From the IMG/VR virus record IMGVR_UViG_3300042888_002665: a DNA stretch of 64,000 bases; one strand, given 5' to 3'. Position numbers and translations under genes: made by a program. This DNA comes from a virus. Below are positions 1-64,000 of the stretch, one piece after another. Positions within the stretch are counted from its first letter, which is position 1. Every line of letters begins with the position of its first letter. The notes beneath the pieces are model-generated. The model saw only the letters and a program-made list of their open reading frames with translations. It was not told where the DNA came from and made no database searches.

Positions 1-65
1 TGCATTTTAAGTGCTACTACTGATTTATCAGTTCCACAAATAGGGCAATCAAACATTTCTTCCAT
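1..65 (-). CDS. partial ORF (N-terminus), CxxC zinc-ribbon-like protein, runs off the left edge
   Basis: ATG at 65 overlaps the stop of the upstream GT gene (TAATG); reads MEEMFDCPICGTDK... Confidence 0.55.
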   Translation of the reverse strand, partial: MEEMFDCPICGTDKSVVALKM

Positions 66-1369
66 TATTTACTGAGTTTAGGTAATTCTAGTTTATTTAG
101 TTTAGGTAATGTAAGTGGGATAAATTTAGGTACTGGTTGTGTTTTTTCATCTAGAATTTGACTTAATCGCTCAGTCATTTTATCTAATGAAAATTTAGTT
201 TTAGATATGTTTGCTTGTTTTTTAGCTAATGGAAGATATTTTTTATAATTTTCAAATACTTCTTTTAAAGCATATCCTGCTTGTCCATCATTTGGAGCAA
301 ACCATTGCGATTCAGCAATTAACATATTAGGTACTACTGCAGATGCGTGTATATTTTTTAATTCACCACCAACTAAAATCGCAGCCTCTTTATCTAAGAA
401 ATCAATATGACCTGACCATCCAGAAGCAATTACTGGTTTTTCTACAACTGAAAATTCTAATAATGGACGACCGAATCCTTCACCTTTAGTAAACGATACC
501 ATTGCTTTTACTTTAGAGTGATTGTATAAATCATTAATATCCTCATCCTCTAAATCACCATGTAGTAAATAAATGTTAGGTACACGACCTTTTACTGTTT
601 TACGAACCGCTTCAATTTTTTCTAACATTGAGTTACGATCCATAATTGAAGTTGTAGCTGAATTAGTTTTCATAATTAAAGCAGGAGCATTAGTTTTACC
701 TTTAAATACCTCTAAAAATGCTTTAATCATATACCCAACATTCTTTCTATCCTCACCGAAATCACCCTGTAGCCAATGCCCTACAAACAAAAATGCAAAA
801 TCTTCTTTAATTTTAGATATTTGTTGTACTAGATCCGTTTGTGATGGAGATGTTTTAAAATATTTATTTAAATCTACACCTTCAAATAATACTTCAACAG
901 GTGACATTAATTTAATAATAGCTGTTGTTTTATTTGTTATTTTATCCTTCTGCTCGAATTGGCTATTCTCAAATACTGTTTTAGCATGTTGGGATGATAC
1001 TAAATTTAAATCCATTCTATTACATCCTTCAAGCCAAGACGGATCACATATTGTAGTTTCAATACCTGCTGTTACGCCTATATTTAAATGTTTACCTACC
1101 TTCTGGAATTCATTAGGTACTGTAATCTGAAACCAAGCATCAGGTTGTGTGGTCATTTGAGGAATGATACGATCTAATAGATCTTTTTCATTTTCAATTT
1201 CCTCATTTAAGAAACCAAATGGAGTAGATCCCCAACGTTGAGATAATAATTTAATATCCCATTCATCACCTTTGGCTTTAATTAACGATTTGATAAAATC
1301 TCTTGAGCGTGCACCGTAGCCACTAAATGTGTCTACGGGTGAGCTTACTATACATAACGGCTTATTCAT
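65..1369 (-). CDS. GT-B fold glycosyltransferase (GT4-like)
   Basis: N-terminal SGYG motif; C-terminal KGEGFGRPLLE motif typical of GT4. Confidence 0.8.
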   Translation of the reverse strand: MNKPLCIVSSPVDTFSGYGARSRDFIKSLIKAKGDEWDIKLLSQRWGSTPFGFLNEEIENEKDLLDRIIPQMTTQPDAWFQITVPNEFQKVGKHLNIGVTAGIETTICDPSWLEGCNRMDLNLVSSQHAKTVFENSQFEQKDKITNKTTAIIKLMSPVEVLFEGVDLNKYFKTSPSQTDLVQQISKIKEDFAFLFVGHWLQGDFGEDRKNVGYMIKAFLEVFKGKTNAPALIMKTNSATTSIMDRNSMLEKIEAVRKTVKGRVPNIYLLHGDLEDEDINDLYNHSKVKAMVSFTKGEGFGRPLLEFSVVEKPVIASGWSGHIDFLDKEAAILVGGELKNIHASAVVPNMLIAESQWFAPNDGQAGYALKEVFENYKKYLPLAKKQANISKTKFSLDKMTERLSQILDEKTQPVPKFIPLTLPKLNKLELPKLSK

Positions 1370-2804
1370 GTTCTGCTACTGGGTATTTTAAATAATTTGG
1401 TTTATAATCTTCAATTTTAATTAGATCAAATAATGAGCGTGGTGTCCATGTATTGAATGTTTCATCAATACCATCAATAACATTAACACACATGTTAGCG
1501 GCTGTCATCATTGCTTCGTCTGATGTTACCCACTCACGAGCTAATTCACCTAATTTATTATATTCATTAGCATCTTCCATTTTTAAAGCGTATGCTGATG
1601 CTAATTGATTAGCTACATCTCTAAAGTCACATCTATCATCAAAAATATATGGTGTTGGAGGAGATCCGATTAATGAAACATTGCTTGGAAATACTGGGAA
1701 TGCCCATTTACCGTGTTTTTTATATTTACCTAAATGATTCGATCCAAATGATTCAGTAAATTTAATCCAATTACCATCTGCATCCTCAAAACGCATTTGA
1801 TCTTGCATACCTCCAGTTACATTTGCTAAAATCGGAGTACCCGCCATCATTGACTCGGTAAGCGATAATCCCCAACCCTCATTCGAGGATATCAATGCTG
1901 TAATGTCGGCTAGATTATAATAACTATTTAATTGAGATTGAGTAATTTTTTGATTTGAAATGAATATGTTTTTCTGATTATTTCCCATTAACATTTCAAT
2001 TACCTTAGGTAAATCAGTACCATTATCATCAATAGCGTCTGTATGCATAATTAAAGCACATTTATCAGCTTGTTGTTTTGGTAATGTATCTAAAAATGTT
2101 TTAAATGCTAAAATCAAATCAGATGTTGATTTACGTCTTAAATTACGAGCATTATGGAAAGTAATAAAATCAAATTGATTATCTCCTAATACTTGTTGTT
2201 TAAATGATTTAAAATCTTCTGTTGTTTTATCTAATGGATAAAAATACTTTGCATTAATTCCATGAGGAACATACTTAATCAATTTATCCTTAGCTACATC
2301 ACCTAATACTACATGATTGATATTTTCTGTTTGTTTTGAAATAGCAAACAGTGCATCGCATGATTCATAGTATGGTTTGTTATACAATGGATAAGGTAAA
2401 TCATCCCAAATATTTAAATAAATGATAGGTACTTGCTGACGTAATTCACGCTCATGCTGAAATAACCAAATCCAATAACGTGGATCAGTAAATAACATAA
2501 TTGCGTCTGGTTTTTCAATTTGAAGGATTTGTCTTACAAATTCGATACTACCATATCCATCTGTAGGATAAATCATAACTGATGCATCTTCAATACCAGC
2601 ATTTTTATTAGTATCTGAAGATAAATCTAATCGAGTACCTTTTTCTGGGTGGTTAATAGCACCACCAACATTAATCCAATTAAAATGATGTGCAGTACCA
2701 ACAACGATTTCTCTAGCCATAGTTGCTATACCAGAGGTAAATCTAATGTCGTCGCACATTAATAGAATTTTTTTCCTTTGATCTTTAGGAATGTAATTTT
2801 GCAT
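1362..2804 (-). CDS. GT4 family glycosyltransferase
   Basis: DDIRFTSGIA N-terminus; SNEGWGLSLTESMMAGTPILA (ExFG/ExWG...E motif). Confidence 0.85.
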   Translation of the reverse strand: MQNYIPKDQRKKILLMCDDIRFTSGIATMAREIVVGTAHHFNWINVGGAINHPEKGTRLDLSSDTNKNAGIEDASVMIYPTDGYGSIEFVRQILQIEKPDAIMLFTDPRYWIWLFQHERELRQQVPIIYLNIWDDLPYPLYNKPYYESCDALFAISKQTENINHVVLGDVAKDKLIKYVPHGINAKYFYPLDKTTEDFKSFKQQVLGDNQFDFITFHNARNLRRKSTSDLILAFKTFLDTLPKQQADKCALIMHTDAIDDNGTDLPKVIEMLMGNNQKNIFISNQKITQSQLNSYYNLADITALISSNEGWGLSLTESMMAGTPILANVTGGMQDQMRFEDADGNWIKFTESFGSNHLGKYKKHGKWAFPVFPSNVSLIGSPPTPYIFDDRCDFRDVANQLASAYALKMEDANEYNKLGELAREWVTSDEAMMTAANMCVNVIDGIDETFNTWTPRSLFDLIKIEDYKPNYLKYPVAEHE

Positions 2805-2821
2805 AACTGATTATTTTGTGT

Positions 2822-3022
2822 TTATAGACTTCCTGACATTACTAATGCATTGTGGTCATGTATTTGTTTTTTGAATTCATCATTCGTTAAATACAAGTGC
2901 ATAGCTCTGTTCATTAATTTCTGTAGATTGAATTTATCTTTTATAGAGGCCATTTTAAATCCCTCAAATAAGTCTCCGTGTACTTTTACACTTGTCAAGA
3001 CTAATTGTTCATTTTTTCCCAT
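2822..3022 (-). CDS. small conserved phage protein, possible ribbon-helix-helix DNA-binding protein
   Basis: 66 aa; beta-strand TSVKV followed by two helices; preceded by the ATATTTAT motif. Confidence 0.5.
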   Translation of the reverse strand: MGKNEQLVLTSVKVHGDLFEGFKMASIKDKFNLQKLMNRAMHLYLTNDEFKKQIHDHNALVMSGSL

Positions 3023-3063
3023 TTTTGTATATTATTATATTTGTATATAAATATATAACAGAA

Positions 3064-4017
3064 TTAAAAAGATGAATCTTTATTACATAGTTCTTTATTG
3101 TCTTTGAATGGGCACCACTGACATGATTCCTTAGACACGTTCTTGACTAGCTCTGCTGATTTATAAGTGCCATCAGCGTTGAATACTGTATTGATAAATT
3201 CTGTAATGTGTGATACCGCTTTAGTGCGTTTGCCTTTACCTGATGCGGGTTCAACGATTTGAATGCGTTTTTGAGGAAAATCAAGATTTTCATATAATTT
3301 ACGTTTAACGATGAAGAATTCTACATCTATTTGTTCTGGGTCGATATTATACTGTTTAGCGAAGTATTCCTTATATAGAATAATCTGCTGCATTTTTAGT
3401 TCATCTTTCTTTTCCTTATCCTTCCACCCCAACTTAGATGTTTTAATATCGAATATCTTAATTTTATTTGCATTTTCGTTATATAATACGAAGTCAATAT
3501 ATCCTTTTAAATAAACGTTAGGATGGTTATCATCAATTGGTTGCACTAATGGCATTTCGATTCCAACTAGATCCCATTTTCTAGTACTGAAGTACTCGCC
3601 TTTATTCTTTTTAAAGTAGTCAATAATAGCTAATCCATCTTCATAATACTCACGCATTTCTGATGCTGAGGAGAAATGTATACCTTTATTTTCTTTAAGT
3701 GTTTTCTTATACTCGTCTGAGAATGTCTGTTGAAAGAATGACTCAATATCTAAACGATCTGCTTCAGCACCGCTTGTATCGAACATAACCTGAATATAAT
3801 GTTGCATCGCAACGTGAACTGATGTTCCGAACACTGCAGCCATTGATGGCTGATAGATACGATACCCTTCTCTATATTCTAAACCCCAACGAAATGGACA
3901 TTTAGCATAGATAGAGAATTGAGAATACGATATTGTTTTATCATTTTGATAATTTATTTCTCTTACCGCTTTGTTTTTTATTTCCTTTAGAAGGGCGGGT
4001 ATCGGTGTTTTGGCCAT
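3064..4017 (-). CDS. PD-(D/E)XK exonuclease (RecB/AddB/Cas4-like, probable Fe-S cluster)
   Basis: ISYSQF..C; GYIDFV..IFDIKTS nuclease motif; C-terminal CQWCPF..C. Confidence 0.85.
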   Translation of the reverse strand: MAKTPIPALLKEIKNKAVREINYQNDKTISYSQFSIYAKCPFRWGLEYREGYRIYQPSMAAVFGTSVHVAMQHYIQVMFDTSGAEADRLDIESFFQQTFSDEYKKTLKENKGIHFSSASEMREYYEDGLAIIDYFKKNKGEYFSTRKWDLVGIEMPLVQPIDDNHPNVYLKGYIDFVLYNENANKIKIFDIKTSKLGWKDKEKKDELKMQQIILYKEYFAKQYNIDPEQIDVEFFIVKRKLYENLDFPQKRIQIVEPASGKGKRTKAVSHITEFINTVFNADGTYKSAELVKNVSKESCQWCPFKDNKELCNKDSSF

Positions 4018-4390
4018 AACTGTTTAATATGTCTTGAAATTGATCGTTGCTTAATAAAGCAAGATAATCGTTTGCTTCTCTTTGAGATACTTGTAATAAT
4101 GAAGATAATTTAGAAACTTTATCCTTATCTATCTTTTCGGAAGCGGCTTTAGTGTATTTAAAATACTTTTTAGCTTTTGGTAATAATGATAAATAAATAT
4201 TATATACTTGTTCTGGTGTTAAGTTAGGTATAGCTTGTACTTCATTAGCAAATACACAATATTCCGAACTCATAGATAGGTACCTATGTAGCATGTAAAC
4301 ATTAATGCTTTTAATTTCAGCATCAGTTAATTTGCTATAAGGTACCTTATCGTATGATAAGTAAGATAATATCTTAAAGAATTCATTCAT
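3941..4390 (-). CDS. clamp loader small subunit (T4 gp62-like)
   Basis: YMLHRYLSM...LPKAKKYFKY pattern; lies next to the RFC-like ATPase. Confidence 0.65.
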   Translation of the reverse strand: MNEFFKILSYLSYDKVPYSKLTDAEIKSINVYMLHRYLSMSSEYCVFANEVQAIPNLTPEQVYNIYLSLLPKAKKYFKYTKAASEKIDKDKVSKLSSLLQVSQREANDYLALLSNDQFQDILNSYGQNTDTRPSKGNKKQSGKRNKLSK

Positions 4391-4707
4391 TACTCAGGAC
4401 GTGGAAAACGTGAACGTTTTGGAGCATCGCTTACATCTTCAACTGATGGAGCACCTGCTGTAGGTTGTGTTTTAGGCATGAATTGTACGTTTACGTGACC
4501 ACATTTATCACAAGCAAACACAGGAATAGGCATCATACCATCTTGAGCTGTTCCGGTGATAAAGCGGGAAATACTGCGTAATACTACTGCTTCATGAAAT
4601 GTAGCGTTACCACACTCGTCACATATTATCTCGGTGGTATCTTCGAGACTAATGTTCATTTTTACTGGATCCATTATTTGATTATGTTTATGATTGAGGC
4701 GATACAC
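4390..4707 (-). CDS. zinc-ribbon protein (true start probably the second Met, near 4674)
   Basis: CDEC and CDKC pairs. Confidence 0.6.
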   Translation of the reverse strand: MYRLNHKHNQIMDPVKMNISLEDTTEIICDECGNATFHEAVVLRSISRFITGTAQDGMMPIPVFACDKCGHVNVQFMPKTQPTAGAPSVEDVSDAPKRSRFPRPE

Positions 4708-5561
4708 GCCATAAAATTGATTTCTTTATCTACTACTGTTGCATGCTTATACTGATAGTCAGCTAATGTCATTGTAATCAATCCATTATCTTTACCTAAT
4801 TCATCATATAACACTCTATACATTGGTTCAAAGTCAGATATACTATTATCTACTAAGTATTGTCTGACTGATTTAAATGCGTCTTTACCTTGAATTAATT
4901 TAATTACATCTTGTATATCAAATCTAGTACCAGCTTTAACAAGAGTTAACTTACCATCAATACTATTCTGTTGAGTTACATTGATGATTTTACGAATATC
5001 TGGATAGAAATTAGTAACGATAGCAGATATGTCTGGTAGGTTATATGTAGTATTTTCTGCTTCTAATATAGAAACTAAATGACGAGCAATATCTGGTTTA
5101 GATAATGTTTCGATTTTGAATGCTTGGCATCTAGATTGTAATGGTTCAATAATACGCTCAACGTAATTACAAGTTAGAATGAAGCGTGTTTTAGCTGAGA
5201 ATGTTTCGATTATATTACGTAATGATGCTTGTGCGTTGATAGTTAAATAATCGGACTCATCTAGTATTACTACCTTTAATGGTTGGAATGTAGATGTAGA
5301 AGCGAATGATTTTACTTTATCACGAATCGTATCAATACCGTTTTCGTCTGATGCATTGATATACATCATATCACAGTTGATATTCTGAGTGATTAATTTA
5401 GCTAATGTAGTTTTACCTGTACCTGCTTTACCGTATAATAATAAGTGTGGAATATCGTTTTTTAAAATCCAACTACCGATTGTAGTTTTTAATTCTGAAT
5501 TGCCAATGTATTGATCTAATGTTTGTGAGCGGTACTTTTCAGTCCAAAGAGTGTGTTGCAT
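4674..5561 (-). CDS. clamp loader large subunit / RFC-like AAA+ ATPase (T4 gp44-like)
   Basis: LWTEKYR, Walker A GKAGTGKTT, Walker B VVILDESD, SRC motif. Confidence 0.95.
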   Translation of the reverse strand: MQHTLWTEKYRSQTLDQYIGNSELKTTIGSWILKNDIPHLLLYGKAGTGKTTLAKLITQNINCDMMYINASDENGIDTIRDKVKSFASTSTFQPLKVVILDESDYLTINAQASLRNIIETFSAKTRFILTCNYVERIIEPLQSRCQAFKIETLSKPDIARHLVSILEAENTTYNLPDISAIVTNFYPDIRKIINVTQQNSIDGKLTLVKAGTRFDIQDVIKLIQGKDAFKSVRQYLVDNSISDFEPMYRVLYDELGKDNGLITMTLADYQYKHATVVDKEINFMACIASIINIIK

Positions 5562-5562
5562 A

Positions 5563-5733
5563 TTAATTACCTGGAATATTATATTTTTCTTGAATATAAT
5601 TAAGAGCTTTTAATTTATCAATTGTATCTTCAAATATAGCAATTTTTGCTTCAAGTTCTTTAACTAATTGATGTAGGAGAGCGTTTTCCTCTTGAGCACG
5701 TTCTAATTGTAGTTTTACTGATTTTACTGTCAT
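5563..5733 (-). CDS. hypothetical coiled-coil protein (56 aa, not in ORF track)
   Basis: MTVKSVKLQLERAQEENALLHQLVKELE...; fills the intergenic gap exactly; same 15-nt upstream motif as its neighbours. Confidence 0.6.
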   Translation of the reverse strand: MTVKSVKLQLERAQEENALLHQLVKELEAKIAIFEDTIDKLKALNYIQEKYNIPGN

Positions 5734-5738
5734 AACAT

Positions 5739-5954
5739 TTATTTTCTAATTTTAATCACATAATTTATAGATTCAGGTTTATGTGAGTCTGAATATGAGT
5801 GGTATGTAATGTATGAATTAATAACTTCTATATTTTCTTTATTTACTGCTTTAATAAACTCCCCATGCCGTTTCATACCACCAGTAGTTCCAATAAGAAA
5901 CGATGCATGATGTACCTCATATTTGGGGAATAATAGTCTAAATAATTTTTTCAT
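5739..5954 (-). CDS. hypothetical protein
   Basis: tightly packed ORF with AAAATAAATGTTATG start context. Confidence 0.55.
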   Translation of the reverse strand: MKKLFRLLFPKYEVHHASFLIGTTGGMKRHGEFIKAVNKENIEVINSYITYHSYSDSHKPESINYVIKIRK

Positions 5955-5959
5955 AACAT

Positions 5960-6208
5960 TTATTTTAATTTAACTATTGTTACTACCTCACCTGACTTTA
6001 AAGGACATTTATCAGGAATGCCATTTACATTACCACTATTTATAATCATATTTTCATATGGGTCCCATCCATCATCTTCCGTTATATAAATAAATCTTCT
6101 TTCTTCCGCTCTTTTCTTAAAATATGGGTGTCTACATTCCATACCATCCATACTATTTCCCCAAAATGGACAATCGTTACACTTTGTTACTTCTTCTACT
6201 ATTGTCAT
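5960..6208 (-). CDS. hypothetical Cys-rich protein
   Basis: CNDCPF..C..CP pattern; ATGA overlap with the upstream ORF. Confidence 0.55.
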   Translation of the reverse strand: MTIVEEVTKCNDCPFWGNSMDGMECRHPYFKKRAEERRFIYITEDDGWDPYENMIINSGNVNGIPDKCPLKSGEVVTIVKLK

Positions 6209-6441
6209 AGCTTTTCTATTTCTTGTTTAACTTCTTGCCAATATTCCATAGTTGAATATTCAACATTTGTAAATGTATTAGAATGTGGATTAGCTAATAT
6301 TATCTCATCTACTGCAATTAATGCACATTGTTTGGCATTATATTTATGTAAATCTTCATCATATAATCCTATATAATTTCTTGATTCGGCATTACTAAAG
6401 AATCTACCATATAGTTCTAATGCTTGTTCTTTTGGTGTCAT
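6205..6441 (-). CDS. hypothetical protein (MTPKEKA-type small phage protein)
   Basis: AKQCALIAVDEII...YWQEVKQEIEKL. Confidence 0.65.
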   Translation of the reverse strand: MTPKEQALELYGRFFSNAESRNYIGLYDEDLHKYNAKQCALIAVDEIILANPHSNTFTNVEYSTMEYWQEVKQEIEKL

Positions 6442-6456
6442 AACATTTATTTTAAG

Positions 6457-6530
6457 TGGACCAGGTAGGAATCGAACCTACTACCTTTTGATTATGAGTC
6501 AACTGCTCTAACCGAGTGAGCTACAAGTCC
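6457..6530 (-). tRNA. tRNA with CAU anticodon, Ile2-like (or elongator Met)
   Basis: cloverleaf GGACTTG...CTGGTCC-A; anticodon arm TTGACTCATAATCAA resembles bacterial tRNA-Ile2; T-loop GGTTCGATTCC. Confidence 0.9.
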
Positions 6531-6533
6531 AAA

Positions 6534-6650
6534 TGGGGGATTGAAAAAGCCCGGCCCCCGTCCGTCCAACCAACGATTTGGCCCACGCGCAGTTCTTATG
6601 GGATGCTTAATGGTGATTTCGATCTAGCTGCCCTGCAGAACAGACTAGCG
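6534..6650 (-). ncRNA. GC-rich putative structured RNA between the tRNA-like element and tRNA(CAU)
   Basis: GC-rich island in an AT-rich genome; stems CTAG-CTGTTC/GGGCAG-CTAG, CCCA/TGGG and GGGGG/CCCCC. Confidence 0.4.
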
Positions 6651-6655
6651 GTATG

Positions 6656-6833
6656 CTGTAGTGGGTGGATTCGAACCACCATAGGGCAATTAGGTAAAGG
6701 ACAATAGCGCTTGCAAGCTGGTGGTCTACCCCGATATCCTTACTTTATTTCGTTATTCCCCGCCCCCGAGACAGGAGGGTGCGTATGCCTCAGATTAGAG
6801 ATACTATCTCTTTTCTTCTTTCGCCACACTACA
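6656..6833 (-). ncRNA. 178-nt tRNA-like RNA (GUC anticodon) with insertions in the D-loop and variable arm
   Basis: acceptor TGTAGTG/CACTACA, D-stem GCG/CGC, anticodon arm CCCTC-CTGTCTC-GGGGG, T-arm GGTGG-TTCGAAT-CCACC; 44-nt D region, 82-nt variable region. Confidence 0.7.
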
Positions 6834-6839
6834 ATTTAT

Positions 6840-7256
6840 TTACTTTAAATCTAACTCTAATTGATTACTTCCTGTCGTTGGTTGTTGTTGTGGTAATGTA
6901 GATGTATAACTCCAATTAGAACCACTAGGATTCCACAACGTCGTTGTAGATGGATTATATGTAATAGTTCCACCACTTCCGGTTGCCACCGTCAATATTC
7001 CACTAGTTGTACCACAATGTATCTTATATGGATTAAATGGGTCTGATGGGTATGGTTGGATAAATGGTATTGTTTGTATTGGTGCTGAATTTGGTGTTCC
7101 CCATCCACCTTCACCAATCGGAGAACCATAATCAGGGCAGTCTTTAATTTTGTCCAATTCCGAAACAATGGTTTCCCATTGCTTCGGTGTTGGTCCTTCT
7201 TCATTTACTGCTTTAGTAAATCCTTTAAGCCAGAATATAAATTGTTCCTTATTCAT
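6840..7256 (-). CDS. hypothetical protein, Pro/Thr-rich C-terminus
   Basis: MNKEQFIFWLKGF...W..I N-terminus typical of small phage proteins. Confidence 0.65.
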   Translation of the reverse strand: MNKEQFIFWLKGFTKAVNEEGPTPKQWETIVSELDKIKDCPDYGSPIGEGGWGTPNSAPIQTIPFIQPYPSDPFNPYKIHCGTTSGILTVATGSGGTITYNPSTTTLWNPSGSNWSYTSTLPQQQPTTGSNQLELDLK

Positions 7257-8877
7257 ACATGTTTATGTCTACTGGTTGGTCTGATTTTTTATCTTCAGGT
7301 TTATTATATACAATCGATTCTGTAATCAAAATCGTACCTGCAACTGATACTGCGTTTTCTAATGCTAATCGAGTTACTTTAGTAGGATCGATAATACCAT
7401 CATTAATTAGATTATTAATGGTTTTAGTTTTTAGATTGTATCCATGTTCTGAAGTAACATCAGATAATCGATTTACAATACCGAATGATTCTAAATTTTC
7501 GTATCCGGCATTAGATAATATCTTTAGGAATGGAGAAGTACAAGCACGATAAACAATATCACGTCCTAAATCTAAATCTACATTATCGTATTTTTTATCA
7601 GCTAGTACTTGACGAGCATGAATTAAAGCAACTCCACCACCAGGTAATATACCTTCCTGTAGGGCTGCTTTGGTTGCGTGTAAAGCATCATCAACACGGT
7701 CCTTTTTCTCTCTCATTTCTACTTCCGTAGGAGCGCCGATATTAATTACTGCTACACCACCTGATAATTTGCCTAAACGTTCTTGTAATTTTTCACGTTC
7801 AAACATTGATTTAGCATTATCGATTTGTTGTTTTAAATCATCAATACGTTGCTCAATTTCCTCAACATTACCTTTACCATCAACAATTGTAGTTGTTTCT
7901 TTAGCCACTGTAACTAAGCGAGCCGAACCTAGCCAATCGGAATTGAATTTCTCCAATTTCATTCCCTTTTCTGGTGAGATAACTTGCCCGCCTGTTACTG
8001 TAGCAATGTCTTCTAAGATATGCAAACGGCGATCTCCAAAATCAGGTGCTTTAACTACTGCTGCTTTTAGAATACCACGCATTTTATTTACTAATAATGT
8101 TGATAGCGCTTCACCATCAATATCTTCAGCAATAACTAACAATTCATCATTTGATTGTGATAATGAATTTAGTAATGGTAGTAATTCTTTAACTTGAGTT
8201 AAACGACCATTATACAATAAAATCTTAGGATTGTTTAATGTAGCAGTCATTGTATCGTTATTTGTAACAAAGTATAATGATTTATATCCCTTATCGATTT
8301 GGATACCTTCTACAATCTCTAATGATGTTTCGCCAATACGAGATTCCTCTACTGTAACTACACCATCTACACCTACTGCTTGCATTGCTTCAGAAATTAA
8401 TGCACCGATTTCCTCATCACCATTAGCTGAAATAACTGCTACTTGTTTGATTTGCTCGTCTGAAGTAATATCTTTGGATATTTCTTTGATTCGGGTAATA
8501 ATTTCTTTTGTTGCTTGCTCAATACCACGTTTAACTTCTACTGCATTTGATCCAGCTTTAATAGCGTTGAATCCGTCTGCAATCATAGTTGATGCAAGTA
8601 ATGTAGTTGTAGTAGTGCCATCACCAGCTAAATCAGCTGTTTTAATAGCTGCTTGCTTTAATAGTTGTGCTCCAATGTTTTCAATTGGATTTTCTAACTC
8701 AATAGAACGAGCAACCGTAACACCGTCTTTAGTTGATACTGGGTTTTCACCTGCATTATCGATAATTACGTTACGACCGTTTGGTCCTAATGTACACGTA
8801 ACTGCATCTGATAATTTGATGACGCCTTTTAATAATTTGGTTTTTGCGTCTTGATTAAATACTATTTGCTTACTCAT
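7249..8877 (-). CDS. groEL: chaperonin GroEL
   Basis: TLGPNGRNV, TKDGVTVA, AGDGTTT, GGGVAL motifs; 542 aa; no C-terminal GGM repeats. Confidence 0.98.
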   Translation of the reverse strand: MSKQIVFNQDAKTKLLKGVIKLSDAVTCTLGPNGRNVIIDNAGENPVSTKDGVTVARSIELENPIENIGAQLLKQAAIKTADLAGDGTTTTTLLASTMIADGFNAIKAGSNAVEVKRGIEQATKEIITRIKEISKDITSDEQIKQVAVISANGDEEIGALISEAMQAVGVDGVVTVEESRIGETSLEIVEGIQIDKGYKSLYFVTNNDTMTATLNNPKILLYNGRLTQVKELLPLLNSLSQSNDELLVIAEDIDGEALSTLLVNKMRGILKAAVVKAPDFGDRRLHILEDIATVTGGQVISPEKGMKLEKFNSDWLGSARLVTVAKETTTIVDGKGNVEEIEQRIDDLKQQIDNAKSMFEREKLQERLGKLSGGVAVINIGAPTEVEMREKKDRVDDALHATKAALQEGILPGGGVALIHARQVLADKKYDNVDLDLGRDIVYRACTSPFLKILSNAGYENLESFGIVNRLSDVTSEHGYNLKTKTINNLINDGIIDPTKVTRLALENAVSVAGTILITESIVYNKPEDKKSDQPVDINMYE

Positions 8878-9169
8878 TGTCTTCTGTTTCTATTAATGCT
8901 AAAACGTTATTTTCTGATGTAACGAGGTATTCTACCCCATCATACTCTACTCTTACTGGTCCTATTTTAGGTAGGATAACTTTATCACCTACTTTAAATG
9001 TAGATGGAATTAATTTACCTTCTCCATTTCGGCGTCCAGGTCCTACTCCGATAATAGTTCCAACGTGGGGCATTTCCTTGCCCATATCTGGTACTACAAT
9101 TGAACCGTAGAATTTCTCTCCCGATTCTTCATTTTTAACGACGATATTGTCGAATACTGCTTTTATCAT
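8870..9169 (-). CDS. groES: co-chaperonin GroES
   Basis: GSIVVPD, G.IIGVGPGR, KVGDKV; directly upstream of groEL. Confidence 0.95.
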   Translation of the reverse strand: MIKAVFDNIVVKNEESGEKFYGSIVVPDMGKEMPHVGTIIGVGPGRRNGEGKLIPSTFKVGDKVILPKIGPVRVEYDGVEYLVTSENNVLALIETEDNE

Positions 9170-9462
9170 GCTGTTACTAAGTTTTTAATTTCTTCTTTTA
9201 CTGATGTATAATTACTTAAAAATTCTCGGAGTGAATAAGTCTCGCGCTTATTTGCTACTTGGTAACGAATAATTTTATCCATTGCGTTTGATAATGAAGT
9301 AAAACTACCACAGAAATTGTTTCCAGTTTTTGTTGAATCAATTACAGTATAACTGTATTCATCTACTTGGATCTCATATGGAGCTAATAATTTATCAGCA
9401 ATAATGGATTGGGACTTGGTTTGACCTTTTACTCGGCCGAATGATTTTTTTTCTTCTGACAT
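9166..9462 (-). CDS. hypothetical protein co-transcribed with groES
   Basis: ATGA overlap with groES. Confidence 0.65.
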   Translation of the reverse strand: MSEEKKSFGRVKGQTKSQSIIADKLLAPYEIQVDEYSYTVIDSTKTGNNFCGSFTSLSNAMDKIIRYQVANKRETYSLREFLSNYTSVKEEIKNLVTA

Positions 9463-9497
9463 AACTTTTATTTTCGTTTATCGTAAATTTAATTAAG

Positions 9498-9521
9498 AAA
9501 AGGACGGGAACCACGTCCTTT
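9498..9521 (-). terminator. intrinsic terminator after hsp20
   Basis: AAAGGACG-TGGTTCC-CGTCCTTT followed by TCTTAATT. Confidence 0.7.
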
Positions 9522-9524
9522 AAT

Positions 9525-10001
9525 TTATTTAAGTGCTTTTTTATTTGCTTTAGATACGATTTCTACCCTTTTAGATATTTTAGGTTCAGGTGTCTTTTTG
9601 GCAATTTCGATATTTAAGATACCTTCATTAAATTCAGCTGATACATTTTCCATATCGAATTTATTACCAAAAGTAAATGAACGTTTAAATGATGAATGTT
9701 TTAGTTCCTTAATTAAATAAGTACCCTCTTCATCGTTTTTAACTTGTGAATCACCTGAAATAGTCATAACATATTCATCAATATCAATCTTGATATCATC
9801 CTTAGTTAGCCCAGCAATTTCAGCTACGATTCTAACTTTATCATCGAACTCAATAACATTAACTTTAGGATATGATCCTTGTGAAAATGATAGTCCGGTT
9901 TCTTTTTGTAATTCTGGGAATTGTTTTTTTAATAAGTCGTCAAAGACTTTGTCGAATGCGGTAACGGAGTTATTCCTCTCGTTTAAGAGTGTTAAATACA
10001 T
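9525..10001 (-). CDS. small heat shock protein (Hsp20/alpha-crystallin)
   Basis: YPKVNVIE, AEIAGL.K.DI, SFKRSF, NGILNI. Confidence 0.95.
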   Translation of the reverse strand: MYLTLLNERNNSVTAFDKVFDDLLKKQFPELQKETGLSFSQGSYPKVNVIEFDDKVRIVAEIAGLTKDDIKIDIDEYVMTISGDSQVKNDEEGTYLIKELKHSSFKRSFTFGNKFDMENVSAEFNEGILNIEIAKKTPEPKISKRVEIVSKANKKALK

Positions 10002-10090
10002 GGTTTTTAAATTTTAAAGTTATTAAATTAATCAACTTTTAACGTCATACTCCATTTGGACCTATGACGGGTTCCATAATATAAATATAT

Positions 10091-10807
10091 TTAATTTAAA
10101 GAAGCCATAATAAAGTACTGAGAGATAGCATCTCCTTCAATAAACATTAGATGCATTAATCCATCTTCGTTTACTTTCATTTCAGCTTTATCAAAGTTTT
10201 TATTTGCTGTTAATATTTCACGTAACACATCTGATGGAAATAATAATGGAGCAAATGGCATTCCTTCGGTTTTGGATGGAATATTGAATTCTAATTTATT
10301 AGCATATCCTGATGGATCGCCTAATATGATACGTGCTGTATCGTTATGTGGCTCTAATGTAAATGTTTTAATGTCTGGTCCTAATGCTTTCTTACAATCA
10401 ATAAATCGAGTAACGAAATCAGGTTCCATATCGTAATGCAACTGATAAGTTACATCAATCGCATTTGGTGTTTTAGGAATTAATGATATATCAGATGCTG
10501 AAAACATCATTTTGTATTGATTATCTTCAATCAGCAATTTTTCTACTATACCGAATTTCTCCTGGTACTGAATATCCACATTCGTATCTAAGATATGCAG
10601 TAATTTCAGTAATGGAGATGTTTCGAATATACCGAATTCAGCATTAGGTAATTCGATTGGTAATACAACTTCACCTACTACATCACGATTAGTAGTAGAG
10701 AATGGAATAACTAATACATTATTTTTAATGTTGAACTTAACTGCTTCAGTCAGTCCATTCAGATAATATTTTTCAATACTATCTACTAATTTACGTTTAT
10801 CGATCAT
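10091..10807 (-). CDS. DNA polymerase sliding clamp (T4 gp45-like)
   Basis: 238 aa two-domain beta-rich pattern; adjacent to PolB; clamp loader present in window. Confidence 0.65.
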   Translation of the reverse strand: MIDKRKLVDSIEKYYLNGLTEAVKFNIKNNVLVIPFSTTNRDVVGEVVLPIELPNAEFGIFETSPLLKLLHILDTNVDIQYQEKFGIVEKLLIEDNQYKMMFSASDISLIPKTPNAIDVTYQLHYDMEPDFVTRFIDCKKALGPDIKTFTLEPHNDTARIILGDPSGYANKLEFNIPSKTEGMPFAPLLFPSDVLREILTANKNFDKAEMKVNEDGLMHLMFIEGDAISQYFIMASLN

Positions 10808-10829
10808 AACCTTAATTTAATGAAGAAAT

Positions 10830-11468
10830 TTACTTTAACTTTAAAAGCATACCAACTCCCATATAAGCATTTGGTTTCATAGTACCTTCATGTACATTAC
10901 CACCAACTTGTAATTGAATTAAGTTATCGTTTAATGATTTACGAATAACTGATATACCGAATGATTGAATTGGTTGTGTAAAGTTTGTAGTAATAAGCGG
11001 CCCAACATACCATTGTATTTCTTTTGGACGATATACTTCTACGATTCGTTCCTTAACTTTTGGTTTAATATCAGCAATCCATCTTCTACTTACTAAACGA
11101 TTATGTGAAATTGTATCTGTAATTATAACATTACCAACGCCTTCTTCCAATGTTAGTACTTCTCTATGTACATTTTTTGGGTAATATTGTTGTAGAATAG
11201 CAACAGTATCTAATGCTGTAGGAGCAGTTGGTACTGGTACCATTGTGTATTTTAATACTTCAACTGTTTTAGTAACTGTTCTAACTCGTGGTTTTGGTGC
11301 CTTAGCAACAGGTACAATTACTGGTTTTGGTGTTGGAACAGGAATTGGAATTACTTTAGATACGGTAGCAATTCCGTTCTTATATGATTTAACAATAATA
11401 AATTTTTGTTTTTGGCCAAACGCTGACACTCCCATCAGCATTAGTAGTAGTATGTGTAACTTTTTCAT
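10830..11468 (-). CDS. exported protein with signal peptide and Pro-rich segment
   Basis: MKKLHILLLMLMGVSAFG signal peptide; PIPVPTPKPV; beta-rich C-terminus. Confidence 0.6.
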   Translation of the reverse strand: MKKLHILLLMLMGVSAFGQKQKFIIVKSYKNGIATVSKVIPIPVPTPKPVIVPVAKAPKPRVRTVTKTVEVLKYTMVPVPTAPTALDTVAILQQYYPKNVHREVLTLEEGVGNVIITDTISHNRLVSRRWIADIKPKVKERIVEVYRPKEIQWYVGPLITTNFTQPIQSFGISVIRKSLNDNLIQLQVGGNVHEGTMKPNAYMGVGMLLKLK

Positions 11469-11488
11469 CGTATATAAATATATATTTT

Positions 11489-14128
11489 TTAATCAAAAGT
11501 GAAAAACTTGTTAAAATTAGCATTAAATATAGGCATTCCCCATCCAATATCGGAATATAATCCTTCAATTTTATTTTTCATTACTGAATCAAATAATAAT
11601 CCTCGGTTAATGTATTTTTCAATAAATTCAATAATTTGTGGTGGATCATTATAACCATTAAATCCTATACAATCAATCTTAAATGGATTATCTTTTAAAT
11701 AAGCAATTAGCATTTTATCGCCAATCTGGAATTTAGAGTATTGTTTATCTAATCCTTTAAATTGTAGTAAGTCATTATAGCGAATAGCAGCTTTAGTATT
11801 GATTGGACATTTTAATCGTAATTTACTAAATATCTCACCATTTCTAGGACGTGAATCAATATATGATCCTAACTGCTTTAATCCAGTCGGCTTAAGGAGC
11901 TGACGCCAATCGATTGTGTTTACTTTAGTTTTAAAATCAAGTATCTGCTTATCGATATCTTGCTTTTGCTTTCCGAACATGATTTGATTTAGAATCGACT
12001 CACCAAATTCACGGAATAATGGTGGAAAATTCGATTTCATTAGATCTAATCCCTTCATGTCTAGCTCTTCAACTGTAACACCTTCCTTATTTACAATATA
12101 CATTGCGTAACGACGTTTACCTGAGAAGTAGCCCCGTTCGATTACTACTTCTTGTTTTAATTCAAAGTAGTGAGGTCGATCATGTAAATTAAATAAATCA
12201 ACTACTAGTGTATCTAAATGTTTATTTGCTAATAATTGAATCTCGGTAGCAATCTCTAATGTAGCTGCAATACAAGCCGCTTTATCAGTTAAATCAACAC
12301 CTTCAGCTCGTAGTAAATCCTTAACATGAATGAATAATGAGTCGGTATCTGAAGTAATAATATAATCTTTATTATTTGTACCTAATCGCTCATTCATTAT
12401 TTTATTACAGAATATAATCGATTCTTGAGTTAATCGTTGTCCTGTTAATGTAATGGCTTTAGATATCATCTTATGTCCATCAGTATAACGCCACGAGTTC
12501 AGAGCAAATACACCATACACATCATTTAATTTAATTTTATATGCATGTTGGCGTCGGTTATAAAACTCGCCCATAGCAGTATCACCTGCCTTATATGCTT
12601 GTTTCATTAGGTTCTTATACTCGACACGTTTATTAAACCAGTCAGTTAGGATTTCACACACGACTGATTGTTTATTCTTATCGAATATAACACCAGCAGC
12701 TGATATAATTAGGTTATTGTTTTTAACGAAATTATACATTATACCTGCTGTGGTATCTGTTAGCTTTAATGTTTTATCTGCTAGTAGTTTTTCGACTGTA
12801 ATCTTAGTGTTTGGATCCATGTGCTTTAGCTCATCTAAGGACCATTGACTATCGGTTTTATGTTTATTTACAATACGACCTACTAGCGTTTCAATACCAA
12901 TGTTTAAAGAACGAATAATTGATGGATACAGTGATGTAAAGTCTAAGTCAATTACCCACTCGTATAGGCCCGGTTCTGGATCCTTTAAATATCCACCGGC
13001 ATATTCGGATAATTCAATAATTTCATCTAATTGTTCTTTAGTGATTTTACCTGTTTTATAATCAAATTCAGCTTTCTTACGTGATAATCCACCTAATTTA
13101 GGATTTGATGTAGTAGGTTTATTAGGCGATACAATATTCTTACGTTTTAAGTAAGTTAAAATAGCACCATCATTCAGTGCAGTTGAGTAGTAGATGTTAT
13201 CGTAGGTAGTATGACATAAGTGACCAACAGTAACTGTTAGATCGATAAATTTCATTTTTTCCTCTAACTTAACTAGAATCTCAACGTCGCGAATGTTATA
13301 TTCGATAAATTTCTGTACGTCTTCCTTAAATAATTTATCTAATGAACCATAATACTCAATTTTACCTAACTTAACGTATTTAGTTCCAATATTACCTAAT
13401 GCGTATGATGGTTCTTGTTTAGTTACATATTTTTTAAATAGTAACATGTAATCTAGGTGATTTAAACCACCAATTTTAACTACTTGCTCACCATCATTTT
13501 CACCTACAGCTACTTTTCTAATCGGAGATAAGCGGTCAGCTTGCGTTTTACCTAATACTTTGGCAATTCTGTTGTATGTGTAAGGTACATCGAAGAATTC
13601 ACTATTCCACCCCGAGATTATCGTAGGATCTAATTCATTCCATTTATCTAGGAACGTTTGCAGCAGGATTTTTTCCGAAATACAAGAGATAACAAATGTA
13701 TTATCTTTTTCAGAATTTGTGAGTAATTGATCTTCATCTAATATATAACAATAATATTGCTTTAATGTATTATCATATAAAGCAATTGATGTAATTTTAG
13801 TTGGAGCATTAGCTACCGTTTGTGGTGTTAATGCACCCGCAATCTCACACTCAATATCAAAGAATACTGTATTATGAAATTCTGGTGTATCGTCTGATTC
13901 TGAGTATAAATCAACTAATACTCGAGTATGTTTGTCAACATCTGTTTCGTAGCAATCACCTGAGTATGTTTTAGTAGGGGATACCTTATCACCGAACAAT
14001 GTTAAATATTGTCCGTTAGTATCTGGTTTGTAAAATGTGGGTTGGTACTCGAATGAGTTCCAACCCAATTTATCATCACGTAAGTGATATTTCTTTTCTC
14101 TGGAATCGTAATAGATTGATTGATACAT
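11489..14128 (-). CDS. family B DNA polymerase (T4 gp43-like)
   Basis: exo FFDIECE; motif A DLDFTSLYPSII; KIKLNDVYG; motif C TSDTDS. Confidence 0.97.
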   Translation of the reverse strand: MYQSIYYDSREKKYHLRDDKLGWNSFEYQPTFYKPDTNGQYLTLFGDKVSPTKTYSGDCYETDVDKHTRVLVDLYSESDDTPEFHNTVFFDIECEIAGALTPQTVANAPTKITSIALYDNTLKQYYCYILDEDQLLTNSEKDNTFVISCISEKILLQTFLDKWNELDPTIISGWNSEFFDVPYTYNRIAKVLGKTQADRLSPIRKVAVGENDGEQVVKIGGLNHLDYMLLFKKYVTKQEPSYALGNIGTKYVKLGKIEYYGSLDKLFKEDVQKFIEYNIRDVEILVKLEEKMKFIDLTVTVGHLCHTTYDNIYYSTALNDGAILTYLKRKNIVSPNKPTTSNPKLGGLSRKKAEFDYKTGKITKEQLDEIIELSEYAGGYLKDPEPGLYEWVIDLDFTSLYPSIIRSLNIGIETLVGRIVNKHKTDSQWSLDELKHMDPNTKITVEKLLADKTLKLTDTTAGIMYNFVKNNNLIISAAGVIFDKNKQSVVCEILTDWFNKRVEYKNLMKQAYKAGDTAMGEFYNRRQHAYKIKLNDVYGVFALNSWRYTDGHKMISKAITLTGQRLTQESIIFCNKIMNERLGTNNKDYIITSDTDSLFIHVKDLLRAEGVDLTDKAACIAATLEIATEIQLLANKHLDTLVVDLFNLHDRPHYFELKQEVVIERGYFSGKRRYAMYIVNKEGVTVEELDMKGLDLMKSNFPPLFREFGESILNQIMFGKQKQDIDKQILDFKTKVNTIDWRQLLKPTGLKQLGSYIDSRPRNGEIFSKLRLKCPINTKAAIRYNDLLQFKGLDKQYSKFQIGDKMLIAYLKDNPFKIDCIGFNGYNDPPQIIEFIEKYINRGLLFDSVMKNKIEGLYSDIGWGMPIFNANFNKFFTFD

Positions 14129-14160
14129 ATAACCTTTTTGTTGTAAACATAATTAAGAAA

Positions 14161-15024
14161 TTATTTATCTAAAATAATAAATCCATTATCATATTTTGTA
14201 GGGATTTTAATCCAATTTTCACACCAAATATCTTGAGGATCTTCCTTTACCCCAGGACCAAACCATGTACTAGGAGATACAACTACTTTATTTGTATTTC
14301 TTGACATCCAAGCACCCCACCAAGAATATGTTGAATTTGAAATTATGAAATGATCACATAAACTTAATAACCAAATACCTTCTTCATTCCAAAATTTTGA
14401 ATTATCATTAAACACCATATTAGGTAAATTAATGTTTTCTTTACACCATTCTATATCATCACTCATTATTAATAACACATCATGTTGAGGTAAATATTTG
14501 TAAGCTTCATTAATATATTCTAATGATATAGAAGGATGATTAAATGATTGATCTGAATGTAAATAATCTCCTCTTCTTACATTTATTGCTGCTACTGTTG
14601 AATTTTGGAAAAATGGATATTCATTATAAACTTTATCAATAAATTCTAAAGGGTATGAGAATAAAGATTTAATAGCTTCGGTGTGTTTTTTAAAATATTT
14701 TTCACTCTGATAATATCCTGAAAATATAGTTGGGTGATTATCATTTGGGGGTAATTTTTCAAAATAAAATTTTCCTTGAATTGATTCATTTCCATATGTT
14801 GATACAGATGAATCAAATTCTAATTTTCTAAATAAGGTATTTTTTAAATTTGGTAATGGAAATTCATTTTCAGGTAAAAGGAATTGTCTGTTATACTCTA
14901 AAGATTTGGCATAAGCATGAGCGATTTGAAACATTAAATTCCCAGTTCTTCCAATTAATCTACAAGTTATATAATTATAAGTCTTTGTTATCATATTTAC
15001 TTTTTTTCTACTCGTGAATAGCAA
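14161..15024 (-). CDS. alpha-1,2-fucosyltransferase-like glycosyltransferase (GT11)
   Basis: GRTGNLMFQ, GYYQSEKYF, NVRRGDY, SDDIEW, NSTYSWWGAW. Confidence 0.92.
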   Translation of the reverse strand: MLFTSRKKVNMITKTYNYITCRLIGRTGNLMFQIAHAYAKSLEYNRQFLLPENEFPLPNLKNTLFRKLEFDSSVSTYGNESIQGKFYFEKLPPNDNHPTIFSGYYQSEKYFKKHTEAIKSLFSYPLEFIDKVYNEYPFFQNSTVAAINVRRGDYLHSDQSFNHPSISLEYINEAYKYLPQHDVLLIMSDDIEWCKENINLPNMVFNDNSKFWNEEGIWLLSLCDHFIISNSTYSWWGAWMSRNTNKVVVSPSTWFGPGVKEDPQDIWCENWIKIPTKYDNGFIILDK

Positions 15025-15647
15025 TTTATATAATCATTCTCACTACTGATATGTCCATGAGCATCTAAATCACTAGTAACAGGTCGTTGATATATCAATG
15101 GAATACTTGTTATATATTTATTAAGTTGGGGAGAATTACCATACCAACCATCAATAGCTCCATCTTCAAAGGGTTTATAGTTATCTAAAACATATTTTAT
15201 AGTTTTTCTTTTATATCCAACAGCATGAAGCCCTAACACCCATTCAATCTTAGATAAATTTTTAGAAACTGATTTCATTTCAAATAAAGGACACCCTCCA
15301 AAATAAATTAAATTCCAATCAAAATCTTTTAAATCATCGAGGGAGTTTTCTATAAGTTCTATTGTTGGAGTATCATAATGTTTATAAAATGCTGCATCAT
15401 CTTCAAATATTAAAACACATTCATGCCCTTCCTCATATATTTTTTTAAATAGTTTATAATAACTAGCAGCACAGTAGTGGTGCCTTTTCATCATATCAAG
15501 CTCATTAATTCCATCTAAAGCAGATACTCGTTCAAAGAATGTGTCTAAATTATGAGATTTCATTTCTTCAATAAAAAGTTCATTTCTATCAGTTCTTCTA
15601 TCTAAATTAATATAATAGCCTTTTTGGAAAAAATCTGTTATTTTCAT
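14997..15647 (-). CDS. GT25 family glycosyltransferase
   Basis: YINLDRRTDR, RVSALDG, C..S, LIFEDDA. Confidence 0.88.
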   Translation of the reverse strand: MKITDFFQKGYYINLDRRTDRNELFIEEMKSHNLDTFFERVSALDGINELDMMKRHHYCAASYYKLFKKIYEEGHECVLIFEDDAAFYKHYDTPTIELIENSLDDLKDFDWNLIYFGGCPLFEMKSVSKNLSKIEWVLGLHAVGYKRKTIKYVLDNYKPFEDGAIDGWYGNSPQLNKYITSIPLIYQRPVTSDLDAHGHISSENDYINCYSRVEKK

Positions 15648-15654
15648 TTTATTA

Positions 15655-16836
15655 TTAAACGTTATTTAAATTATTTATAAATTCATCCCAAATTGATCCT
15701 ATTTTGTTAATATTAAAATTATCTAAAATATATTGTTTTCCTGCATTTTTATAATGTTCTTTAATTTGTGGATTTTGTTCTAAATAATTTATTTTATCTA
15801 CAATATGATTTACTTGATTGAATTTTCCTTCTTCATCTCTAATTAAATCTAAATCTTTAATTTCATCTAAATTTACGCCATCAGGAGCATCTAACCAAAC
15901 ACAATAATCTTTATAATTACCTGGTAATGCACCTAGAGGGTATGTTAAAACTATAACACCTAAAGCTAAAGCTTCGGCAACAGTTAAAGCGAATGTATCT
16001 TTTCTAATAATTTTATGGATCGTATTTAAAGGGTTTATTAGATATTCACTTTCAGCTAAATGAGTAAATACAGTTTTTCTATCACAAGATCCATGGTTAT
16101 AAAAGAAATCATCAGTGTGATGATCTACTGTAATGAAATAATCAAATGCATGGAATTCTTTATTAGGTACATTTACTTGTCTAACTGCTTCTAATGAGGT
16201 GTTTCCTCCAGTAGTCCAAGTAGAATGGAATATAAATTTACCTGGTTTTTTTGTTGGTATTTCATTGATTACTTCATTAATTATTTCATCGAATATTGGA
16301 TTAGGAATTAAAGCATTAAGGGATCTTGGATAATTTTCTATAATATGATTTATTATTCCCTGATTACATGATTGTTGCCAATCTGAAACATTTACTATTC
16401 CTATAGATAAATTATTATTTGTAGCATATTTGATCAATTCATCTAACCCATATATCCACTGCATATGAGACCAATATATAATAGATTTAGTTACAGTTAT
16501 AGGTAATTCATTATAATCGGTGTACCACAACATGCTTACTAATATATCAAAAGTTTTATTATCAATACCTTCAAATTCCGTATTTGTATATTTTACCCCA
16601 TAGAATTCTTCTCCTGGAGTATATATACCACCATTAGCTTTAAATTCATTTTCTAAAGGTTCATCTAGTATATCTGTTACTACAACAACTTCATGCCCTT
16701 GTTTTGCTAAATATTCAGCTACTAATATAGAGGAGGTATCAGTACCTGATGCTCCTGCCCCTCCATAACGTAAAGAATAACCATTTAGATACTTATTTCG
16801 TCGAGTATTACCTCTTACAATGAATGCTATTCTCAT
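15655..16836 (-). CDS. GT-B glycosyltransferase, paralogue A
   Basis: GASGTDTS..LVAEYLAKQGHEV; DTFALTVAEALALG (GT4-like). Confidence 0.75.
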   Translation of the reverse strand: MRIAFIVRGNTRRNKYLNGYSLRYGGAGASGTDTSSILVAEYLAKQGHEVVVVTDILDEPLENEFKANGGIYTPGEEFYGVKYTNTEFEGIDNKTFDILVSMLWYTDYNELPITVTKSIIYWSHMQWIYGLDELIKYATNNNLSIGIVNVSDWQQSCNQGIINHIIENYPRSLNALIPNPIFDEIINEVINEIPTKKPGKFIFHSTWTTGGNTSLEAVRQVNVPNKEFHAFDYFITVDHHTDDFFYNHGSCDRKTVFTHLAESEYLINPLNTIHKIIRKDTFALTVAEALALGVIVLTYPLGALPGNYKDYCVWLDAPDGVNLDEIKDLDLIRDEEGKFNQVNHIVDKINYLEQNPQIKEHYKNAGKQYILDNFNINKIGSIWDEFINNLNNV

Positions 16837-18008
16837 TTTATTAAATCATTTACAAATGTTTCCCACATTTTACCTATTTTGTTAATATTAAAATTATCTA
16901 AAATGTATTGTTTCCCTATATTTTTATAATGTTGTTTTAATTCAGGATTAGATTCTAAATATTTTATTTTTGTTGTAATATTATCAGTGTATTTAAAAAT
17001 TCCATCTTCATCTTTAGATAAGCTTTCTAATTGCATTTTTTCAAAATTAGCTCCTGGAGGGGCATCTAACCAAACACAATAATCATTAAAATTTTCAGGT
17101 AATGCTCCTAAAGGATAAGTGATAACAATAACTCCTAAGGCTAAAGCTTCTGCTACAGCACATGAAAATGTATCTTTATGAACATCTTGATAAGGAGTAT
17201 ATAGAGGGTAAATAAAATACTCACTTTCAGCTAAATGTCTAAATAAAGTTTTTTTATCCACACTCATATGATTATGAAAAAATGAATCTGAATGGTCATG
17301 GAGGGACAATAAATAGGTAAAAGCATGAAGTTCAGAATCTTCATATTCTAATTCTCTAATAGCTTGTACGGCCACATCTCCTCCTCTTGCCCATAATGGA
17401 TGAAATATAAATTTATGTTTTTTCTTCGGAATATTTTCTAATAAAACTTCATTAATAACATCATCCATTACTGGATTAGGAATTAAGGTAGATTTTATTT
17501 CTGAATTATTTAATAGAGCATGATTGATTATACCACTATTCATACTCTTTTCCCATTCTGATATATTAACAAATCCTAATTTTAAGTTATTAATTTTAGT
17601 ATATTCTACCATTTCCCCAATACCATAAATCCACTGCATATGGCACCAATATATTACTGCTTTGGTGATTTTAGGTAGTTTATGATATTCTTGAAACCAT
17701 AAACTATTTATTAAAACATCATATTCAGTAAATGACACATTGGTAAATTCAAAATCGGTGTATATTACTCCCCTAACTTTTTTACCTTGATTAAATACTA
17801 TACCTTTTTCAGCATATGCTTCTTCTAAAGCTGGTTCTAATTTATCTAAAGCTATAACAACATCATGCCCTTGAGATGCTAGATATTCTGCTACTAATAT
17901 GGAGGAGGTATCAGTACCTGATCCTCCACCATTTCCATATCTTAATGTATCTCCATCTAAATAATTACTTCTTCTGCTATTCCCTAAAACGGTAAATAAT
18001 ATTCTCAT
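16833..18008 (-). CDS. GT-B glycosyltransferase, paralogue B
   Basis: GGSGTDTSSILVAEYLASQGHDV; DTFSCAVAEALALG. Confidence 0.75.
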   Translation of the reverse strand: MRILFTVLGNSRRSNYLDGDTLRYGNGGGSGTDTSSILVAEYLASQGHDVVIALDKLEPALEEAYAEKGIVFNQGKKVRGVIYTDFEFTNVSFTEYDVLINSLWFQEYHKLPKITKAVIYWCHMQWIYGIGEMVEYTKINNLKLGFVNISEWEKSMNSGIINHALLNNSEIKSTLIPNPVMDDVINEVLLENIPKKKHKFIFHPLWARGGDVAVQAIRELEYEDSELHAFTYLLSLHDHSDSFFHNHMSVDKKTLFRHLAESEYFIYPLYTPYQDVHKDTFSCAVAEALALGVIVITYPLGALPENFNDYCVWLDAPPGANFEKMQLESLSKDEDGIFKYTDNITTKIKYLESNPELKQHYKNIGKQYILDNFNINKIGKMWETFVNDLIK

Positions 18009-19271
18009 TTATATAAGTTTTTCGTAACGTGGACTCCATCCTTGTTCTTCATCAAATAAATACATTACTATTTTAGATGGTTTATCTATAGATTGAATAT
18101 TAACTGTAAATTGATTATTTTCTAAATTTACATATTGGGGTTGAGTCTCGATTTGGAAATCATGTCTGTATAACTCAACATCAGATTTAGTTAATACTCC
18201 TAAAGTTAAAAATTTAGGTTTTTTAAATTGACATTTCTTAAAGAAGTCAATATCCCAATTAATAGACACATCATATTTATTAGTTATAAATCCTTCATCC
18301 CACGGTAATGAATTAGGTGGTTCATTTACTTTTAATGTATAATCTTGAATTCTTTGTTTCTTAAAATCAATACCAGTAAATAACTCATATTCACGAAGTG
18401 TTCTTGCTGTACCTAATCCAAAACCAGTTAAATCAATACCATTATCTTCTTGATCAAATAATTGACGAGTTTTTCGACGAGCAAAAACATCACGTTCGCC
18501 ACTAGTTTTATTAGTTTCTGATTTGATTCCATGATCATCCCAATGTTTAGGGCGACCTTGGCGAGTATATTCATGCCAGATATAAGGACGATATGGGCTA
18601 AAGAAATCATATCCTGAAGTCCAAGCACGTACACTCATTGTTGTTTCTTCTGTATAACCACCAAAGTAAATATCTGGATCGTATGGTACTTCTTTAATGA
18701 ATTTACTATCTACAAAATAGAAATGACCACTAATAGTACGAGCTTTAATAACTGTATTGCGTTCTTTCCAGTCTTGAATATACCAAGGCATAGACATCAA
18801 TAGTTTATCGGAACTAAACTCGTATTGAGACATTAATGATGGTAATTTCTGTAAGTTGCAACGACATGTATCAGCAGATGCTACATCGAATGGAGATAAA
18901 TAAGTTGTAATTATAGGATTATCAGACATTGTTAATGCCTGTTTATAATCTTCAATCATCATTGTATCCCACCCCATTTCAAATCTATGATGAGAATCTA
19001 ATTGTAATGTATATGGTTCTCCTTCCCATAATTCAGCTACTTTATTACGAGCCCACCCTAATCCTTGACTTTCAGTATAATCAAATATTTGATATCTAAC
19101 TTGAGGATGATCAGCAAATTCCTCTAGAGATTCATCATCATCTTTTTGCCAGCATATTCCAAATATTAAATTCTCAGGACGATGAGCTTGTTTTAAAGCA
19201 TCTCGCATAGTAGGAACTAATTGAGGATCTCTATATGATGCTAATTGAACAAATATTTTATCGTTTTGCAT
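18009..19271 (-). CDS. GT60-like GlcNAc transferase (Skp1 hydroxyproline GlcNAc-T-like domain)
   Basis: IFVQLASYRD, GLGWARN, LQLDSHHRF...WD, GHFYF, EE..MSVRAW. Confidence 0.8.
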   Translation of the reverse strand: MQNDKIFVQLASYRDPQLVPTMRDALKQAHRPENLIFGICWQKDDDESLEEFADHPQVRYQIFDYTESQGLGWARNKVAELWEGEPYTLQLDSHHRFEMGWDTMMIEDYKQALTMSDNPIITTYLSPFDVASADTCRCNLQKLPSLMSQYEFSSDKLLMSMPWYIQDWKERNTVIKARTISGHFYFVDSKFIKEVPYDPDIYFGGYTEETTMSVRAWTSGYDFFSPYRPYIWHEYTRQGRPKHWDDHGIKSETNKTSGERDVFARRKTRQLFDQEDNGIDLTGFGLGTARTLREYELFTGIDFKKQRIQDYTLKVNEPPNSLPWDEGFITNKYDVSINWDIDFFKKCQFKKPKFLTLGVLTKSDVELYRHDFQIETQPQYVNLENNQFTVNIQSIDKPSKIVMYLFDEEQGWSPRYEKLI

Positions 19272-19794
19272 TTTTTAATTCGTCTTCTGTAAAGAATTGT
19301 TTTAAATTAGGAGCGAAATATGATAGTGATTTCTGTACTTTACGATCTTCTGAACGATATACTACAAATTTATCACCACGTTTTTCAAAGTGACATGGAC
19401 GGCCAGATGCTGCTGTTCTAAATTTAGCAGTTGCATCAGCTTCTTCCTCTGTAGCACATGATTTAGATAAATTAGATTCCTGTACTTCATTATATGCAGC
19501 TAGGAATTTATCTTTTAATCCAAACGCCATAATACCAGCTGATAAAACGTACATAATATCACAGAATGCATCTAGTACTTCTACGATGTCACCATCTTCA
19601 GCTGCTACTTTATACTCGTCTAATTCCTCTAAAATAAAGTTATAGATAAAATCACGTTCCATTTTTTCAGGAATGGTAGGTATTTTGTTATTTAGTTTAC
19701 CGAATAACTTATTGAATGTTTCTACTTCAGTAATGAAGTGTAATCGATCATTATCGATCATTTTTTTAATAACTCCGTCTTGATAATTTTCCAT
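19258..19794 (-). CDS. MazG-like / PRA-PH nucleoside triphosphate pyrophosphohydrolase
   Basis: FILEELDEY...EVLDAFCDIMYV...EVQESNLSK. Confidence 0.85.
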   Translation of the reverse strand: MENYQDGVIKKMIDNDRLHFITEVETFNKLFGKLNNKIPTIPEKMERDFIYNFILEELDEYKVAAEDGDIVEVLDAFCDIMYVLSAGIMAFGLKDKFLAAYNEVQESNLSKSCATEEEADATAKFRTAASGRPCHFEKRGDKFVVYRSEDRKVQKSLSYFAPNLKQFFTEDELKNAKR

Positions 19795-20504
19795 TAAATG
19801 TATGCTTGTAGGTTAAATTTTAACATTTCTAATACTTCTTGTTTAGCTGTTTTAGCGTGGTCAGCAAATACACCTGATACTTCTGATGTCATCATACTAG
19901 CACCCATATGCTTAACTCCGCGACACGATACACAATTGTGAGTTGCATGCATCATTACCATAATACCTTCATTACCTACAATTAATTTATCCATAGCATT
20001 ATGAATAGCCATAGTTAATTGTTCTTGAATAGCACCTCTACGTGAGAAATGCTCAACTACACGATTTAATTTTGATAATCCGATTACCTTTGATTCAGGA
20101 CCAGGTACATATGCAATATGACATTTACCTAAAATTGCTTGGTGGTGATGAGAACACATTGATATTACTGGAATATCACGCTCTAATACAATACCATTAT
20201 AACCATCTGATGGGAATGCTGTAACATCGCCTAATACTTCGTAACGACCTCTCCATAAATCATTAACGTATGCTTTAGCAACACGTTTTGGAGTGTTTGA
20301 TGAATTTGGATCGTTTTTCCAATCAACACCTAATGCGTCTAAGAAATTACCATATGCAACAGTTGCATTATCGATAATAGTTTGTTTTTCTTCTACGGTT
20401 AGAGAGCGCTCTTTACCTTCGGTTTTAATGATTTCTTGTAAATGGAGTGAGATACCATTTGCATTACCTGAATTGGTAATTTCTAAATTGTCGATTTTAC
20501 ACAT
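19794..20504 (-). CDS. folE: GTP cyclohydrolase I
   Basis: TPKRVAK, SMCSHHH, GLSKLNR, QEQLT, H.CVSCRGV. Confidence 0.96.
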   Translation of the reverse strand: MCKIDNLEITNSGNANGISLHLQEIIKTEGKERSLTVEEKQTIIDNATVAYGNFLDALGVDWKNDPNSSNTPKRVAKAYVNDLWRGRYEVLGDVTAFPSDGYNGIVLERDIPVISMCSHHHQAILGKCHIAYVPGPESKVIGLSKLNRVVEHFSRRGAIQEQLTMAIHNAMDKLIVGNEGIMVMMHATHNCVSCRGVKHMGASMMTSEVSGVFADHAKTAKQEVLEMLKFNLQAYI

Positions 20505-20539
20505 AACTTATTGTTTAAATTTATAACTGAATTTAATTA

Positions 20540-20566
20540 GGAAAGACTTGATTGACAAGTCCTTCC
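20540..20566 (-). terminator. stem-loop, probable terminator abutting a promoter motif
   Basis: GGAAGGACTTG-TCAAT-CAAGTCTTTCC. Confidence 0.5.
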
Positions 20567-20589
20567 ATTATTTAATATTTTATTTGATA

Positions 20590-20901
20590 TTATTTAATAC
20601 CTGCAATCTTGTACCAGCGATATGAAACTTCATCTAGTTCTTCTGGTTTTTCATGCATATTATCTTCAACTGCATTCATTCCAGAAGTAGCAGCTTTGTC
20701 TTCTTTAGAACCAACAATTTCATCGTATTGTTCCATCTGCATTATATCACCATCAGCACACATTTCGATTAATTTTTCAGCTACATCATGTAACATCATA
20801 TCATCAGTTGCATCTTCGCGAGCGAATTCTAGTAAACGTATAAATAATGGAACATCAACTGTGATGACGTCCATTTTGTTTTCTTGTTCTTGATCTTCCA
20901 T
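20590..20901 (-). CDS. acidic hypothetical protein
   Basis: DVITVDVPLFIRLLEFAREDA; preceded by ATATTTAT. Confidence 0.7.
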   Translation of the reverse strand: MEDQEQENKMDVITVDVPLFIRLLEFAREDATDDMMLHDVAEKLIEMCADGDIMQMEQYDEIVGSKEDKAATSGMNAVEDNMHEKPEELDEVSYRWYKIAGIK

Positions 20902-20940
20902 ATTATTATTTGATATAAATATAGTAAAGAAATAAAAATA

Positions 20941-21537
20941 TTAAATAAAGTCAAACCAACCTGTTAGTATATATTTAGTTTTAGTATAACTAATTTGCCC
21001 CCTGTGTGTATGAGTCCAATCTGGGGGCCATATTAGTAATTTACCTACTTCTGCTTTTTCTGTATGTTCTTGATATAGAAATTCTGTTCCACCATCTTCT
21101 ACATCATTTAGATAGATCATCCAAACTAATACACGAGTACTAGTAGGACCATGTGAACGTTCGCAATGCCATGTATAAAATCCTTCACCAGGTTCGTATT
21201 TTTGTAAATTGAATCGAAGTATTGAAAACGGGGGTAGAACATCAATTGCTTGAAATTGTGCTGCATAATATTCTAATCCTTCCTGCACCGCAGGAAATAG
21301 AGTTTTCATTAATGGCTCCCATAATTCGATCTCTTTTTCATCCCAACTACTGATTGAATCTGAGGTAAAACTAATATCGGTAGATTTTTTAGTTTCTGTT
21401 TTATTATGAGCAGACATCCCATTATCTTGGGATACAACTCTACCTGGTTTCTTTTGTGAAGATTTTTCAAATGCATCTATAAATTTAGAGCATTCTTCGG
21501 GGGTAAGCACATTTCGCTGTGAGTAGATAAACTGCAT
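20941..21537 (-). CDS. 2OG-Fe(II) oxygenase (prolyl-4-hydroxylase-like)
   Basis: WHCE, YLNDVEDGGTEF, THTHRG, KYILTGW. Confidence 0.9.
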   Translation of the reverse strand: MQFIYSQRNVLTPEECSKFIDAFEKSSQKKPGRVVSQDNGMSAHNKTETKKSTDISFTSDSISSWDEKEIELWEPLMKTLFPAVQEGLEYYAAQFQAIDVLPPFSILRFNLQKYEPGEGFYTWHCERSHGPTSTRVLVWMIYLNDVEDGGTEFLYQEHTEKAEVGKLLIWPPDWTHTHRGQISYTKTKYILTGWFDFI

Positions 21538-21567
21538 ATAACTAATTATAATAAGGAAATAAATTAA

Positions 21568-23085
21568 TTACAAATTTAACTTAGACCCTATAGTAAAGAA
21601 GAATGTTGGTTTATCAAATGTAGATGGTATATTTGATTTTATATTAAAGTTAATTCGGAAACGTTTAGATAACGGAATATCGAATGAATTTCCTAACATA
21701 ACATTAAAATCTTTATTTACTTTCATTATCGGATCACTTGTAATATAAGATGTCGGAGAATAAAGTAGAAACACTTCAGGTGTAAATTTAATTTTAGTTT
21801 TTGTTTCTAATGGTCGCATATAGAATCCAGTTAGAGATGGGCCATACATTTGATCGCCTGATCCTAAGAATCCAGCAATTAATGATACGTTATAACCTGT
21901 AACACCTTTTTTACCTAATAATTTAATATAAGTATAACCTCCAAATGTTAAATGGTCTGTAAATGTAGTTGCGTATGTTAATGAATAATTTCGAACATGA
22001 CTGATAGCACCATTTGTAGTATACATTTTAGTATACTTACCTGTTAATGCTAATTGTTTGAAATTTAAATGAATCATTGAAGTAGCACCCCACGATTCAT
22101 TTCCCATCAATGATGCTTTTGAAGCTGATACACCCAATACTGGGGTAAATGTATTGTCTGCATTTTGCATTAATGCAAAGTCACCTTGTACTACTAATGG
22201 ATTAGTTGTGTTTACTGTTTTAGCTTTCTTTTCGTCTTTCTTACTGTCTGATTTCTTCTCTTCTTTTTTGCTTTCACTTTTAGCATCGTCTTTCTTTTCT
22301 TCCTTACTTTCGGATTTGGATTCGGATTTGCTTTCTTCTTTAGATTCCGACTTTGATTCGCTTTTAGATTCAGACTTGGCTTCAGCTTTAGCCTCTGCTT
22401 TAGCTTCAGCCTTTGCTTCGGCTTTAGCTCCTCCCGGAGATCCACCGCCTCCTCCACCACCACCTCCACCTCCACCACCTGTAGCGCCTCCACCACTTGG
22501 AGCGGAACTACCCGCTGATGATGCGCTTGAACTCGCTGTAGATGATGCACTTGATGACGCACTACTTGATGCCGTAGATGAAGCTGTACTTGATGCTGTA
22601 CTAGCGGCTGCACCTGCAGCAGTATTAGATGCTGTATTTGAAGCTGTACTAGCAGCAGTAGAAGCTGCGGTTGAAGCAGCAGTTGATGCTGCAGTACTTG
22701 CTGCTGTTGATGCTGCAGTTTGAGCTGCTGTTTGAGCAGCAGTCTGGGCGGCTGTCTGTGCTGCAACTTGTGCTGCTGCTTGAGCTACTACTGCTGAAAT
22801 TGTATTTGAAATTGTTTGAGTTTGGGTTTGGGCAACTACTTCTTGTGCTTTACACACATATGCTTTCATTTGCTCATTTACCCATAATTGTACCTCTCCT
22901 TTAGCTGCTTCTTCATATGAAAATGAACGAGCAGAACTACGATATACAATCAATACAGAACCCCCGATCGGAACAGTGTATAATACCATTTGTTTCGAAC
23001 AGGGGTCAAAGTATGCGTTGGTAAGTACTTGTGCCTTACTTAAAAATGAAACAGTTAAGAGTAAGAATACAAGTACATACTTCAC
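21568..23085 (-). CDS. exported protein: signal peptide, long low-complexity linker (A/T/S, poly-G, KAEA/KSES repeats), C-terminal beta-barrel-like domain
   Basis: sequence composition; alternating beta-strand pattern ending FFFTIGSKLNL. Confidence 0.65.
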   Translation of the reverse strand: MKYVLVFLLLTVSFLSKAQVLTNAYFDPCSKQMVLYTVPIGGSVLIVYRSSARSFSYEEAAKGEVQLWVNEQMKAYVCKAQEVVAQTQTQTISNTISAVVAQAAAQVAAQTAAQTAAQTAAQTAASTAASTAASTAASTAASTAASTASNTASNTAAGAAASTASSTASSTASSSASSSASSTASSSASSAGSSAPSGGGATGGGGGGGGGGGGGSPGGAKAEAKAEAKAEAKAEAKSESKSESKSESKEESKSESKSESKEEKKDDAKSESKKEEKKSDSKKDEKKAKTVNTTNPLVVQGDFALMQNADNTFTPVLGVSASKASLMGNESWGATSMIHLNFKQLALTGKYTKMYTTNGAISHVRNYSLTYATTFTDHLTFGGYTYIKLLGKKGVTGYNVSLIAGFLGSGDQMYGPSLTGFYMRPLETKTKIKFTPEVFLLYSPTSYITSDPIMKVNKDFNVMLGNSFDIPLSKRFRINFNIKSNIPSTFDKPTFFFTIGSKLNL

Positions 23086-23088
23086 TTA

Positions 23089-23889
23089 TTACGCTCCTAT
23101 TGCTTTACTAAATCCGTTAGGACAAGTTCTAGTACATACTAAAGATGCAACAACTGGTGCTACTGCAGCTCCGATTGCAATGCCAACTCCTGCTGGAGTA
23201 GCCCACAATGCAGCCGAATCTAAACTATAGTAAATACAATTTGAACATACATTTTTCAATAATTGTGGATCAACATTTCCACCAACACCAGGTATTGCTA
23301 AAAATCCGTCTGCTACTATTGAACCCATTGCTGTTGCTGCTACTGATTTAGCTGCCATATCTGCTGTATAAAGAACAGGTGTAGCCATTAATGATAATGT
23401 AGTTGAAGTTGCTGCTCCAGCTGGTTGAGCTGGTGTGAATGCTGCAACACATCCCATAGAGATTGCTGCGGTTATTCCAATCGTACAAGCATTTGCATCT
23501 GCCCAATTATATGCAGCTACTGCACCTGCTGCCACTATTTCAACACCCGCAACAATTTGTTGTTCAGCTTGTTTAGATAATTGAACAAATTCGTTTTGAG
23601 TTACATCGAATCCTACCTTTGCAAATTCTTCGGTAGTACTTGCAATAGTACACGCTGCACTTTCTACTCTGTGTGCACTATCGGTAGCAAATGCTACTGA
23701 ATAGTTGTATGCATCTTCTACACTACCTATTGCAGTGTTTATACCACTTCCAATTGGTTGAATTACATTATCATTAATTGCATTTCCTGCATCTACAAAT
23801 GCATTACCAATTGGCTGAATAACATTATCATTAATTGCATTTCCCGCATCTACGAATGCGTTTTCAATTGCTTTTCCGGCTCCGCCCAT
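23089..23889 (-). CDS. hypothetical protein with 19-aa tandem repeat and hydrophobic Ala/Gly/Cys-rich C-terminal half
   Basis: NAFVDAGNAINDNVIQPIG x2. Confidence 0.65.
   Translation of the reverse strand: MGGAGKAIENAFVDAGNAINDNVIQPIGNAFVDAGNAINDNVIQPIGSGINTAIGSVEDAYNYSVAFATDSAHRVESAACTIASTTEEFAKVGFDVTQNEFVQLSKQAEQQIVAGVEIVAAGAVAAYNWADANACTIGITAAISMGCVAAFTPAQPAGAATSTTLSLMATPVLYTADMAAKSVAATAMGSIVADGFLAIPGVGGNVDPQLLKNVCSNCIYYSLDSAALWATPAGVGIAIGAAVAPVVASLVCTRTCPNGFSKAIGA
23750..23863. repeat. 57-bp imperfect direct tandem repeat (2 copies)
   Basis: ccaattgg..gaat.acattatcattaattgcattt starts at 23750 and again at 23807. Confidence 0.9.
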
Positions 23890-23900
23890 ATTTTTTTAGT

Positions 23901-24209
23901 TTAGTTTATTTCCATTCTCATTAAATATAACTCGTTGTTTTCAAACCAATCTTTGAATCCAAACATTTTTGCTAATTTCTTTGCTTTAAGATTACCCTTT
24001 AAAGGTGCTCCGTATATTTCATTATATCCTTCTTTTTTAAAATTATTAAGAATACCATCATAGATATACATCATTCTTTTAAAAAAGGAATGTGACCAAA
24101 TATTCTCATCAAAAGTTATATGCATTGCAATCTTACTTTTATTGAATAGATAATCACATTCTACTAATACATCTTTATCTTCATATAACGTTACTCTTAT
24201 TGGTAGCAT
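23901..24209 (-). CDS. hypothetical protein, possibly GNAT-fold
   Basis: KAKKLAKMFGF resembles the acetyltransferase C-terminal motif. Confidence 0.45.
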   Translation of the reverse strand: MLPIRVTLYEDKDVLVECDYLFNKSKIAMHITFDENIWSHSFFKRMMYIYDGILNNFKKEGYNEIYGAPLKGNLKAKKLAKMFGFKDWFENNELYLMRMEIN

Positions 24210-24221
24210 AATTACTTTATA

Positions 24222-25064
24222 TTAAGCAAGTAATTTGTAATACTCTTTAAAATGTTTGATGCGATCTGGTAGACCAATTGTACCACCATTAACGCGTTTT
24301 GTAATTTGAGTAACTACAGCATCGGAAGCACCACTATCAGCCATCTTGTGTAATCCGTTTTTAGAGAAAAACCAAGCAGCTGAGAGTAAGGCATATTTCG
24401 ATGAAACCACATCTGGGTTAGACAAAATGTCTTCTCCAATGGACTTACCGAATGCTGTATAGTTCTCCTTTCCAGTTAGTTGTATATAACCTCTTCCACG
24501 AAACTTATATCCTTCACCTGATGCTTCATTGCCATTACCCATTCTACCTCCGTAGACACGAGCAGCAATTTTAGCAGGTTTGCGTTCGTATTGAGCAGCT
24601 AATGCAGCATTTGGGAAATATTTTTTAAATATTCCCATTAATCCTTTAGCTGAATAATTTAAATTTTCTTGAGTTGCACGGAACCCACCTGATTCGTGTC
24701 CGCACTGTGCTAAAAAGTGAGCTAAACGTAGTGGTGTATTAATACCAAATTTAGCTGCTGTATCGGGAATCATTGCGATTACTGCATCTGGAATATGTCC
24801 TTTTAAATTAGATAATTTTAAATTGCCTGAATTAGCAATTGGAGCCGCAGGGGCAGCAGGTGCAGTAGCTACTGGAGCAGCACCACCAAACATTTTTGAC
24901 CAAGTACCAGCACCAACAATACCATCAGCTGTTAATCCATTAGCTGATTGCCATGCTTTAACAGCGGCGTCTGTTTTAGGTCCAAATTTACCAATGGCTT
25001 CTATACCTAATTTTACTTGAAGCTTTTTTACATCTTCACCCTCGGATCCTAGCTTTAATAGCAT
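24222..25064 (-). CDS. endolysin: peptidoglycan-binding domain + GH19 lysozyme/chitinase domain
   Basis: LKLGSEGEDVKKLQ..DGIVG..TW; AHFLAQCGHESGGF; YKFRGRGYIQLTGKENY. Confidence 0.95.
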   Translation of the reverse strand: MLLKLGSEGEDVKKLQVKLGIEAIGKFGPKTDAAVKAWQSANGLTADGIVGAGTWSKMFGGAAPVATAPAAPAAPIANSGNLKLSNLKGHIPDAVIAMIPDTAAKFGINTPLRLAHFLAQCGHESGGFRATQENLNYSAKGLMGIFKKYFPNAALAAQYERKPAKIAARVYGGRMGNGNEASGEGYKFRGRGYIQLTGKENYTAFGKSIGEDILSNPDVVSSKYALLSAAWFFSKNGLHKMADSGASDAVVTQITKRVNGGTIGLPDRIKHFKEYYKLLA

Positions 25065-25110
25065 CGTTTATTGTTTTTATAGTTAATTATTACAGTTGTA
25101 CTCTTTGTTC

Positions 25111-25530
25111 TTAGAATTGGATTTTATCCAATTTGTAAGTTAAACCTAAGCCTGGTGTAAAGTTGTTTCCAACTAAATTACCAATAACCCAAATTTTAAG
25201 TCCTTCAGATTTTAATGGAGCGTATCCTATCCACACGTTAGGCTTATTTACATTATCTACAGGTTGAATACCCATACCTAACATTAAGCGCTCACTAGCA
25301 AACATACGAATAACACCAAATTTCATAGTTTTATCAAAACTACCTGTTTTAGTTGATACCATTGGATCAGCATCATACTTAAAACCAGCATAAATACCCC
25401 ATCCTTTTTTGATATAACCACCTGTTAAATATCCGTCCATACCTTTATTAGTAGCAGAACCGAAAAATTCTTGTGCGTTAGCAGCTACTGCAGACAAACA
25501 CAAAATTGCAATCAATAATAACTTTTTCAT
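25111..25530 (-). CDS. small exported beta-barrel-like (outer membrane) protein
   Basis: signal peptide ending AANA-Q; Gly/aromatic beta strands; terminal Phe. Confidence 0.55.
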   Translation of the reverse strand: MKKLLLIAILCLSAVAANAQEFFGSATNKGMDGYLTGGYIKKGWGIYAGFKYDADPMVSTKTGSFDKTMKFGVIRMFASERLMLGMGIQPVDNVNKPNVWIGYAPLKSEGLKIWVIGNLVGNNFTPGLGLTYKLDKIQF

Positions 25531-25533
25531 AGT

Positions 25534-26247
25534 TTAATTTTTAAATATATTCTTTTTTATCATACGTGATACTATCCTAGAAGCTGCTGTTTCCAACGCT
25601 TTTTTAGTGGTAATTCCGATTGTTGATTGATTAAATTTAATCTCATCAAATGAATCAGATAACGCACCTTGTTTTACTGTACTTGCCTCGCCTAAGCCTG
25701 AACCAGTGATATACTCAGCAGTCTCAGCGTTAACGAACTTAACTTGTAGACCCAACCGGGTAGTTTGAGTTTGCTTAACACCATCTTTTAATTTTAATTG
25801 CTCGTCTTCAGAAACAGAGAAGTCGTATACCTCTACATATACAAAATATTGTGCAAGCTTAATTTTTCCTCTACCATCTAATTTATTTTCTGTAAAACCC
25901 GATTGAGACGCCTGGAATTGTTTTACCATTCTGTTCTTAATCTCGGCTTTATCTTCAGTAAATGTAAATCGATTTGTTTCTTCTAAAAATTCAACTACAA
26001 TATTTGTTAAACCTAAACCAACACGTTTGTCTTTAAGTTCAGGATACATTGCAAATATCTCATCTGTAATTCCAATACTTAATAATTGAATTGGGATTTT
26101 AGGTCCTTCATAATCAGATACAACATCAATTGATTGTTTCTTTTCAAAATCAGCTTGGTATGCTTCTGTCTTTACAGAACCAATAGTTTGTCCAAGCACT
26201 GGTAAACATAATAAAGACAGGAATAATACCAATAAATTATCCTTCAT
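25534..26247 (-). CDS. CsgG-like (curli production/transport) pore protein
   Basis: signal peptide; GLTNIVVEFLEETNRF, AQYFVYVEVYDF, LQVKFVNAETAEYI.GSG, ALETA pattern of the CsgG/TolB-N family. Confidence 0.7.
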   Translation of the reverse strand: MKDNLLVLFLSLLCLPVLGQTIGSVKTEAYQADFEKKQSIDVVSDYEGPKIPIQLLSIGITDEIFAMYPELKDKRVGLGLTNIVVEFLEETNRFTFTEDKAEIKNRMVKQFQASQSGFTENKLDGRGKIKLAQYFVYVEVYDFSVSEDEQLKLKDGVKQTQTTRLGLQVKFVNAETAEYITGSGLGEASTVKQGALSDSFDEIKFNQSTIGITTKKALETAASRIVSRMIKKNIFKN

Positions 26248-26533
26248 ATTCTTCTTCTTTTTTTTCTGCTTTAGTAGCTTCTGAAATTTGTTTTTTCATT
26301 CCTGTAAATTTATCTACTGAAGATAAACCTAATGAACCGAATGCTAATAATGCTACTGCATTTACTAATGATTCTGCAGGTGCGATATGTGCTTCAGAGA
26401 ATGAATTTTGATACATTGTAATGCACAATGTTAATGCAGCTAATAAACCAACAAATCGTTTTGATGATACAGCACCTTTTTCATCAGCTAGTAATGAATT
26501 AGCACCTGCCATAAATTTTTTTAATATTTCCAT
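26237..26533 (-). CDS. holin-like two-TM membrane protein
   Basis: SSKRFVGLL, two hydrophobic helices, charged C-terminus; near the endolysin. Confidence 0.55.
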   Translation of the reverse strand: MEILKKFMAGANSLLADEKGAVSSKRFVGLLAALTLCITMYQNSFSEAHIAPAESLVNAVALLAFGSLGLSSVDKFTGMKKQISEATKAEKKEEEYEG

Positions 26534-26534
26534 T

Positions 26535-26687
26535 TTACCAAGGTTGTTTTGATATTTTAGCCGCTATTTGGTTTGCTTTATCATTCTGATTGGTAAAATG
26601 TAGGTATACAAAATACATCTGAGTGCTAAAGCCAATTACAATTCCAGCTAAAACTAATTTTGAATAAATTTTATATACCTTTTCCAT
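26535..26687 (-). CDS. small single-TM protein (50 aa, not in ORF track)
   Basis: MEKVYKIYSKLVLAGIVIGFSTQMYF...; fills the gap between neighbours. Confidence 0.55.
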   Translation of the reverse strand: MEKVYKIYSKLVLAGIVIGFSTQMYFVYLHFTNQNDKANQIAAKISKQPW

Positions 26688-26691
26688 TTTA

Positions 26692-27264
26692 TTATTCTTC
26701 TATAGACTCTTCTACGTCCTTTATTTTCCCACACTTTAAACATTCTTCATCACCATCACCGTCTGAATCACCCCATACGTGTTCGCATTGGCGATGAGCG
26801 AAGTATTCATCAATTTGGCCATCACCATCGAAATCAATACCATCCATTGTACCATCTCCATCTTCATCAACTTCAATGCCAATTCTAGGTTCTGGTTTAG
26901 GTTCTGGAGCCGGTGCAGGAGCAGGTGCGTCACCTCCTTTAGTATCGGATAATGACACACCATCTTCCTCGTCCATTTTCTGAACTAGCATTTTATCTTT
27001 ATCTGTATCAGAGAACCAATAATCAATTATTTTACTATATGAACCAATGAATGCTCCAAGTAACAACAACATTAATTCTTTCCACTCACCTGCAATTTCA
27101 GTGCCTTGAACAATAGCGGCAAATATACCACCAATTATTAACATAAATCCACCTAAAACCATAGCGGTAATATACCATCTACGTTTCATCATTGCATTTA
27201 ATAGTTCCTTAAATCCCGTAGGAGTAGGTTGTGCCATAGGTTGTTCTTCTTTAAATAACTTCAT
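26692..27264 (-). CDS. membrane protein with two TM helices and DxDxDG Ca-binding-like repeats
   Basis: DEDGDG, DFDGDG, DSDGDG; CEH..C..C tail; YWF motif. Confidence 0.65.
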   Translation of the reverse strand: MKLFKEEQPMAQPTPTGFKELLNAMMKRRWYITAMVLGGFMLIIGGIFAAIVQGTEIAGEWKELMLLLLGAFIGSYSKIIDYWFSDTDKDKMLVQKMDEEDGVSLSDTKGGDAPAPAPAPEPKPEPRIGIEVDEDGDGTMDGIDFDGDGQIDEYFAHRQCEHVWGDSDGDGDEECLKCGKIKDVEESIEE

Positions 27265-27270
27265 TGTTAA

Positions 27271-27570
27271 TTACCATTTAGGAGCTTCTTCTAGCTCTTC
27301 TTTAGCTGTTTTAGGTTTTGGTTTAGGAGCAGGAGCAGGTTTTGTACCACTACCACCACCACCTACAACATTCTTTTGTTGTTGTGTGTTGTTTGTAGTA
27401 ATATTAATTACTGGTGCTGGAGCTGTTACTGCTTGTGGTGCTGGTTCATCACCTTCACCTGTAAGAGTTTTTGTTACGTACCCACCAACACCTAATGCTA
27501 CTGTGCTTGCTAGACCAATAATGATGCTTTTAAATGATCCTCCTCCTGAGTTTTCTGATTCTTCTGCCAT
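27271..27570 (-). CDS. membrane-anchored Pro-rich protein
   Basis: single TM, PAPAPKPKPK. Confidence 0.6.
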   Translation of the reverse strand: MAEESENSGGGSFKSIIIGLASTVALGVGGYVTKTLTGEGDEPAPQAVTAPAPVINITTNNTQQQKNVVGGGGSGTKPAPAPKPKPKTAKEELEEAPKW

Positions 27571-27577
27571 GTTATTT

Positions 27578-27946
27578 TTAACGTTTAATTACTAATGGTT
27601 TTTTAACTGATACCCCATTGATATCAGTTAATGTTATATCGTATATTCCATCTTCTAAATCTTTGAAATCGTATATTTTAGTTACAATCTCGCTTTCAGC
27701 AGTTAATGGCAATGTTTTTGTAGGTTCAATAGCAGCAAATTTATATACTTGTACAGAGTACTTAGCTCCAGTCGTAACCGCGTATTGTACTGTAACTGTA
27801 CCACCTGTTGATACTACACTAAGTATATCTGTGGATTTTGCTGTAACTCCTAATTTAATTTCAGGTGTAGATAAAACTTCTATATCACTGCATCCTGCGG
27901 TAATAAATATAAGGCCGATTAAAACAATTGATAATAAGTTTTTCAT
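27578..27946 (-). CDS. lipoprotein with Ig-like C-terminal domain
   Basis: lipobox ITAG-C; DLEDGIYDITLTD..G...KKPLVIK. Confidence 0.65.
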   Translation of the reverse strand: MKNLLSIVLIGLIFITAGCSDIEVLSTPEIKLGVTAKSTDILSVVSTGGTVTVQYAVTTGAKYSVQVYKFAAIEPTKTLPLTAESEIVTKIYDFKDLEDGIYDITLTDINGVSVKKPLVIKR

Positions 27947-27948
27947 AT

Positions 27949-29742
27949 TTAAAAGTTGTTATATCCTGTTAATTTTATTGTTTCTGTATTTAAGTTAATT
28001 CCCAACTGAGATCCGCTAGTTGATGCAGCATCTGTTGCAGAAGTAATTTTAATAAATGAATTAATATCTAATCCGCTTACTAATGTGCTGAATTTCAATT
28101 TAAATGGAATCGCAGCACCTTTAATTGGAGTTTTTAACTTTTGATCAATTGCTCCGAATTTAACTTTACCTGTTGCCGAGTTAGCAAATACATACCACTC
28201 GTTAGGTACTTCTGAAGCCATTGATTCGAACTTAACTTTGCTTGGATCGTATGCGAATTCAAACTGTAGAGCCGCTACTTCATTTCCGTTTGTATTAACT
28301 GCAACTGGTATTTCAATTGAATTTGAAGTTACTGTTACGTTTTTAATATTAACATCAATAGCAGGAACAGATTGAGGAGTATTAATAAATCCTATAGTTC
28401 TATTCATTATAGCTTTATTAGCAATACTTTTATTTAATGATACTACTGCATTTGTTTTTATGACACCACCAACAACTACTTGAGATGAATGTGAACGATT
28501 TATATCACCAGGAAGTACATATTTTACATTAATTGTTAATGGTGTTCCTGGGGTAGCTGGAGTAGTGTATTCATAAGCACGCTGTGCATTAGTAGGTAAA
28601 GTAGTAAATACGTTAGATGGAGTAGCAGCGTCAAATTCCGTAGCTTTAAACGTAGGTAAACTCATCCACCCATTAGACCCAACTGTATATCCTTCTGGTA
28701 ATACGATTAATTGATTTACACCAACTGCTTGTGCATATAATTTAGTTAAATCACCACCATCAAATCCGTTTGATCTGTTAACATCTACCGCCCAATATCC
28801 CATACCAGTTATAATACTAGTATTTTTATATGTTCTATCTAGATTTTGAGATACAAATTCTGATTGTGCTGTTGTATAATCAGATACCGATACTGCTGAA
28901 TTCATTATAGCTGGTAATTGATCCATATTAGCCATTACCATAATTTGATAAGCGGTATTTGCAGTCAATAATGAATCTACAATATTTACTGTACCATTTG
29001 CAGTTACATTAAACATTGGTCCAGTATTATCAGCTTTCTTAAATAATACTTTAACGTGAGTTGGATTAATATTTCCATTTAAATCCAATACTGCTTTAAC
29101 GAATTTCTTAGCGTCTGGGTTTTGTGTAATTACTGTAGTTAATGGAATTTCGTTTACCGCAGCGCCTGATGAACCATTTTGGTTAAATGATGCTGCAAAG
29201 TTCATTTTAATTGGATCCCATGCATCACCTACTGCTGTTGTTTTTAATCTAAAACGCAATTTCAATAAATCACCATAAGTATTATAAGGTAGTGGTGAAT
29301 TTGATGCCCAGTTTAAATAAACACGAATAATTGTTTTAGGACCACCTTGAGTAAAACTGTATCCCGCACTGTTGTAATTTTGATTACCATTAGGGGATGT
29401 GTTATTACCATTTCCAGCAAATGAATAACCTGGATATGTGTAATTATCCATTGTAATACTAGCACCTGTAGGTAATACACCACCATTTCCACCTGTTCCA
29501 GTGTGCCCAACACTTACAAAATCAAATGCAGCGTTATTGAATTCAAAATCGAAATACAATGAACGAGAAGTTGTATTTCCATTACCATTTAATTGGACAT
29601 TGACGATGAATTCATCACCTTTATCAATTACTCCACCAGCAATATCTACCTTAGTAGAGTCATCAGCTAACCTAATTTTTGGTTCTTGCGCAAACGCGGT
29701 TAAACTTACTAATGATAATAGTAAGAATAATAATTTTTTCAT
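27949..29742 (-). CDS. exported protein with two cohesin-like domains and a dockerin/EF-hand-like motif
   Basis: EFIVNVQL...SLYFDFEFNN and SIEIPVAV...ALQFEFAYDPSKVKF; DVNRSNGFDGGD; GDINRS. Confidence 0.7.
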   Translation of the reverse strand: MKKLLFLLLSLVSLTAFAQEPKIRLADDSTKVDIAGGVIDKGDEFIVNVQLNGNGNTTSRSLYFDFEFNNAAFDFVSVGHTGTGGNGGVLPTGASITMDNYTYPGYSFAGNGNNTSPNGNQNYNSAGYSFTQGGPKTIIRVYLNWASNSPLPYNTYGDLLKLRFRLKTTAVGDAWDPIKMNFAASFNQNGSSGAAVNEIPLTTVITQNPDAKKFVKAVLDLNGNINPTHVKVLFKKADNTGPMFNVTANGTVNIVDSLLTANTAYQIMVMANMDQLPAIMNSAVSVSDYTTAQSEFVSQNLDRTYKNTSIITGMGYWAVDVNRSNGFDGGDLTKLYAQAVGVNQLIVLPEGYTVGSNGWMSLPTFKATEFDAATPSNVFTTLPTNAQRAYEYTTPATPGTPLTINVKYVLPGDINRSHSSQVVVGGVIKTNAVVSLNKSIANKAIMNRTIGFINTPQSVPAIDVNIKNVTVTSNSIEIPVAVNTNGNEVAALQFEFAYDPSKVKFESMASEVPNEWYVFANSATGKVKFGAIDQKLKTPIKGAAIPFKLKFSTLVSGLDINSFIKITSATDAASTSGSQLGINLNTETIKLTGYNNF

Positions 29743-30251
29743 ATTTTGTCTAATAATTTAGTAGTTAATGAAACCGATGCTTTCTTCAATGCATTACTTA
29801 ATGACGTTTGATTAAAACCACCAGCTTCAGAAATTACTAAAGTAGACATTGATATCTCACTTGATTTTTCTGTTGTTGTTTTTGTTTTGACGACTTTATC
29901 GCCCTTTAATAATTTACCCACCATACTAATAACGACGGATTGTTTATCTTGATGCATTATACCTATACTTACATTTGATTGTTCAACATCTAAAAATACG
30001 ATGTCGATTTGTACTGAATAATCAGCAGCTTCTTTAGTAGGTACTAATGAATAATTTTCGGATAATAGTTCTTCAACTATATTTTTAACACCAAATGCTA
30101 AATTGCGGTTTCCTGCTAATTTACCAATTTGTATTTTATTTTCTACATTATGTAGAAATAACTTAGGAGTTTGCGCTTGGCTAATGAATGATGCCAAAAC
30201 CAATATTAATATAGCAATTACTTTCTTCATAGATAGAACTAGTTCCCCCAT
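29739..30251 (-). CDS. exported alpha/beta protein (CsgG/LptE-like fold possible)
   Basis: signal peptide; FGVKNIVEELL; LSNALKKAS..L C-terminal helix similar to the CsgG-like ORF. Confidence 0.5.
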   Translation of the reverse strand: MGELVLSMKKVIAILILVLASFISQAQTPKLFLHNVENKIQIGKLAGNRNLAFGVKNIVEELLSENYSLVPTKEAADYSVQIDIVFLDVEQSNVSIGIMHQDKQSVVISMVGKLLKGDKVVKTKTTTEKSSEISMSTLVISEAGGFNQTSLSNALKKASVSLTTKLLDKI

Positions 30252-30383
30252 AAATATAGTATATACTACAAAGCCAAATTTGAATATTATAGGCGTAGTG
30301 TGGATTTTTCAACGAACATTATGGCAATTTGTCGTTTTCGTAGAAGTGTTATATACGTATTATCGAACAAAATATAAAATAAA

Positions 30384-30545
30384 ATGCCATTATTAGCAAT
30401 CTCATTATTAATTAGTACATTATTTAGCGTAGTTTTAGTCAAATTTGACAATACTGAGCGGAAATCAAAACAACCCATCTCTAACCGCAGACATACTGGT
30501 GGAAGAAACGGGTTGTTAAATATTAATAAAGAAGTAATAGATTAG
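30384..30545 (+). CDS. possible small membrane protein (53 aa), the only plausible plus-strand gene
   Basis: MPLLAISLLISTLFSVVLVKF...; sits in a gap between minus-strand genes with an A-rich upstream region. Confidence 0.3.
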   Translation: MPLLAISLLISTLFSVVLVKFDNTERKSKQPISNRRHTGGRNGLLNINKEVID

Positions 30546-30559
30546 TAAAAACGTTATAC

Positions 30560-30907
30560 CTATAATGTTATAGGTTCTATTTTAATGCGCTCTAATGAAT
30601 CTTTTTCAATGATTTGTTTTAGCGCTTTAATTTTCTTCTTAGTTTGAGTAAGATCTTTTTTATGTTGGATTAATTTATCATCAGTTTTTTTCTCTTTAAA
30701 CCAACTAGCGGCAAAATCAGTTTTTTCTGTTTTATTTGCTTCATCCCATATTTTACGATATTCAAGTGCTTTAATTTCAGCATTGAGTTTCTGCTCCATA
30801 CCTAATTCAGTACCTAATTTTTGTCTGTAAAATGTCATGTCTTGACTAGGCATCGGACCTCCAACGGCTAATCCCAGCATTATAAGTAATTCTTTTAAAT
30901 CTAGCAT
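30560..30907 (-). CDS. hypothetical protein (N-terminal hydrophobic segment, coiled coil)
   Basis: ORF track; Lys/Glu-rich helices. Confidence 0.6.
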   Translation of the reverse strand: MLDLKELLIMLGLAVGGPMPSQDMTFYRQKLGTELGMEQKLNAEIKALEYRKIWDEANKTEKTDFAASWFKEKKTDDKLIQHKKDLTQTKKKIKALKQIIEKDSLERIKIEPITL

Positions 30908-30910
30908 AAC

Positions 30911-31042
30911 TTATCCTTTTAGTAATTGTTTTTTATTATCGTTGCACTCACATCTACATTTAGGGCAATCAAATGCTAATAGAGTACAAATACATCCTAA
31001 ACCAAATCCAGCCAATGAGGCAATTGCAATTGTTGTTATCAT
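30911..31042 (-). CDS. small Cys-rich membrane protein (43 aa, not in ORF track)
   Basis: MITTIAIASLAGFGLGCICTLLAFDCPKCRCEC...; ATATTTAT just upstream. Confidence 0.5.
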   Translation of the reverse strand: MITTIAIASLAGFGLGCICTLLAFDCPKCRCECNDNKKQLLKG

Positions 31043-31057
31043 AATAATAAATATTTG

Positions 31058-31129
31058 TAGCCCCAACGGGAATCGAACCCGTGACTCATCCGTGAAAGGG
31101 ACGTGACTTAACCGCTTGTCGATAGGGCC
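31058..31129 (-). tRNA. tRNA-Glu (UUC)
   Basis: cloverleaf; anticodon arm CGTCC-CTTTCAC-GGATG; GGTTCGATTCC. Confidence 0.92.
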
Positions 31130-31136
31130 ATTACTG

Positions 31137-31209
31137 AGCTTCCGGTCGGGGTCGAACCAACGGCCTGCTGATTACAAGTCAGCTGCTCTACCATCTGAGC
31201 TACGGAAGC
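31137..31209 (-). tRNA. tRNA-Thr (UGU)
   Basis: GCTTCCG/CGGAAGC acceptor; CTGA-CTTGTAA-TCAG. Confidence 0.93.
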
Positions 31210-31212
31210 AAT

Positions 31213-31318
31213 TTAGGAAAGTAGAAGATGGGTGCGTGGACATCTACTTTTATGATTGGCATTTCTAACCGATCGTACCCGCCCTTCCTACAGTTAAAGG
31301 ATACATCCCAATCAACCT
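31213..31318 (-). ncRNA. putative structured RNA between tRNA-Ser and tRNA-Thr
   Basis: TAGGAAG/TTTCCTA closing stem, hairpin AAAGTAGATG/CATCT-TCTACTTT, TGATTGG/CCAATCA pairing. Confidence 0.4.
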
Positions 31319-31321
31319 ATG

Positions 31322-31406
31322 AGGAGAGTGAGGGATTCGAACCCCCGGTCCTGTTACAGACAATAGTTTTCAAGACTACCTCGTTCGACCGCTCTGACAA
31401 CTCTCC
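31322..31406 (-). tRNA. tRNA-Ser (UGA)
   Basis: GGAGAGT/ACTCTCC; TAGT-CTTGAAA-ACTA; long variable arm. Confidence 0.92.
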
Positions 31407-31446
31407 TTACATAATAAACATAATCAGGAAATCTTTTATTTCCTAG

Positions 31447-31521
31447 AGTTGAGTGCTGGATTCGAACCAGCGATTTTGTCGTTTTGCAAACGAGTGCGTT
31501 TGGCCACTCCGCCAACTCAAC
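31447..31521 (-). tRNA. tRNA-Cys (GCA)
   Basis: GTTGAGT/ACTCAAC, U73 discriminator; TCGT-TTGCAAA-ACGA. Confidence 0.9.
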
Positions 31522-31526
31522 TTATG

Positions 31527-31597
31527 CACGTCCTAAAGGATTCGAACCTTTATCATCGCTTTTGGAGAGCGGTATGCTACCATTGCACCAAGGACAT
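31527..31597 (-). tRNA. tRNA-Trp (CCA)
   Basis: ATGTCCT/AGGACGT, G73; CGCT-CTCCAAA-AGCG. Confidence 0.88.
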
Positions 31598-31601
31598 AAA
31601 T

Positions 31602-31628
31602 AAAAAACCCCTAACTTGTGATTAGGGG
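31602..31628 (-). terminator. intrinsic terminator (attenuator) directly upstream of the tRNA array
   Basis: CCCCTAA-TCACAAG-TTAGGGG followed by T6. Confidence 0.85.
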
Positions 31629-31657
31629 CCGATTTAATATATTATACGTTATCTATA

Positions 31658-31720
31658 CTATACCCCTATCCTAGCTGTTTCCTGCCAAGTCGAATTACAA
31701 TATGTAGATGTTGTTTTCAT
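31658..31720 (-). CDS. putative leader peptide MKTTSTYCNSTWQETARIGV (20 aa)
   Basis: ATG 5 nt after an ATATTTAT motif; its last codons (ATAGGGG) are complementary to the terminator 5' arm. Confidence 0.65.
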   Translation of the reverse strand: MKTTSTYCNSTWQETARIGV

Positions 31721-31740
31721 TTCGTATAAATATATTTACT

Positions 31741-31944
31741 CTAATCTTTCTGTAATTCTTGTTTTAATTTTTCTAGGTATAAAATACCATCCATTAATTC
31801 ATCTTGGGCGTGATTAATCCAATCAACTTTCTCTAAATCAGTACGATCTAAATCAGTACCGTATTTTTGGTTTCCCATACGAGCTCTACGCTCAAATTTA
31901 GCAATAATACTTGCTACTACTGTGTCTACTTTAAATTGATCCAT
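31741..31944 (-). CDS. conserved small phage protein
   Basis: RARMGNQKYGTDLDRTDL...WINHAQDELMDGILYLEK. Confidence 0.75.
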   Translation of the reverse strand: MDQFKVDTVVASIIAKFERRARMGNQKYGTDLDRTDLEKVDWINHAQDELMDGILYLEKLKQELQKD

Positions 31945-32173
31945 TGTGTCCTATAACTTGTTCTAATGATTTATAATTCATTTCTTCACCATGATAAAAT
32001 CCTAATTTGATATTATTATTATTGTCTTTAATAATTTCACTAAAACCATATCCTTCACATATAATTCTAATACCATAATTTGGTTTTAATTTATTTGCCT
32101 CTTCAATAATATCAAAATCCCACGGCATTTCGGGATCATAACTTTCACACCATTGTTTTGAAAAATCAGCCAT
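31931..32173 (-). CDS. hypothetical protein
   Basis: ORF downstream of a promoter motif. Confidence 0.6.
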   Translation of the reverse strand: MADFSKQWCESYDPEMPWDFDIIEEANKLKPNYGIRIICEGYGFSEIIKDNNNNIKLGFYHGEEMNYKSLEQVIGHNGSI

Positions 32174-32223
32174 AACTTTTATTTTTCCTAAATGTAATTA
32201 AGAAATACTTAAGAAACAAACTA

Positions 32224-32847
32224 TTATTTAAATGTAAATCCAGTTAATTTCTCTATTTGTGCTAATGGAACTTCGTTATTTTGAAATCCATCTGATGGGG
32301 ATAAGTCATTATTAAATAGATATGCATGCCATTTACCTGCTACCTGAACTACTTTCCAACATTGTGTAGGAACTGATACTAGACCAATTTTCTTTGCCTC
32401 ACCAATTGAACCACTCCATACTCTTACTTTTGAACTAATAGCGGCCCAATTTCTAGTTGCAGTTTCTAATGATTTCCAATCACCAGCATTTAATCTATGT
32501 GTTTGTGCTACCATGTTTGAATAATAGAAACACTCATCTTGTATTGCTTGTGTTTGGCAAAGATTATCAGCTGCAGGCATTACGTGTCCTCTATCGTATC
32601 CACTTTTTACATAATAAACCGCAATATTAGTTTCATCTACTAATTGTGGATCTGGTTTAAAATTGTCTTTACGTTTTAAAGGTGTTAGACAGCCTACCAT
32701 TGCTTTTGTTGTTTCCCATTGTACTAATACTGGGTATCTTTTTGATTTACTGAAATGTGTTGTATAGTTTGTGTGTTTGATTACTACAATGTCTTGTGCT
32801 GTTAAACCAAATGATGCGAGTAATAATAGTAATAATAATTTTTTCAT
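32224..32847 (-). CDS. DNA/RNA non-specific endonuclease (NucA/Serratia family), exported
   Basis: signal peptide; GYDRGHVMPAAD, FYYSNMVAQ...LNAG.W..LE. Confidence 0.92.
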   Translation of the reverse strand: MKKLLLLLLLASFGLTAQDIVVIKHTNYTTHFSKSKRYPVLVQWETTKAMVGCLTPLKRKDNFKPDPQLVDETNIAVYYVKSGYDRGHVMPAADNLCQTQAIQDECFYYSNMVAQTHRLNAGDWKSLETATRNWAAISSKVRVWSGSIGEAKKIGLVSVPTQCWKVVQVAGKWHAYLFNNDLSPSDGFQNNEVPLAQIEKLTGFTFK

Positions 32848-32851
32848 AGTT

Positions 32852-33910
32852 TTATTTAAAATAATTTGCCCAGATTTTACGTGTTTTATCTGTATATGAT
32901 TTTAATAAACATTTATTCATATAAACATTCACACGTGGGTAATTATACGTATCACATAAAGTACTAAAGATGTCATTTGTATTGGTTTGGCGTGTTGTAA
33001 ACCAATGACTAGCCCAAGGTATTTCAGGTGATGCTACTAATGGTACACCTTGTGAAATGATATCAGCAGCTACAATATTGAATGTTTCGTTAAATGATAC
33101 TTGCATTCCAATATCCATTTTAGAGCATAATTCTAAAAATTCATCACGTGATGCCCACTTATGAATTACTAATTTATGTCCCTTATTTTCTAATTGTTCA
33201 AATAAAGCAACTAAATTATTAAATATAGGTTCGCCTTTTTGCTCCAATCTGAAGTTGATGTGGAAATTAAGTTTCTTACCAATCTTATCAGCTAATCCAA
33301 TAGCAGCTATTGCCTGTATTAAATGATTTTTTAATGGGCGAACAGCACCAAAGCAAGCTATATTGATAGTATCTTTTGATTTATCTAACTTTTTAGATTT
33401 ATAGTCTTGAGGATAATAATTAGGTAAGAATATTACTCGTTGTTTTTGTAATTTTTTATCCCAATCGTTTTTATGTCCCAAATAGAATTGGATATCTTTA
33501 GTTGTTTGAGGGGAATTACAAGCTACAACTACATTATCATACTTGCTATAATTACCTAACCAATCCATTGCCATTCCTTCATTTGCTAAAAATGGCACTT
33601 CACTATGTAAACGAATTACCCATTTAACGTTTGGATGTAATTTAACTAATACATCAAATTTGGATGGAACTACCCATAGCGCTTCAATAATAACGTATGT
33701 TGGTTTGAATTCTGTTACTTCACGATCAATATCGTTGTTATCAGTTACAACCACCATTTTAGATTCAATGTGATCTTTCTTTAGCATCTCATCCATAAAG
33801 AGAGCTGAATTGTACAGGCCAGTGCTTAATCCTACATGGGAATATTGTTCAGCACCATAATTTTCGTTGCGTTTTAAAATAAAGAGTACTTTATTTTTGT
33901 TGGGTTTCAT
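32852..33910 (-). CDS. GT-B glycosyltransferase (GT4-like)
   Basis: CFGAVRPLKNHL, SFNETFNIVAAD. Confidence 0.7.
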   Translation of the reverse strand: MKPNKNKVLFILKRNENYGAEQYSHVGLSTGLYNSALFMDEMLKKDHIESKMVVVTDNNDIDREVTEFKPTYVIIEALWVVPSKFDVLVKLHPNVKWVIRLHSEVPFLANEGMAMDWLGNYSKYDNVVVACNSPQTTKDIQFYLGHKNDWDKKLQKQRVIFLPNYYPQDYKSKKLDKSKDTINIACFGAVRPLKNHLIQAIAAIGLADKIGKKLNFHINFRLEQKGEPIFNNLVALFEQLENKGHKLVIHKWASRDEFLELCSKMDIGMQVSFNETFNIVAADIISQGVPLVASPEIPWASHWFTTRQTNTNDIFSTLCDTYNYPRVNVYMNKCLLKSYTDKTRKIWANYFK

Positions 33911-33985
33911 AAAAGTTTTAGATAGACATTATTGTATATATATAAATATCAATTTTATCTTTTATGTAAATTAACTTAATTATTA

Positions 33986-34576
33986 CTACTTTGAATAATG
34001 TATATTAGCTAATACAAATTTAGCAAATTTACGATGTCCTGATGCTTTCAAATGTATCCCATCACCAGAATCTGAACGATCTATAGTAGTATCTACTGGA
34101 ATGATATCACATCTCATTAATTGATTGTTTAATCTTGCTTGTAAATTAGCATATCTTGTTCTAGCACGGAACATTGTTACTTCTGGATATGGTCCGTTTG
34201 TAAGTATTTTATGAGGTGAGTATCCTAATACAACTACAACTGGAATATCATAGTAGATACATTCATCTACCATATTTTGAATGTTATTTACTACTTTAGA
34301 TAGGGGCACACTTGAGAAAGCATCATTTGCTCCACCATAGATTACTACCATCTCATAATCTGAATAAGTTAAAAGTTGATTATGTAGTGTTTTATACATC
34401 CAATCTGTACGTTTTCCTACAGACGATAAATTTACATACTCACGTCCTAATCCTTTAGCAAATTGATGTTGCCATCCACCTGAATAACATGTTAATGAGT
34501 CTCCTATAAACAATATTCGTTTTGGCTTAGTAAACGAAGGAAACAATAAAGCCAATAATAAAACTAAATACTTCAT
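33986..34576 (-). CDS. SGNH/GDSL esterase
   Basis: FIGDSLT, G, YGGANDA, DGIHLKASGH blocks. Confidence 0.92.
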   Translation of the reverse strand: MKYLVLLLALLFPSFTKPKRILFIGDSLTCYSGGWQHQFAKGLGREYVNLSSVGKRTDWMYKTLHNQLLTYSDYEMVVIYGGANDAFSSVPLSKVVNNIQNMVDECIYYDIPVVVVLGYSPHKILTNGPYPEVTMFRARTRYANLQARLNNQLMRCDIIPVDTTIDRSDSGDGIHLKASGHRKFAKFVLANIHYSK

Positions 34577-34658
34577 AACTAATATATTTTTGATGATTTA
34601 TACAATATGTAAACAAATATGAATATCCCAACAACTACTCCTATTTTATATATCATAA

Positions 34659-35693
34659 TTAATTCGATAATGGTGCTTTAATTCCTGAATGTGATTCGTA
34701 TCCGATTAATTCGAAGCAGTCTGGGCGATATGATAATATTTTGTCGCTGAATGTTTTTGGCCCTAATCGTTCTTTAACTAACTCATGTTGGTACCAATTA
34801 CGTTCAGTAATGTTTACTTTTGGTAATGAAAATGGTTTACGTAATATTTGCATTTTAGCTTGCTCGATATGGTTTGAATATAAATGAACATCACCTAAAT
34901 TACCGATTAATTCATCAGGTACCATATTTACTTCTTTAGCTAATATTTCAAGTAATAAGGCGTATGAAGCAATATTAAATGGTAATCCTAAAAATGTATC
35001 TACTGAACGTTGATTCCACATCAATGAAAGATATTTACCTTCTCTAACATAACATTGAAATCCATAATGACATGGTGGTAATGTCATTTGGTCTAATTCT
35101 GCTACATTCCAAGCAGATACCATTAATCGTCTGCTATCTGGATTAGTTCTAAGTGAATAAACTAATTGTAGTATTTGATCATACCACAATGAACCTTTTT
35201 CATTACCATTCATATCCATCCAACCTTGCCATTGTCTCCATTGCTTACCATAGATTGGTCCTAAATCACCCCATTTCTTTGCAAACTCATTATCGGTTTT
35301 TATTTTGTTGATAAACTCCTCTTGTATAAAATTACATGCTTCATATTTTGAAGGAGATTTATATTCATTAGAACTAAATGTACCATCACCTGGTATGGCT
35401 TTACTCCATTCGGTATAATACCTTTTATAGCAATCACCATCCCAAATGTGGCAATCATAATCTAATAGGAATTTGATGTTAGTATCCCCACGCAAAAACC
35501 ATAACAATTCAGTTACGATTGATTTCCACGCCATCTTTTTAGTAGTTAGTAATGGAAATCCATCAGACATTTTATGGCGAATCTGTCTACCAAATACTGA
35601 TATAGTACCAGTACCAGTTCTATCAGATTTTTCTACACCGTTATCTAAAATGTCTTGTAATAATGCTTGATAATGTTTGTCTATGTTATTCAT
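34659..35693 (-). CDS. thyA: thymidylate synthase
   Basis: DRTGTGT, FPLLTTKK, LPPCHY, NQRSVDTFLGLPFN. Confidence 0.97.
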   Translation of the reverse strand: MNNIDKHYQALLQDILDNGVEKSDRTGTGTISVFGRQIRHKMSDGFPLLTTKKMAWKSIVTELLWFLRGDTNIKFLLDYDCHIWDGDCYKRYYTEWSKAIPGDGTFSSNEYKSPSKYEACNFIQEEFINKIKTDNEFAKKWGDLGPIYGKQWRQWQGWMDMNGNEKGSLWYDQILQLVYSLRTNPDSRRLMVSAWNVAELDQMTLPPCHYGFQCYVREGKYLSLMWNQRSVDTFLGLPFNIASYALLLEILAKEVNMVPDELIGNLGDVHLYSNHIEQAKMQILRKPFSLPKVNITERNWYQHELVKERLGPKTFSDKILSYRPDCFELIGYESHSGIKAPLSN

Positions 35694-36310
35694 TAGTGAA
35701 TTTTTGGGAATAAAACTGTGTCCATGAAATATTTAGCGCATTCTTCACCTAATTTAGCTTTTAATACATTATATGTACGCTCATTTTTAGATTGTTGTTC
35801 GCAATAATAATTTTGTGCTTCAACTACTAATTTAGGATCAGCAAATAAACCTACTGTTTCAGTATACGACTCAAATAAATCAGTTGCTTCGTTACATAAT
35901 CGAACCATTTCTTCAGTACCTGGTCTGATTGCTACAGCATGTTCAGAAAATATATTATTAGCCCATTCAGGTAATGGGTATGGTGTTTTAAACTCGTAAT
36001 TAATAAATTTATCAGGTGAATAAGTAACTGGAGATAAATCTATGAATGCAGCTAGTGGTTTTTCATTAGTGCATATAATATCAAATCCAAATATTGGATC
36101 TGCAAAATTCAACTGTGGAAATGCTGTAAAATGTAATACTTCTAATGCTCTATCACTATAGCGTTCAATATGAGCAATACGAAATGAATCAGAAACATAT
36201 CGGGTATTTTCCCACCCGAAATCTTCTGTTTCGATTTCAAATCCATTATCTTCAATCAGAATATTTTCTAAAATATTAGCTGTTTGATCCAGTATTATTT
36301 TGTAATTCAT
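35693..36310 (-). CDS. ferredoxin-dependent bilin reductase (PcyA/PcyX-like)
   Basis: FRIAHIE, LEVLHFTAFP, PIFGFDI, AAFIDLSP align by eye to PcyA H-L-E76, H88, D105 segments. Confidence 0.85.
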   Translation of the reverse strand: MNYKIILDQTANILENILIEDNGFEIETEDFGWENTRYVSDSFRIAHIERYSDRALEVLHFTAFPQLNFADPIFGFDIICTNEKPLAAFIDLSPVTYSPDKFINYEFKTPYPLPEWANNIFSEHAVAIRPGTEEMVRLCNEATDLFESYTETVGLFADPKLVVEAQNYYCEQQSKNERTYNVLKAKLGEECAKYFMDTVLFPKIH

Positions 36311-36797
36311 TTAAGATAGTAATGATATATTCAAATCCTTTATTTACTTCGTCTGCCCATTCATCTTGTTGGACTGCTCTAATAGCACCAATAGCTTCTT
36401 GCATATCTTCAAAATCATACATTCTACCTAAACCTGGTGTTTGGTCTTTCATCATTTGCCCACCATAAGCTAATGCTAAATAATGTAAATAAACGTGAGG
36501 TAGACGTTCTTCCTTAGTTAAAGTAGATAAATAATGAGAATATGCTGTTGTAATTGGAAGAATATTCATTATATCCATTACTGATTTTAATTCAAGTATA
36601 TCTTCCTTTATTTTATCTGTACGAGTTAATGATGGGTGAGGTAATTCCTCTGATTCAATAGCATCAAATATAGATAATTGCTGATATAAGTATTTTACAT
36701 ATTCGTCTGTAGATAATTCACCACGAAACATTCGTTGGTTGAATTCCATTTTTTCTGCTTTACTGTGTAGTTCAGCTGTTGATTCTCTTAATCCCAT
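36276..36797 (-). CDS. heme oxygenase (HO-1/HemO type)
   Basis: LREST.ELHSKAE (proximal His), HVYLHYLALAYGGQMMK (distal GG), AV.GF-like end. Confidence 0.88.
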   Translation of the reverse strand: MGLRESTAELHSKAEKMEFNQRMFRGELSTDEYVKYLYQQLSIFDAIESEELPHPSLTRTDKIKEDILELKSVMDIMNILPITTAYSHYLSTLTKEERLPHVYLHYLALAYGGQMMKDQTPGLGRMYDFEDMQEAIGAIRAVQQDEWADEVNKGFEYIITILNELQNNTGSNS

Positions 36798-36799
36798 TT

Positions 36800-37177
36800 T
36801 TATAATTTTAAATTTTTAATATTTTCTCTTTCAAGTTCATGTGAGTATCTTTCTCTCATTCCAACTATTCTATGGAAATCTTTATATGCTGTTGGGTGGT
36901 AATCTTTTAAATAAGATAACCCCAATTCATATTCAAATAAAACATCTTCATATCGATGTTCTCTAGAATCAAATCCATCTTCTAACATTTTAATATCGGA
37001 TTGTAAATTACCAATTACATTCTGTAATGAATCAGCTTTACATTCTGTAGTTATTAGTTCTGGAGGTGTATCAGTTGGTTTAATTAATGTCCAAAAAATA
37101 AATTGGAACAATATTGCTCCTAAAATAAATGCTAGTAGTGCTTTCATATTATCTCCAAACTTGTGCGTATCTTCCAT
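36800..37177 (-). CDS. hypothetical membrane-anchored coiled-coil protein
   Basis: N-terminal TM helix. Confidence 0.6.
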   Translation of the reverse strand: MEDTHKFGDNMKALLAFILGAILFQFIFWTLIKPTDTPPELITTECKADSLQNVIGNLQSDIKMLEDGFDSREHRYEDVLFEYELGLSYLKDYHPTAYKDFHRIVGMRERYSHELERENIKNLKL

Positions 37178-37436
37178 GTCTATATACTGTTTTTTGTTTT
37201 TTTACTCGTTGTGGTTTTAATGATCGTGTTACTCGATTATCATCTTCAGGCGGCATCCGCCTATAATCTTCTTTAGTATCGAATGAATATCGGATATCAC
37301 TGTCAGTAAGCCAAGTTTCATATGAGTGTGTGTTATCGACAGGAAAATCGATTATAACGTAGTATCTCTCGTGTTCTACACGTAGTATACTACCAACACC
37401 TAAATCTGTAACTATGCGTTGTTCTACTTCGTACAT
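37149..37436 (-). CDS. hypothetical protein
   Basis: ORF track, packed with neighbours. Confidence 0.55.
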   Translation of the reverse strand: MYEVEQRIVTDLGVGSILRVEHERYYVIIDFPVDNTHSYETWLTDSDIRYSFDTKEDYRRMPPEDDNRVTRSLKPQRVKKQKTVYRHGRYAQVWR

Positions 37437-37439
37437 TGC

Positions 37440-37664
37440 TTATGAAAGTAATTGGTCTAAATCGATATTATATTCATTCATCATTTGAATGAATTTCTCT
37501 CTATATTCATATGCTCCTTCATTACCACCATGTTTGTATTCTGATCGTAAATACTGGTCATATTTCCACATCATCAATACTAAATCCAATGACATGACAG
37601 CTCTTAAATGAGCTTGTTTATCTTCTGGATCGTTTAAATCGTATGTTAGTGTTGCTGTTGCCAT
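37440..37664 (-). CDS. conserved small phage protein
   Basis: MATATLTYDLNDPED...LRSEYK. Confidence 0.65.
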   Translation of the reverse strand: MATATLTYDLNDPEDKQAHLRAVMSLDLVLMMWKYDQYLRSEYKHGGNEGAYEYREKFIQMMNEYNIDLDQLLS

Positions 37665-37696
37665 AACTTTTATTTTATACTTAAATATAATCAGGA

Positions 37697-37716
37697 AAGG
37701 TCGAATTAACGACCTT
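37697..37716 (-). terminator. stem-loop overlapping the stop codon of the small basic ORF
   Basis: AAGGTCG-TTAATT-CGACCTT then TCCTGATT. Confidence 0.55.
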
Positions 37717-37843
37717 GTCCACGATATCTTTTCTCGTAATTTTTTGATTGCTTTGCAAATGAGGATTTATTCTTTGCATGACGACCGATACTCTTTTTTT
37801 TAATCTCAATCTTACGGGATTCCGTTGCTTTTGCTTTTGCCAT
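37706..37843 (-). CDS. very basic 45-aa protein (not in ORF track)
   Basis: MAKAKATESRKIEIKKKSIGRHAKNKSSFAKQSKNYEKRYRGQGR; ATATTTAT upstream, hairpin downstream. Confidence 0.7.
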   Translation of the reverse strand: MAKAKATESRKIEIKKKSIGRHAKNKSSFAKQSKNYEKRYRGQGR

Positions 37844-37876
37844 TATATAACAAGTTAAGGGTTTAGTATAAATATA

Positions 37877-38650
37877 CTAAACTTCCCTCTTGTCACCGTA
37901 TGCAATGATATGATCTCGTCCTGAAAAATTATATGAATGTGCTGTACAATAATCCAATACTATTGGATACATCTTAATTAATTCTTCACGAGTATCGCCA
38001 GCAGGCATAATCCATGTTTTATGTTTTGGTATATTAAAACGTTTTCTGAATGCCTCAATTTCATGCATCAATTCATCTGTACCGTCCCATACTGGTTTGA
38101 AATGGTAATTCTTATGGTATGCTAATAATTGACGAATTGCATCATATTTTTCTCTATACTTATTATGTTGATCAATCATTTTCTGATCTACAATTTTACC
38201 TTGTGGTGTTTCAACACCAATTACTGGAATTGAATTAGAGAATTTAGGTGATAATGAAATAACATCAATACGATGATCAGTAATTAGTGGATGTGATCCT
38301 TCGGTTTCAATAGTTACAATACCTTTTTTATCATGTAATGCTTTAAATAAATTAATTATTTCATTACACATTTCCGGGTGCATTGTAGGTGATCCACCAG
38401 TTAACATCAAATGATTAATATCCCAATTGTCAGAAAAGAATTTCTTAATATCATCTAATGTATATTTACCCTTTTCTGGATGAATTGATGTATACCATGA
38501 ATCACACCACCCACCTTCACCAAAGTAACACCTATGAGTACATCCTGTAGTACGTACAATGATGTGTGGTTTACCAGCTAGTGAACCTTCAGTTTGAACG
38601 CAACGATATACTTCAATTATCGGTTGATTTTTAGTATAATCTAGTGCCAT
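37877..38650 (-). CDS. queE: 7-carboxy-7-deazaguanine synthase (radical SAM)
   Basis: EVYRCVQTEG, RTTGCTHRC...WCDSWYT, LTGGSP, IETEG, SLSPK. Confidence 0.92.
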   Translation of the reverse strand: MALDYTKNQPIIEVYRCVQTEGSLAGKPHIIVRTTGCTHRCYFGEGGWCDSWYTSIHPEKGKYTLDDIKKFFSDNWDINHLMLTGGSPTMHPEMCNEIINLFKALHDKKGIVTIETEGSHPLITDHRIDVISLSPKFSNSIPVIGVETPQGKIVDQKMIDQHNKYREKYDAIRQLLAYHKNYHFKPVWDGTDELMHEIEAFRKRFNIPKHKTWIMPAGDTREELIKMYPIVLDYCTAHSYNFSGRDHIIAYGDKREV

Positions 38651-38864
38651 CTTGTTTTTCTTTTAATTTTAAACGTTTAGCTAATTTTTTATCTACAACT
38701 GCTTCTGCATTAATATTTACCTCAACGGTTTTCTTATTTGCATCGCGTACTTTAGTTTTCCATTCGGCTTTAGGAGCAAATGTCCATCCATGTACTTTTA
38801 CTTTTAGATCAGCATCTACATCTGATACTCTACGGATTTCATCTCCTTTTTTGATACACTTCAT
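38631..38864 (-). CDS. basic hypothetical protein
   Basis: MKCIKKGDEIRRVSD...GW.F.PK.EWK. Confidence 0.65.
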   Translation of the reverse strand: MKCIKKGDEIRRVSDVDADLKVKVHGWTFAPKAEWKTKVRDANKKTVEVNINAEAVVDKKLAKRLKLKEKQDGTRLY

Positions 38865-39001
38865 ATTTTGAATTTTAATTTAATTAATTGTTGAATATAA
38901 GTAAGAAACTGTACATCACCAGCGAGTACAGATAAAATGTTAGGATGTGCATCGCCGCACGATCCTAACAAATGACTAATAATGTGTCTAATTTCTTCCA
39001 T
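38861..39001 (-). CDS. small hypothetical protein (46 aa, not in ORF track)
   Basis: MEEIRHIISHLLGSCGDAHPNILSVL...; overlaps the queC stop and the next ATG. Confidence 0.5.
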   Translation of the reverse strand: MEEIRHIISHLLGSCGDAHPNILSVLAGDVQFLTYIQQLIKLKFKI

Positions 39002-39855
39002 TATTGCTGATATTCTGCTAATACTTGTTCTACTGCTGCTTTAGCAACTTCCCAACTAACTGGACCTGTTTCATCTTCATATTGAACTGGATCTTTACGT
39101 CCTAAACGAATAAACGCTTCAATACGCTCAACTGATGCCGCTGATTTGTAATCGCTATTTCCTGATGGATAAGGTTTGTATGATGTATTAGTACGTTTAT
39201 ATACTTCATCAAAATCTAAACCTAATTTCTCACAACATGCTAATCCGTCTTCCAAAATAGTAAATTTATTACCTTCTAAATACGGAGTATAGTGATATAC
39301 TAATTCAGAATCCCAGTTACCAATTTTAAATGCTTCCATATCAGCATCACGGAATTCCTGACGACAATCAGGGTAAATAGCGTGATCACCAGCGTGAATA
39401 CCCATTGCAATTGCTACTTCTTGTTTATCGCCTTTAGTTGCAACTGATAATGCTGCTGCTTGGATTAATGAAGCGAAAATCTTATTACGATTAGGTACAA
39501 CAGTTTCTTTCATGTTGTCTTGCTCGTAATGTCCTTCTGGTACATCGTTTCCACCTGTAACTAATGCTGAATGAAGTAAATTTTGCAATCCATCTAATTT
39601 AATGATTTGATGTTTTACTTTAGGATATGCTTCTTCAAATCCACCAATTACTTGATCAGTATGAGTAACACGCATTGGAGCCGTATTAATATACTCAACT
39701 AACGATGCTGCACGTTCTAATTCAACACGGTGTTTTTGCCCATAATCAAATCCTAATGCTGTAACTTCATAGCCATTAGCTAATAAGTGAAGTAATAATG
39801 TTGAGGAATCCATTCCTCCGGATAATGATAAAACTGCTTTTTTTGTACTAGACAT
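39001..39855 (-). CDS. queC: 7-cyano-7-deazaguanine synthase
   Basis: LSGGMDS, FDYGQKH, VVPNRN, GIHAGDHAIYPDCR. Confidence 0.95.
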   Translation of the reverse strand: MSSTKKAVLSLSGGMDSSTLLLHLLANGYEVTALGFDYGQKHRVELERAASLVEYINTAPMRVTHTDQVIGGFEEAYPKVKHQIIKLDGLQNLLHSALVTGGNDVPEGHYEQDNMKETVVPNRNKIFASLIQAAALSVATKGDKQEVAIAMGIHAGDHAIYPDCRQEFRDADMEAFKIGNWDSELVYHYTPYLEGNKFTILEDGLACCEKLGLDFDEVYKRTNTSYKPYPSGNSDYKSAASVERIEAFIRLGRKDPVQYEDETGPVSWEVAKAAVEQVLAEYQQ

Positions 39856-39875
39856 AAAATTTATAATATATAGTT

Positions 39876-39917
39876 GGAACGTATTAATTTATTGATCGAT
39901 TAGTTCCGATAACCGAT
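39876..39917 (-). promoter_or_regulatory. candidate H-type pseudoknot in the queC 5' UTR
   Basis: P1 ATCGGTTA/TAATCGAT, 2-nt L1, P2 GGAAC/GTTCC, A-rich 14-nt L3; lies between a promoter motif and the queC ATG. Confidence 0.55.
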
Positions 39918-39920
39918 TAT

Positions 39921-39939
39921 ATTAAATATAATTAAGAAA
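39921..39939 (-). promoter_or_regulatory. representative copy of promoter motif class 1 (TTTCYTnATTAnRTTTA), about 13 intergenic copies
   Basis: copies near 9491, 10819, 14151, 20535, 21550, 31422, 32196, 37689, 38899, 39930, 41853, 49422, 51199; resembles the Bacteroidota TAnnTTTG -7 element. Confidence 0.6.
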
Positions 39940-40419
39940 TTAAATAGGCATGTATTCCTCTTCGTATGAAGCTGAATTACGGCCATTTTCAAATACTTCT
40001 ACTTTAGCTACTCTAACTCTGTAATGTGTTTCGTCTTGAACAAATTCATTAATCTTTTTGAACAGATACTCAGCAAAACGTTCAGCACCTACATAAGGTA
40101 AAATACGTAATTGAATAATACCATCTTCACCCATTTGCTTGAATTGCTCTAAATATGGATCATCGTCTGAGATGATTGTAGTATGATCTAATAAATAGTC
40201 AAACCATTGTTTTGGGTTCATACCATCGATATTTCCATTGGCACGTTTCATACCACCGAAATCCCATACCCAATTGCGTTCGTCTAAATCTCCTTCAAAA
40301 TCTACTTTAAAGGATATAGCGTATCCATGTAAGAACCTACAGTGGGTTCCTTCTGCTCTCCATTGACGAAATACAGTGGAGAATCCATCAAATAATTTTG
40401 ATGATTTGAATGTAATCAT
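39940..40419 (-). CDS. queD: 6-carboxytetrahydropterin synthase
   Basis: HCRFLHGY, WVWDFG, LDHT, AERFAE, V.V.VFE...NSA. Confidence 0.93.
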   Translation of the reverse strand: MITFKSSKLFDGFSTVFRQWRAEGTHCRFLHGYAISFKVDFEGDLDERNWVWDFGGMKRANGNIDGMNPKQWFDYLLDHTTIISDDDPYLEQFKQMGEDGIIQLRILPYVGAERFAEYLFKKINEFVQDETHYRVRVAKVEVFENGRNSASYEEEYMPI

Positions 40420-41210
40420 GATAAAAGTGTTCTAAAATGTTTGACGTTATATAATACATCAGAAATCTGCTGATCCGATAATTTCTGATCAAAGTATGTT
40501 TCTAACTTTTCTTTTGGTTTATCTAACAATACTTCAGATGGATATCTACCGTGTTTTAAACCGTAAATAACTGGATTAGATGTATCGATTGTTTTGATAA
40601 ATGAATATTCTTTGCCTTTGTAGCTAGAGAATTCATTAGGTAATGTAGCACCTAATAAATGATGGTGAATTGTTTTATTAAATCCATTTAATGATGGTAA
40701 CATATTAACAAATTTAATACGTCCCGTCATTAAACTTAATAATTCATTTTGATGTTTATATAATTCCTTAAAATAAACCCCAGCATGATTTAATGCAATG
40801 TGTGTATAACCTAATTCAACGAATTTACTGTATGTAAGCATTGCATCAGATACCGTTTTTGCTTGTACTACTGCCATTAAATTAGTAGTAGATGGAATTT
40901 TATCTATATAATAATCAATCCATTTTTTAGCGTTTTTAACAGTTGTTTGAGGGTTATTCCATGCATCAGGAACGATGAATATACTTGGCTTAATATCATT
41001 GATTTTCTCGAGTAAATCTTCGATTGTATGCGATACTCCTTCAAATAAACCATTGTCCATAATGATTAAATCACCACGTTCAGATGCACTTTTAAAGAAT
41101 TGATAGTACTGTTTATTTTCTAATAAATGAGGTAAACAATAATGATAGTCATTAAACTTTAACGACTCATCTAATAGATCTAATGGTACTTCGTGTGAAA
41201 TAAGGGCCAT
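40416..41210 (-). CDS. TGT-fold guanine transglycosylase-like protein (DpdA-like)
   Basis: IIMDNGLFE, IVPD, AVVQ, HHLLG, IDTS motifs; ATGA-coupled to queD. Confidence 0.65.
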   Translation of the reverse strand: MALISHEVPLDLLDESLKFNDYHYCLPHLLENKQYYQFFKSASERGDLIIMDNGLFEGVSHTIEDLLEKINDIKPSIFIVPDAWNNPQTTVKNAKKWIDYYIDKIPSTTNLMAVVQAKTVSDAMLTYSKFVELGYTHIALNHAGVYFKELYKHQNELLSLMTGRIKFVNMLPSLNGFNKTIHHHLLGATLPNEFSSYKGKEYSFIKTIDTSNPVIYGLKHGRYPSEVLLDKPKEKLETYFDQKLSDQQISDVLYNVKHFRTLLS

Positions 41211-41212
41211 AA

Positions 41213-41707
41213 CTATTTATTATAATTTTTTAAGTATTCATAGAATTCTAAAGTAGTACCATCGAATTCTCCTGCTAATTCATTAATTAAATCTATACGA
41301 GACAATTTATCGGGCCCCAAATGTCTGAAGTCTCCTGCTAACTCGCCTACTAATTCTGACCATATTTTTGGTTCTTCCTTATCGAATGCGTTCATTAATT
41401 TATGGTAACGATCGTATTGTTGTTTTTCGATTACTTCTTTACGATTTGACCAGGCTTCATGAGATGGGTACTTAGAACGTTCGGTTTTTAATCGATCGTC
41501 TAATAACCACAACTCATAAAATGCTTGATGTCTGTAATCAGATATTTCAAAATCTCCGTTTTTAATTCGTGTTTCCAGTGGAGTATATTTATGCATTGTT
41601 TGACGCATTTTAAAACGTCTCCAATAATAAAATACATTAAAATTTGCTGGTTGGAATTTCGATTCCACCATCTTCTGGATGTTCTTCGGGTAACGGGATG
41701 TTTGCAT
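41213..41707 (-). CDS. hypothetical protein
   Basis: ORF track; the annotated start overlaps the upstream ORF, so the true start may be a later Met. Confidence 0.6.
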   Translation of the reverse strand: MQTSRYPKNIQKMVESKFQPANFNVFYYWRRFKMRQTMHKYTPLETRIKNGDFEISDYRHQAFYELWLLDDRLKTERSKYPSHEAWSNRKEVIEKQQYDRYHKLMNAFDKEEPKIWSELVGELAGDFRHLGPDKLSRIDLINELAGEFDGTTLEFYEYLKNYNK

Positions 41708-41843
41708 TATCTAATGTGTTTAAAACCTTATCAGCGAGGCCATTTACAAATTCAAATCGCTGTTCTTCAGGAATTTGATTGATGTCTATAACATCAATTT
41801 CTTCCTTCAGTTTTGTTAATTCTTTTAATAAGTCGTCTAACAT
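41637..41843 (-). CDS. small acidic hypothetical protein
   Basis: ORF downstream of a promoter motif. Confidence 0.55.
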   Translation of the reverse strand: MLDDLLKELTKLKEEIDVIDINQIPEEQRFEFVNGLADKVLNTLDNANIPLPEEHPEDGGIEIPTSKF

Positions 41844-41863
41844 AATAAATTTAATTGAGAAAA

Positions 41864-43588
41864 TTATCCTTCACACGCAATACAAGACGCTGTACGATCT
41901 AAATTATCACCACGTAAAACAGATTCTGTACGTAAGTAATATAATGTTTTAATACCAGCTTTATGGGCTTCTTTATGTACTTCTGACATCCAACGTGGTG
42001 TATCGTTTGGATCAAAACATAAATTTAATGATACTGTTTGATCAACATACTGTTGACGAATACCAGCTTGGCGTACAATTTCTAATTGATTAATTTCTTT
42101 AAATGTACGGAATACTTCTTTTTCTTCGTCTGATAGAATGTGTTCTTGTACTCCATAAACTGAACCTTGATCTTTAGCGATTTGATCCCATACTGAAGTG
42201 ATATTAAATCCTTTAGATTCGAGTAATTGCTCTAGTATTGGATTCTTTTTAATAAATACGCCTTTAGCAGTTTTTAAATTATAAATATTTGCTGGTAATG
42301 GCTCAATTGATGGAGAAACACCACCTGAAATGTGTGCATTCGATACTGTAGGAGCAATTGCCATTCTATGTGAATGTCTTACGCCTGTACCTTTACACCA
42401 TTCTGGCTCGCCATATTCTACAGCCATATCTTTAGATGCTTTTAATGATTCGGCATCAATGAATGAGAATATTTCACGTGTATAAGCGTTTGCTTGAATT
42501 CCAACAAATGGAACACCTTTTGCTTGTAGGAATGTATGCCATCCTAAAGCGCCAATACCAATTGCTCTACCTTTCATTGCTGAACGTACTGTATTTTCCA
42601 TAAAACGGATATTTTTAGCACGATCAATAAATTCTTGTAACACACCTTCTAAGAACCAAGTCGCTAATTCAGGAACAGACATACCATTATCAAAACGATA
42701 ATCTTTCCATTCATCATAACGAGCTAAATTCAATGATGATAAACAACAAATGAATGAATGTAATGGATCTGTATATAATACAATTTCAGAACAGATATTA
42801 GTCATTGTAACTTCTAAGTTCAATTTCTTATATCCTTCAGGATTAGCTTTATTTACATTATCTTTAAACATAATGTATGGCTCGCCTGTTTCTAAACGTG
42901 TACGTAAAATTTCACCCCAAATCTTTAATGAATGTGGATCGCGATCTTCTACTTTCTGCATAAATACATCATCAACAACTACACAATGGTGTGTGTTTAG
43001 ACATTGACGATTAACATCACCTTTTGGACGGCGCATCATTAAAAATTCCTCAATGTCTGGATGATTAATATCCAAATTAAATGAAGCTGCTCCACGACGA
43101 ACTGATCCTTGATTTGTAGCTAGTATCGTTGAATCATAAATTTTAGCCCAAGGTATAATACCTTCACTTACACCATTACCTGTAATTCTAGCACCACGTC
43201 CACGAATACGAGATAGCGACATACCAACACCACCACCTTGAGATGATAATCTCATTAGTTCGGAATTGGCTGATGCAATTCCTTCTACAGAATCATCAAC
43301 ATCAATTCCATAACATGAGATAGGCAATCCACGTTCAGTACCCATATTTGAAAGTACTGGTGATGCTAAGCATAACCAATTCTTCACCATGGCCTCATAG
43401 AAGAATGGTTGAAGATCTTTACGACGTAACCTACGAGCAGCAGATTTAGACACACGTTTAAAACCATCGAATACGCTTTCATCTGATAATAAGTATCCCT
43501 TAGAGATCATACTTAATGCGATATCATCCATCCATTCGGGATAATCTTTTCCTACAACCCATTTGCGGGTATCAACTGTTATGCTCAT
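41864..43588 (-). CDS. nrdA: ribonucleotide reductase class Ia, alpha subunit
   Basis: LPISC, GGGVG, TNICSEI, CCLSSLNL, IAPT, C-terminal CIACEG. Confidence 0.96.
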   Translation of the reverse strand: MSITVDTRKWVVGKDYPEWMDDIALSMISKGYLLSDESVFDGFKRVSKSAARRLRRKDLQPFFYEAMVKNWLCLASPVLSNMGTERGLPISCYGIDVDDSVEGIASANSELMRLSSQGGGVGMSLSRIRGRGARITGNGVSEGIIPWAKIYDSTILATNQGSVRRGAASFNLDINHPDIEEFLMMRRPKGDVNRQCLNTHHCVVVDDVFMQKVEDRDPHSLKIWGEILRTRLETGEPYIMFKDNVNKANPEGYKKLNLEVTMTNICSEIVLYTDPLHSFICCLSSLNLARYDEWKDYRFDNGMSVPELATWFLEGVLQEFIDRAKNIRFMENTVRSAMKGRAIGIGALGWHTFLQAKGVPFVGIQANAYTREIFSFIDAESLKASKDMAVEYGEPEWCKGTGVRHSHRMAIAPTVSNAHISGGVSPSIEPLPANIYNLKTAKGVFIKKNPILEQLLESKGFNITSVWDQIAKDQGSVYGVQEHILSDEEKEVFRTFKEINQLEIVRQAGIRQQYVDQTVSLNLCFDPNDTPRWMSEVHKEAHKAGIKTLYYLRTESVLRGDNLDRTASCIACEG

Positions 43589-43604
43589 TTTTTATTATTT
43601 TATA

Positions 43605-44552
43605 TTATAAATCTGACCAATCCGCTACCGACTTCGAATAAGACGAAGGTCGTTGCGCAAAGAAATCTTGTTGTTCTACTCCTGATGTAATTTGACCAAA
43701 CCAAGCGATCTCGTCTAATAATTTTTCATTCACATCATATAATGGTTTATAACCTAATTCAATCATTTTTTCATTGGCTCTAGCGCGAATGAAATTCTTT
43801 AATTGCTCCTTAGTTAAATTTTCTAAGTCGCCCATTTCAAATACTTTATTGATAAATGCAAATTCTAATTCTACTGAAATAGCGCATGCTGTTTTAATAC
43901 GTTCCTGCAAATCGATTGTATTTAACTCAGGGCGTTCTTTTAATAATTGAGTAAATAACCAACATCCAGCTTTTGAATGTAATGATTCATCTCTAACACT
44001 CCACGCAACGATTTGTCCCATTCCTTTCATCAGATTTCTCATTTGAAATGACATTAGGATAGCAAACGATGAAAATAAATTAACACCTTCAGTAAATGCT
44101 GAGAATATAGCTAATGATTGTGCTATTTCATCCATTGTACCTGATTTTACTTGTTGTAGTCGCTCAATTTTATTACGAGCTTCTTCATCGTCCATGAATG
44201 CAGCAAAATCATCTAAACCTAATGATTCGTTTAGTAATGAATACGCTTCGGCATGAATTGATTCAAATGAACCAAATGTAACAGCCATTGATTGAATTTC
44301 TGGTTTTGGAAACCAATGCGATACATTAGATGACCAATAATCCTCAACGTGTGTTTCAGTCTGAGCAAATGATTTTAATATTTGTCCGATTAGATTTTTT
44401 TCTGATTCGGTTAATTTTAATTTAAAGTCATTAACGTCGGACGCTAATGTAACTTCTTCGGGTAACCAATGCACACGTTGCTGTTGTTTTAAAAATTCAT
44501 GTGCTTGGTCGTATTCAAACGGCTTGTAAAATAAGCGCTTATCTGTGATCAT
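43605..44552 (-). CDS. nrdB: ribonucleotide reductase class Ia, beta subunit
   Basis: HWLPEEV, ESIHAEAY, EGVNLFSSF, DESLHS, DFF. Confidence 0.96.
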   Translation of the reverse strand: MITDKRLFYKPFEYDQAHEFLKQQQRVHWLPEEVTLASDVNDFKLKLTESEKNLIGQILKSFAQTETHVEDYWSSNVSHWFPKPEIQSMAVTFGSFESIHAEAYSLLNESLGLDDFAAFMDDEEARNKIERLQQVKSGTMDEIAQSLAIFSAFTEGVNLFSSFAILMSFQMRNLMKGMGQIVAWSVRDESLHSKAGCWLFTQLLKERPELNTIDLQERIKTACAISVELEFAFINKVFEMGDLENLTKEQLKNFIRARANEKMIELGYKPLYDVNEKLLDEIAWFGQITSGVEQQDFFAQRPSSYSKSVADWSDL

Positions 44553-44553
44553 A

Positions 44554-44814
44554 TTATTTAAACGAGTTAATAGTTGAGGTTAATGCTGCTTGTGTAGTTC
44601 CGCCTACAATACGTTTTACTTCCTGTCCATTTTTTTCAATAACGATAGTAGGAACACCTCGTACTTTGTATTGTATAGCTAATGCAGAATCTGCGTCAAC
44701 ATCAACATCTTGGAATGAAACTCCATCGACTGTTGATTTAACTTGTTCAAATATTGGTGCCAGCACTTTACATGGTCCACACCATGATGCTGAAAATTTG
44801 GTAACTTTTATCAT
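44554..44814 (-). CDS. thioredoxin
   Basis: WCGPCK, GVPT. Confidence 0.95.
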   Translation of the reverse strand: MIKVTKFSASWCGPCKVLAPIFEQVKSTVDGVSFQDVDVDADSALAIQYKVRGVPTIVIEKNGQEVKRIVGGTTQAALTSTINSFK

Positions 44815-44871
44815 AAATTTTATTTTAATTTTTTAAGGTGCAGATATAAATACAATATATACTAACGATAA

Positions 44872-46260
44872 TTAAGAAGGAGTCGCAAGTTCAAAAAACT
44901 TCTTTCGTAGATAATCTTTATCATCGTGGTCGAAGTCTTGTTTAGTTCTTTGTGGAGATTGTTGTGGAGAATCCGACTCTTCATCTTCGACATATTCTCC
45001 AGTAATGCGAGTTATACCTGTAGACCCTTCAAAATCACAATTAAAAGTAATACCATCTGTACCATAACGATTTTTAATAATATGCCAACGAGAAGTGTTA
45101 TCTACTTTATCTTTTCGTAAACGTGATGTAGAAATAATAATATCACCAATCATGATTTTGTCATATGATCCAGCAGCTTTATCACCCTCTACTACTTTAT
45201 CAGCAGCACCTGAACGATTTACTTGTGATGGTGATACAATCGGAATACCTAATTCCTTAGCTAATCCTTTAGCATCAGTATAGATATCATCTAAATCATC
45301 TTTACGTTCATTTCTAGCGCGTTGACGATTTTTTAATAAATCTAAATAATCAATAAAGATAACATCGGGTCTAAAATTATGTTGGTTCCATAATTGGTCC
45401 AAATGGCGCTCAATATCATCTAATGATGCACGTTTTGGTGGATATTCCTTAATAATTAATTTACCTGCTAATCCTTTAGTAGCATCTTCGATTTTAACTC
45501 GATGTAATGGTAATTGATCAACTGGAATTCCTAATAGATTAGCATCAAAACGTTGTCCGACATATCCTTCACCTAATTCTAATGTGTAATATACTACTTT
45601 ACCACCTAATTTAGCAGCTTCTAACGCCATCGAAATTGCAGCCCATGATTTACCAGAACCAGGCCCGCCAAAGAATATAATTAAATCACCTTTACCATAA
45701 CCACCTTGCGTAATTGAATTAATCTGTGGCCAAGGTGTTGGAATAACACGTCTATCGTCTGGTCTATAACGTGCTTCTACATCTAATTCATAATCGTGTC
45801 CTGTATTTTTTTCTTGTGATGTAACGATTGCTTTAGAAATTAATGAGCGAATTGATTCGTAATCACCATCATTTAATAAATCAACAGATGTCATAATTGC
45901 TTTCTTCATCTGTTGGTTTTGACAGAATTTTAGAAATTCCTGCTCGATGTATTCTTTATCGTGTGCTTGATCAGCCATTTTATAGGCTTCCTTTAATTCC
46001 TCAACAACAGCAATCTTTAATACATCATTATCTTCTTTTTTTACTTCGATCTGAAGTGCCTCCATCGTAGGAGTAGTATGGAATTCGTCGAAGTATTTAT
46101 TTAATTTAGTTACAATCCACTTTCTGGCTGTATTTTCAAAATACTCATCTGTAACTGAATCTGATACATCTACTAGAAATTTTCTATCCGTTAATAACAA
46201 ACCTAATACTTTGGTTTGAAACGAATTCCCGTACTTATCTAAACTATCTAGTGCTGTCAT
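44872..46260 (-). CDS. replicative DNA helicase (DnaB/T4 gp41-like)
   Basis: GGPGSGKS, YTLEL, IFIDYLDLL, SQVNRSG, KNRYG. Confidence 0.93.
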   Translation of the reverse strand: MTALDSLDKYGNSFQTKVLGLLLTDRKFLVDVSDSVTDEYFENTARKWIVTKLNKYFDEFHTTPTMEALQIEVKKEDNDVLKIAVVEELKEAYKMADQAHDKEYIEQEFLKFCQNQQMKKAIMTSVDLLNDGDYESIRSLISKAIVTSQEKNTGHDYELDVEARYRPDDRRVIPTPWPQINSITQGGYGKGDLIIFFGGPGSGKSWAAISMALEAAKLGGKVVYYTLELGEGYVGQRFDANLLGIPVDQLPLHRVKIEDATKGLAGKLIIKEYPPKRASLDDIERHLDQLWNQHNFRPDVIFIDYLDLLKNRQRARNERKDDLDDIYTDAKGLAKELGIPIVSPSQVNRSGAADKVVEGDKAAGSYDKIMIGDIIISTSRLRKDKVDNTSRWHIIKNRYGTDGITFNCDFEGSTGITRITGEYVEDEESDSPQQSPQRTKQDFDHDDKDYLRKKFFELATPS

Positions 46261-46282
46261 TTATAACCTTTATTTATAACTT

Positions 46283-47314
46283 TTATTGCTTCCAATCTAA
46301 TGAGGAAAAATTCTCTATCAACCATCCTTGCCAATTTACACGCTCATTTAATTGATCATCCTCCGTCATTTCAACGAAATTTCCTATGTTCAGTGATGGT
46401 GGTGCATTTTCAACTGCATCATCAACAATGCGCTTATCCTCGTCGTCTATGTTCGGATCTTTTAATGACATTAATTGATAATTAATACCTAATTGGCGCT
46501 CAAATTGAATGATTTTAGTATATAATTGATTTTTATCTTCATTTTCTTTTGCTTTATGTAACATGTATTCTAAATCAATAGGAATAGAATCCATTAATTC
46601 AGGATATAACTTAAATACTTTTTTAGGACCTAATCCCTGTATTCCAGGAACGTTATCGCCAGAATCCCCTAATAACATTTTGTAGTTGATAAAGTTATTT
46701 GGATGTACAAAATATTCTTCTAGTACATCATCAGCTCGGTATGTTTTCTTCTTAGTTGGCGAATATATTTCTGTTTTATCTGATACCAATTGTAGAAAAT
46801 CCTTATCAGCAGACATAATCGTTACTTTATCTGTTTCTGGATCTGCTTCAAATTTTTTAACTAAATATCCCATCACATCATCGGCTTCAATTTTAGGAAT
46901 ACAAATCATCGATACTGGTAATTGAGTGCAGTATTCAATTAATCGTCCCATTTGATTAGCCATTGATTCGCTTTCTTCTTTTTTATCGCCAAATACTTTC
47001 CAATTAGTTACTTTTAAATTAGTGCGATTTGCTTTATAATCAGAATATAGATATTTTTTATTAGTGGAATTGCCTTGCCCATCAAATACTAAAATAACCC
47101 TAGTCGGTTGGTATAGCTTAATAGCATAACCAACCGATTTAAGGAAGCCAACAAGACCACCTACATGGTGGCCGTTGGGGTTTAAGTGCTGAATAATAGC
47201 AAATGAGCGTAGGAATGTATTCATTGAATCTACAACAAGTACTCTAGCATTTTTTGAATTATTCTTATCTGCGCTTAATTCAGAAAATAATTTATTCAGG
47301 AATTCTTTATCCAT
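46283..47314 (-). CDS. 5'-3' exonuclease / RNase H (T4 rnh-like)
   Basis: VVDSMNTF, VFDG, YKANR, EADD, SADKDFLQL, GDSGDNVPG. Confidence 0.93.
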   Translation of the reverse strand: MDKEFLNKLFSELSADKNNSKNARVLVVDSMNTFLRSFAIIQHLNPNGHHVGGLVGFLKSVGYAIKLYQPTRVILVFDGQGNSTNKKYLYSDYKANRTNLKVTNWKVFGDKKEESESMANQMGRLIEYCTQLPVSMICIPKIEADDVMGYLVKKFEADPETDKVTIMSADKDFLQLVSDKTEIYSPTKKKTYRADDVLEEYFVHPNNFINYKMLLGDSGDNVPGIQGLGPKKVFKLYPELMDSIPIDLEYMLHKAKENEDKNQLYTKIIQFERQLGINYQLMSLKDPNIDDEDKRIVDDAVENAPPSLNIGNFVEMTEDDQLNERVNWQGWLIENFSSLDWKQ

Positions 47315-47435
47315 TGTCTTGTTGTTCTATTATTGACATAATTTCTCTAGTTAAAGAACCTGCGGTTTTAGTGCCATCAAGACTCCAACGTATAATAGCA
47401 GCTTCTATAACACTATATAATTCATCTTTATTCAT
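47307..47435 (-). CDS. small hypothetical protein (42 aa, not in ORF track)
   Basis: MNKDELYSVIEAAIIRWSLDGTKTAGSLTREIM...; overlaps both neighbours by a few nt. Confidence 0.55.
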   Translation of the reverse strand: MNKDELYSVIEAAIIRWSLDGTKTAGSLTREIMSIIEQQDNG

Positions 47436-48534
47436 TATCTAGTTCATCATCAATAGCAATTGTTGGAGCGATGTTTTTACCTTCATCCCATTCACTGCTA
47501 TCTTCAGTAATTTGTAGATCATCCACATCTGTTAGTCCGTTGAACCACTCACGTGCATGTTCTTTCTTGTATTTAGCAATCGCATTTGGTGTATCGCTAA
47601 TAAAACCATGTGGAGTAACAATAATAGTAGAAGCAGTTGCTACACCACAATCAGCGTGGATCTTATCAATCGCTATTTTAGTACGTTTAGCAAATTCTAC
47701 TGATTTACCGTCTTTAACTGCTTTGATCTTAGACGTACCTGAATTAGTTACGTTACCATAAGTAATAACAACAGCAGCATCCCAATACATTGTATCTCCA
47801 CCTTTATTAGTACGTTTAGGTTGTGCCATCGGCATCATAGCCGGCTGAACACCTGTCTTATTAATAACGAAGAATGTATTCGTGTATGGGTATTTTTCCT
47901 TACGCGATAATGGAAATTGCTGATTGATAAAGTTACCAAATTGAGTAGCCATCGCACCTGCATTCCACATTGGATTGTTCTTGCCTTGATCTACACTCAT
48001 TTGACATGGAAGTGATCCAACTGAATCCCATAGAAATAATAAATCGTATGGTAAACGTCCTTTTGCTTGCTCGTTTAAAATATCTGAAATAAATGCGGCC
48101 ACATCTTCAATACAACCGATAGAGCCTCTATCAATGTAAAGAAAAAAACCATCATAATCAATTACTTCACCTGTATCTTCATCTGGAATAGCGGTTAATT
48201 CTAATCCCATTTTTTGTGCATGAGAAAAATCCCATTTCATTTCCGAAATAATAAATACAGGCAATATGCCCATTTTCTGAGCAGTAACAGCAGTTTCAAT
48301 AAGTAAAGTTGTTTTACCTGTATCAGAACCTCCACGCGCAATCGTAATTTGTCCCATTGGCACACCAGGAATAGAAAGTGCGTCTTTTACTGCTGGAGTA
48401 AATGGGATCCATTTTTGTTCTTTAAATTTAGTAGTCTGATCTAAGTATTTAGATTTCTTAAATGCAGATAAGTTAAATTTAGACTTGTCACCCAAAATAT
48501 GGGTGACAGTCTCGGATGGTGATTTTTTAGCCAT
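47428..48534 (-). CDS. RecA/UvsX-like recombinase
   Basis: PGVPMGQIT...GGSDTGKTT, WDSVGS, VINK, GG. Confidence 0.88.
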   Translation of the reverse strand: MAKKSPSETVTHILGDKSKFNLSAFKKSKYLDQTTKFKEQKWIPFTPAVKDALSIPGVPMGQITIARGGSDTGKTTLLIETAVTAQKMGILPVFIISEMKWDFSHAQKMGLELTAIPDEDTGEVIDYDGFFLYIDRGSIGCIEDVAAFISDILNEQAKGRLPYDLLFLWDSVGSLPCQMSVDQGKNNPMWNAGAMATQFGNFINQQFPLSRKEKYPYTNTFFVINKTGVQPAMMPMAQPKRTNKGGDTMYWDAAVVITYGNVTNSGTSKIKAVKDGKSVEFAKRTKIAIDKIHADCGVATASTIIVTPHGFISDTPNAIAKYKKEHAREWFNGLTDVDDLQITEDSSEWDEGKNIAPTIAIDDELDNE

Positions 48535-49379
48535 TATTGAAATAATTCGTCGAATTTATCTGATGAGTTTGTGTTCAAAGAAAACGCTGATTTTTCTTGT
48601 TCTGTTACTTGATTATCATTAACCCAATCTGATTGTACTGAGGGTAATGGGTCTGCAGGTGTTGGAGCAGGAGCAGCAGGTGCTGCTTGTTCTTCTTCAG
48701 CTTCTGGATTTAACCATTTAGCTAATAATTCCTTAATATCATTGTATTCGCGTTTGCGATTAATAGTCATGATATCAGGTTGTTCTTCTAGCCACTTATT
48801 AATCTGATTAATATCTTCCGAAATTGGTGACGCTTTTGGACGAGGACGTAATGTACAGCTAACTACCTTACGACCAGCAACTTCTGCTGCTACTGCATCG
48901 ATTTTAAAATCAAATCCTTCTTGGATATCAGTAAAATCACCATAATCCTCATCTGCCGCAAATCCTAGCAATGATTTGTATACTTCCTTACCGAATTCCC
49001 ATAAACGAACTCCTAAATGTTCTTCGCCACGAACAACAACAGGAACAAATACACGCATTTTTGGATCTAACTTCTTAGCTAATGCCCAGTTGTCGCGATC
49101 TTTTGATTGACGTAATTTTGCTGCAAATTCCATAATTGGATCTGCTTCTCCAAAGTTGTTTAGAGCTAAAACCGGACCTTTAGCGAATCCATAATGGAAA
49201 TATACTTCCTTAAATGGGTTTTGCTTATTTGATTTTGCGGGTACGATGCGGATCGTATAATTGCCTACCTGAGGCTTCCAGAACACTTTCGTGTAGTCGA
49301 TTTTTTCGTAAGTCTTACCACCACTGTTTTTGGGTGCGTTAAGGTTACCTAATTTTTGCTTTAATAAAGCTAAATCCAT
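48534..49379 (-). CDS. single-stranded DNA-binding protein (T4 gp32-like)
   Basis: FWKPQ.G...IRIVP, LWEFGK..Y; acidic tail ending DKFDELFQ. Confidence 0.85.
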   Translation of the reverse strand: MDLALLKQKLGNLNAPKNSGGKTYEKIDYTKVFWKPQVGNYTIRIVPAKSNKQNPFKEVYFHYGFAKGPVLALNNFGEADPIMEFAAKLRQSKDRDNWALAKKLDPKMRVFVPVVVRGEEHLGVRLWEFGKEVYKSLLGFAADEDYGDFTDIQEGFDFKIDAVAAEVAGRKVVSCTLRPRPKASPISEDINQINKWLEEQPDIMTINRKREYNDIKELLAKWLNPEAEEEQAAPAAPAPTPADPLPSVQSDWVNDNQVTEQEKSAFSLNTNSSDKFDELFQ

Positions 49380-49433
49380 AATATAACTATTTAAGTTTTA
49401 AAAATTGTACTCGGTAATGGTAATTGAGAAATC

Positions 49434-49868
49434 CTACAGATTAATTATCTTGTGGATTTTTGTTTGAATGATATTTAAATCATTATTTTGAATTAACAAG
49501 ATTGAATTTTTATAATCCAACCACGTAATGCGATAATTGGTATCTAATATACCACTGTTCAAAGACTTGATTAATGCGTTTAATGCATTTATTGTATATA
49601 ACGTATTTGACTCTTTTTTACGATGTAGCAATATTGTGTTAGGTAACACTGATTGTTGCTCCATATTGAATGTATCTATATTATAAGTACAGACATATTC
49701 TTCAGTCGACAGCGATTCCAACACAAATATTTTAGAATATAAAATAGTATATTTAGTCGTTAAAGTATTTAGAGTATTATCTAATTCTTCAGGAGCCGTG
49801 AATGTGCAGAATAGCTTATTAGCCATTAAAAATGTATTGTTAAATAAATCGTAACTTAAGTCTAACAT
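49434..49868 (-). CDS. conserved hypothetical protein
   Basis: NKLFCTF, TILLHRKKESNTLYTINALN. Confidence 0.7.
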   Translation of the reverse strand: MLDLSYDLFNNTFLMANKLFCTFTAPEELDNTLNTLTTKYTILYSKIFVLESLSTEEYVCTYNIDTFNMEQQSVLPNTILLHRKKESNTLYTINALNALIKSLNSGILDTNYRITWLDYKNSILLIQNNDLNIIQTKIHKIINL

Positions 49869-49879
49869 AAATATATGAT

Positions 49880-51175
49880 TTATTCTATTTCTGCGTAGTT
49901 GTGTCCAGACTTCGTGGAGTAATTAAACTTCAGTAGCGAAGTTATGCTATCTAATAAATTTTCCGACGAATCATAATCCAATAATATAGAATCGTATGTG
50001 TATAATATAATTTTTGTTTTCTTATCTTTAAGTAAATTAACAACAGCTGAAAACTGCACTACATTAAATACGGTTTCTGTATTTTGGACAATATAATTAA
50101 GTAATTTTTGTGGTGTTGGGTTTTCAATCATTTCTTTAGTGAAACGTTTACCGAATTGTGTACCAATTCCAATCAGTTCTTCATTCCATAATTTATTTGT
50201 ATAACGATTTACATCAGAAAAGAATGGTTTATCTTGGAAGTCCTTTCTAACGCCACCATATAATTGTTGAAATACTAATTCCTTAATTGTTTCAGGTGTT
50301 GATCCGGGGAATTGAAGCGATAATTGTTCGTATATGTTTCCTGTAAATTCATATCCCGCTAATTTAGCGATAATAGTTGGGTGATATGCTTTAAAATCTA
50401 TTTCAACTAACGTATCGTTTTCTGGAATAAATGCAGCACGTTCACCATTTGTTTTATTTAATGCCGCAAAATTAACACCATTAAATGCATTTGATGGTCT
50501 TCCAGTTAATGTATATAAATTATATTGTGTGTATATTTTACCTTTAGATACTGAAAATTTAGGGTTGGGTAATGTTTTAAAATGCTCAATGAATGGTTCC
50601 TTTGATAATTTAATACCTTGCTTTTCAATATTGTAAAATAATGGAGCAATGTAGTGATTCAAGAATGCATATGGCTCTAAATCTTCACTAATTTTATTTA
50701 TTGTTTGCTCAATATGATCATATATATTTTCATATTTTTCATAATGTTTTGCTATAGGAATTAGTGTTGATGGTGCTTCAGTATAGTATTTGCGTTTGAA
50801 ATCCGTTTCAACTTTTGATTCGTATTGCTCAATATTAATTTCTTGATAGTGTTGATATGAGTTAATCAGTTGCACATCAATTAATTGAGGACTCAACGTG
50901 GGGAAATGGTGTAACACCGCTTTCTTATCTAATGTATATAGATTATTGACTTTAGATAGTTTGTCGAGTATATCGGTGATTGATAACGATAGTGATTCGG
51001 AATGGTTTACACATAAAATGTACCCTTTATGTCCTTTAATCCATCTAACATAAATTAGGCTGATGTTTTGTAAAGCAGGATGATAGTTTTCATTCGTTGC
51101 AATAATATGAATGAATGTATCTTCACCAATATGTAACTGATCTAATTGATCTTGTTTTTCAATAATATAAAACAT
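49880..51175 (-). CDS. compact family A DNA polymerase-like protein (degenerate 3'-5' exo + polymerase; no 5'-3' exo)
   Basis: TGRPS, motif A EIDFKAYHP, motif B K..VFQQLYG, motif C YTYDS. Confidence 0.75.
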   Translation of the reverse strand: MFYIIEKQDQLDQLHIGEDTFIHIIATNENYHPALQNISLIYVRWIKGHKGYILCVNHSESLSLSITDILDKLSKVNNLYTLDKKAVLHHFPTLSPQLIDVQLINSYQHYQEINIEQYESKVETDFKRKYYTEAPSTLIPIAKHYEKYENIYDHIEQTINKISEDLEPYAFLNHYIAPLFYNIEKQGIKLSKEPFIEHFKTLPNPKFSVSKGKIYTQYNLYTLTGRPSNAFNGVNFAALNKTNGERAAFIPENDTLVEIDFKAYHPTIIAKLAGYEFTGNIYEQLSLQFPGSTPETIKELVFQQLYGGVRKDFQDKPFFSDVNRYTNKLWNEELIGIGTQFGKRFTKEMIENPTPQKLLNYIVQNTETVFNVVQFSAVVNLLKDKKTKIILYTYDSILLDYDSSENLLDSITSLLKFNYSTKSGHNYAEIE

Positions 51176-51209
51176 AGCATAACCTTTTACTTAAATGTAG
51201 TTAAGAATT

Positions 51210-51716
51210 CTATATAAATTCCAAAATTCCAGGAAGTTCTCTTTCTATTCTGTTTAATTCTTCTTCTGGAGAATATGGAGGATTCCAAAATATTGAAGTA
51301 GTTAAATACAGTGGGTTTGGTTGGGCGTTTCTATATGTTGTTATATCAACCTCAATTATTGGAGCATCAATTTTATTTTTTTGTTTAATAAAATAACGTT
51401 GAGATGGTTCAGTATTTCTACTATATGCATATTTAATTCGAATAATTGGGAAATTATCTTGTTTAATTAAATTCATTATGTTTGGATTATTACGAAGATA
51501 TACTGGGTCAACGTTACTGATATCATATGCTGCTTGGTGTAAATTTGATGTATATGGGATCAAAGCTAATGCTGTGGGATTATATTTAGCTCCAATATAA
51601 TTTTTACCAGCATTTGAGTGATAATATCCAACATAGTTTTCATATGTTGCTTCTATTAAAAACTCATCACCTCTAGTATATAAATCTTCTAATAGTCTAT
51701 TTTTAGGAGGTCTCAT
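51210..51716 (-). CDS. hypothetical protein, likely virion/baseplate associated
   Basis: TAATG-coupled to the large baseplate gene; Y.GYYH motif. Confidence 0.55.
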   Translation of the reverse strand: MRPPKNRLLEDLYTRGDEFLIEATYENYVGYYHSNAGKNYIGAKYNPTALALIPYTSNLHQAAYDISNVDPVYLRNNPNIMNLIKQDNFPIIRIKYAYSRNTEPSQRYFIKQKNKIDAPIIEVDITTYRNAQPNPLYLTTSIFWNPPYSPEEELNRIERELPGILEFI

Positions 51717-54700
51717 TATTGTCCGTTAACAATTTTAGTTACTGTTGGATTTTGTGAATATGATGTTACTTTAGCATATTGTGTATCATATGGTGGTTTA
51801 TTTAGATTACGTACTATAGCACCGGCAGTAACATTAGTTACTAATATGTTAGCTTGTTCTTGAGTACAATTATTAGGATCAATTTTTAATTTTTTAGCCA
51901 TTGCAGGTATATTATTTTTTAAATACTGTGCATTAATTTTAGCAGCTACTGCTGGGTCGTTAGCTAAATCCGGATTATTAACTAAATCTACACCTATTTG
52001 TTTACCTATTTTTTCGTATGCTGCTCTTCCAGTTAATTGATTAAATCCTCTTCCTCTATATCTCCACCCATCTCCAGATTGTGTGTTTCCTAAACCTAAT
52101 TTAGCTTTTTTATCTGCTGCTGGTCCATATATTAAATCAGCAAATGCTACTGGACCTTGTGCTTTTACTGCGGATAGTTGCTCTGGAGTTAGGTGAGAAA
52201 CACGACTTGGGAAAGTTGCATAAATTTTAGCATTATCAGTAAAACACCACCCCCTTATATCTTCACTTTGAGGTGCTCCTCCTGATTCTTTCATTATAAC
52301 TGATAAAGAAGCAATTTGGACAGTTTTTGTAAATCCACCTAAGCTATCTTTAACGGATGTTAAATTAGCGGCAACTTGTTTAGAAGTTATAGGGGCTGTT
52401 TTAGCTACTCTAGTTACTGTTACTACTTGATTAGTTGTTGGATCATAAATATAAGCTGTTTCTAATGTTATATTAATACTTAAATCAGCTTTGCTTTTAT
52501 TTAAAGTATCTGCTACACTATCTGGAATCGATGGGTTACCATCAATTACTGTTTTCCATTGGTTATCTGTGCCTATAGTGTGTTTAATATTAGTAACTAT
52601 ATATTGTAAATCAATTCCACTTTCATCACCCTTATATGATGATGGGGTAAATGTTTTATCAATATTAAATATATTTCCAATAATAATTCCACCAATTCCA
52701 TCAAATGTTAATGATACTTTTGTTGGAAGGATTGATTTATATTTGTTATTTGATTTATAGTTATTAGTTAAGAAACTAATAATATCATTCAGTGAAGTTT
52801 TAAAACTATCCATTTCTTCTCCTTTTAACTTCTCATCAGTCATACCATTTATAGCCTGAAAGAAACCAACAAGTTTCCCTAAACTTTCAGCAAATCCTGC
52901 GGCTTGATTGTCTAAAGTTTGATTAGATGATATTGGAGAATCCTTTTTAGATATCATTCTATCTCTAATACCTGTATTAAAAGCAACCATTGAACTATTT
53001 TCTAATCCTAATTTACCAGCATCAGACTGAGCTGAAATAGCAATTATAGTTGATTGGTCTGAAAATATTTGGGATTCAAATTGGATATCTCTGAGAATAG
53101 ATTTTGTTCCACTTACTTCAAAGGTAAATGGTTTAGGAGGTGCACCTACATTCGTGTAATTTAAATCAACTATATAAGCGGTCTGTCCATCTATTATTAC
53201 TTCAAAATTATTAACATTGCCCGTTGAATTTTGAACAGATGATAATATATTTTTTATATATGGGATTAATGCAATTCCTTGCTTTTCTGCGGGATCTTGA
53301 GATTTTAATGTTTCGCTAGATGCTAACTCATATAGCATTCTTAAGTTAAGGTATATATTTGAATGAATACCATAACTTTTACCAAAGAGTACATTATAAA
53401 ATGGTTGACTTAAACTATTACAAAAAGCTAAATATCCAACTGATGGATTTGATGCTAATTCAATAGCTTTGTTAGCTGGTTCTATTTTTTTAGCTGCCTC
53501 TTGTGTTTTTTCTATTGCTTGTTGTTTATATGATTTTTCCTCTTTATTTACAATACTTTGTAGTTCGGATGCTTTCCCTAAATGGCTTAATGAAGTATAT
53601 ATTTCACTACCAGATAAACCATTAGTAATAAAAGCACCATCTAAAGTATCATTATCTAAAAATTTATATAAATTTGATTCTTTAGAACCATTAATAATAG
53701 CAAGGTTAATTTTTTCTAAGTCTTGTTTGTTTTGAATTTTTTTAAGTTCAGCAATAATATTTTTATCTTGGCTTCCTTTACCTGTTGTATTTTTTAAAGT
53801 AATTAATTTTTTAGCAATTTCTTCTGGAGAGGTTCCTGGAGATACTGGATTTGTTTTTTTAGGCTGGTCTTTTTCTTTCGGAGGGACTTCAACATGAACT
53901 ACCGCTTGACCATCAGCAGTATATGTGGTGGTATCTTTAAATTTAATACCTGCAATGTTAGTTGAAAATGCTGGGTTTTTAATAACGCACACTCTTGGAT
54001 CTACTGAAATTTGTAGAGGGTGAACTAAACAATTTAATGGGAATCTGCCTTTACCTAATTCTATTCTATCATTTACTGATAGTTTAATTAGAGCTTTATT
54101 ATCTCCTGATGGGTTTTCCAATAAGATAAAATTATTTAATAACCCCACCAAAGATTCTAAAGTAATATAAACATCTTTTCCCGGATCAAATAAACTACCT
54201 TTAACAGAGGTAGCATTTGGGTCTTCTGCTGAAGTAGCATCTGATGATACTTCTGTTAATGGGGGAATTTGTTCACTTGTAATAGCAACGGCAAAGTCAA
54301 TAGCTCCCTTCTTTTTACCATAATCATATATTATTTGGCTAGAACCTGATCCATTAGGGAATTTTGTAGTATCTCCAGATTGAGATTTACACAAAGCATA
54401 AGTTTCAAATAATATTCCAGTTAATACATTTTTTGAATATTCCTGAGATATATTTTGAATATCAGCATATGGAATATTAGATAATAATGTTTTAGTAGTT
54501 TGATTAGAGTTTTTTAATACTGGGCCTCCGGAAAAATTGATTTTATATGATTCTAATATTTCACCAGTAGATATAATTTCTGTAGTGCAATCGTACCCTC
54601 CATCAGCTCTATATTTCCATCCATAATTCATTACATATCCGAACATAGCATCATAATTGCCATTACTTTCTAATGAATATTTACGTAATTCACCTAAATA

Positions 54701-55285
54701 TACTTGAAGATCTATATCTTTTCTATTAAAAAATGTCGGGTCTTCTTTTTTAGCACTTATTAGTCTACCAGAATTATCAAGATATGGACTCCATCCCCAC
54801 TCAAGTAATACAGTGTATCCAGGACGCATATATAATTGCTCAAGAATATCGAGTTGTTTAATATCCCAACACTGGAATGTAACTGTTGCTTGTCTTAGTG
54901 AACCGTATGCTCCTTTATTTTGAATAGAAATATTAGTAATACCAGGCATTGGGCGGATACCTAATACATTGTTTTCGTTTTTTTTAGTTGATGCATTATA
55001 GGTTTGGTGACTATATGCTGAAGTATCATATGATCCTAATCCGGATTTTTGACCTCCAGATGAATTTAAAACACCACCGGTCAATACATTATTTTGAGCT
55101 AATCCAACTACTTTTTTAGAATTACTTCCTACTATATCCACGCTAGAACGTAATTGTACCCATGCTGTTTTTGAATTTAAATATACCAAATCAGCTGGTG
55201 ATCGATTTTCTTTACCAATAAGATTTTGGCGTGCTGTTAACTGTCCAGCAACTTCAGGAGCAAAAGGTTCTTTAAATATTGACAT
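51716..55285 (-). CDS. large baseplate hub-like protein with C-terminal GH19 lysozyme domain
   Basis: PMPGITNISI...ATVTFQCW hub-like N-terminus; KESGG and GDGWRYRGRGFNQLTGR..Y. Confidence 0.75.
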   Translation of the reverse strand: MSIFKEPFAPEVAGQLTARQNLIGKENRSPADLVYLNSKTAWVQLRSSVDIVGSNSKKVVGLAQNNVLTGGVLNSSGGQKSGLGSYDTSAYSHQTYNASTKKNENNVLGIRPMPGITNISIQNKGAYGSLRQATVTFQCWDIKQLDILEQLYMRPGYTVLLEWGWSPYLDNSGRLISAKKEDPTFFNRKDIDLQVYLGELRKYSLESNGNYDAMFGYVMNYGWKYRADGGYDCTTEIISTGEILESYKINFSGGPVLKNSNQTTKTLLSNIPYADIQNISQEYSKNVLTGILFETYALCKSQSGDTTKFPNGSGSSQIIYDYGKKKGAIDFAVAITSEQIPPLTEVSSDATSAEDPNATSVKGSLFDPGKDVYITLESLVGLLNNFILLENPSGDNKALIKLSVNDRIELGKGRFPLNCLVHPLQISVDPRVCVIKNPAFSTNIAGIKFKDTTTYTADGQAVVHVEVPPKEKDQPKKTNPVSPGTSPEEIAKKLITLKNTTGKGSQDKNIIAELKKIQNKQDLEKINLAIINGSKESNLYKFLDNDTLDGAFITNGLSGSEIYTSLSHLGKASELQSIVNKEEKSYKQQAIEKTQEAAKKIEPANKAIELASNPSVGYLAFCNSLSQPFYNVLFGKSYGIHSNIYLNLRMLYELASSETLKSQDPAEKQGIALIPYIKNILSSVQNSTGNVNNFEVIIDGQTAYIVDLNYTNVGAPPKPFTFEVSGTKSILRDIQFESQIFSDQSTIIAISAQSDAGKLGLENSSMVAFNTGIRDRMISKKDSPISSNQTLDNQAAGFAESLGKLVGFFQAINGMTDEKLKGEEMDSFKTSLNDIISFLTNNYKSNNKYKSILPTKVSLTFDGIGGIIIGNIFNIDKTFTPSSYKGDESGIDLQYIVTNIKHTIGTDNQWKTVIDGNPSIPDSVADTLNKSKADLSINITLETAYIYDPTTNQVVTVTRVAKTAPITSKQVAANLTSVKDSLGGFTKTVQIASLSVIMKESGGAPQSEDIRGWCFTDNAKIYATFPSRVSHLTPEQLSAVKAQGPVAFADLIYGPAADKKAKLGLGNTQSGDGWRYRGRGFNQLTGRAAYEKIGKQIGVDLVNNPDLANDPAVAAKINAQYLKNNIPAMAKKLKIDPNNCTQEQANILVTNVTAGAIVRNLNKPPYDTQYAKVTSYSQNPTVTKIVNGQ

Positions 55286-55290
55286 AACAA

Positions 55291-55587
55291 TTAATTATTG
55301 GTACTATTAAATAATTCTAATACACTATTTACATTTACTGGTATTCTTAGTTGAGTTCCAGGTATAGGAAACATAGAACCCTTAGTTATATTATTATTTG
55401 CTACCGATATTATCCACCATAATTCAGCATCGTTGTAGTAATCGTATGCTATTAAATCTAAACGATCCCCTATAGTAGTGATTACATAAACATCCGTTTC
55501 TAAAAATGGGACATTTGGGTATATTTTACCCTTGTAATATCGTTTTCCAGATGACGTAAGTTTTAATGTATTTTTATCGTATCTCAT
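55291..55587 (-). CDS. LysM-domain baseplate protein (gp53-like)
   Basis: GDRLDLIAYDYY..LWWII..ANN..G.QLRIP. Confidence 0.85.
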   Translation of the reverse strand: MRYDKNTLKLTSSGKRYYKGKIYPNVPFLETDVYVITTIGDRLDLIAYDYYNDAELWWIISVANNNITKGSMFPIPGTQLRIPVNVNSVLELFNSTNN

Positions 55588-57767
55588 AATCTTATCCCTT
55601 TAAGTAGATCAAATGTAGGTGCAGCAATTGGGTAAGGTCCAAGTTTTGGTGATTCTTTAGCAATTGAATTAGGATTTGCTAAACTAATAGGTTGATTAAG
55701 TAAATTATTTTGTCTTATTGATAATCTATCTGATAACCCTGTTGGTATTTGTTGAATTGCTTTAGATTTTATATCGTTTACTTTACCAAATATATTAATT
55801 GGAGGTCCAAATTGGGTATTATTTGATTCTCTTGTTACTGTAGTGAAGAATGTATTTGCTGCTAAATCTTTATTACTATTAGCTCCTGTATTATTTAATG
55901 TTTCTTCATCAGAAATAAAGTAATTAGCTGCATTTTCAATATCTTTATAGAAAAATCCACCTTCTCTTCTATATGTTGGTAAATCATTATGTATAACAGT
56001 GAAGTTAACTGAGACATTTATATTGTGTGCTAATTGATCATCTAAATCCCAACTAGATTCATTAGGTATATCATATGATAAACTATTAATTATTCCTGTT
56101 TCTCCTTTTAAATAATTTCCTAAATATAATTTAGTTAAAATCCCACCTAAACGACTTTCATTATATGATCCGGCTAATGATGATTCTAAAGCACCTAATG
56201 CTCTATGCCTTTCACGCAATTCTACAGGATTAGTACATGGAATTTGTAAACCGAATGATACACTACGTTTAAATTTATTAAATACATAAAAACTTTCTGA
56301 TCTACCTACATAACTAACATCATTCCAACTAGCATCAGATGATACTTTAAATCCATTAATATATGCTGGGAATATTATTCGGTGGAGGTTTTGAGCAGTA
56401 AATGGATTAATTAGCTGAAAAACAACAGACATATTTTTTCCATCATTTCGTTCATATGAGTTTAATTTTCCAAATTTATTAAAATAACGAAAATTATCAT
56501 CACTCCGTTTTAAACCTTGAGTTTCAGCTTTTTTGATTGGAAAACCATGAGTTTTATAGGTATATTTGGTTTCACCAACTCCTACTTTAACATTAGCACC
56601 TCCGTAATATGATATAGTAGCATCAGTAACATCACTATTTTTATTTATAATATCTTCTAGTTGTTTAACTCCTTTATTGTTAATAGCAATATTATAAACT
56701 GAGTTTTTAATTTCTTTTACAGGTGCAAATCCGGTAAATGGAAGATCAGTATCTTTTTTATCTGTAGTAGATGCTTTAACTGCACTTCTATATAGGTTAG
56801 TCACACCTGAATCAGCTTTAACTAAATCTCTAACTTCAGGAGGATAAATCTTTGTAAAAGCTAAATCGTTTAATTTCTTTAATTTATCAGTATCATTAGT
56901 AACAGATGATCTTCTGATAGTAGTAGAACCAATACCAAATCTTGAATTAGGACCCCCACTATATTGATCAATAATCATATCGACTGGAGGAGTAGAAACG
57001 TTGCTAATTTTATTTACAACATTTGATATTTGGTTAATAAGTGGACTACCACCAAAAAATCCAGCTATACCAGTAGCGGTTCCTAAAAATGATGATATAC
57101 GAGATAATGAGCTTCCTACTCTATCTTGTAGTTCTGTTTTTTTAGCTTGATTTGAGCCTAATCTTCCTAATCTTAATTTACTATATAATTTAGTTAATCG
57201 GTTATCTTTTTCACTATTATTAGCATTAACAATACTTTCATATTTTTGATCATCACTCATTACTGGTGAAAAACCATGTCTAACAATGTGTTGACCTAAT
57301 GCATTAACTGGAATTTGAGCTAATGTATTAACACCTAAATTATAAGTACGGGTAGGACCTCCAGTAGCATTATTTATCCTAGTACCTATATTTTGTACAA
57401 AAGATGAAATTTTACCAAATAATCCTGGGGGTGTAACTATTGTATTGCCTAATCCTTGTCTGGCTTCTAGTCTAGGATTAGATAACTGTAATGCAACTTG
57501 CTTAGTTAAAAATAAAGGACCTACAGGCAAATCGGTAAAGAACTTTCCAATACGAATAGTATCAGTTATACCAGCATTTGTAGAACCTATAGCACCCCCA
57601 CGTATAAACTTATCATCAAATTTAGAAAGGCGGAATTGATTAAAAGCTCTATCTACTGTGTTTATATCGGTTACAATATATGGTTTTGTAGAATCGCCTT
57701 TAGTTCCTTTTTCTCCAAACTTTAATGATTTAAGTTTAGTGTCTTTTAACTTTGCAAATAAAGACAT
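55584..57767 (-). CDS. baseplate / tail-tube-initiator-like structural protein
   Basis: FPAYING...W.DVSYVGRSE.FY.F..F.RSVSF; GIINSLSY. Confidence 0.6.
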   Translation of the reverse strand: MSLFAKLKDTKLKSLKFGEKGTKGDSTKPYIVTDINTVDRAFNQFRLSKFDDKFIRGGAIGSTNAGITDTIRIGKFFTDLPVGPLFLTKQVALQLSNPRLEARQGLGNTIVTPPGLFGKISSFVQNIGTRINNATGGPTRTYNLGVNTLAQIPVNALGQHIVRHGFSPVMSDDQKYESIVNANNSEKDNRLTKLYSKLRLGRLGSNQAKKTELQDRVGSSLSRISSFLGTATGIAGFFGGSPLINQISNVVNKISNVSTPPVDMIIDQYSGGPNSRFGIGSTTIRRSSVTNDTDKLKKLNDLAFTKIYPPEVRDLVKADSGVTNLYRSAVKASTTDKKDTDLPFTGFAPVKEIKNSVYNIAINNKGVKQLEDIINKNSDVTDATISYYGGANVKVGVGETKYTYKTHGFPIKKAETQGLKRSDDNFRYFNKFGKLNSYERNDGKNMSVVFQLINPFTAQNLHRIIFPAYINGFKVSSDASWNDVSYVGRSESFYVFNKFKRSVSFGLQIPCTNPVELRERHRALGALESSLAGSYNESRLGGILTKLYLGNYLKGETGIINSLSYDIPNESSWDLDDQLAHNINVSVNFTVIHNDLPTYRREGGFFYKDIENAANYFISDEETLNNTGANSNKDLAANTFFTTVTRESNNTQFGPPINIFGKVNDIKSKAIQQIPTGLSDRLSIRQNNLLNQPISLANPNSIAKESPKLGPYPIAAPTFDLLKGIRL

Positions 57768-57772
57768 GCTTA

Positions 57773-57997
57773 TTATTTAAAAATTTGGTCAGAATATTTT
57801 TTTCCTGTTCCTGATTTGTATTTTGATTTGTTAGCATTATCTGCTTCATCTAAAAGTGATGGGTTTCTTGTAATTTTTGGATCCCCAATTGTAGATGATT
57901 GATTATGTAATGTTGAAAGTTTATCTTCAGCATTGAATTTTGGTTTAGCTCCTTGAAAGCCTAAACGCATTTTTGGTAAGAAATCTAATAATCCCAT
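57773..57997 (-). CDS. small hypothetical protein in the tail module
   Basis: ORF between tape measure and baseplate genes. Confidence 0.6.
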   Translation of the reverse strand: MGLLDFLPKMRLGFQGAKPKFNAEDKLSTLHNQSSTIGDPKITRNPSLLDEADNANKSKYKSGTGKKYSDQIFK

Positions 57998-58030
57998 TTT
58001 ATTATTGTTGTTTTAGTATAAATATTAAAA

Positions 58031-60397
58031 TTAAGCAGATCTATATGATTTTTGAATTAATCCGGTTCCTACTGATTTAGAATCTAAATGAACATCCCAT
58101 GATTTATTCTTTAAATCAGTAACAGCTGCTGTTACTTGATTAATTGCGGCAATCATTGGAGATAAATCTATAGATTGATTATTATTTATGCGTGGGGATG
58201 TATCTAATCTATCACCTGATTTGTTTTGGGTAATATTTGGAGATACTGCTAGTTTATCACCAGCCGCGGTAATTGCTGTTTCTCCATATTTATTTGTTAT
58301 TTGGAATGGACCTCCTGAAGTTGCTACACCATCTCCTACAGATTGAGATTTAGCATCTGAATTAGCAGATTTCATAGCTCCATATACAGTAGCAATTCCA
58401 GCGGCAATTGCTAATGCCATTACTCCAAATGAAAGAGCAGTAGCTAATGTTGAAGCTGCAATAGCAGATCCTGTTAAGCTGACAAACATGCTTGCTAATC
58501 CTAATAACATCTTACCTAATGAAATGCCAGCTATAAGAGTCATAGTTCCATAAACAAGTCCAGTATGTTTAGATAAATAACCCATAGCATCTACTAGTCC
58601 CTTAAAAGGACCATCTAGTAAATTAGCAAGTGTTGTTTTTAAATTATTAAAAGTAGCATCTAATTTTTCGGCCGCTGATTGTTGTTGAAGATTTACTACT
58701 AAAGAATCAGATTCAGATAAACCTCTTTCTCTAGCTATTTGTAATTGTTCCGCTGCTGATTTACCAGATATATCTCCTAACTTGTTAAATGTTTCTTGTT
58801 GGGTTAACATCTCTGCTAATTCTTCTCTACTCATTCCAAACGCTTGTGCTAATGATCTTTGACCAATAACATTCATTTTTTCAAAATCAGCTAAAGAACC
58901 TACTTGATCTGCTATTTCTTTAGTTAAGGTAACTTGATCCCCTGTTAAAGCAGCATAGCGGGCTTTTTCTAAATTAATTTGTTTTCCTGTTACTAATTCT
59001 GCTTTTAATTCGTTTTCAATAGATGATTGAAAGTCAAGTAAAGATTCGCCAACTTTATCTACTGCTTCTAAATTTGTACCTAATGCTTTTGCTTGGGCCA
59101 CAGCCTTAGCTAATGCTTCTGGATTTTGTTGGAATTTACTTGTTATACCAGCACTAAGTTTTCCTATTTCTTGGAATACTTGTTTAGCATTTATTTGAAC
59201 TCCTGTAGATTTTTGAGCAGCTATTATACCAGCAGAAATTGATTTGTTGGTGTCTTTTAAAGTTTTATTATTTAAAACACCAAATCTGTATATTTGAGTT
59301 GCTTCTTCTACTGATAACCCCATTGTTTGGGTCATCTTAGTAAATTCATTAACAGTACCTTGACTTAAAGTAACAGAAAGTCCTAATTGACTATTAACAT
59401 CAGTTAAACTTTTAGCAATTTGTTCAGAAGAATAAACATTTTGATTTAGACCGTCATTAAATACAGATTGAGATTGTACAGCCTCAATTGTAAAATTTTT
59501 AACTTGATCTCTTGAAAGTCCTAAATTTCGAGCGGTCCCAACAATAGCAGTATCAAAACTTTTAAAAGCTTCAAACGCCATTTTGATATAACCTGTTAAT
59601 TCACTAAATCCTTTTTTAGCTAAACCTAACCCAACAGCAAATCTTGCTACTGGGTCTTCCATAGCTTCTTTGAATCCTGCTTTAGCAATCCTAAATAGAT
59701 CTCCCAATCCAACTTTACCATCATTAGCAGTTTTTCTAAGTTCACTATTTATATTATCTAAAATTACACTACTAATTCCAAACTTTTGTAATTCCTTAGA
59801 AATAAGTTTAAATGCATTTCCTGTTAATCCTAAATTATTATTAATTCTTTTTTCATTATCTATTATTTTATCAAACTCCTCATTGATTTGATTTAAATAA
59901 TTTACTTGAACCTCAAATCCTTCCTTTATTTCTTTTTGCTGATCTTCTAAAAGTTTACGTTGTTTAGCTGTAAGATCATTCTGTTGTAGTGCCTCTTTAA
60001 TATTATCTTGTTTAGTTCTAAGTGACTCTACTTCTATCTCAGCTTTCTTTTGTAAATCAGATAATTCTTTAACAGTTAATATATTAGTACCATCGACATG
60101 TTGTTGAACTTTAGCTGTTATACTACTTAATTTGTTATATGATGCATTAATAGAATTAATTAATTTTCCTGCAGAATTAAAATCAGATAATGTATTTTTT
60201 AATATTGAGGATATAGATCCAAATGCATTTCTAATATCATATATATCACTTGATAATATTCTTATTGCTCTTGAAATACCTTCAATATCATCGGGCATTT
60301 GCTCTAATGCTCTGCCCCCTAATGATCTTAATTCATCATTAAGTTGTTGAAATTGTTGTCTAAGATTATTAATTTCTTCTGGGGTAATTTCAGCCAT
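58031..60397 (-). CDS. tape measure protein
   Basis: 788 aa, alpha-helical Ala/Leu/Gln-rich, hydrophobic segment near the C-terminus; downstream of the tail chaperone. Confidence 0.8.
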   Translation of the reverse strand: MAEITPEEINNLRQQFQQLNDELRSLGGRALEQMPDDIEGISRAIRILSSDIYDIRNAFGSISSILKNTLSDFNSAGKLINSINASYNKLSSITAKVQQHVDGTNILTVKELSDLQKKAEIEVESLRTKQDNIKEALQQNDLTAKQRKLLEDQQKEIKEGFEVQVNYLNQINEEFDKIIDNEKRINNNLGLTGNAFKLISKELQKFGISSVILDNINSELRKTANDGKVGLGDLFRIAKAGFKEAMEDPVARFAVGLGLAKKGFSELTGYIKMAFEAFKSFDTAIVGTARNLGLSRDQVKNFTIEAVQSQSVFNDGLNQNVYSSEQIAKSLTDVNSQLGLSVTLSQGTVNEFTKMTQTMGLSVEEATQIYRFGVLNNKTLKDTNKSISAGIIAAQKSTGVQINAKQVFQEIGKLSAGITSKFQQNPEALAKAVAQAKALGTNLEAVDKVGESLLDFQSSIENELKAELVTGKQINLEKARYAALTGDQVTLTKEIADQVGSLADFEKMNVIGQRSLAQAFGMSREELAEMLTQQETFNKLGDISGKSAAEQLQIARERGLSESDSLVVNLQQQSAAEKLDATFNNLKTTLANLLDGPFKGLVDAMGYLSKHTGLVYGTMTLIAGISLGKMLLGLASMFVSLTGSAIAASTLATALSFGVMALAIAAGIATVYGAMKSANSDAKSQSVGDGVATSGGPFQITNKYGETAITAAGDKLAVSPNITQNKSGDRLDTSPRINNNQSIDLSPMIAAINQVTAAVTDLKNKSWDVHLDSKSVGTGLIQKSYRSA

Positions 60398-60435
60398 ATT
60401 ATAATTTAATTATATAATATAAATATAAAAAGCAC

Positions 60436-60724
60436 CTATTTTTTAGGTGCCTTATATGAATATGTTGGGTTTGAAGATTTTGGTTGAATATTAGGTCTAG
60501 CTATATCCTTAGGATTTGTTTTATTATTTAATTGTTGTTGTTGTTTTTCAGCTTCTTCATTTTGCTTATCAAAATGTTCTTTTATTTTATTAAATGTGAA
60601 TTTACGAAGCCAAATAGGCATATTATAAATTGTATGCCAATCATATCCTCCACCACCATGAAATACAATTTCATGAATGGTTGAAAATAAAATTACTCTA
60701 TACTCCTGCGTCAGGCCAAAAAAA
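60436..60724 (-). CDS. frameshift extension (GT-like part) of the tail assembly chaperone
   Basis: +1 frame opens at a T7 run and stays open through the 61-aa MPIWLRK ORF; no ATG in the first ~34 codons. Confidence 0.6.
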
Positions 60725-61462
60725 GTTTAGGCCAATCTGCACCGTTACACCCTCCTGTGTGTACCCGTCTTTTTCAACATCGACTTTTAAGTCAATATCT
60801 GGCATTATTTGGTTGTAATAATCGCGTAATGATCGTGAATCTTGCGCAGTAAGATATTTGTCAACGAACTCACGGATATCTTTAGTATCGCGTGAACCCT
60901 CAACAGATGTTATCATAAATTTTAAACGAGTAGTTAATTCAAATGAATCATTAGGGTATAATTTCTTTAATCCTTTTAATTCTTGTTCAATTTTCTTTTC
61001 ATCACTGCCATCTAACAATTTAAAAGTAATTGAATTTTTTGATTGAGGCAATTCATAAGTAAATTCATTCTTACCTGGTGTAAGTAATGATTCGTTTATT
61101 TCTTTTTCTTTTAATGTAGTTAAATCAACAAGATACTCATCAAATTCACTTTTATTTTTATTAAAAAATCTAATAGGGTAATCTTTACCATATCCCAAAA
61201 TACGAGCGGCTATTAGAATTGCATTTTTATCTCCTATTAATAAATCATTAAAATTAATAGGGGTAACTATTAATGCTTCGAGTAATTTATCAATTGCAGT
61301 TCCATTTTCGATATAGTTTCTATTAGTTAAAATATCTTCATGCTTTGCAGACATATATGACATTTCAACTTCACCCGAAGATAATGGATTATCTTTTGAA
61401 TATAATAAACCTTTTGAAGGTAGGGTGATTATTTCTGTTGGTAATTTAAATTTTGATTCCAT
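60698..61462 (-). CDS. tail assembly chaperone / baseplate hub assembly protein (gp26-like)
   Basis: LPSKGLLY, M.AKHEDIL, GDKNAILIAARILGYG, ends FFWP. Confidence 0.8.
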   Translation of the reverse strand: MESKFKLPTEIITLPSKGLLYSKDNPLSSGEVEMSYMSAKHEDILTNRNYIENGTAIDKLLEALIVTPINFNDLLIGDKNAILIAARILGYGKDYPIRFFNKNKSEFDEYLVDLTTLKEKEINESLLTPGKNEFTYELPQSKNSITFKLLDGSDEKKIEQELKGLKKLYPNDSFELTTRLKFMITSVEGSRDTKDIREFVDKYLTAQDSRSLRDYYNQIMPDIDLKVDVEKDGYTQEGVTVQIGLNFFWPDAGV

Positions 61463-61484
61463 ATAACAATTTTATTGTGCGTAT

Positions 61485-61492
61485 ATAAATAT
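61485..61492 (-). promoter_or_regulatory. representative copy of promoter motif class 2 (ATATTTAT), probable late/phage-specific promoter
   Basis: copies at 3047, 10081, 11474, 20915, 30250, 31047, 31726, 33942, 37868, 49867, 60419, 61485, 62062, 63879, mostly 5-45 nt upstream of minus-strand starts. Confidence 0.6.
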
Positions 61493-61498
61493 ATAAAA

Positions 61499-61533
61499 CA
61501 AAAAACCCCTCGACAAAATGTCAAGAGGTTTTT
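61499..61533 (-). terminator. intrinsic terminator after the tail tube gene
   Basis: CCTCTTGAC-ATTTT-GTCGAGGGG followed by T6. Confidence 0.8.
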
Positions 61534-61553
61534 AAATATTCACAATCTAATTT

Positions 61554-62042
61554 TTAGTAATTCAATACGCAGTAATCCATAGCGATTGTTAAGGAGATAG
61601 AAGTAGCAGTTTCTCCAGACGCCCAATCATATTCGCCAAAATTAGCAGTTTTGCAATAAGCACCTTTAATTACCCATTCAGATACCACATCACCAACTGG
61701 TCCTAACACGTTTAATACAACGTCTTTCTTGTAGAAATCTGAGTAACCGTCACGTCCCGTTACTGATTCATGAGCTAAACGAGCCCATTCCATTACTGCT
61801 TGTGCACCTGATGGAGCGATTGGATCGTAAAGTTCTAAAGTCATATCTTGCCATCTAACCTTACCTTTAATTTTACGGTAAGTGTTAATATGATCTAATA
61901 TGATTTCTCCAGCTTCGAATGAAGGTGACGATGCTTTTTTAATTAAATAAGCTGGAATCCCGTCTATGTACATTATGAAACGATTTTGAACTTTTGGTTC
62001 AAAAGCGGTGAACATAATTTCTGATGAATCTAATACTGCCAT
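61554..62042 (-). CDS. tail tube protein (T4 gp19-like)
   Basis: FEPKVQNRF, GK..WQDMTL.LYD, DFYKKD, W.IKGAY. Confidence 0.9.
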   Translation of the reverse strand: MAVLDSSEIMFTAFEPKVQNRFIMYIDGIPAYLIKKASSPSFEAGEIILDHINTYRKIKGKVRWQDMTLELYDPIAPSGAQAVMEWARLAHESVTGRDGYSDFYKKDVVLNVLGPVGDVVSEWVIKGAYCKTANFGEYDWASGETATSISLTIAMDYCVLNY

Positions 62043-62088
62043 TTTTTATATCTTGTTTATTATAAATATCAATTATTTAAATTTTTTA

Positions 62089-63843
62089 TTATGCTGGGAA
62101 AGCAGCTCCAGTTGGTTGAAGTGTGAAATCCAAGATAATAAATTCAGCAGTTTTAGTAGGTTGAACATAAATCTGACCAACTAATTGATTACGATCAATT
62201 ATGTCTGCTGTATTGTTTGTATCGTCCATTATTACTTTGTAAGCGTATAATCCTTGTTTTGAAACGATTTGTTCCATGTATGGATTAACGATTGATAAGA
62301 AACGATTACGTGTTACTGTTGTATTTTGTTCAAATACTAATTGACGAGAAACTGAAGAAACAAAACGTTTCAAGTTAATCAACAAACGACGAACATTTAC
62401 GCGATCTAATGATGTAGCGCGTTTTTGGAATGTTTTCTGTCCAAATGCTACAACACCTTCACCTGGGAATGTTGCTAATGGGTTAACATTTGCAGCATAT
62501 AAATCATCGCGATCAGTTGCTGATAATTTACGTTCAGCTCTAATTACAGATCCGATACCACCACGATTTAAACCTGCTGGAGCGAACCATTCAGCACCTA
62601 CTGAATCATTGAATGCATATACACCTGCCATCACTACTGATGGTGGGCACCATACTGGACGACCTAAGTTAGCGCTTTGAACTTGAACCCATGGCCAATA
62701 TCCAGCACCGTAATTTGAAGTTGAACCAGCAGCTGCTGATATTGCATTTGCTTTAGTATCTCCATAAGCAACTAAATCTTGGATAGCGAATGCATCACCA
62801 CGATCTTCTACTGTTGTAATTGCACCAGCATCAGAAACGGCAGCATTAGCTCCTAAGAACATACCTGGAGTTAATAATAAGTTAAAATCGTATTCGTCTT
62901 TATTTGTAAGTAATGATAATGCAGTAACGTATTCTGTATCAACAAATCCTTGTGCGTTTGTTGCTGTTGAATCGATTGCATCAAAGAACTTAGCATTTGT
63001 ACGGTTAGTTGCAGCAACTCCACCAGCAAATGAACCTCCGAATGAACCAGATCCTGTAGCAGGCAATGATCCTGAGAAAGTAGCAGCTTTAAATACTCCG
63101 TCGTTATCGAATGAATCTACATGTAATGTTGTAATCCCAGCAATACGAACATATTCAGAACCACCAGCAAATGAACCAGTTAATTGAACATATGCTCCAT
63201 CACCAGTATTAGCAACATAAACTGGTTTTTCATCTCCAATTACACGAGAGATAAAATTAGCTTGTTGTGGATCTAGTGATAAGTTAGACCAAGTTTCTAA
63301 AATGTTTTTATTTGTTGTGTTATCATCTCCTCTACGAATTACTAATGTAAATGTACCTTTAGTAAGATCGGTATTTGTTACTTCCCAACGAATGTTGTTT
63401 GAAGAACCAGAAGCTAAAGCACCTGCGGCTGATATTGAACCTGTACTATTTGCTTCAGCACCATAATCCTTAACTTCTAAAGTGAATGAAGCAGAAGCTG
63501 CAGCAGATACTGTAGAGCCAGATACGTTAACATATGCTTGTGCGTATGTATTATATGCTGAACCGGAGATGATACGAGTTACTAATAGTGAAGTACCTCC
63601 ACCTGAGAAATATTCTCTAGCAGCTAATGAAGTGAAGTATTCGTAATATTGGCTACCTGATTTTAATTGTTCGCCAAAATTTGAAACATATTCTGAGTAT
63701 GAAGTAACTACTGTAGGAACTAATGGACGGCCTTTAACCGTTGGTCCAACGATTGCGGCTCCAGTAGTAACAGGTCCTCTAGTAACTAATGATTTATCAC
63801 TTTCGCGAACAAAAACATTAGGTGATATAATTTTTTCTGCCAT
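62089..63843 (-). CDS. contractile tail sheath protein (T4 gp18-like)
   Basis: SPNVFVRE, YWPW, WFAPAG..RG, GQKT, DRVNVRRLL, PTKTAEFI. Confidence 0.96.
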   Translation of the reverse strand: MAEKIISPNVFVRESDKSLVTRGPVTTGAAIVGPTVKGRPLVPTVVTSYSEYVSNFGEQLKSGSQYYEYFTSLAAREYFSGGGTSLLVTRIISGSAYNTYAQAYVNVSGSTVSAAASASFTLEVKDYGAEANSTGSISAAGALASGSSNNIRWEVTNTDLTKGTFTLVIRRGDDNTTNKNILETWSNLSLDPQQANFISRVIGDEKPVYVANTGDGAYVQLTGSFAGGSEYVRIAGITTLHVDSFDNDGVFKAATFSGSLPATGSGSFGGSFAGGVAATNRTNAKFFDAIDSTATNAQGFVDTEYVTALSLLTNKDEYDFNLLLTPGMFLGANAAVSDAGAITTVEDRGDAFAIQDLVAYGDTKANAISAAAGSTSNYGAGYWPWVQVQSANLGRPVWCPPSVVMAGVYAFNDSVGAEWFAPAGLNRGGIGSVIRAERKLSATDRDDLYAANVNPLATFPGEGVVAFGQKTFQKRATSLDRVNVRRLLINLKRFVSSVSRQLVFEQNTTVTRNRFLSIVNPYMEQIVSKQGLYAYKVIMDDTNNTADIIDRNQLVGQIYVQPTKTAEFIILDFTLQPTGAAFPA

Positions 63844-63914
63844 CTTAATTTAATGATTATAATTTGGGTATTTCTACAATAAATATATAGCAGACATTAT
63901 AAAACGAAGGTAAA

Positions 63915-64000
63915 CTAAGAAAGTTCGCCTGTTTCTAAGTCTATTATCTGCTCTGGGTACGCATTTTTTAATCTATCGATTAATTCTGTTTCTTTTAATT
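63915..64000 (-). CDS. partial ORF (C-terminus), runs off the right edge
   Basis: ...LKETELIDRLKNAYPEQIIDLETGELS-stop. Confidence 0.5.
   Translation of the reverse strand, partial: LKETELIDRLKNAYPEQIIDLETGELS

Follow-up and report, generated by a model that had tools for sequence, protein, structure and literature searches.

A giant tRNA-like RNA in an uncultivated phage belongs to a conserved, uncatalogued RNA family of Bacteroidota

The locus and the architecture of the giant RNA

We analysed a 64,000-nt stretch of viral DNA (the window; IMG/VR record IMGVR_UViG_3300042888_002665), in which positions are numbered from the first letter. Its minus strand carries, in this order, a phage GroEL gene (7249-8877), a 138-aa ORF (6840-7256), a giant RNA, a spacer and a gene for tRNA-Met(CAU) (6530-6456). 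The chaperonin is of the GroEL type (Cpn60, E 8e-70), while the 138-aa ORF, which has no Pfam match, ends 6 nt ahead of the giant RNA. The latter lies within a 309-nt non-coding stretch (6531-6839) that has about 50% G+C in a genome of about 30%, and it reads as a full tRNA cloverleaf of 178 nt on the minus strand (6833 to 6656).

Modelled with the family covariance model R1, the whole gene runs from position -1 to C74 (6655..6834, minus strand, as are all features that follow). The mature RNA is probably 6833 to 6656 with CCA added or completed, CCA being incompletely encoded at the 3' end of the gene (6655..6663). The acceptor stem is formed by UGUAGUG (6833-6827) and CACUACA (6663-6657), with G73 at 6656 and C74 at 6655, and all 7 of its pairs covary. 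A 3-bp D stem, GCG/CGC (6824-6822 / 6783-6781), in which pairs 10:25 and 11:24 covary, closes a D arm of 44 nt (6781..6824), compared with the 17-20 nt that are usual for this region. The arm holds A14-A15, G18-G19 and, in the 5' part of its loop, a 27-nt insert with the hairpin AGAGAU-AGU-AUCUCU (6811-6797), flanked by GAAGAA and AAUCUGA. Covariation is seen in all 5 stem pairs of the anticodon arm CCCUC-CUGUCUC-GGGGG (6779-6763), which presents G34-U35-C36 (GUC, 6772-6770) followed by U37 and C38. The 82-nt variable domain (6762-6681) is built from PV1 (GGGG/CCCU, 6761-6758 / 6686-6683), a 5-nt bulge, PV1b (CGA/UUG, 6752-6750 / 6689-6687), an internal loop (AAUAAA / CCUAA) and PV2 (6743-6735 / 6703-6694), all three helices covarying, and it ends in two apical hairpins. 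One of these, GGGG-UAGA-CC(A)CC (6720..6732), is nearly invariant in the family; the other has at its apex a perfect 10-nt palindrome, GCUUGCAAGC (6709..6718), a candidate dimerisation site. The T arm, GGUGG-UUCGAAU-CCACC (6680-6664), combines an invariant loop with a stem in which 4 of 5 pairs covary. Every helix is intact when this phage's copy is aligned to the family model.

An earlier note, made from the letters of the window, had described four tRNA arms with a GUC anticodon, and each was found in its place on the minus strand; with the 7/5 branch, the T loop, G18-G19, U8 and covarying stems, the cloverleaf is complete. The 44-nt D region with its hairpin and the 82-nt variable region that the note had reported hold as well. 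Its long branched variable stem stands as far as the branching is concerned, but the continuous helix GGGGAAU/AUUGCCC does not, since covariation points to GGGG/CCCU, a 5-nt bulge and CGA/UUG instead.

The GC-rich spacer that follows (6531-6654) is itself a conserved structured element with no match in Rfam. It goes with the 5' side of tRNA-Met rather than with the giant RNA: it is found again at two other loci (L048 and L347), immediately precedes tRNA-Met at L345, where a giant RNA is missing upstream, and is absent from L016, where the giant RNA and tRNA-Met are 3 nt apart. Its 3' part has the look of an H-type pseudoknot, with compensatory changes (GGGGG/CCCCC versus GGAGG/CCUCU). An HDV-like 3'-processing ribozyme in this spacer was considered and rejected, as no P1 complement is visible, Rfam gave no match and the element goes with tRNA-Met.

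A family shared by phages and Bacteroidota chromosomes

Standard detectors are silent on this gene. ARAGORN made no call on it and called six ordinary tRNAs elsewhere in the 64-kb stretch, and Rfam 15 gave no match to this phage's copy, RF00005 included, even at E <= 10; the comparison with ARAGORN and Rfam that the earlier note had proposed thus ended with no call on this copy and no Rfam family that covers the RNA. A phage homologue lacking the D insert reached 29.2 bits against an RF00005 threshold of 29, and the four bacterial copies tested had no Rfam match whatsoever. Folded on its own, this phage's sequence is unremarkable (z = -0.45 relative to shuffles). With the detectors silent and the lone fold ordinary, the single-sequence case is weak and the proof is comparative. 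As tRNA finders miss them, genes for the giant RNA go unannotated in phage and Bacteroidota genomes.

Phage copies were first collected by exact-motif scans of IMG/VR. A scan seeded only on the D arm and anticodon loop and another seeded only on the variable domain and T loop each gave at least 120 loci, and at least about 140 distinct phage copies could be parsed among the IMG/VR matches listed. Using the variable-domain pattern, about 70 distinct chromosomal copies were found in Bacteroidota, carried by Chitinophaga (one complete genome), Pedobacter, Spirosoma, Arcicella, Flectobacillus, Cyclobacteriaceae, Saprospiraceae and Lewinellaceae. In an alignment of 84 sequences with 40 pairs in 9 helices, 96.2% of paired cells can pair, compared with about 43-54% when the partners are slid, and 32 of the 40 pairs show double changes; none of 500 shuffles reached the observed values of pairing and covariation. 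Both inserts, which the earlier note had held to be structured and under selection, have homologues with compensatory changes, and a covariance model, which the note had advised, was built from this alignment.

The resulting model R1 matches this phage's copy, itself among the 84 seeds, over the full model length with 140.7 bits (E 2e-41). Full-length matches of at least 74 bits were obtained in about 16 of 151 sampled Bacteroidota genomes, while ordinary class II tRNAs score about 55 bits. The R1 search found one family copy in the nearest phage record, and blastn at a distant setting with three family types as queries found no relatives among GenBank phages. The giant RNA is a real gene under purifying selection for its fold, and the family is common to Bacteroidota chromosomes and many uncultivated phages. 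As judged from the alignments, neither chance nor decay explains it. No description of the family was found in the open-access papers searched, one of the searches being by sequence motif. The family is absent from Rfam 15 and is uncatalogued.

Family anatomy and conserved positions

We defined the family by a class II body, U1-A72, G73, C74, an NNGUCUC loop and a variable domain made of PV1, bulge, PV1b, internal loop, PV2 and a GGGUWGACCAC hairpin; this phage's copy has every one of these motifs. The body comprises a 7-bp acceptor stem, a 5-bp T stem and a 3-bp D stem with a Leu-type loop (AAAUUGGCAGA). A14, A15, G18-G19, U48 and the loop UUCGAAU are all present, so the L-shaped core should form, and the T loop and the GG are invariant across the family. 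In the variable domain, a 4-bp PV1, a bulge of 4-5 nt on the 5' side and a 3-bp PV1b lead to an internal loop whose two strands read RAUARR and either YUAA or UGAA. PV2, of 9-11 bp and commonly with a one-base bulge, tops out in a junction with the near-invariant hairpin N-GGG-UWGA-CC-A-C-N', whose closing pair covaries (GC 47, UA 13, AU 2). In phages a second, variable apical hairpin sits at this junction. The architecture of the domain is otherwise alike in phage and bacterial copies, and its sequence is the most conserved part of the RNA, above the tRNA stems.

Two tertiary contacts of the domain were considered and discarded. A pseudoknot between its CCACC and the T stem is contradicted by a T stem that covaries while CCACC stays fixed, and pairing of GUC with the GAC of the apical hairpin shows no covariation, minimal members without that hairpin keeping GUC all the same. 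Position -1 was a pyrimidine opposite G73 in the first 13 copies, but it is A, U or C family-wide; with A in 17 of 70 bacterial copies, an eighth acceptor pair giving an 8/5 branch like that of tRNA-Sec or allo-tRNAs was also rejected. A tmRNA, its permuted form included, does not fit either: pair 3:70 is U-A and not G3-U70, the anticodon arm is full, and neither ARAGORN nor Rfam made a call.

The terminal pair is U1-A72 in 70 of 70 bacterial copies and, among the matches listed, in 133 of 138 phage copies, the other 5 having A-U. G2-C71, G73 and C74 are essentially invariant in bacterial and phage copies alike. In the anticodon loop, the bacterial copies that were aligned with R1 without regard to the loop have G34-U35-C36 in 67 of 67 cases; all parsed phage copies have GUC too, a count that is partly built in because parsing required GUC, so the bacterial figure is the cleaner one. 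C38 is found in 67 of 67 bacterial copies and in nearly all phage copies among the matches listed. The earlier note had called U37 atypical, which it is in this phage's copy, and U37 also occurs in 66 of 67 R1-aligned bacterial copies. Phage copies mostly have U as well (C in 8 and A in 1 among the matches listed), and a pyrimidine occupies position 37 in >99% of the family copies among the matches listed. Position 33 is normally the most conserved base of an anticodon loop. Here it is the least conserved one, being U, C, G or A across the family (U 50, C 13 and G 3 in bacterial copies; U, C and, in 7 copies among the matches listed, A in phages). The canonical combination of U33 with a purine at 37 is therefore not seen in this phage's copy, which has U33 but U37. 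Position 10 is mostly A or U, not G, in bacterial copies and mixed in phages.

Comparison with known tRNAs

Canonical tRNA-Asp genes stand beside the family RNA in the three host genomes checked (Chitinophaga 3, Pedobacter 2, Spirosoma 1), and 17 of 141 phage loci among the matches listed also hold a 72-77-nt tRNA-Asp(gtc), 16 of them with a typical family member. The giant RNA exists beside canonical tRNA-Asp, not instead of it. In the host tRNA-Asp genes the loop is CUGUCAC, the terminal pair is G1-C72 and the variable loop is short, and the genes likewise end in G73-C74; this shared gene end suggests ordinary 3' maturation. The two kinds of RNA have in common GUC, C38, G73, G2-C71, UUCGAAU and G18-G19 besides the gene end. 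They differ in the terminal pair (G1-C72 in tRNA-Asp, U1-A72 here), in position 37 (A37 versus U37), in position 33, which is unfixed here, and in size, a 4-5-nt variable loop and about 77 nt standing against an 82-nt domain and 178 nt. The class II body, the Leu-type D arm and the D-loop hairpin further set the giant RNA apart.

The strong aspartate determinants are G73, G34, U35, C36 and C38 (PMC9976931), and all five are present in this phage's copy and conserved in the family. G1-C72, which helps to place the 3' end, is strictly conserved in bacterial tRNA-Asp (PMC9976931). The family has U1-A72 instead, which counts against recognition by AspRS, as does, for our main reading, the unconserved G10. 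Further, AspRS, a class II synthetase, approaches tRNA from the side of the variable loop, so that the 82-nt arm might clash, and G73 combined with a long arm equally serves as the identity set for serine in bacteria. Nevertheless, conservation of the five aspartate determinants together with relaxation of U33 and replacement of purine 37 is the pattern expected if the loop is read by AspRS and not by the ribosome or TGT, and we infer from it that AspRS may be the reader of the anticodon loop.

A link to TGT had been drawn in the earlier note from U33-G34-U35 and the que genes of this phage. It finds no support in the comparison, since TGT needs U33, the least conserved loop position, and QueC, QueD and QueE are 31 kb away. 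The genes themselves, for a QueE-like (radical-SAM) protein, QueC and QueD, lie at 37877-40419 on the minus strand, adjoined by a 264-aa ORF (40416-41210, minus strand) without a Pfam match.

Among other tRNAs, the allo-tRNAs of bacteria and phages are the nearest comparators in print: they are long-armed, GUC is predominant among their anticodons, and a non-decoding or regulatory role has been considered possible for them (PMC5389517). Like the giant RNA, they join a long arm to an anticodon that is not one for serine, leucine or tyrosine (Mukai et al. 2017, PMC5389517). They differ in having a 12-bp branch of the 8/4 or 9/3 type, whereas the branch of the present family is 7/5 with all pairs covarying, and in combining diverse anticodons with ordinary long arms, whereas GUC is fixed here and the branched domain of 75-90 nt is conserved. 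Bacterial tRNA-Leu, a class II tRNA (RF00005), shares the D arm GYG-AAAUUGGCAGA-CRC with its 3-bp stem and an arm that emerges at the same place, but it has A73, in contrast to the G73, the GUC and the giant conserved arm found here. The genes for rnaC and rnaD of phage T4, and for other tRNA-scaffolded phage RNAs, are of the stable-RNA type and lie in clusters of tRNA genes, and the tRNA machinery presumably processes their products. The giant RNA is similar in this respect, but no relation in sequence or structure was seen, and it differs in keeping a complete anticodon arm and in having relatives on bacterial chromosomes.

Phage-specific hairpins

Two elements of this phage's copy are largely phage-specific additions, as far as the collected sequences indicate: the D-loop hairpin and the palindromic apical hairpin. 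D-loop inserts of 9-27 nt occur in 67 of 138 phage copies among the matches listed versus 1 of 70 bacterial copies (Fisher p about 1e-19 for those sets that were seeded alike). They sit in the 5' part of the loop, and that of this phage is the longest regular one. In its place the closest syntenic relative (L016, flanks 91% identical) has GCGUACGC, another relative at 85% has no insert, and a third (L344) keeps the flanks GAAGAA ... AAUCUGA around a wholly different stem, GGGGU/ACUCC, that is still paired. In this last case the hairpin is kept and its sequence is not. On the evidence of these comparisons, the D-loop hairpin is retained while its sequence changes fast, even between close relatives. 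One class of phage D inserts (L134, L141, L149, L029, L030 and others) has a stem of 6-7 bp and a 7-nt loop, CUCWGUU, and looks like an anticodon stem-loop set within the D loop.

The apical hairpin contains a perfect palindrome of at least 8 nt (8-12 nt) in 82% of 135 phage copies among the matches listed. The corresponding shares are 4.6% for shuffles and 14.5% for bacterial copies, most of which have no hairpin at this second apical site. At least 15 different palindromes were seen, and their central four bases are also self-complementary, which goes beyond the needs of a simple hairpin. Folded alone, GCUUGCAAGC is predicted to form a weak hairpin (-1.5 kcal/mol) and a duplex of -19.1 kcal/mol; for the whole domain the predicted gain on dimer formation is -15.5 kcal/mol, versus -5.8 to -10.7 kcal/mol with the palindrome shuffled. 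According to these folding calculations, pairing between RNA molecules would be the simplest reading of the palindrome at the RNA level. At the DNA level, a recent inverted duplication could be an alternative source.

Genomic context

Other tRNAs are present at 87 of 141 phage loci among the matches listed. The phage neighbourhoods show lineage synteny only, with no conserved protein partner among the neighbouring genes. At 53 of 69 bacterial loci the RNA has, about 170 bp upstream and in divergent orientation, a gene for an Lrp/AsnC-family regulator, which sufB follows in 18; this synteny is deeply conserved across the bacterial loci L218-L337. Downstream, an AMP-binding enzyme is encoded at 13 bacterial loci, and TrmB, a member of the methyltransferase family that makes m7G46 in the variable loop of tRNAs, about 124 nt from the RNA at 8. 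The copies most like that of this phage come from Arcicella and Flectobacillus, which is a weak hint at a freshwater Cytophagales host.

Proposed role and alternatives

The giant RNA is this phage's own copy of a conserved, uncatalogued Bacteroidota RNA with a class II body and a 7/5 branch. As to its function, our main reading, on which we are evenly divided, is that it may be an RNA that is processed like a tRNA and recognised by AspRS, that carries a domain for docking a partner and that is probably no routine decoder. It would be transcribed together with its neighbours, from the phage GroEL gene through the 138-aa ORF, the giant RNA and the leader element to tRNA-Met, and would then be excised and finished in the manner of a tRNA, through RNase P, trimming at the 3' end and completion of CCA, given that the elbow and the core elements which these enzymes read are all intact. 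AspRS would bind it and probably charge it, since the family conserves precisely G73, G34, U35, C36 and C38. Routine decoding of GAY codons is improbable in view of the free position 33, the selected pyrimidine 37, U1-A72 in place of G1-C72 and an arm of the size of a tRNA. The near-invariant variable domain may serve as a docking handle for a putative partner, and phage copies may pair two by two via the apical palindrome. The suggestion of the earlier note that the RNA is a scaffold is compatible with this reading. Sorted by function alone, we are of two minds about an off-ribosome or otherwise specialised role, consider an ordinary or special-purpose decoder a lesser but real prospect, and leave little room for anything else.

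The main rival is an ornamented but working tRNA-Asp isoacceptor that reads GAC/GAU, in which the arm and the D hairpin are tolerated ornaments or recruit a factor as in tRNA-Sec. We find this possible, though doubtful. While GUC is invariant, the cloverleaf, T loop, G18-G19 and A15-U48 core are intact and phage copies are placed in tRNA arrays, a decoder would hardly leave position 33 to any of the four bases and select a pyrimidine at 37. It would also be redundant with canonical tRNA-Asp in the three host genomes and, among the matches listed, at 16 phage loci, and an arm more conserved than the tRNA stems speaks for a specific partner.

A more far-reaching form of our main reading, which we put forward as unlikely but worth stating, is that the family may be a new class of tRNA-derived RNA. 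Its aspartate marks would be kept only for making, maturation and binding by the tRNA machinery, and its domain would dock a dedicated partner away from ordinary decoding, with the dimer and the D-loop hairpin added in phages. The self-complementary apex would join two molecules, which could bind with high avidity to tRNA enzymes that are themselves dimeric, AspRS for instance, and the fast-changing D-loop hairpin might set the phage copy apart from the host copy.

The earlier note had also raised a decoy. On this account the phage copy lures tRNA-targeting defences, or replaces a tRNA with a nuclease-resistant version, its hairpins acting as shield or bait. The two elaborations are indeed largely confined to phages, the D hairpin changes quickly among close relatives, and some anticodon nucleases attack anticodon loops of the GUN type. 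Yet the family is chromosomal in Bacteroidota themselves with conserved synteny, so that anti-defence cannot be its primary role, and no defence or counter-defence gene is consistently adjacent in phages; we consider this explanation improbable.

It is quite improbable that the giant RNA is a serine-accepting RNA of the allo-tRNA kind, charged by SerRS through G73 and the long arm and acting by missense incorporation or regulation through its aspartate anticodon. The kinship is attractive in that allo-tRNAs are class II, are often borne by phages and have GUC as one of three predominant anticodons (PMC5389517). G73, G2-C71 and the long arm are all present here, but the acceptor/T branch is 7/5, not 8/4 or 9/3, and the D arm is Leu-type. 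Moreover, SerRS does not read the anticodon, which would leave the family-wide invariance of GUC and C38 unexplained.

An off-ribosome carrier on which aspartate is amidated to asparagine by GatCAB, with U1-A72 as the amidotransferase determinant, is very improbable. U1-A72 does replace the antideterminant G1-C72, and GatB is found in every RNA-carrying genome; however, GatB occurs in 126 of 151 sampled Bacteroidota genomes regardless of the RNA, and with the protein nearly ubiquitous in the phylum this co-occurrence is uninformative. Similarly, the divergent upstream regulator at 53 of 69 bacterial loci, which could be read in favour of such a link, is only generically of the Lrp/AsnC family, and sufB follows it.

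A tRNA-Asp gene with two removable introns or mobile inserts, as the earlier note had also considered, or a decayed pseudogene is barely credible: both inserts lie in loops and the D insert comes and goes between close relatives, but conservation of the variable domain spans bacteria and phages, with covarying pairs, and exceeds that of the tRNA stems, an insert-free RNA would still carry U37 and U1-A72, no intron family in Rfam matches, and the helices of this phage's copy are all intact.

If our main reading is true, a single bacterial phylum, together with many of its phages, keeps a tRNA-shaped RNA whose conserved extra domain equals a tRNA in size, and the range of cargo known for the tRNA scaffold would be wider. 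The family would also be a natural system in which to ask what large appendages mean for AspRS, RNase P, the CCA-adding enzyme and the ribosome, and the contrast between host and phage copies, with a palindromic apex and a fast-changing D hairpin in the latter, would provide a handle on what phages need from it.

Further observations at related loci

At the syntenic loci L006 (10355-10493) and L164 the site of the spacer described above is taken by a different one, of about 140-190 nt, which leads from the giant RNA to the next tRNA. Its 7-bp stem UCUCAUC/GAUGAGA is superficially like a hammerhead core, an idea that was dropped because CUGAUGAG is one strand of that stem and Rfam gave no match. 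Directly downstream of the giant RNA at L017 (about 1380-1480), and also at L010 and L011, lies a gene that resembles tRNA-Thr(UGU) and whose D arm is irregular; ARAGORN made no call on it.

About ten bacterial loci hold tandem pairs in which a short copy of 110-124 nt and a long one of 143-175 nt are separated by about 70-80 nt, as in L286 (5233-5342 with 5416-5562), L295, L218, L278, L243 and L260. Another bacterial genome (G139) has tandem members of 111-112 nt with a short variable domain at L348 (169-280 and 391-501). Their loop is CUUUCUC, with the glutamate anticodon UUC; it is the sole departure from G34 seen, and these copies stand outside the 67-copy set.

Follow-up and report, generated by a model that had tools for sequence, protein, structure and literature searches.

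A probable leader-peptide transcription attenuator, with codons matching the downstream tRNAs, precedes a phage tRNA array

The viral DNA analysed here, hereafter the window, is a stretch of 64,000 nucleotides from the IMG/VR record IMGVR_UViG_3300042888_002665. All of its long open reading frames (ORFs) lie on the minus strand, and it encodes tailed-phage proteins, namely a tail sheath, a family B DNA polymerase, a DnaB-like helicase, a ribonucleotide reductase, GroEL and a thymidylate synthase. The nearest isolate by DNA polymerase is Microcystis phage Mel-JY01 (34% identity), which has a single tRNA gene and is uninformative. Near the middle of the window, the minus strand carries a 67-aa gene, a 20-codon ORF, a hairpin with a T-run and an array of five tRNA genes in the order Trp, Cys, Ser, Thr and Glu; after the array, a 43-aa ORF and then more genes follow on the same strand. 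The features of the locus are:

31721-31756, minus strand: upstream flank, with the end of the 67-aa gene, a weak sigma-70-like hexamer pair (31756-31729) and an AT-rich box before the ATG
31658-31720, minus strand: leader ORF, ATG at 31720 and TAG at 31660-31658, 20 sense codons
31684-31709, minus strand: segment 1, 5' half of the leader hairpin, with its partner at 31675-31651 in the full-length minimum-energy fold
31662-31670, minus strand: segment 2, predicted antiterminator strand GAUAGGGGU, within ORF codons 17-20 and ending 1 base before the stop codon
31635-31660, minus strand: spacer hairpin within the antiterminator loop, 31660-31654 paired with 31641-31635
31598-31630, minus strand: intrinsic terminator, comprising segment 3 (31630-31621), a loop of 5, segment 4 (31615-31606) and a T-run (31605-31598)
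31526-31597, minus strand: tRNA-Trp (cca)
31446-31521, minus strand: tRNA-Cys (gca)
31321-31406, minus strand: tRNA-Ser (tga)
31136-31209, minus strand: tRNA-Thr (tgt)
31057-31129, minus strand: tRNA-Glu (ttc)

The leader ORF starts 20 bases after the stop codon (31743-31741) of the upstream 67-aa gene. Its codons 3-15 make up the variable sensor part, and its codons 16-20 are invariant and form the antiterminator strand. Segment 2 (31670-31662) pairs with 31629-31620 through 9 pairs and one bulge, with a calculated energy of -11.5 kcal/mol for the antiterminator duplex versus -12.8 kcal/mol for the terminator hairpin. The terminator stem has 10 pairs, and the T-run ends exactly at the first base of tRNA-Trp. 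This leaves no room for a promoter between the terminator and tRNA-Trp, so that tRNA-Trp and tRNA-Cys can be made by read-through only. The leader region as a whole folds better than 200 of 200 shuffled sequences (z = -3.95). These results agree closely with an earlier, sequence-based reading of the locus (the original prediction): the 20-codon minus-strand ORF at 31720-31658 was borne out, all five tRNA genes placed after the terminator are present at 31597-31057, and the proposed complementarity between the last leader codons and the 5' arm of the terminator was recovered by folding as 31670-31662 with 31629-31620. The strong terminator it had set at 31628-31602 is real, with a stem of 10 pairs instead of 7.

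Rfam scans returned only tRNAs and weak antisense plastid models in the region 30500-32500 (E up to 1), and six tRNAs and nothing else in the whole window at gathering thresholds. Several further elements were observed around the tRNA genes. The 43-aa ORF (30911-31042, minus strand) begins 15 bases past tRNA-Glu, and read-through would co-transcribe it with the tRNAs; its N-terminal half is hydrophobic, its tail is Cys-rich with CxxC-like spacing, and it had no PHROG match. The 110-base spacer between tRNA-Ser and tRNA-Thr (31210-31320, minus strand) is a conserved element with two stems, one around TTGATTGG/CCAATCA and the other around AAAGTAGATG and its complement. It has neither an Rfam match nor a T-run. 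A clear homologue lies at L103:1600-1728, before a Glu-Thr-Asp block of distant phages with a 29-codon leader (see below), and another at L020:6036-6145. The spacer between tRNA-Cys and tRNA-Ser (31407-31445, minus strand) contains a 7-pair hairpin (AGGAAAU...AUUUCCU) without a T-run, at the site where a second promoter had originally been proposed near 31422; it may be a processing signal instead. Elsewhere in the window, ~300 non-coding bases upstream of a lone tRNA-Met (6531-6840, minus strand) have a G+C content far above the 32% of the genome and contain the tRNA T-arm-like sequence GGTTCGAATCC. ARAGORN and Rfam made no call for this region and its fold was not better than that of shuffled sequences (z = +1.28); the region may hold what is left of a tRNA gene, decayed or interrupted, or another RNA.

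Related uncultured contigs were retrieved by means of the neighbouring nuclease gene and DNA patterns, and seven leader variants were compared (the window, the L064 group, L006/L063, L072, L067, L068 and L070). All share a common 5' flank, the last five codons and the terminator, and are strongly divergent in the centre. In all seven, the ATG is nevertheless retained, the frame survives a 3-base indel and the stop codon, be it TAG, TAA or TGA, stays in place. Such an alignment of related loci had been suggested as a check in the original prediction, and in it the ORF frame, the stop and the antiterminator are conserved and the codons follow the tRNA set.

We then scored codon coverage against a null of 29,079 same-length windows of real phage coding sequence. 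The leader of our window has codons for 5 of 5 array tRNAs, as do 0.32% of the null windows (P = 3.2 × 10−3), confirming the original claim that codons for all five tRNAs are present; 8 of its 19 codons are cognate, a value matched by 0.67% of the null windows (P = 6.7 × 10−3). A cruder test by amino-acid kinds at the window locus alone was not significant (p = 0.19). Codons without a cognate array tRNA are those for Tyr, Gln, Asn, Lys, Ala, Arg, Ile (ATA), Gly and Val. Among the relatives, leader codons cover 7 of 7 tRNA kinds in L007 (P = 5.2 × 10−4), 8 of 8 in L072 (P = 3.5 × 10−5), and 8 of 9 both in L006 (P = 2.9 × 10−3) and in L068 (P = 2.2 × 10−3), these per-locus P values not being independent since the loci share common ancestry. 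Coverage in L067 is 4 of 5 (P = 0.21), and every test for that locus was non-significant.

The arrays behind the variants differ by whole genes, with tRNAs for Tyr, Pro, His, Ile, Gln, Asn and Ser (gct) coming and going. The His codon CAT is confined to the two variants with tRNA-His in the array, the codon AGC occurs in L068, whose array has tRNA-Ser (gct), and Pro codons are found in both variants with tRNA-Pro, plus one without. Three variants have no Glu codon despite a tRNA-Glu in the array. In these close relatives, the sequences thus suggest that leader content tracks changes of the array in part. Through loss, neither leader nor terminator is left in two other close relatives, L008 and L020, which still have tRNA genes; the module is therefore dispensable.

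The array site itself is variable. Comparison of the window (31057-31597) with L006-L009, L012, L020, L067, L068, L070 and L072 revealed that tRNA content shifts by whole genes, from 5 to 9 or more tRNAs, though the flanking genes are 95-99% identical. Most relatives at ~90% identity have no tRNAs at this site. Judged from these sequences, it is a hot spot of tRNA gain and loss.

More diverged homologues extend the pattern. In phages whose nuclease is ~65% identical, the array is larger (13-14 amino-acid kinds) and follows a 29-codon ORF and a terminator whose 3' arm is the same as in the window. These 29-codon leaders (L105, L106 and L107) cover every amino-acid kind of their own array, and the kinds missing from them (Ala, Lys and Tyr, with Ile or Ser in some) are all without a tRNA gene in the array (Fisher p = 0.007 for L105, 0.018 for L106 and 0.001 for L107). 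Codons ATT (Ile) are confined to the 29-codon lineage with tRNA-Ile (gat). Scanning for the 3' arm of 16 bases that these terminators have in common gave 110 viral stretches, with 25 new loci that have a tRNA within 150 bases. At 23 of the 25, a small ORF ends 38-49 bases before the terminator, a spacing common to all leader families; the remaining two, L146 and L203, have a similar terminator and a normal gene end before tRNA-Met, with no leader, and served as controls.

Leaders lengthen with their arrays: where the array serves 19-20 amino acids, they have 31, 39, 47 or 52-53 codons, and leaders of all these lengths include every one of the 20 amino acids. The probability of this by chance is 2.8 × 10−4 for 31 codons, 4.1 × 10−3 for 39, 1.9 × 10−2 for 47 and 3.5 × 10−2 for 52-53. 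Only 8 of 554 small ORFs of the same DNA have such a composition, and 6 of these 8 are the leaders. A protein search with the 53-aa leader yielded 24 clusters of 62-100% identity, and the full set of 20 amino acids is present in 24/24 of them. These homologues do not vary in the His, Trp, Met, Phe and Tyr columns and mostly have a single Cys, located at position 10, 17, 20/21 or 29. As far as alignments can tell, this mobile Cys is a signature of selection for presence, not position. Across 12 representative loci, 150 of the 153 amino-acid kinds of the arrays were found in the leader.

The leaders of L134, L136, L171, L183 and L105-L107 are also alike in their last seven residues (consensus L-E-D-T-D-V-G), although these lie after segment 2; this shared end may stem from the nested spacer hairpin or from the nascent peptide acting at termination. 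We found no convincing further leader/terminator module in the internal gaps of one larger array, and a loose pattern search for segments 2 and 3 in viral contigs gave mostly chance matches without nearby tRNAs. In cultured-phage records, DNA searches with the window region and with the leader region of L157 returned tRNA matches only, and protein searches of cultured phages with two leaders returned no match.

Folding predicts the mutually exclusive 1:2, 2:3 and 3:4 pairings of trp-type attenuators in every leader family. In the full-length fold of the window leader, segment 2 pairs with the 31709-31684 region and the terminator forms. Likewise, the predicted full-length minimum-energy folds of 10 of 10 representatives pair segment 2 with an earlier ORF segment. 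Segment 1, which is located at codons 8-11 in the window and at codons 3-5 in most relatives, is accordingly modelled as an anti-antiterminator. When the transcript was cut before segment 4, the antiterminator folded in every family and was absent in both controls (L146 and L203). Segment 3 varies between CCCCU and CCUCU together with AGGGG and AGAGG in segment 2, and segment 4 stays GGGG. At this one position, the aligned sequences thus point to a compensatory change that is specific to the antiterminator.

In a ribosome-footprint model of the window leader, a ribosome at codons 2-15 gives the antiterminator a probability of 0.67-0.98, compared with 0.02-0.27 for one at codon 16 to the stop. 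In the 29-codon family, stalls at codons 9-18, the variable part, shift even the full-length equilibrium to the antiterminator. With ribosome masks, full-length equilibrium folding is uninformative for the window family, since the terminator forms there almost every time; the terminator of the E. coli trp leader behaves likewise. The ribosome-free cut transcript of the window also prefers the antiterminator, and termination without translation therefore needs segment 1 to capture segment 2 first. For leaders of 47 codons, segment 2 stays exposed when the ribosome sits on the stop codon, and termination would have to rely on recapture by segment 1, i.e., on the re-formation of 1:2. The kinetics of the switch are not decidable by folding.

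Signals for initiation differ among the phages. The AT-rich box directly 5' of the leader ATG is kept in 7 of 7 leader variants. A sigma-70 consensus scan found 25 sites in comparison to 26.3 expected in shuffled sequences, and the window has no excess of the AT-rich box (4 occurrences against 3.1 expected). The promoter-like motif originally proposed before the leader therefore did not hold up, since both sigma-70 sites and AT-rich box occur at chance frequency, though the box is conserved, and we dropped the promoter claim for the window leader. Shine-Dalgarno (SD)-like motifs precede 4 of 58 window genes (ORFs of at least 100 aa), compared with 9% of random positions. The near-absence of SD motifs is typical of Bacteroidota hosts. 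Together with a G+C content of 32.5%, their rarity points to a host that does not use SD motifs, as in Bacteroidota, and the host is probably not a proteobacterium. Consistently, no SD motif is present before the leader in the window family and its near relatives, as before most of their genes. The 31-codon leader family belongs to phages with an SD motif on about half of their genes, and its leader has an SD motif too. This family also has a sigma-70 promoter matching the consensus at 11 of 12 positions, and the ~170 bases from this promoter to the terminator hold nothing but the leader ORF.

A conserved non-coding block was observed ~100 bases upstream of the leader ATG in L105, L106, L107 and L183, which have 29- or 39-codon leaders. 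It contains a promoter-like pair (TTGAAA, 17 bases, TATTAA), and a ATATATATTA box lies 4-6 bases before the leader ATG in the same loci. The closeness of this box to the ATG raises the possibility that the 5' leaders of these mRNAs are very short or absent.

Substitution patterns provide further signs of translation. In the 29- and 52-codon families, dN/dS is 0.15-0.5. The ORF frame usually carries more synonymous differences than either of the other frames, and this excess is clearest in the same two families. The window's own small family has few differences, with dN/dS at or above 1 in 3 of 9 pairs, and shows no consistent purifying selection by this measure. From these comparisons, we infer that the leader ORF is probably translated.

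Taken together, we consider it probable that the module is a ribosome-mediated (leader-peptide) transcription attenuator placed before phage tRNA genes. The original prediction of trp/his-type attenuation of the array gains support from the conserved frame, the match between codons and array, the covariation and the footprint models, as far as sequence comparison and modelling can carry it; its suggestion that the switch mainly controls Trp and Cys was not supported. In the proposed mechanism, transcripts arriving from upstream would carry the short ORF with its sensor codons, which are read by the tRNAs of the array. A ribosome that reaches the end of the ORF would cover segment 2 (31670-31662), segments 3 and 4 would form the terminator, and transcription would stop at 31598, one base before tRNA-Trp. 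If a charged tRNA were scarce, the ribosome would stall at a sensor codon and leave segment 2 free to pair with segment 3, no terminator would form and RNA polymerase would read into the tRNA genes. The new phage tRNAs would then relieve the stall, a negative feedback that would make the module a homeostat for tRNA supply.

Stalling would thus be what decides read-through. Each sensed amino acid has only 1-5 codons in the leader, which implies low sensitivity to mild starvation; such sparse sensor codons would be expected to respond best to the near-total loss of one tRNA species, the kind of loss brought about by anticodon nucleases and related defences. The natural trigger would presumably be the loss of host tRNAs, either by the breakdown of host RNA during infection or by tRNA-cutting defence systems, and a link to anti-phage tRNA nucleases is plausible. 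A broader reading, which we judge to be evenly balanced, is that phages of several lineages and host phyla use a 'roll-call' leader peptide, with at least one codon per array tRNA species and up to all 20 amino acids, that evolves with the gain and loss of tRNA genes and would switch the whole array on when any tRNA is lost, be it to tRNA-cutting immunity or to the breakdown of host RNA, and off once phage tRNAs have restored decoding.

Other explanations must be weighed against the same data. The leader could be translated and the switch functional, yet report overall translation capacity, be it the availability of ribosomes, the speed of elongation or the coupling to RNA polymerase, and not the supply of array tRNAs. 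Few codons per amino acid, and large leaders holding all 20, would let any slowdown be sensed, and some of the amino acids in the window leader have no tRNA in its own array. We nevertheless regard this as unlikely: reduced arrays pair with reduced leaders, the losses in the 29-codon leaders are confined to kinds without tRNA genes, and codons for His, Ile and Ser (AGC) come with the tRNA genes that match them. Moreover, a general sensor needs neither every amino acid nor a Cys that is moved rather than lost.

We give still less credence to an ordinary terminator of the upstream operon, in which case the ORF would be a chance frame or the gene of a micro-protein with its own function and the tRNAs would arise by leaky read-through. 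Conservation of frame, stop position and codon set, but not of the peptide sequence, would fit poorly with this, and so would the all-20 composition in 24/24 homologues, the covariation of the 3' end of the ORF with the terminator arm, and the 31-codon family, in which only the ORF lies between the terminator and the family's own strong promoter ~170 bases before it. It does accommodate the placement of all genes on one strand with the ORF 20 bases after an upstream stop, the similar terminators before tRNA-Met without a leader in L146 and L203, and the relatives L008 and L020, which manage without the module. The strong structure of the leader (z = -3.95), and 29-codon-family substitutions of which some preserve base pairs, could instead reflect a switch that works without translation and responds to a ligand of the RNA, for instance uncharged tRNA in a T-box-like manner or a phage or host protein, with the frame as a structural by-product. 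Structure, however, explains neither the 3-base indel nor a stop kept at one position, and leaves unexplained why dN/dS is below 1 only in the ORF frame, why a ribosome-binding motif is found only in phages that use such motifs, and why all 20 amino acids are present. As no Rfam family, T-box included, was matched at E up to 1 either, we hold this to be very improbable.

As a proposed leader-peptide attenuator, the module resembles those of enterobacteria (trpL, hisL, leuL and pheL, and the multivalent thrL and ilvL) in its short ORF with regulatory codons, its exclusive 1:2, 2:3 and 3:4 pairings, the intrinsic terminator right before the regulated genes, and an antiterminator that, in the models, is blocked once the ribosome reaches the ORF end. 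In logic, it is closest to the multivalent leaders of thr and ilv. In contrast to these systems, which control biosynthetic enzymes and use runs of one to three amino acids, the targets here are phage tRNA genes, and 5-9 amino acids are sampled, up to 20 in relatives, with few codons each. Furthermore, the regulated product, tRNA, would itself be what the sensor consumes. Attenuation of a component of charged-tRNA supply is known from the phenylalanyl-tRNA synthetase operon pheST with its pheM leader and from His leader peptides before hisS paralogues in bacilli (PMC2965389); those leaders, however, control synthetase genes, sense one amino acid and target no tRNA gene.

T-box riboswitches, which stand before tRNA-charging genes, likewise sense tRNA status through a terminator/antiterminator switch. 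They bind uncharged tRNA directly via a specifier codon and the T-box sequence, without translation, unlike the window leader with its conserved ORF; identity with a T-box was rejected, as the Rfam scan of 30500-32500 (E up to 1) gave no T-box match. In drug-sensing leaders such as ermC, ermB and cat (e.g., PMC8274638), a stalled ribosome on a short ORF also remodels the downstream RNA, but these leaders sense a ribosome-bound antibiotic via a specific nascent peptide and act mostly on translation, whereas in window-type leaders the peptide sequence is free and the codon set constrained. Studies on phage tRNAs as counter-measures to tRNA-cutting defences (PMC10264068, PMC11555353 and PMC11464382) give a motive for supplying tRNAs when those of the host are lost, and appear to concern the tRNAs themselves. 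In the literature searched, which included few subscription journals, we found no description of leader-peptide control of tRNA genes or of the regulation of tRNA arrays. The parts and the logic are known from trp/his-type attenuators; what appears to be new, going by the literature searched, is the tRNA-gene target and the design for many to all amino acids.

A comparable arrangement is present in the cultured Caulobacter phage phiCbK (L211; NC_019405, 47200-52800), where the annotated terminators directly before tRNA blocks follow small ORFs in which the amino acids of the respective block are over-represented. A 45-aa ORF rich in Ser, Leu, Pro and Lys and a terminator are followed by tRNAs for Pro, Pro, Lys, Lys, Leu, Leu, Leu, Ser and Ser; an ORF rich in Phe, Val, Ile and Gln and a terminator are followed by tRNAs for Phe, Val, Ile, Ile, Val, Gln and Gln. 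The wiring is unlike that of the window, as the strand pairing with the terminator 5' arm in the gp335 module comes after the stop codon. Being a cultured system, phiCbK is suited to experiments.

The reason why phages carry tRNA genes has been debated for decades. A codon set that mirrors the array implies that these tRNAs are expressed on demand, when decoding of the corresponding codons fails, which agrees with a recent view of phage tRNAs as substitutes for host tRNAs that are destroyed in the course of infection or by defence nucleases. In annotation, leader ORFs of 20-53 codons are missed or labelled hypothetical, yet one can predict from their content on which tRNAs a phage relies. Leaders that combine all 20 amino acids with a sigma-70 promoter could also serve as ready-made compact sensors of tRNA or amino-acid supply. 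If the attenuator is real, leader-peptide attenuation would extend to tRNA genes, to viruses and to sensors of many or all amino acids. If the roll-call reading also holds, it would be the first known supply-and-demand control of tRNA genes and a natural sensor of the whole tRNA pool.
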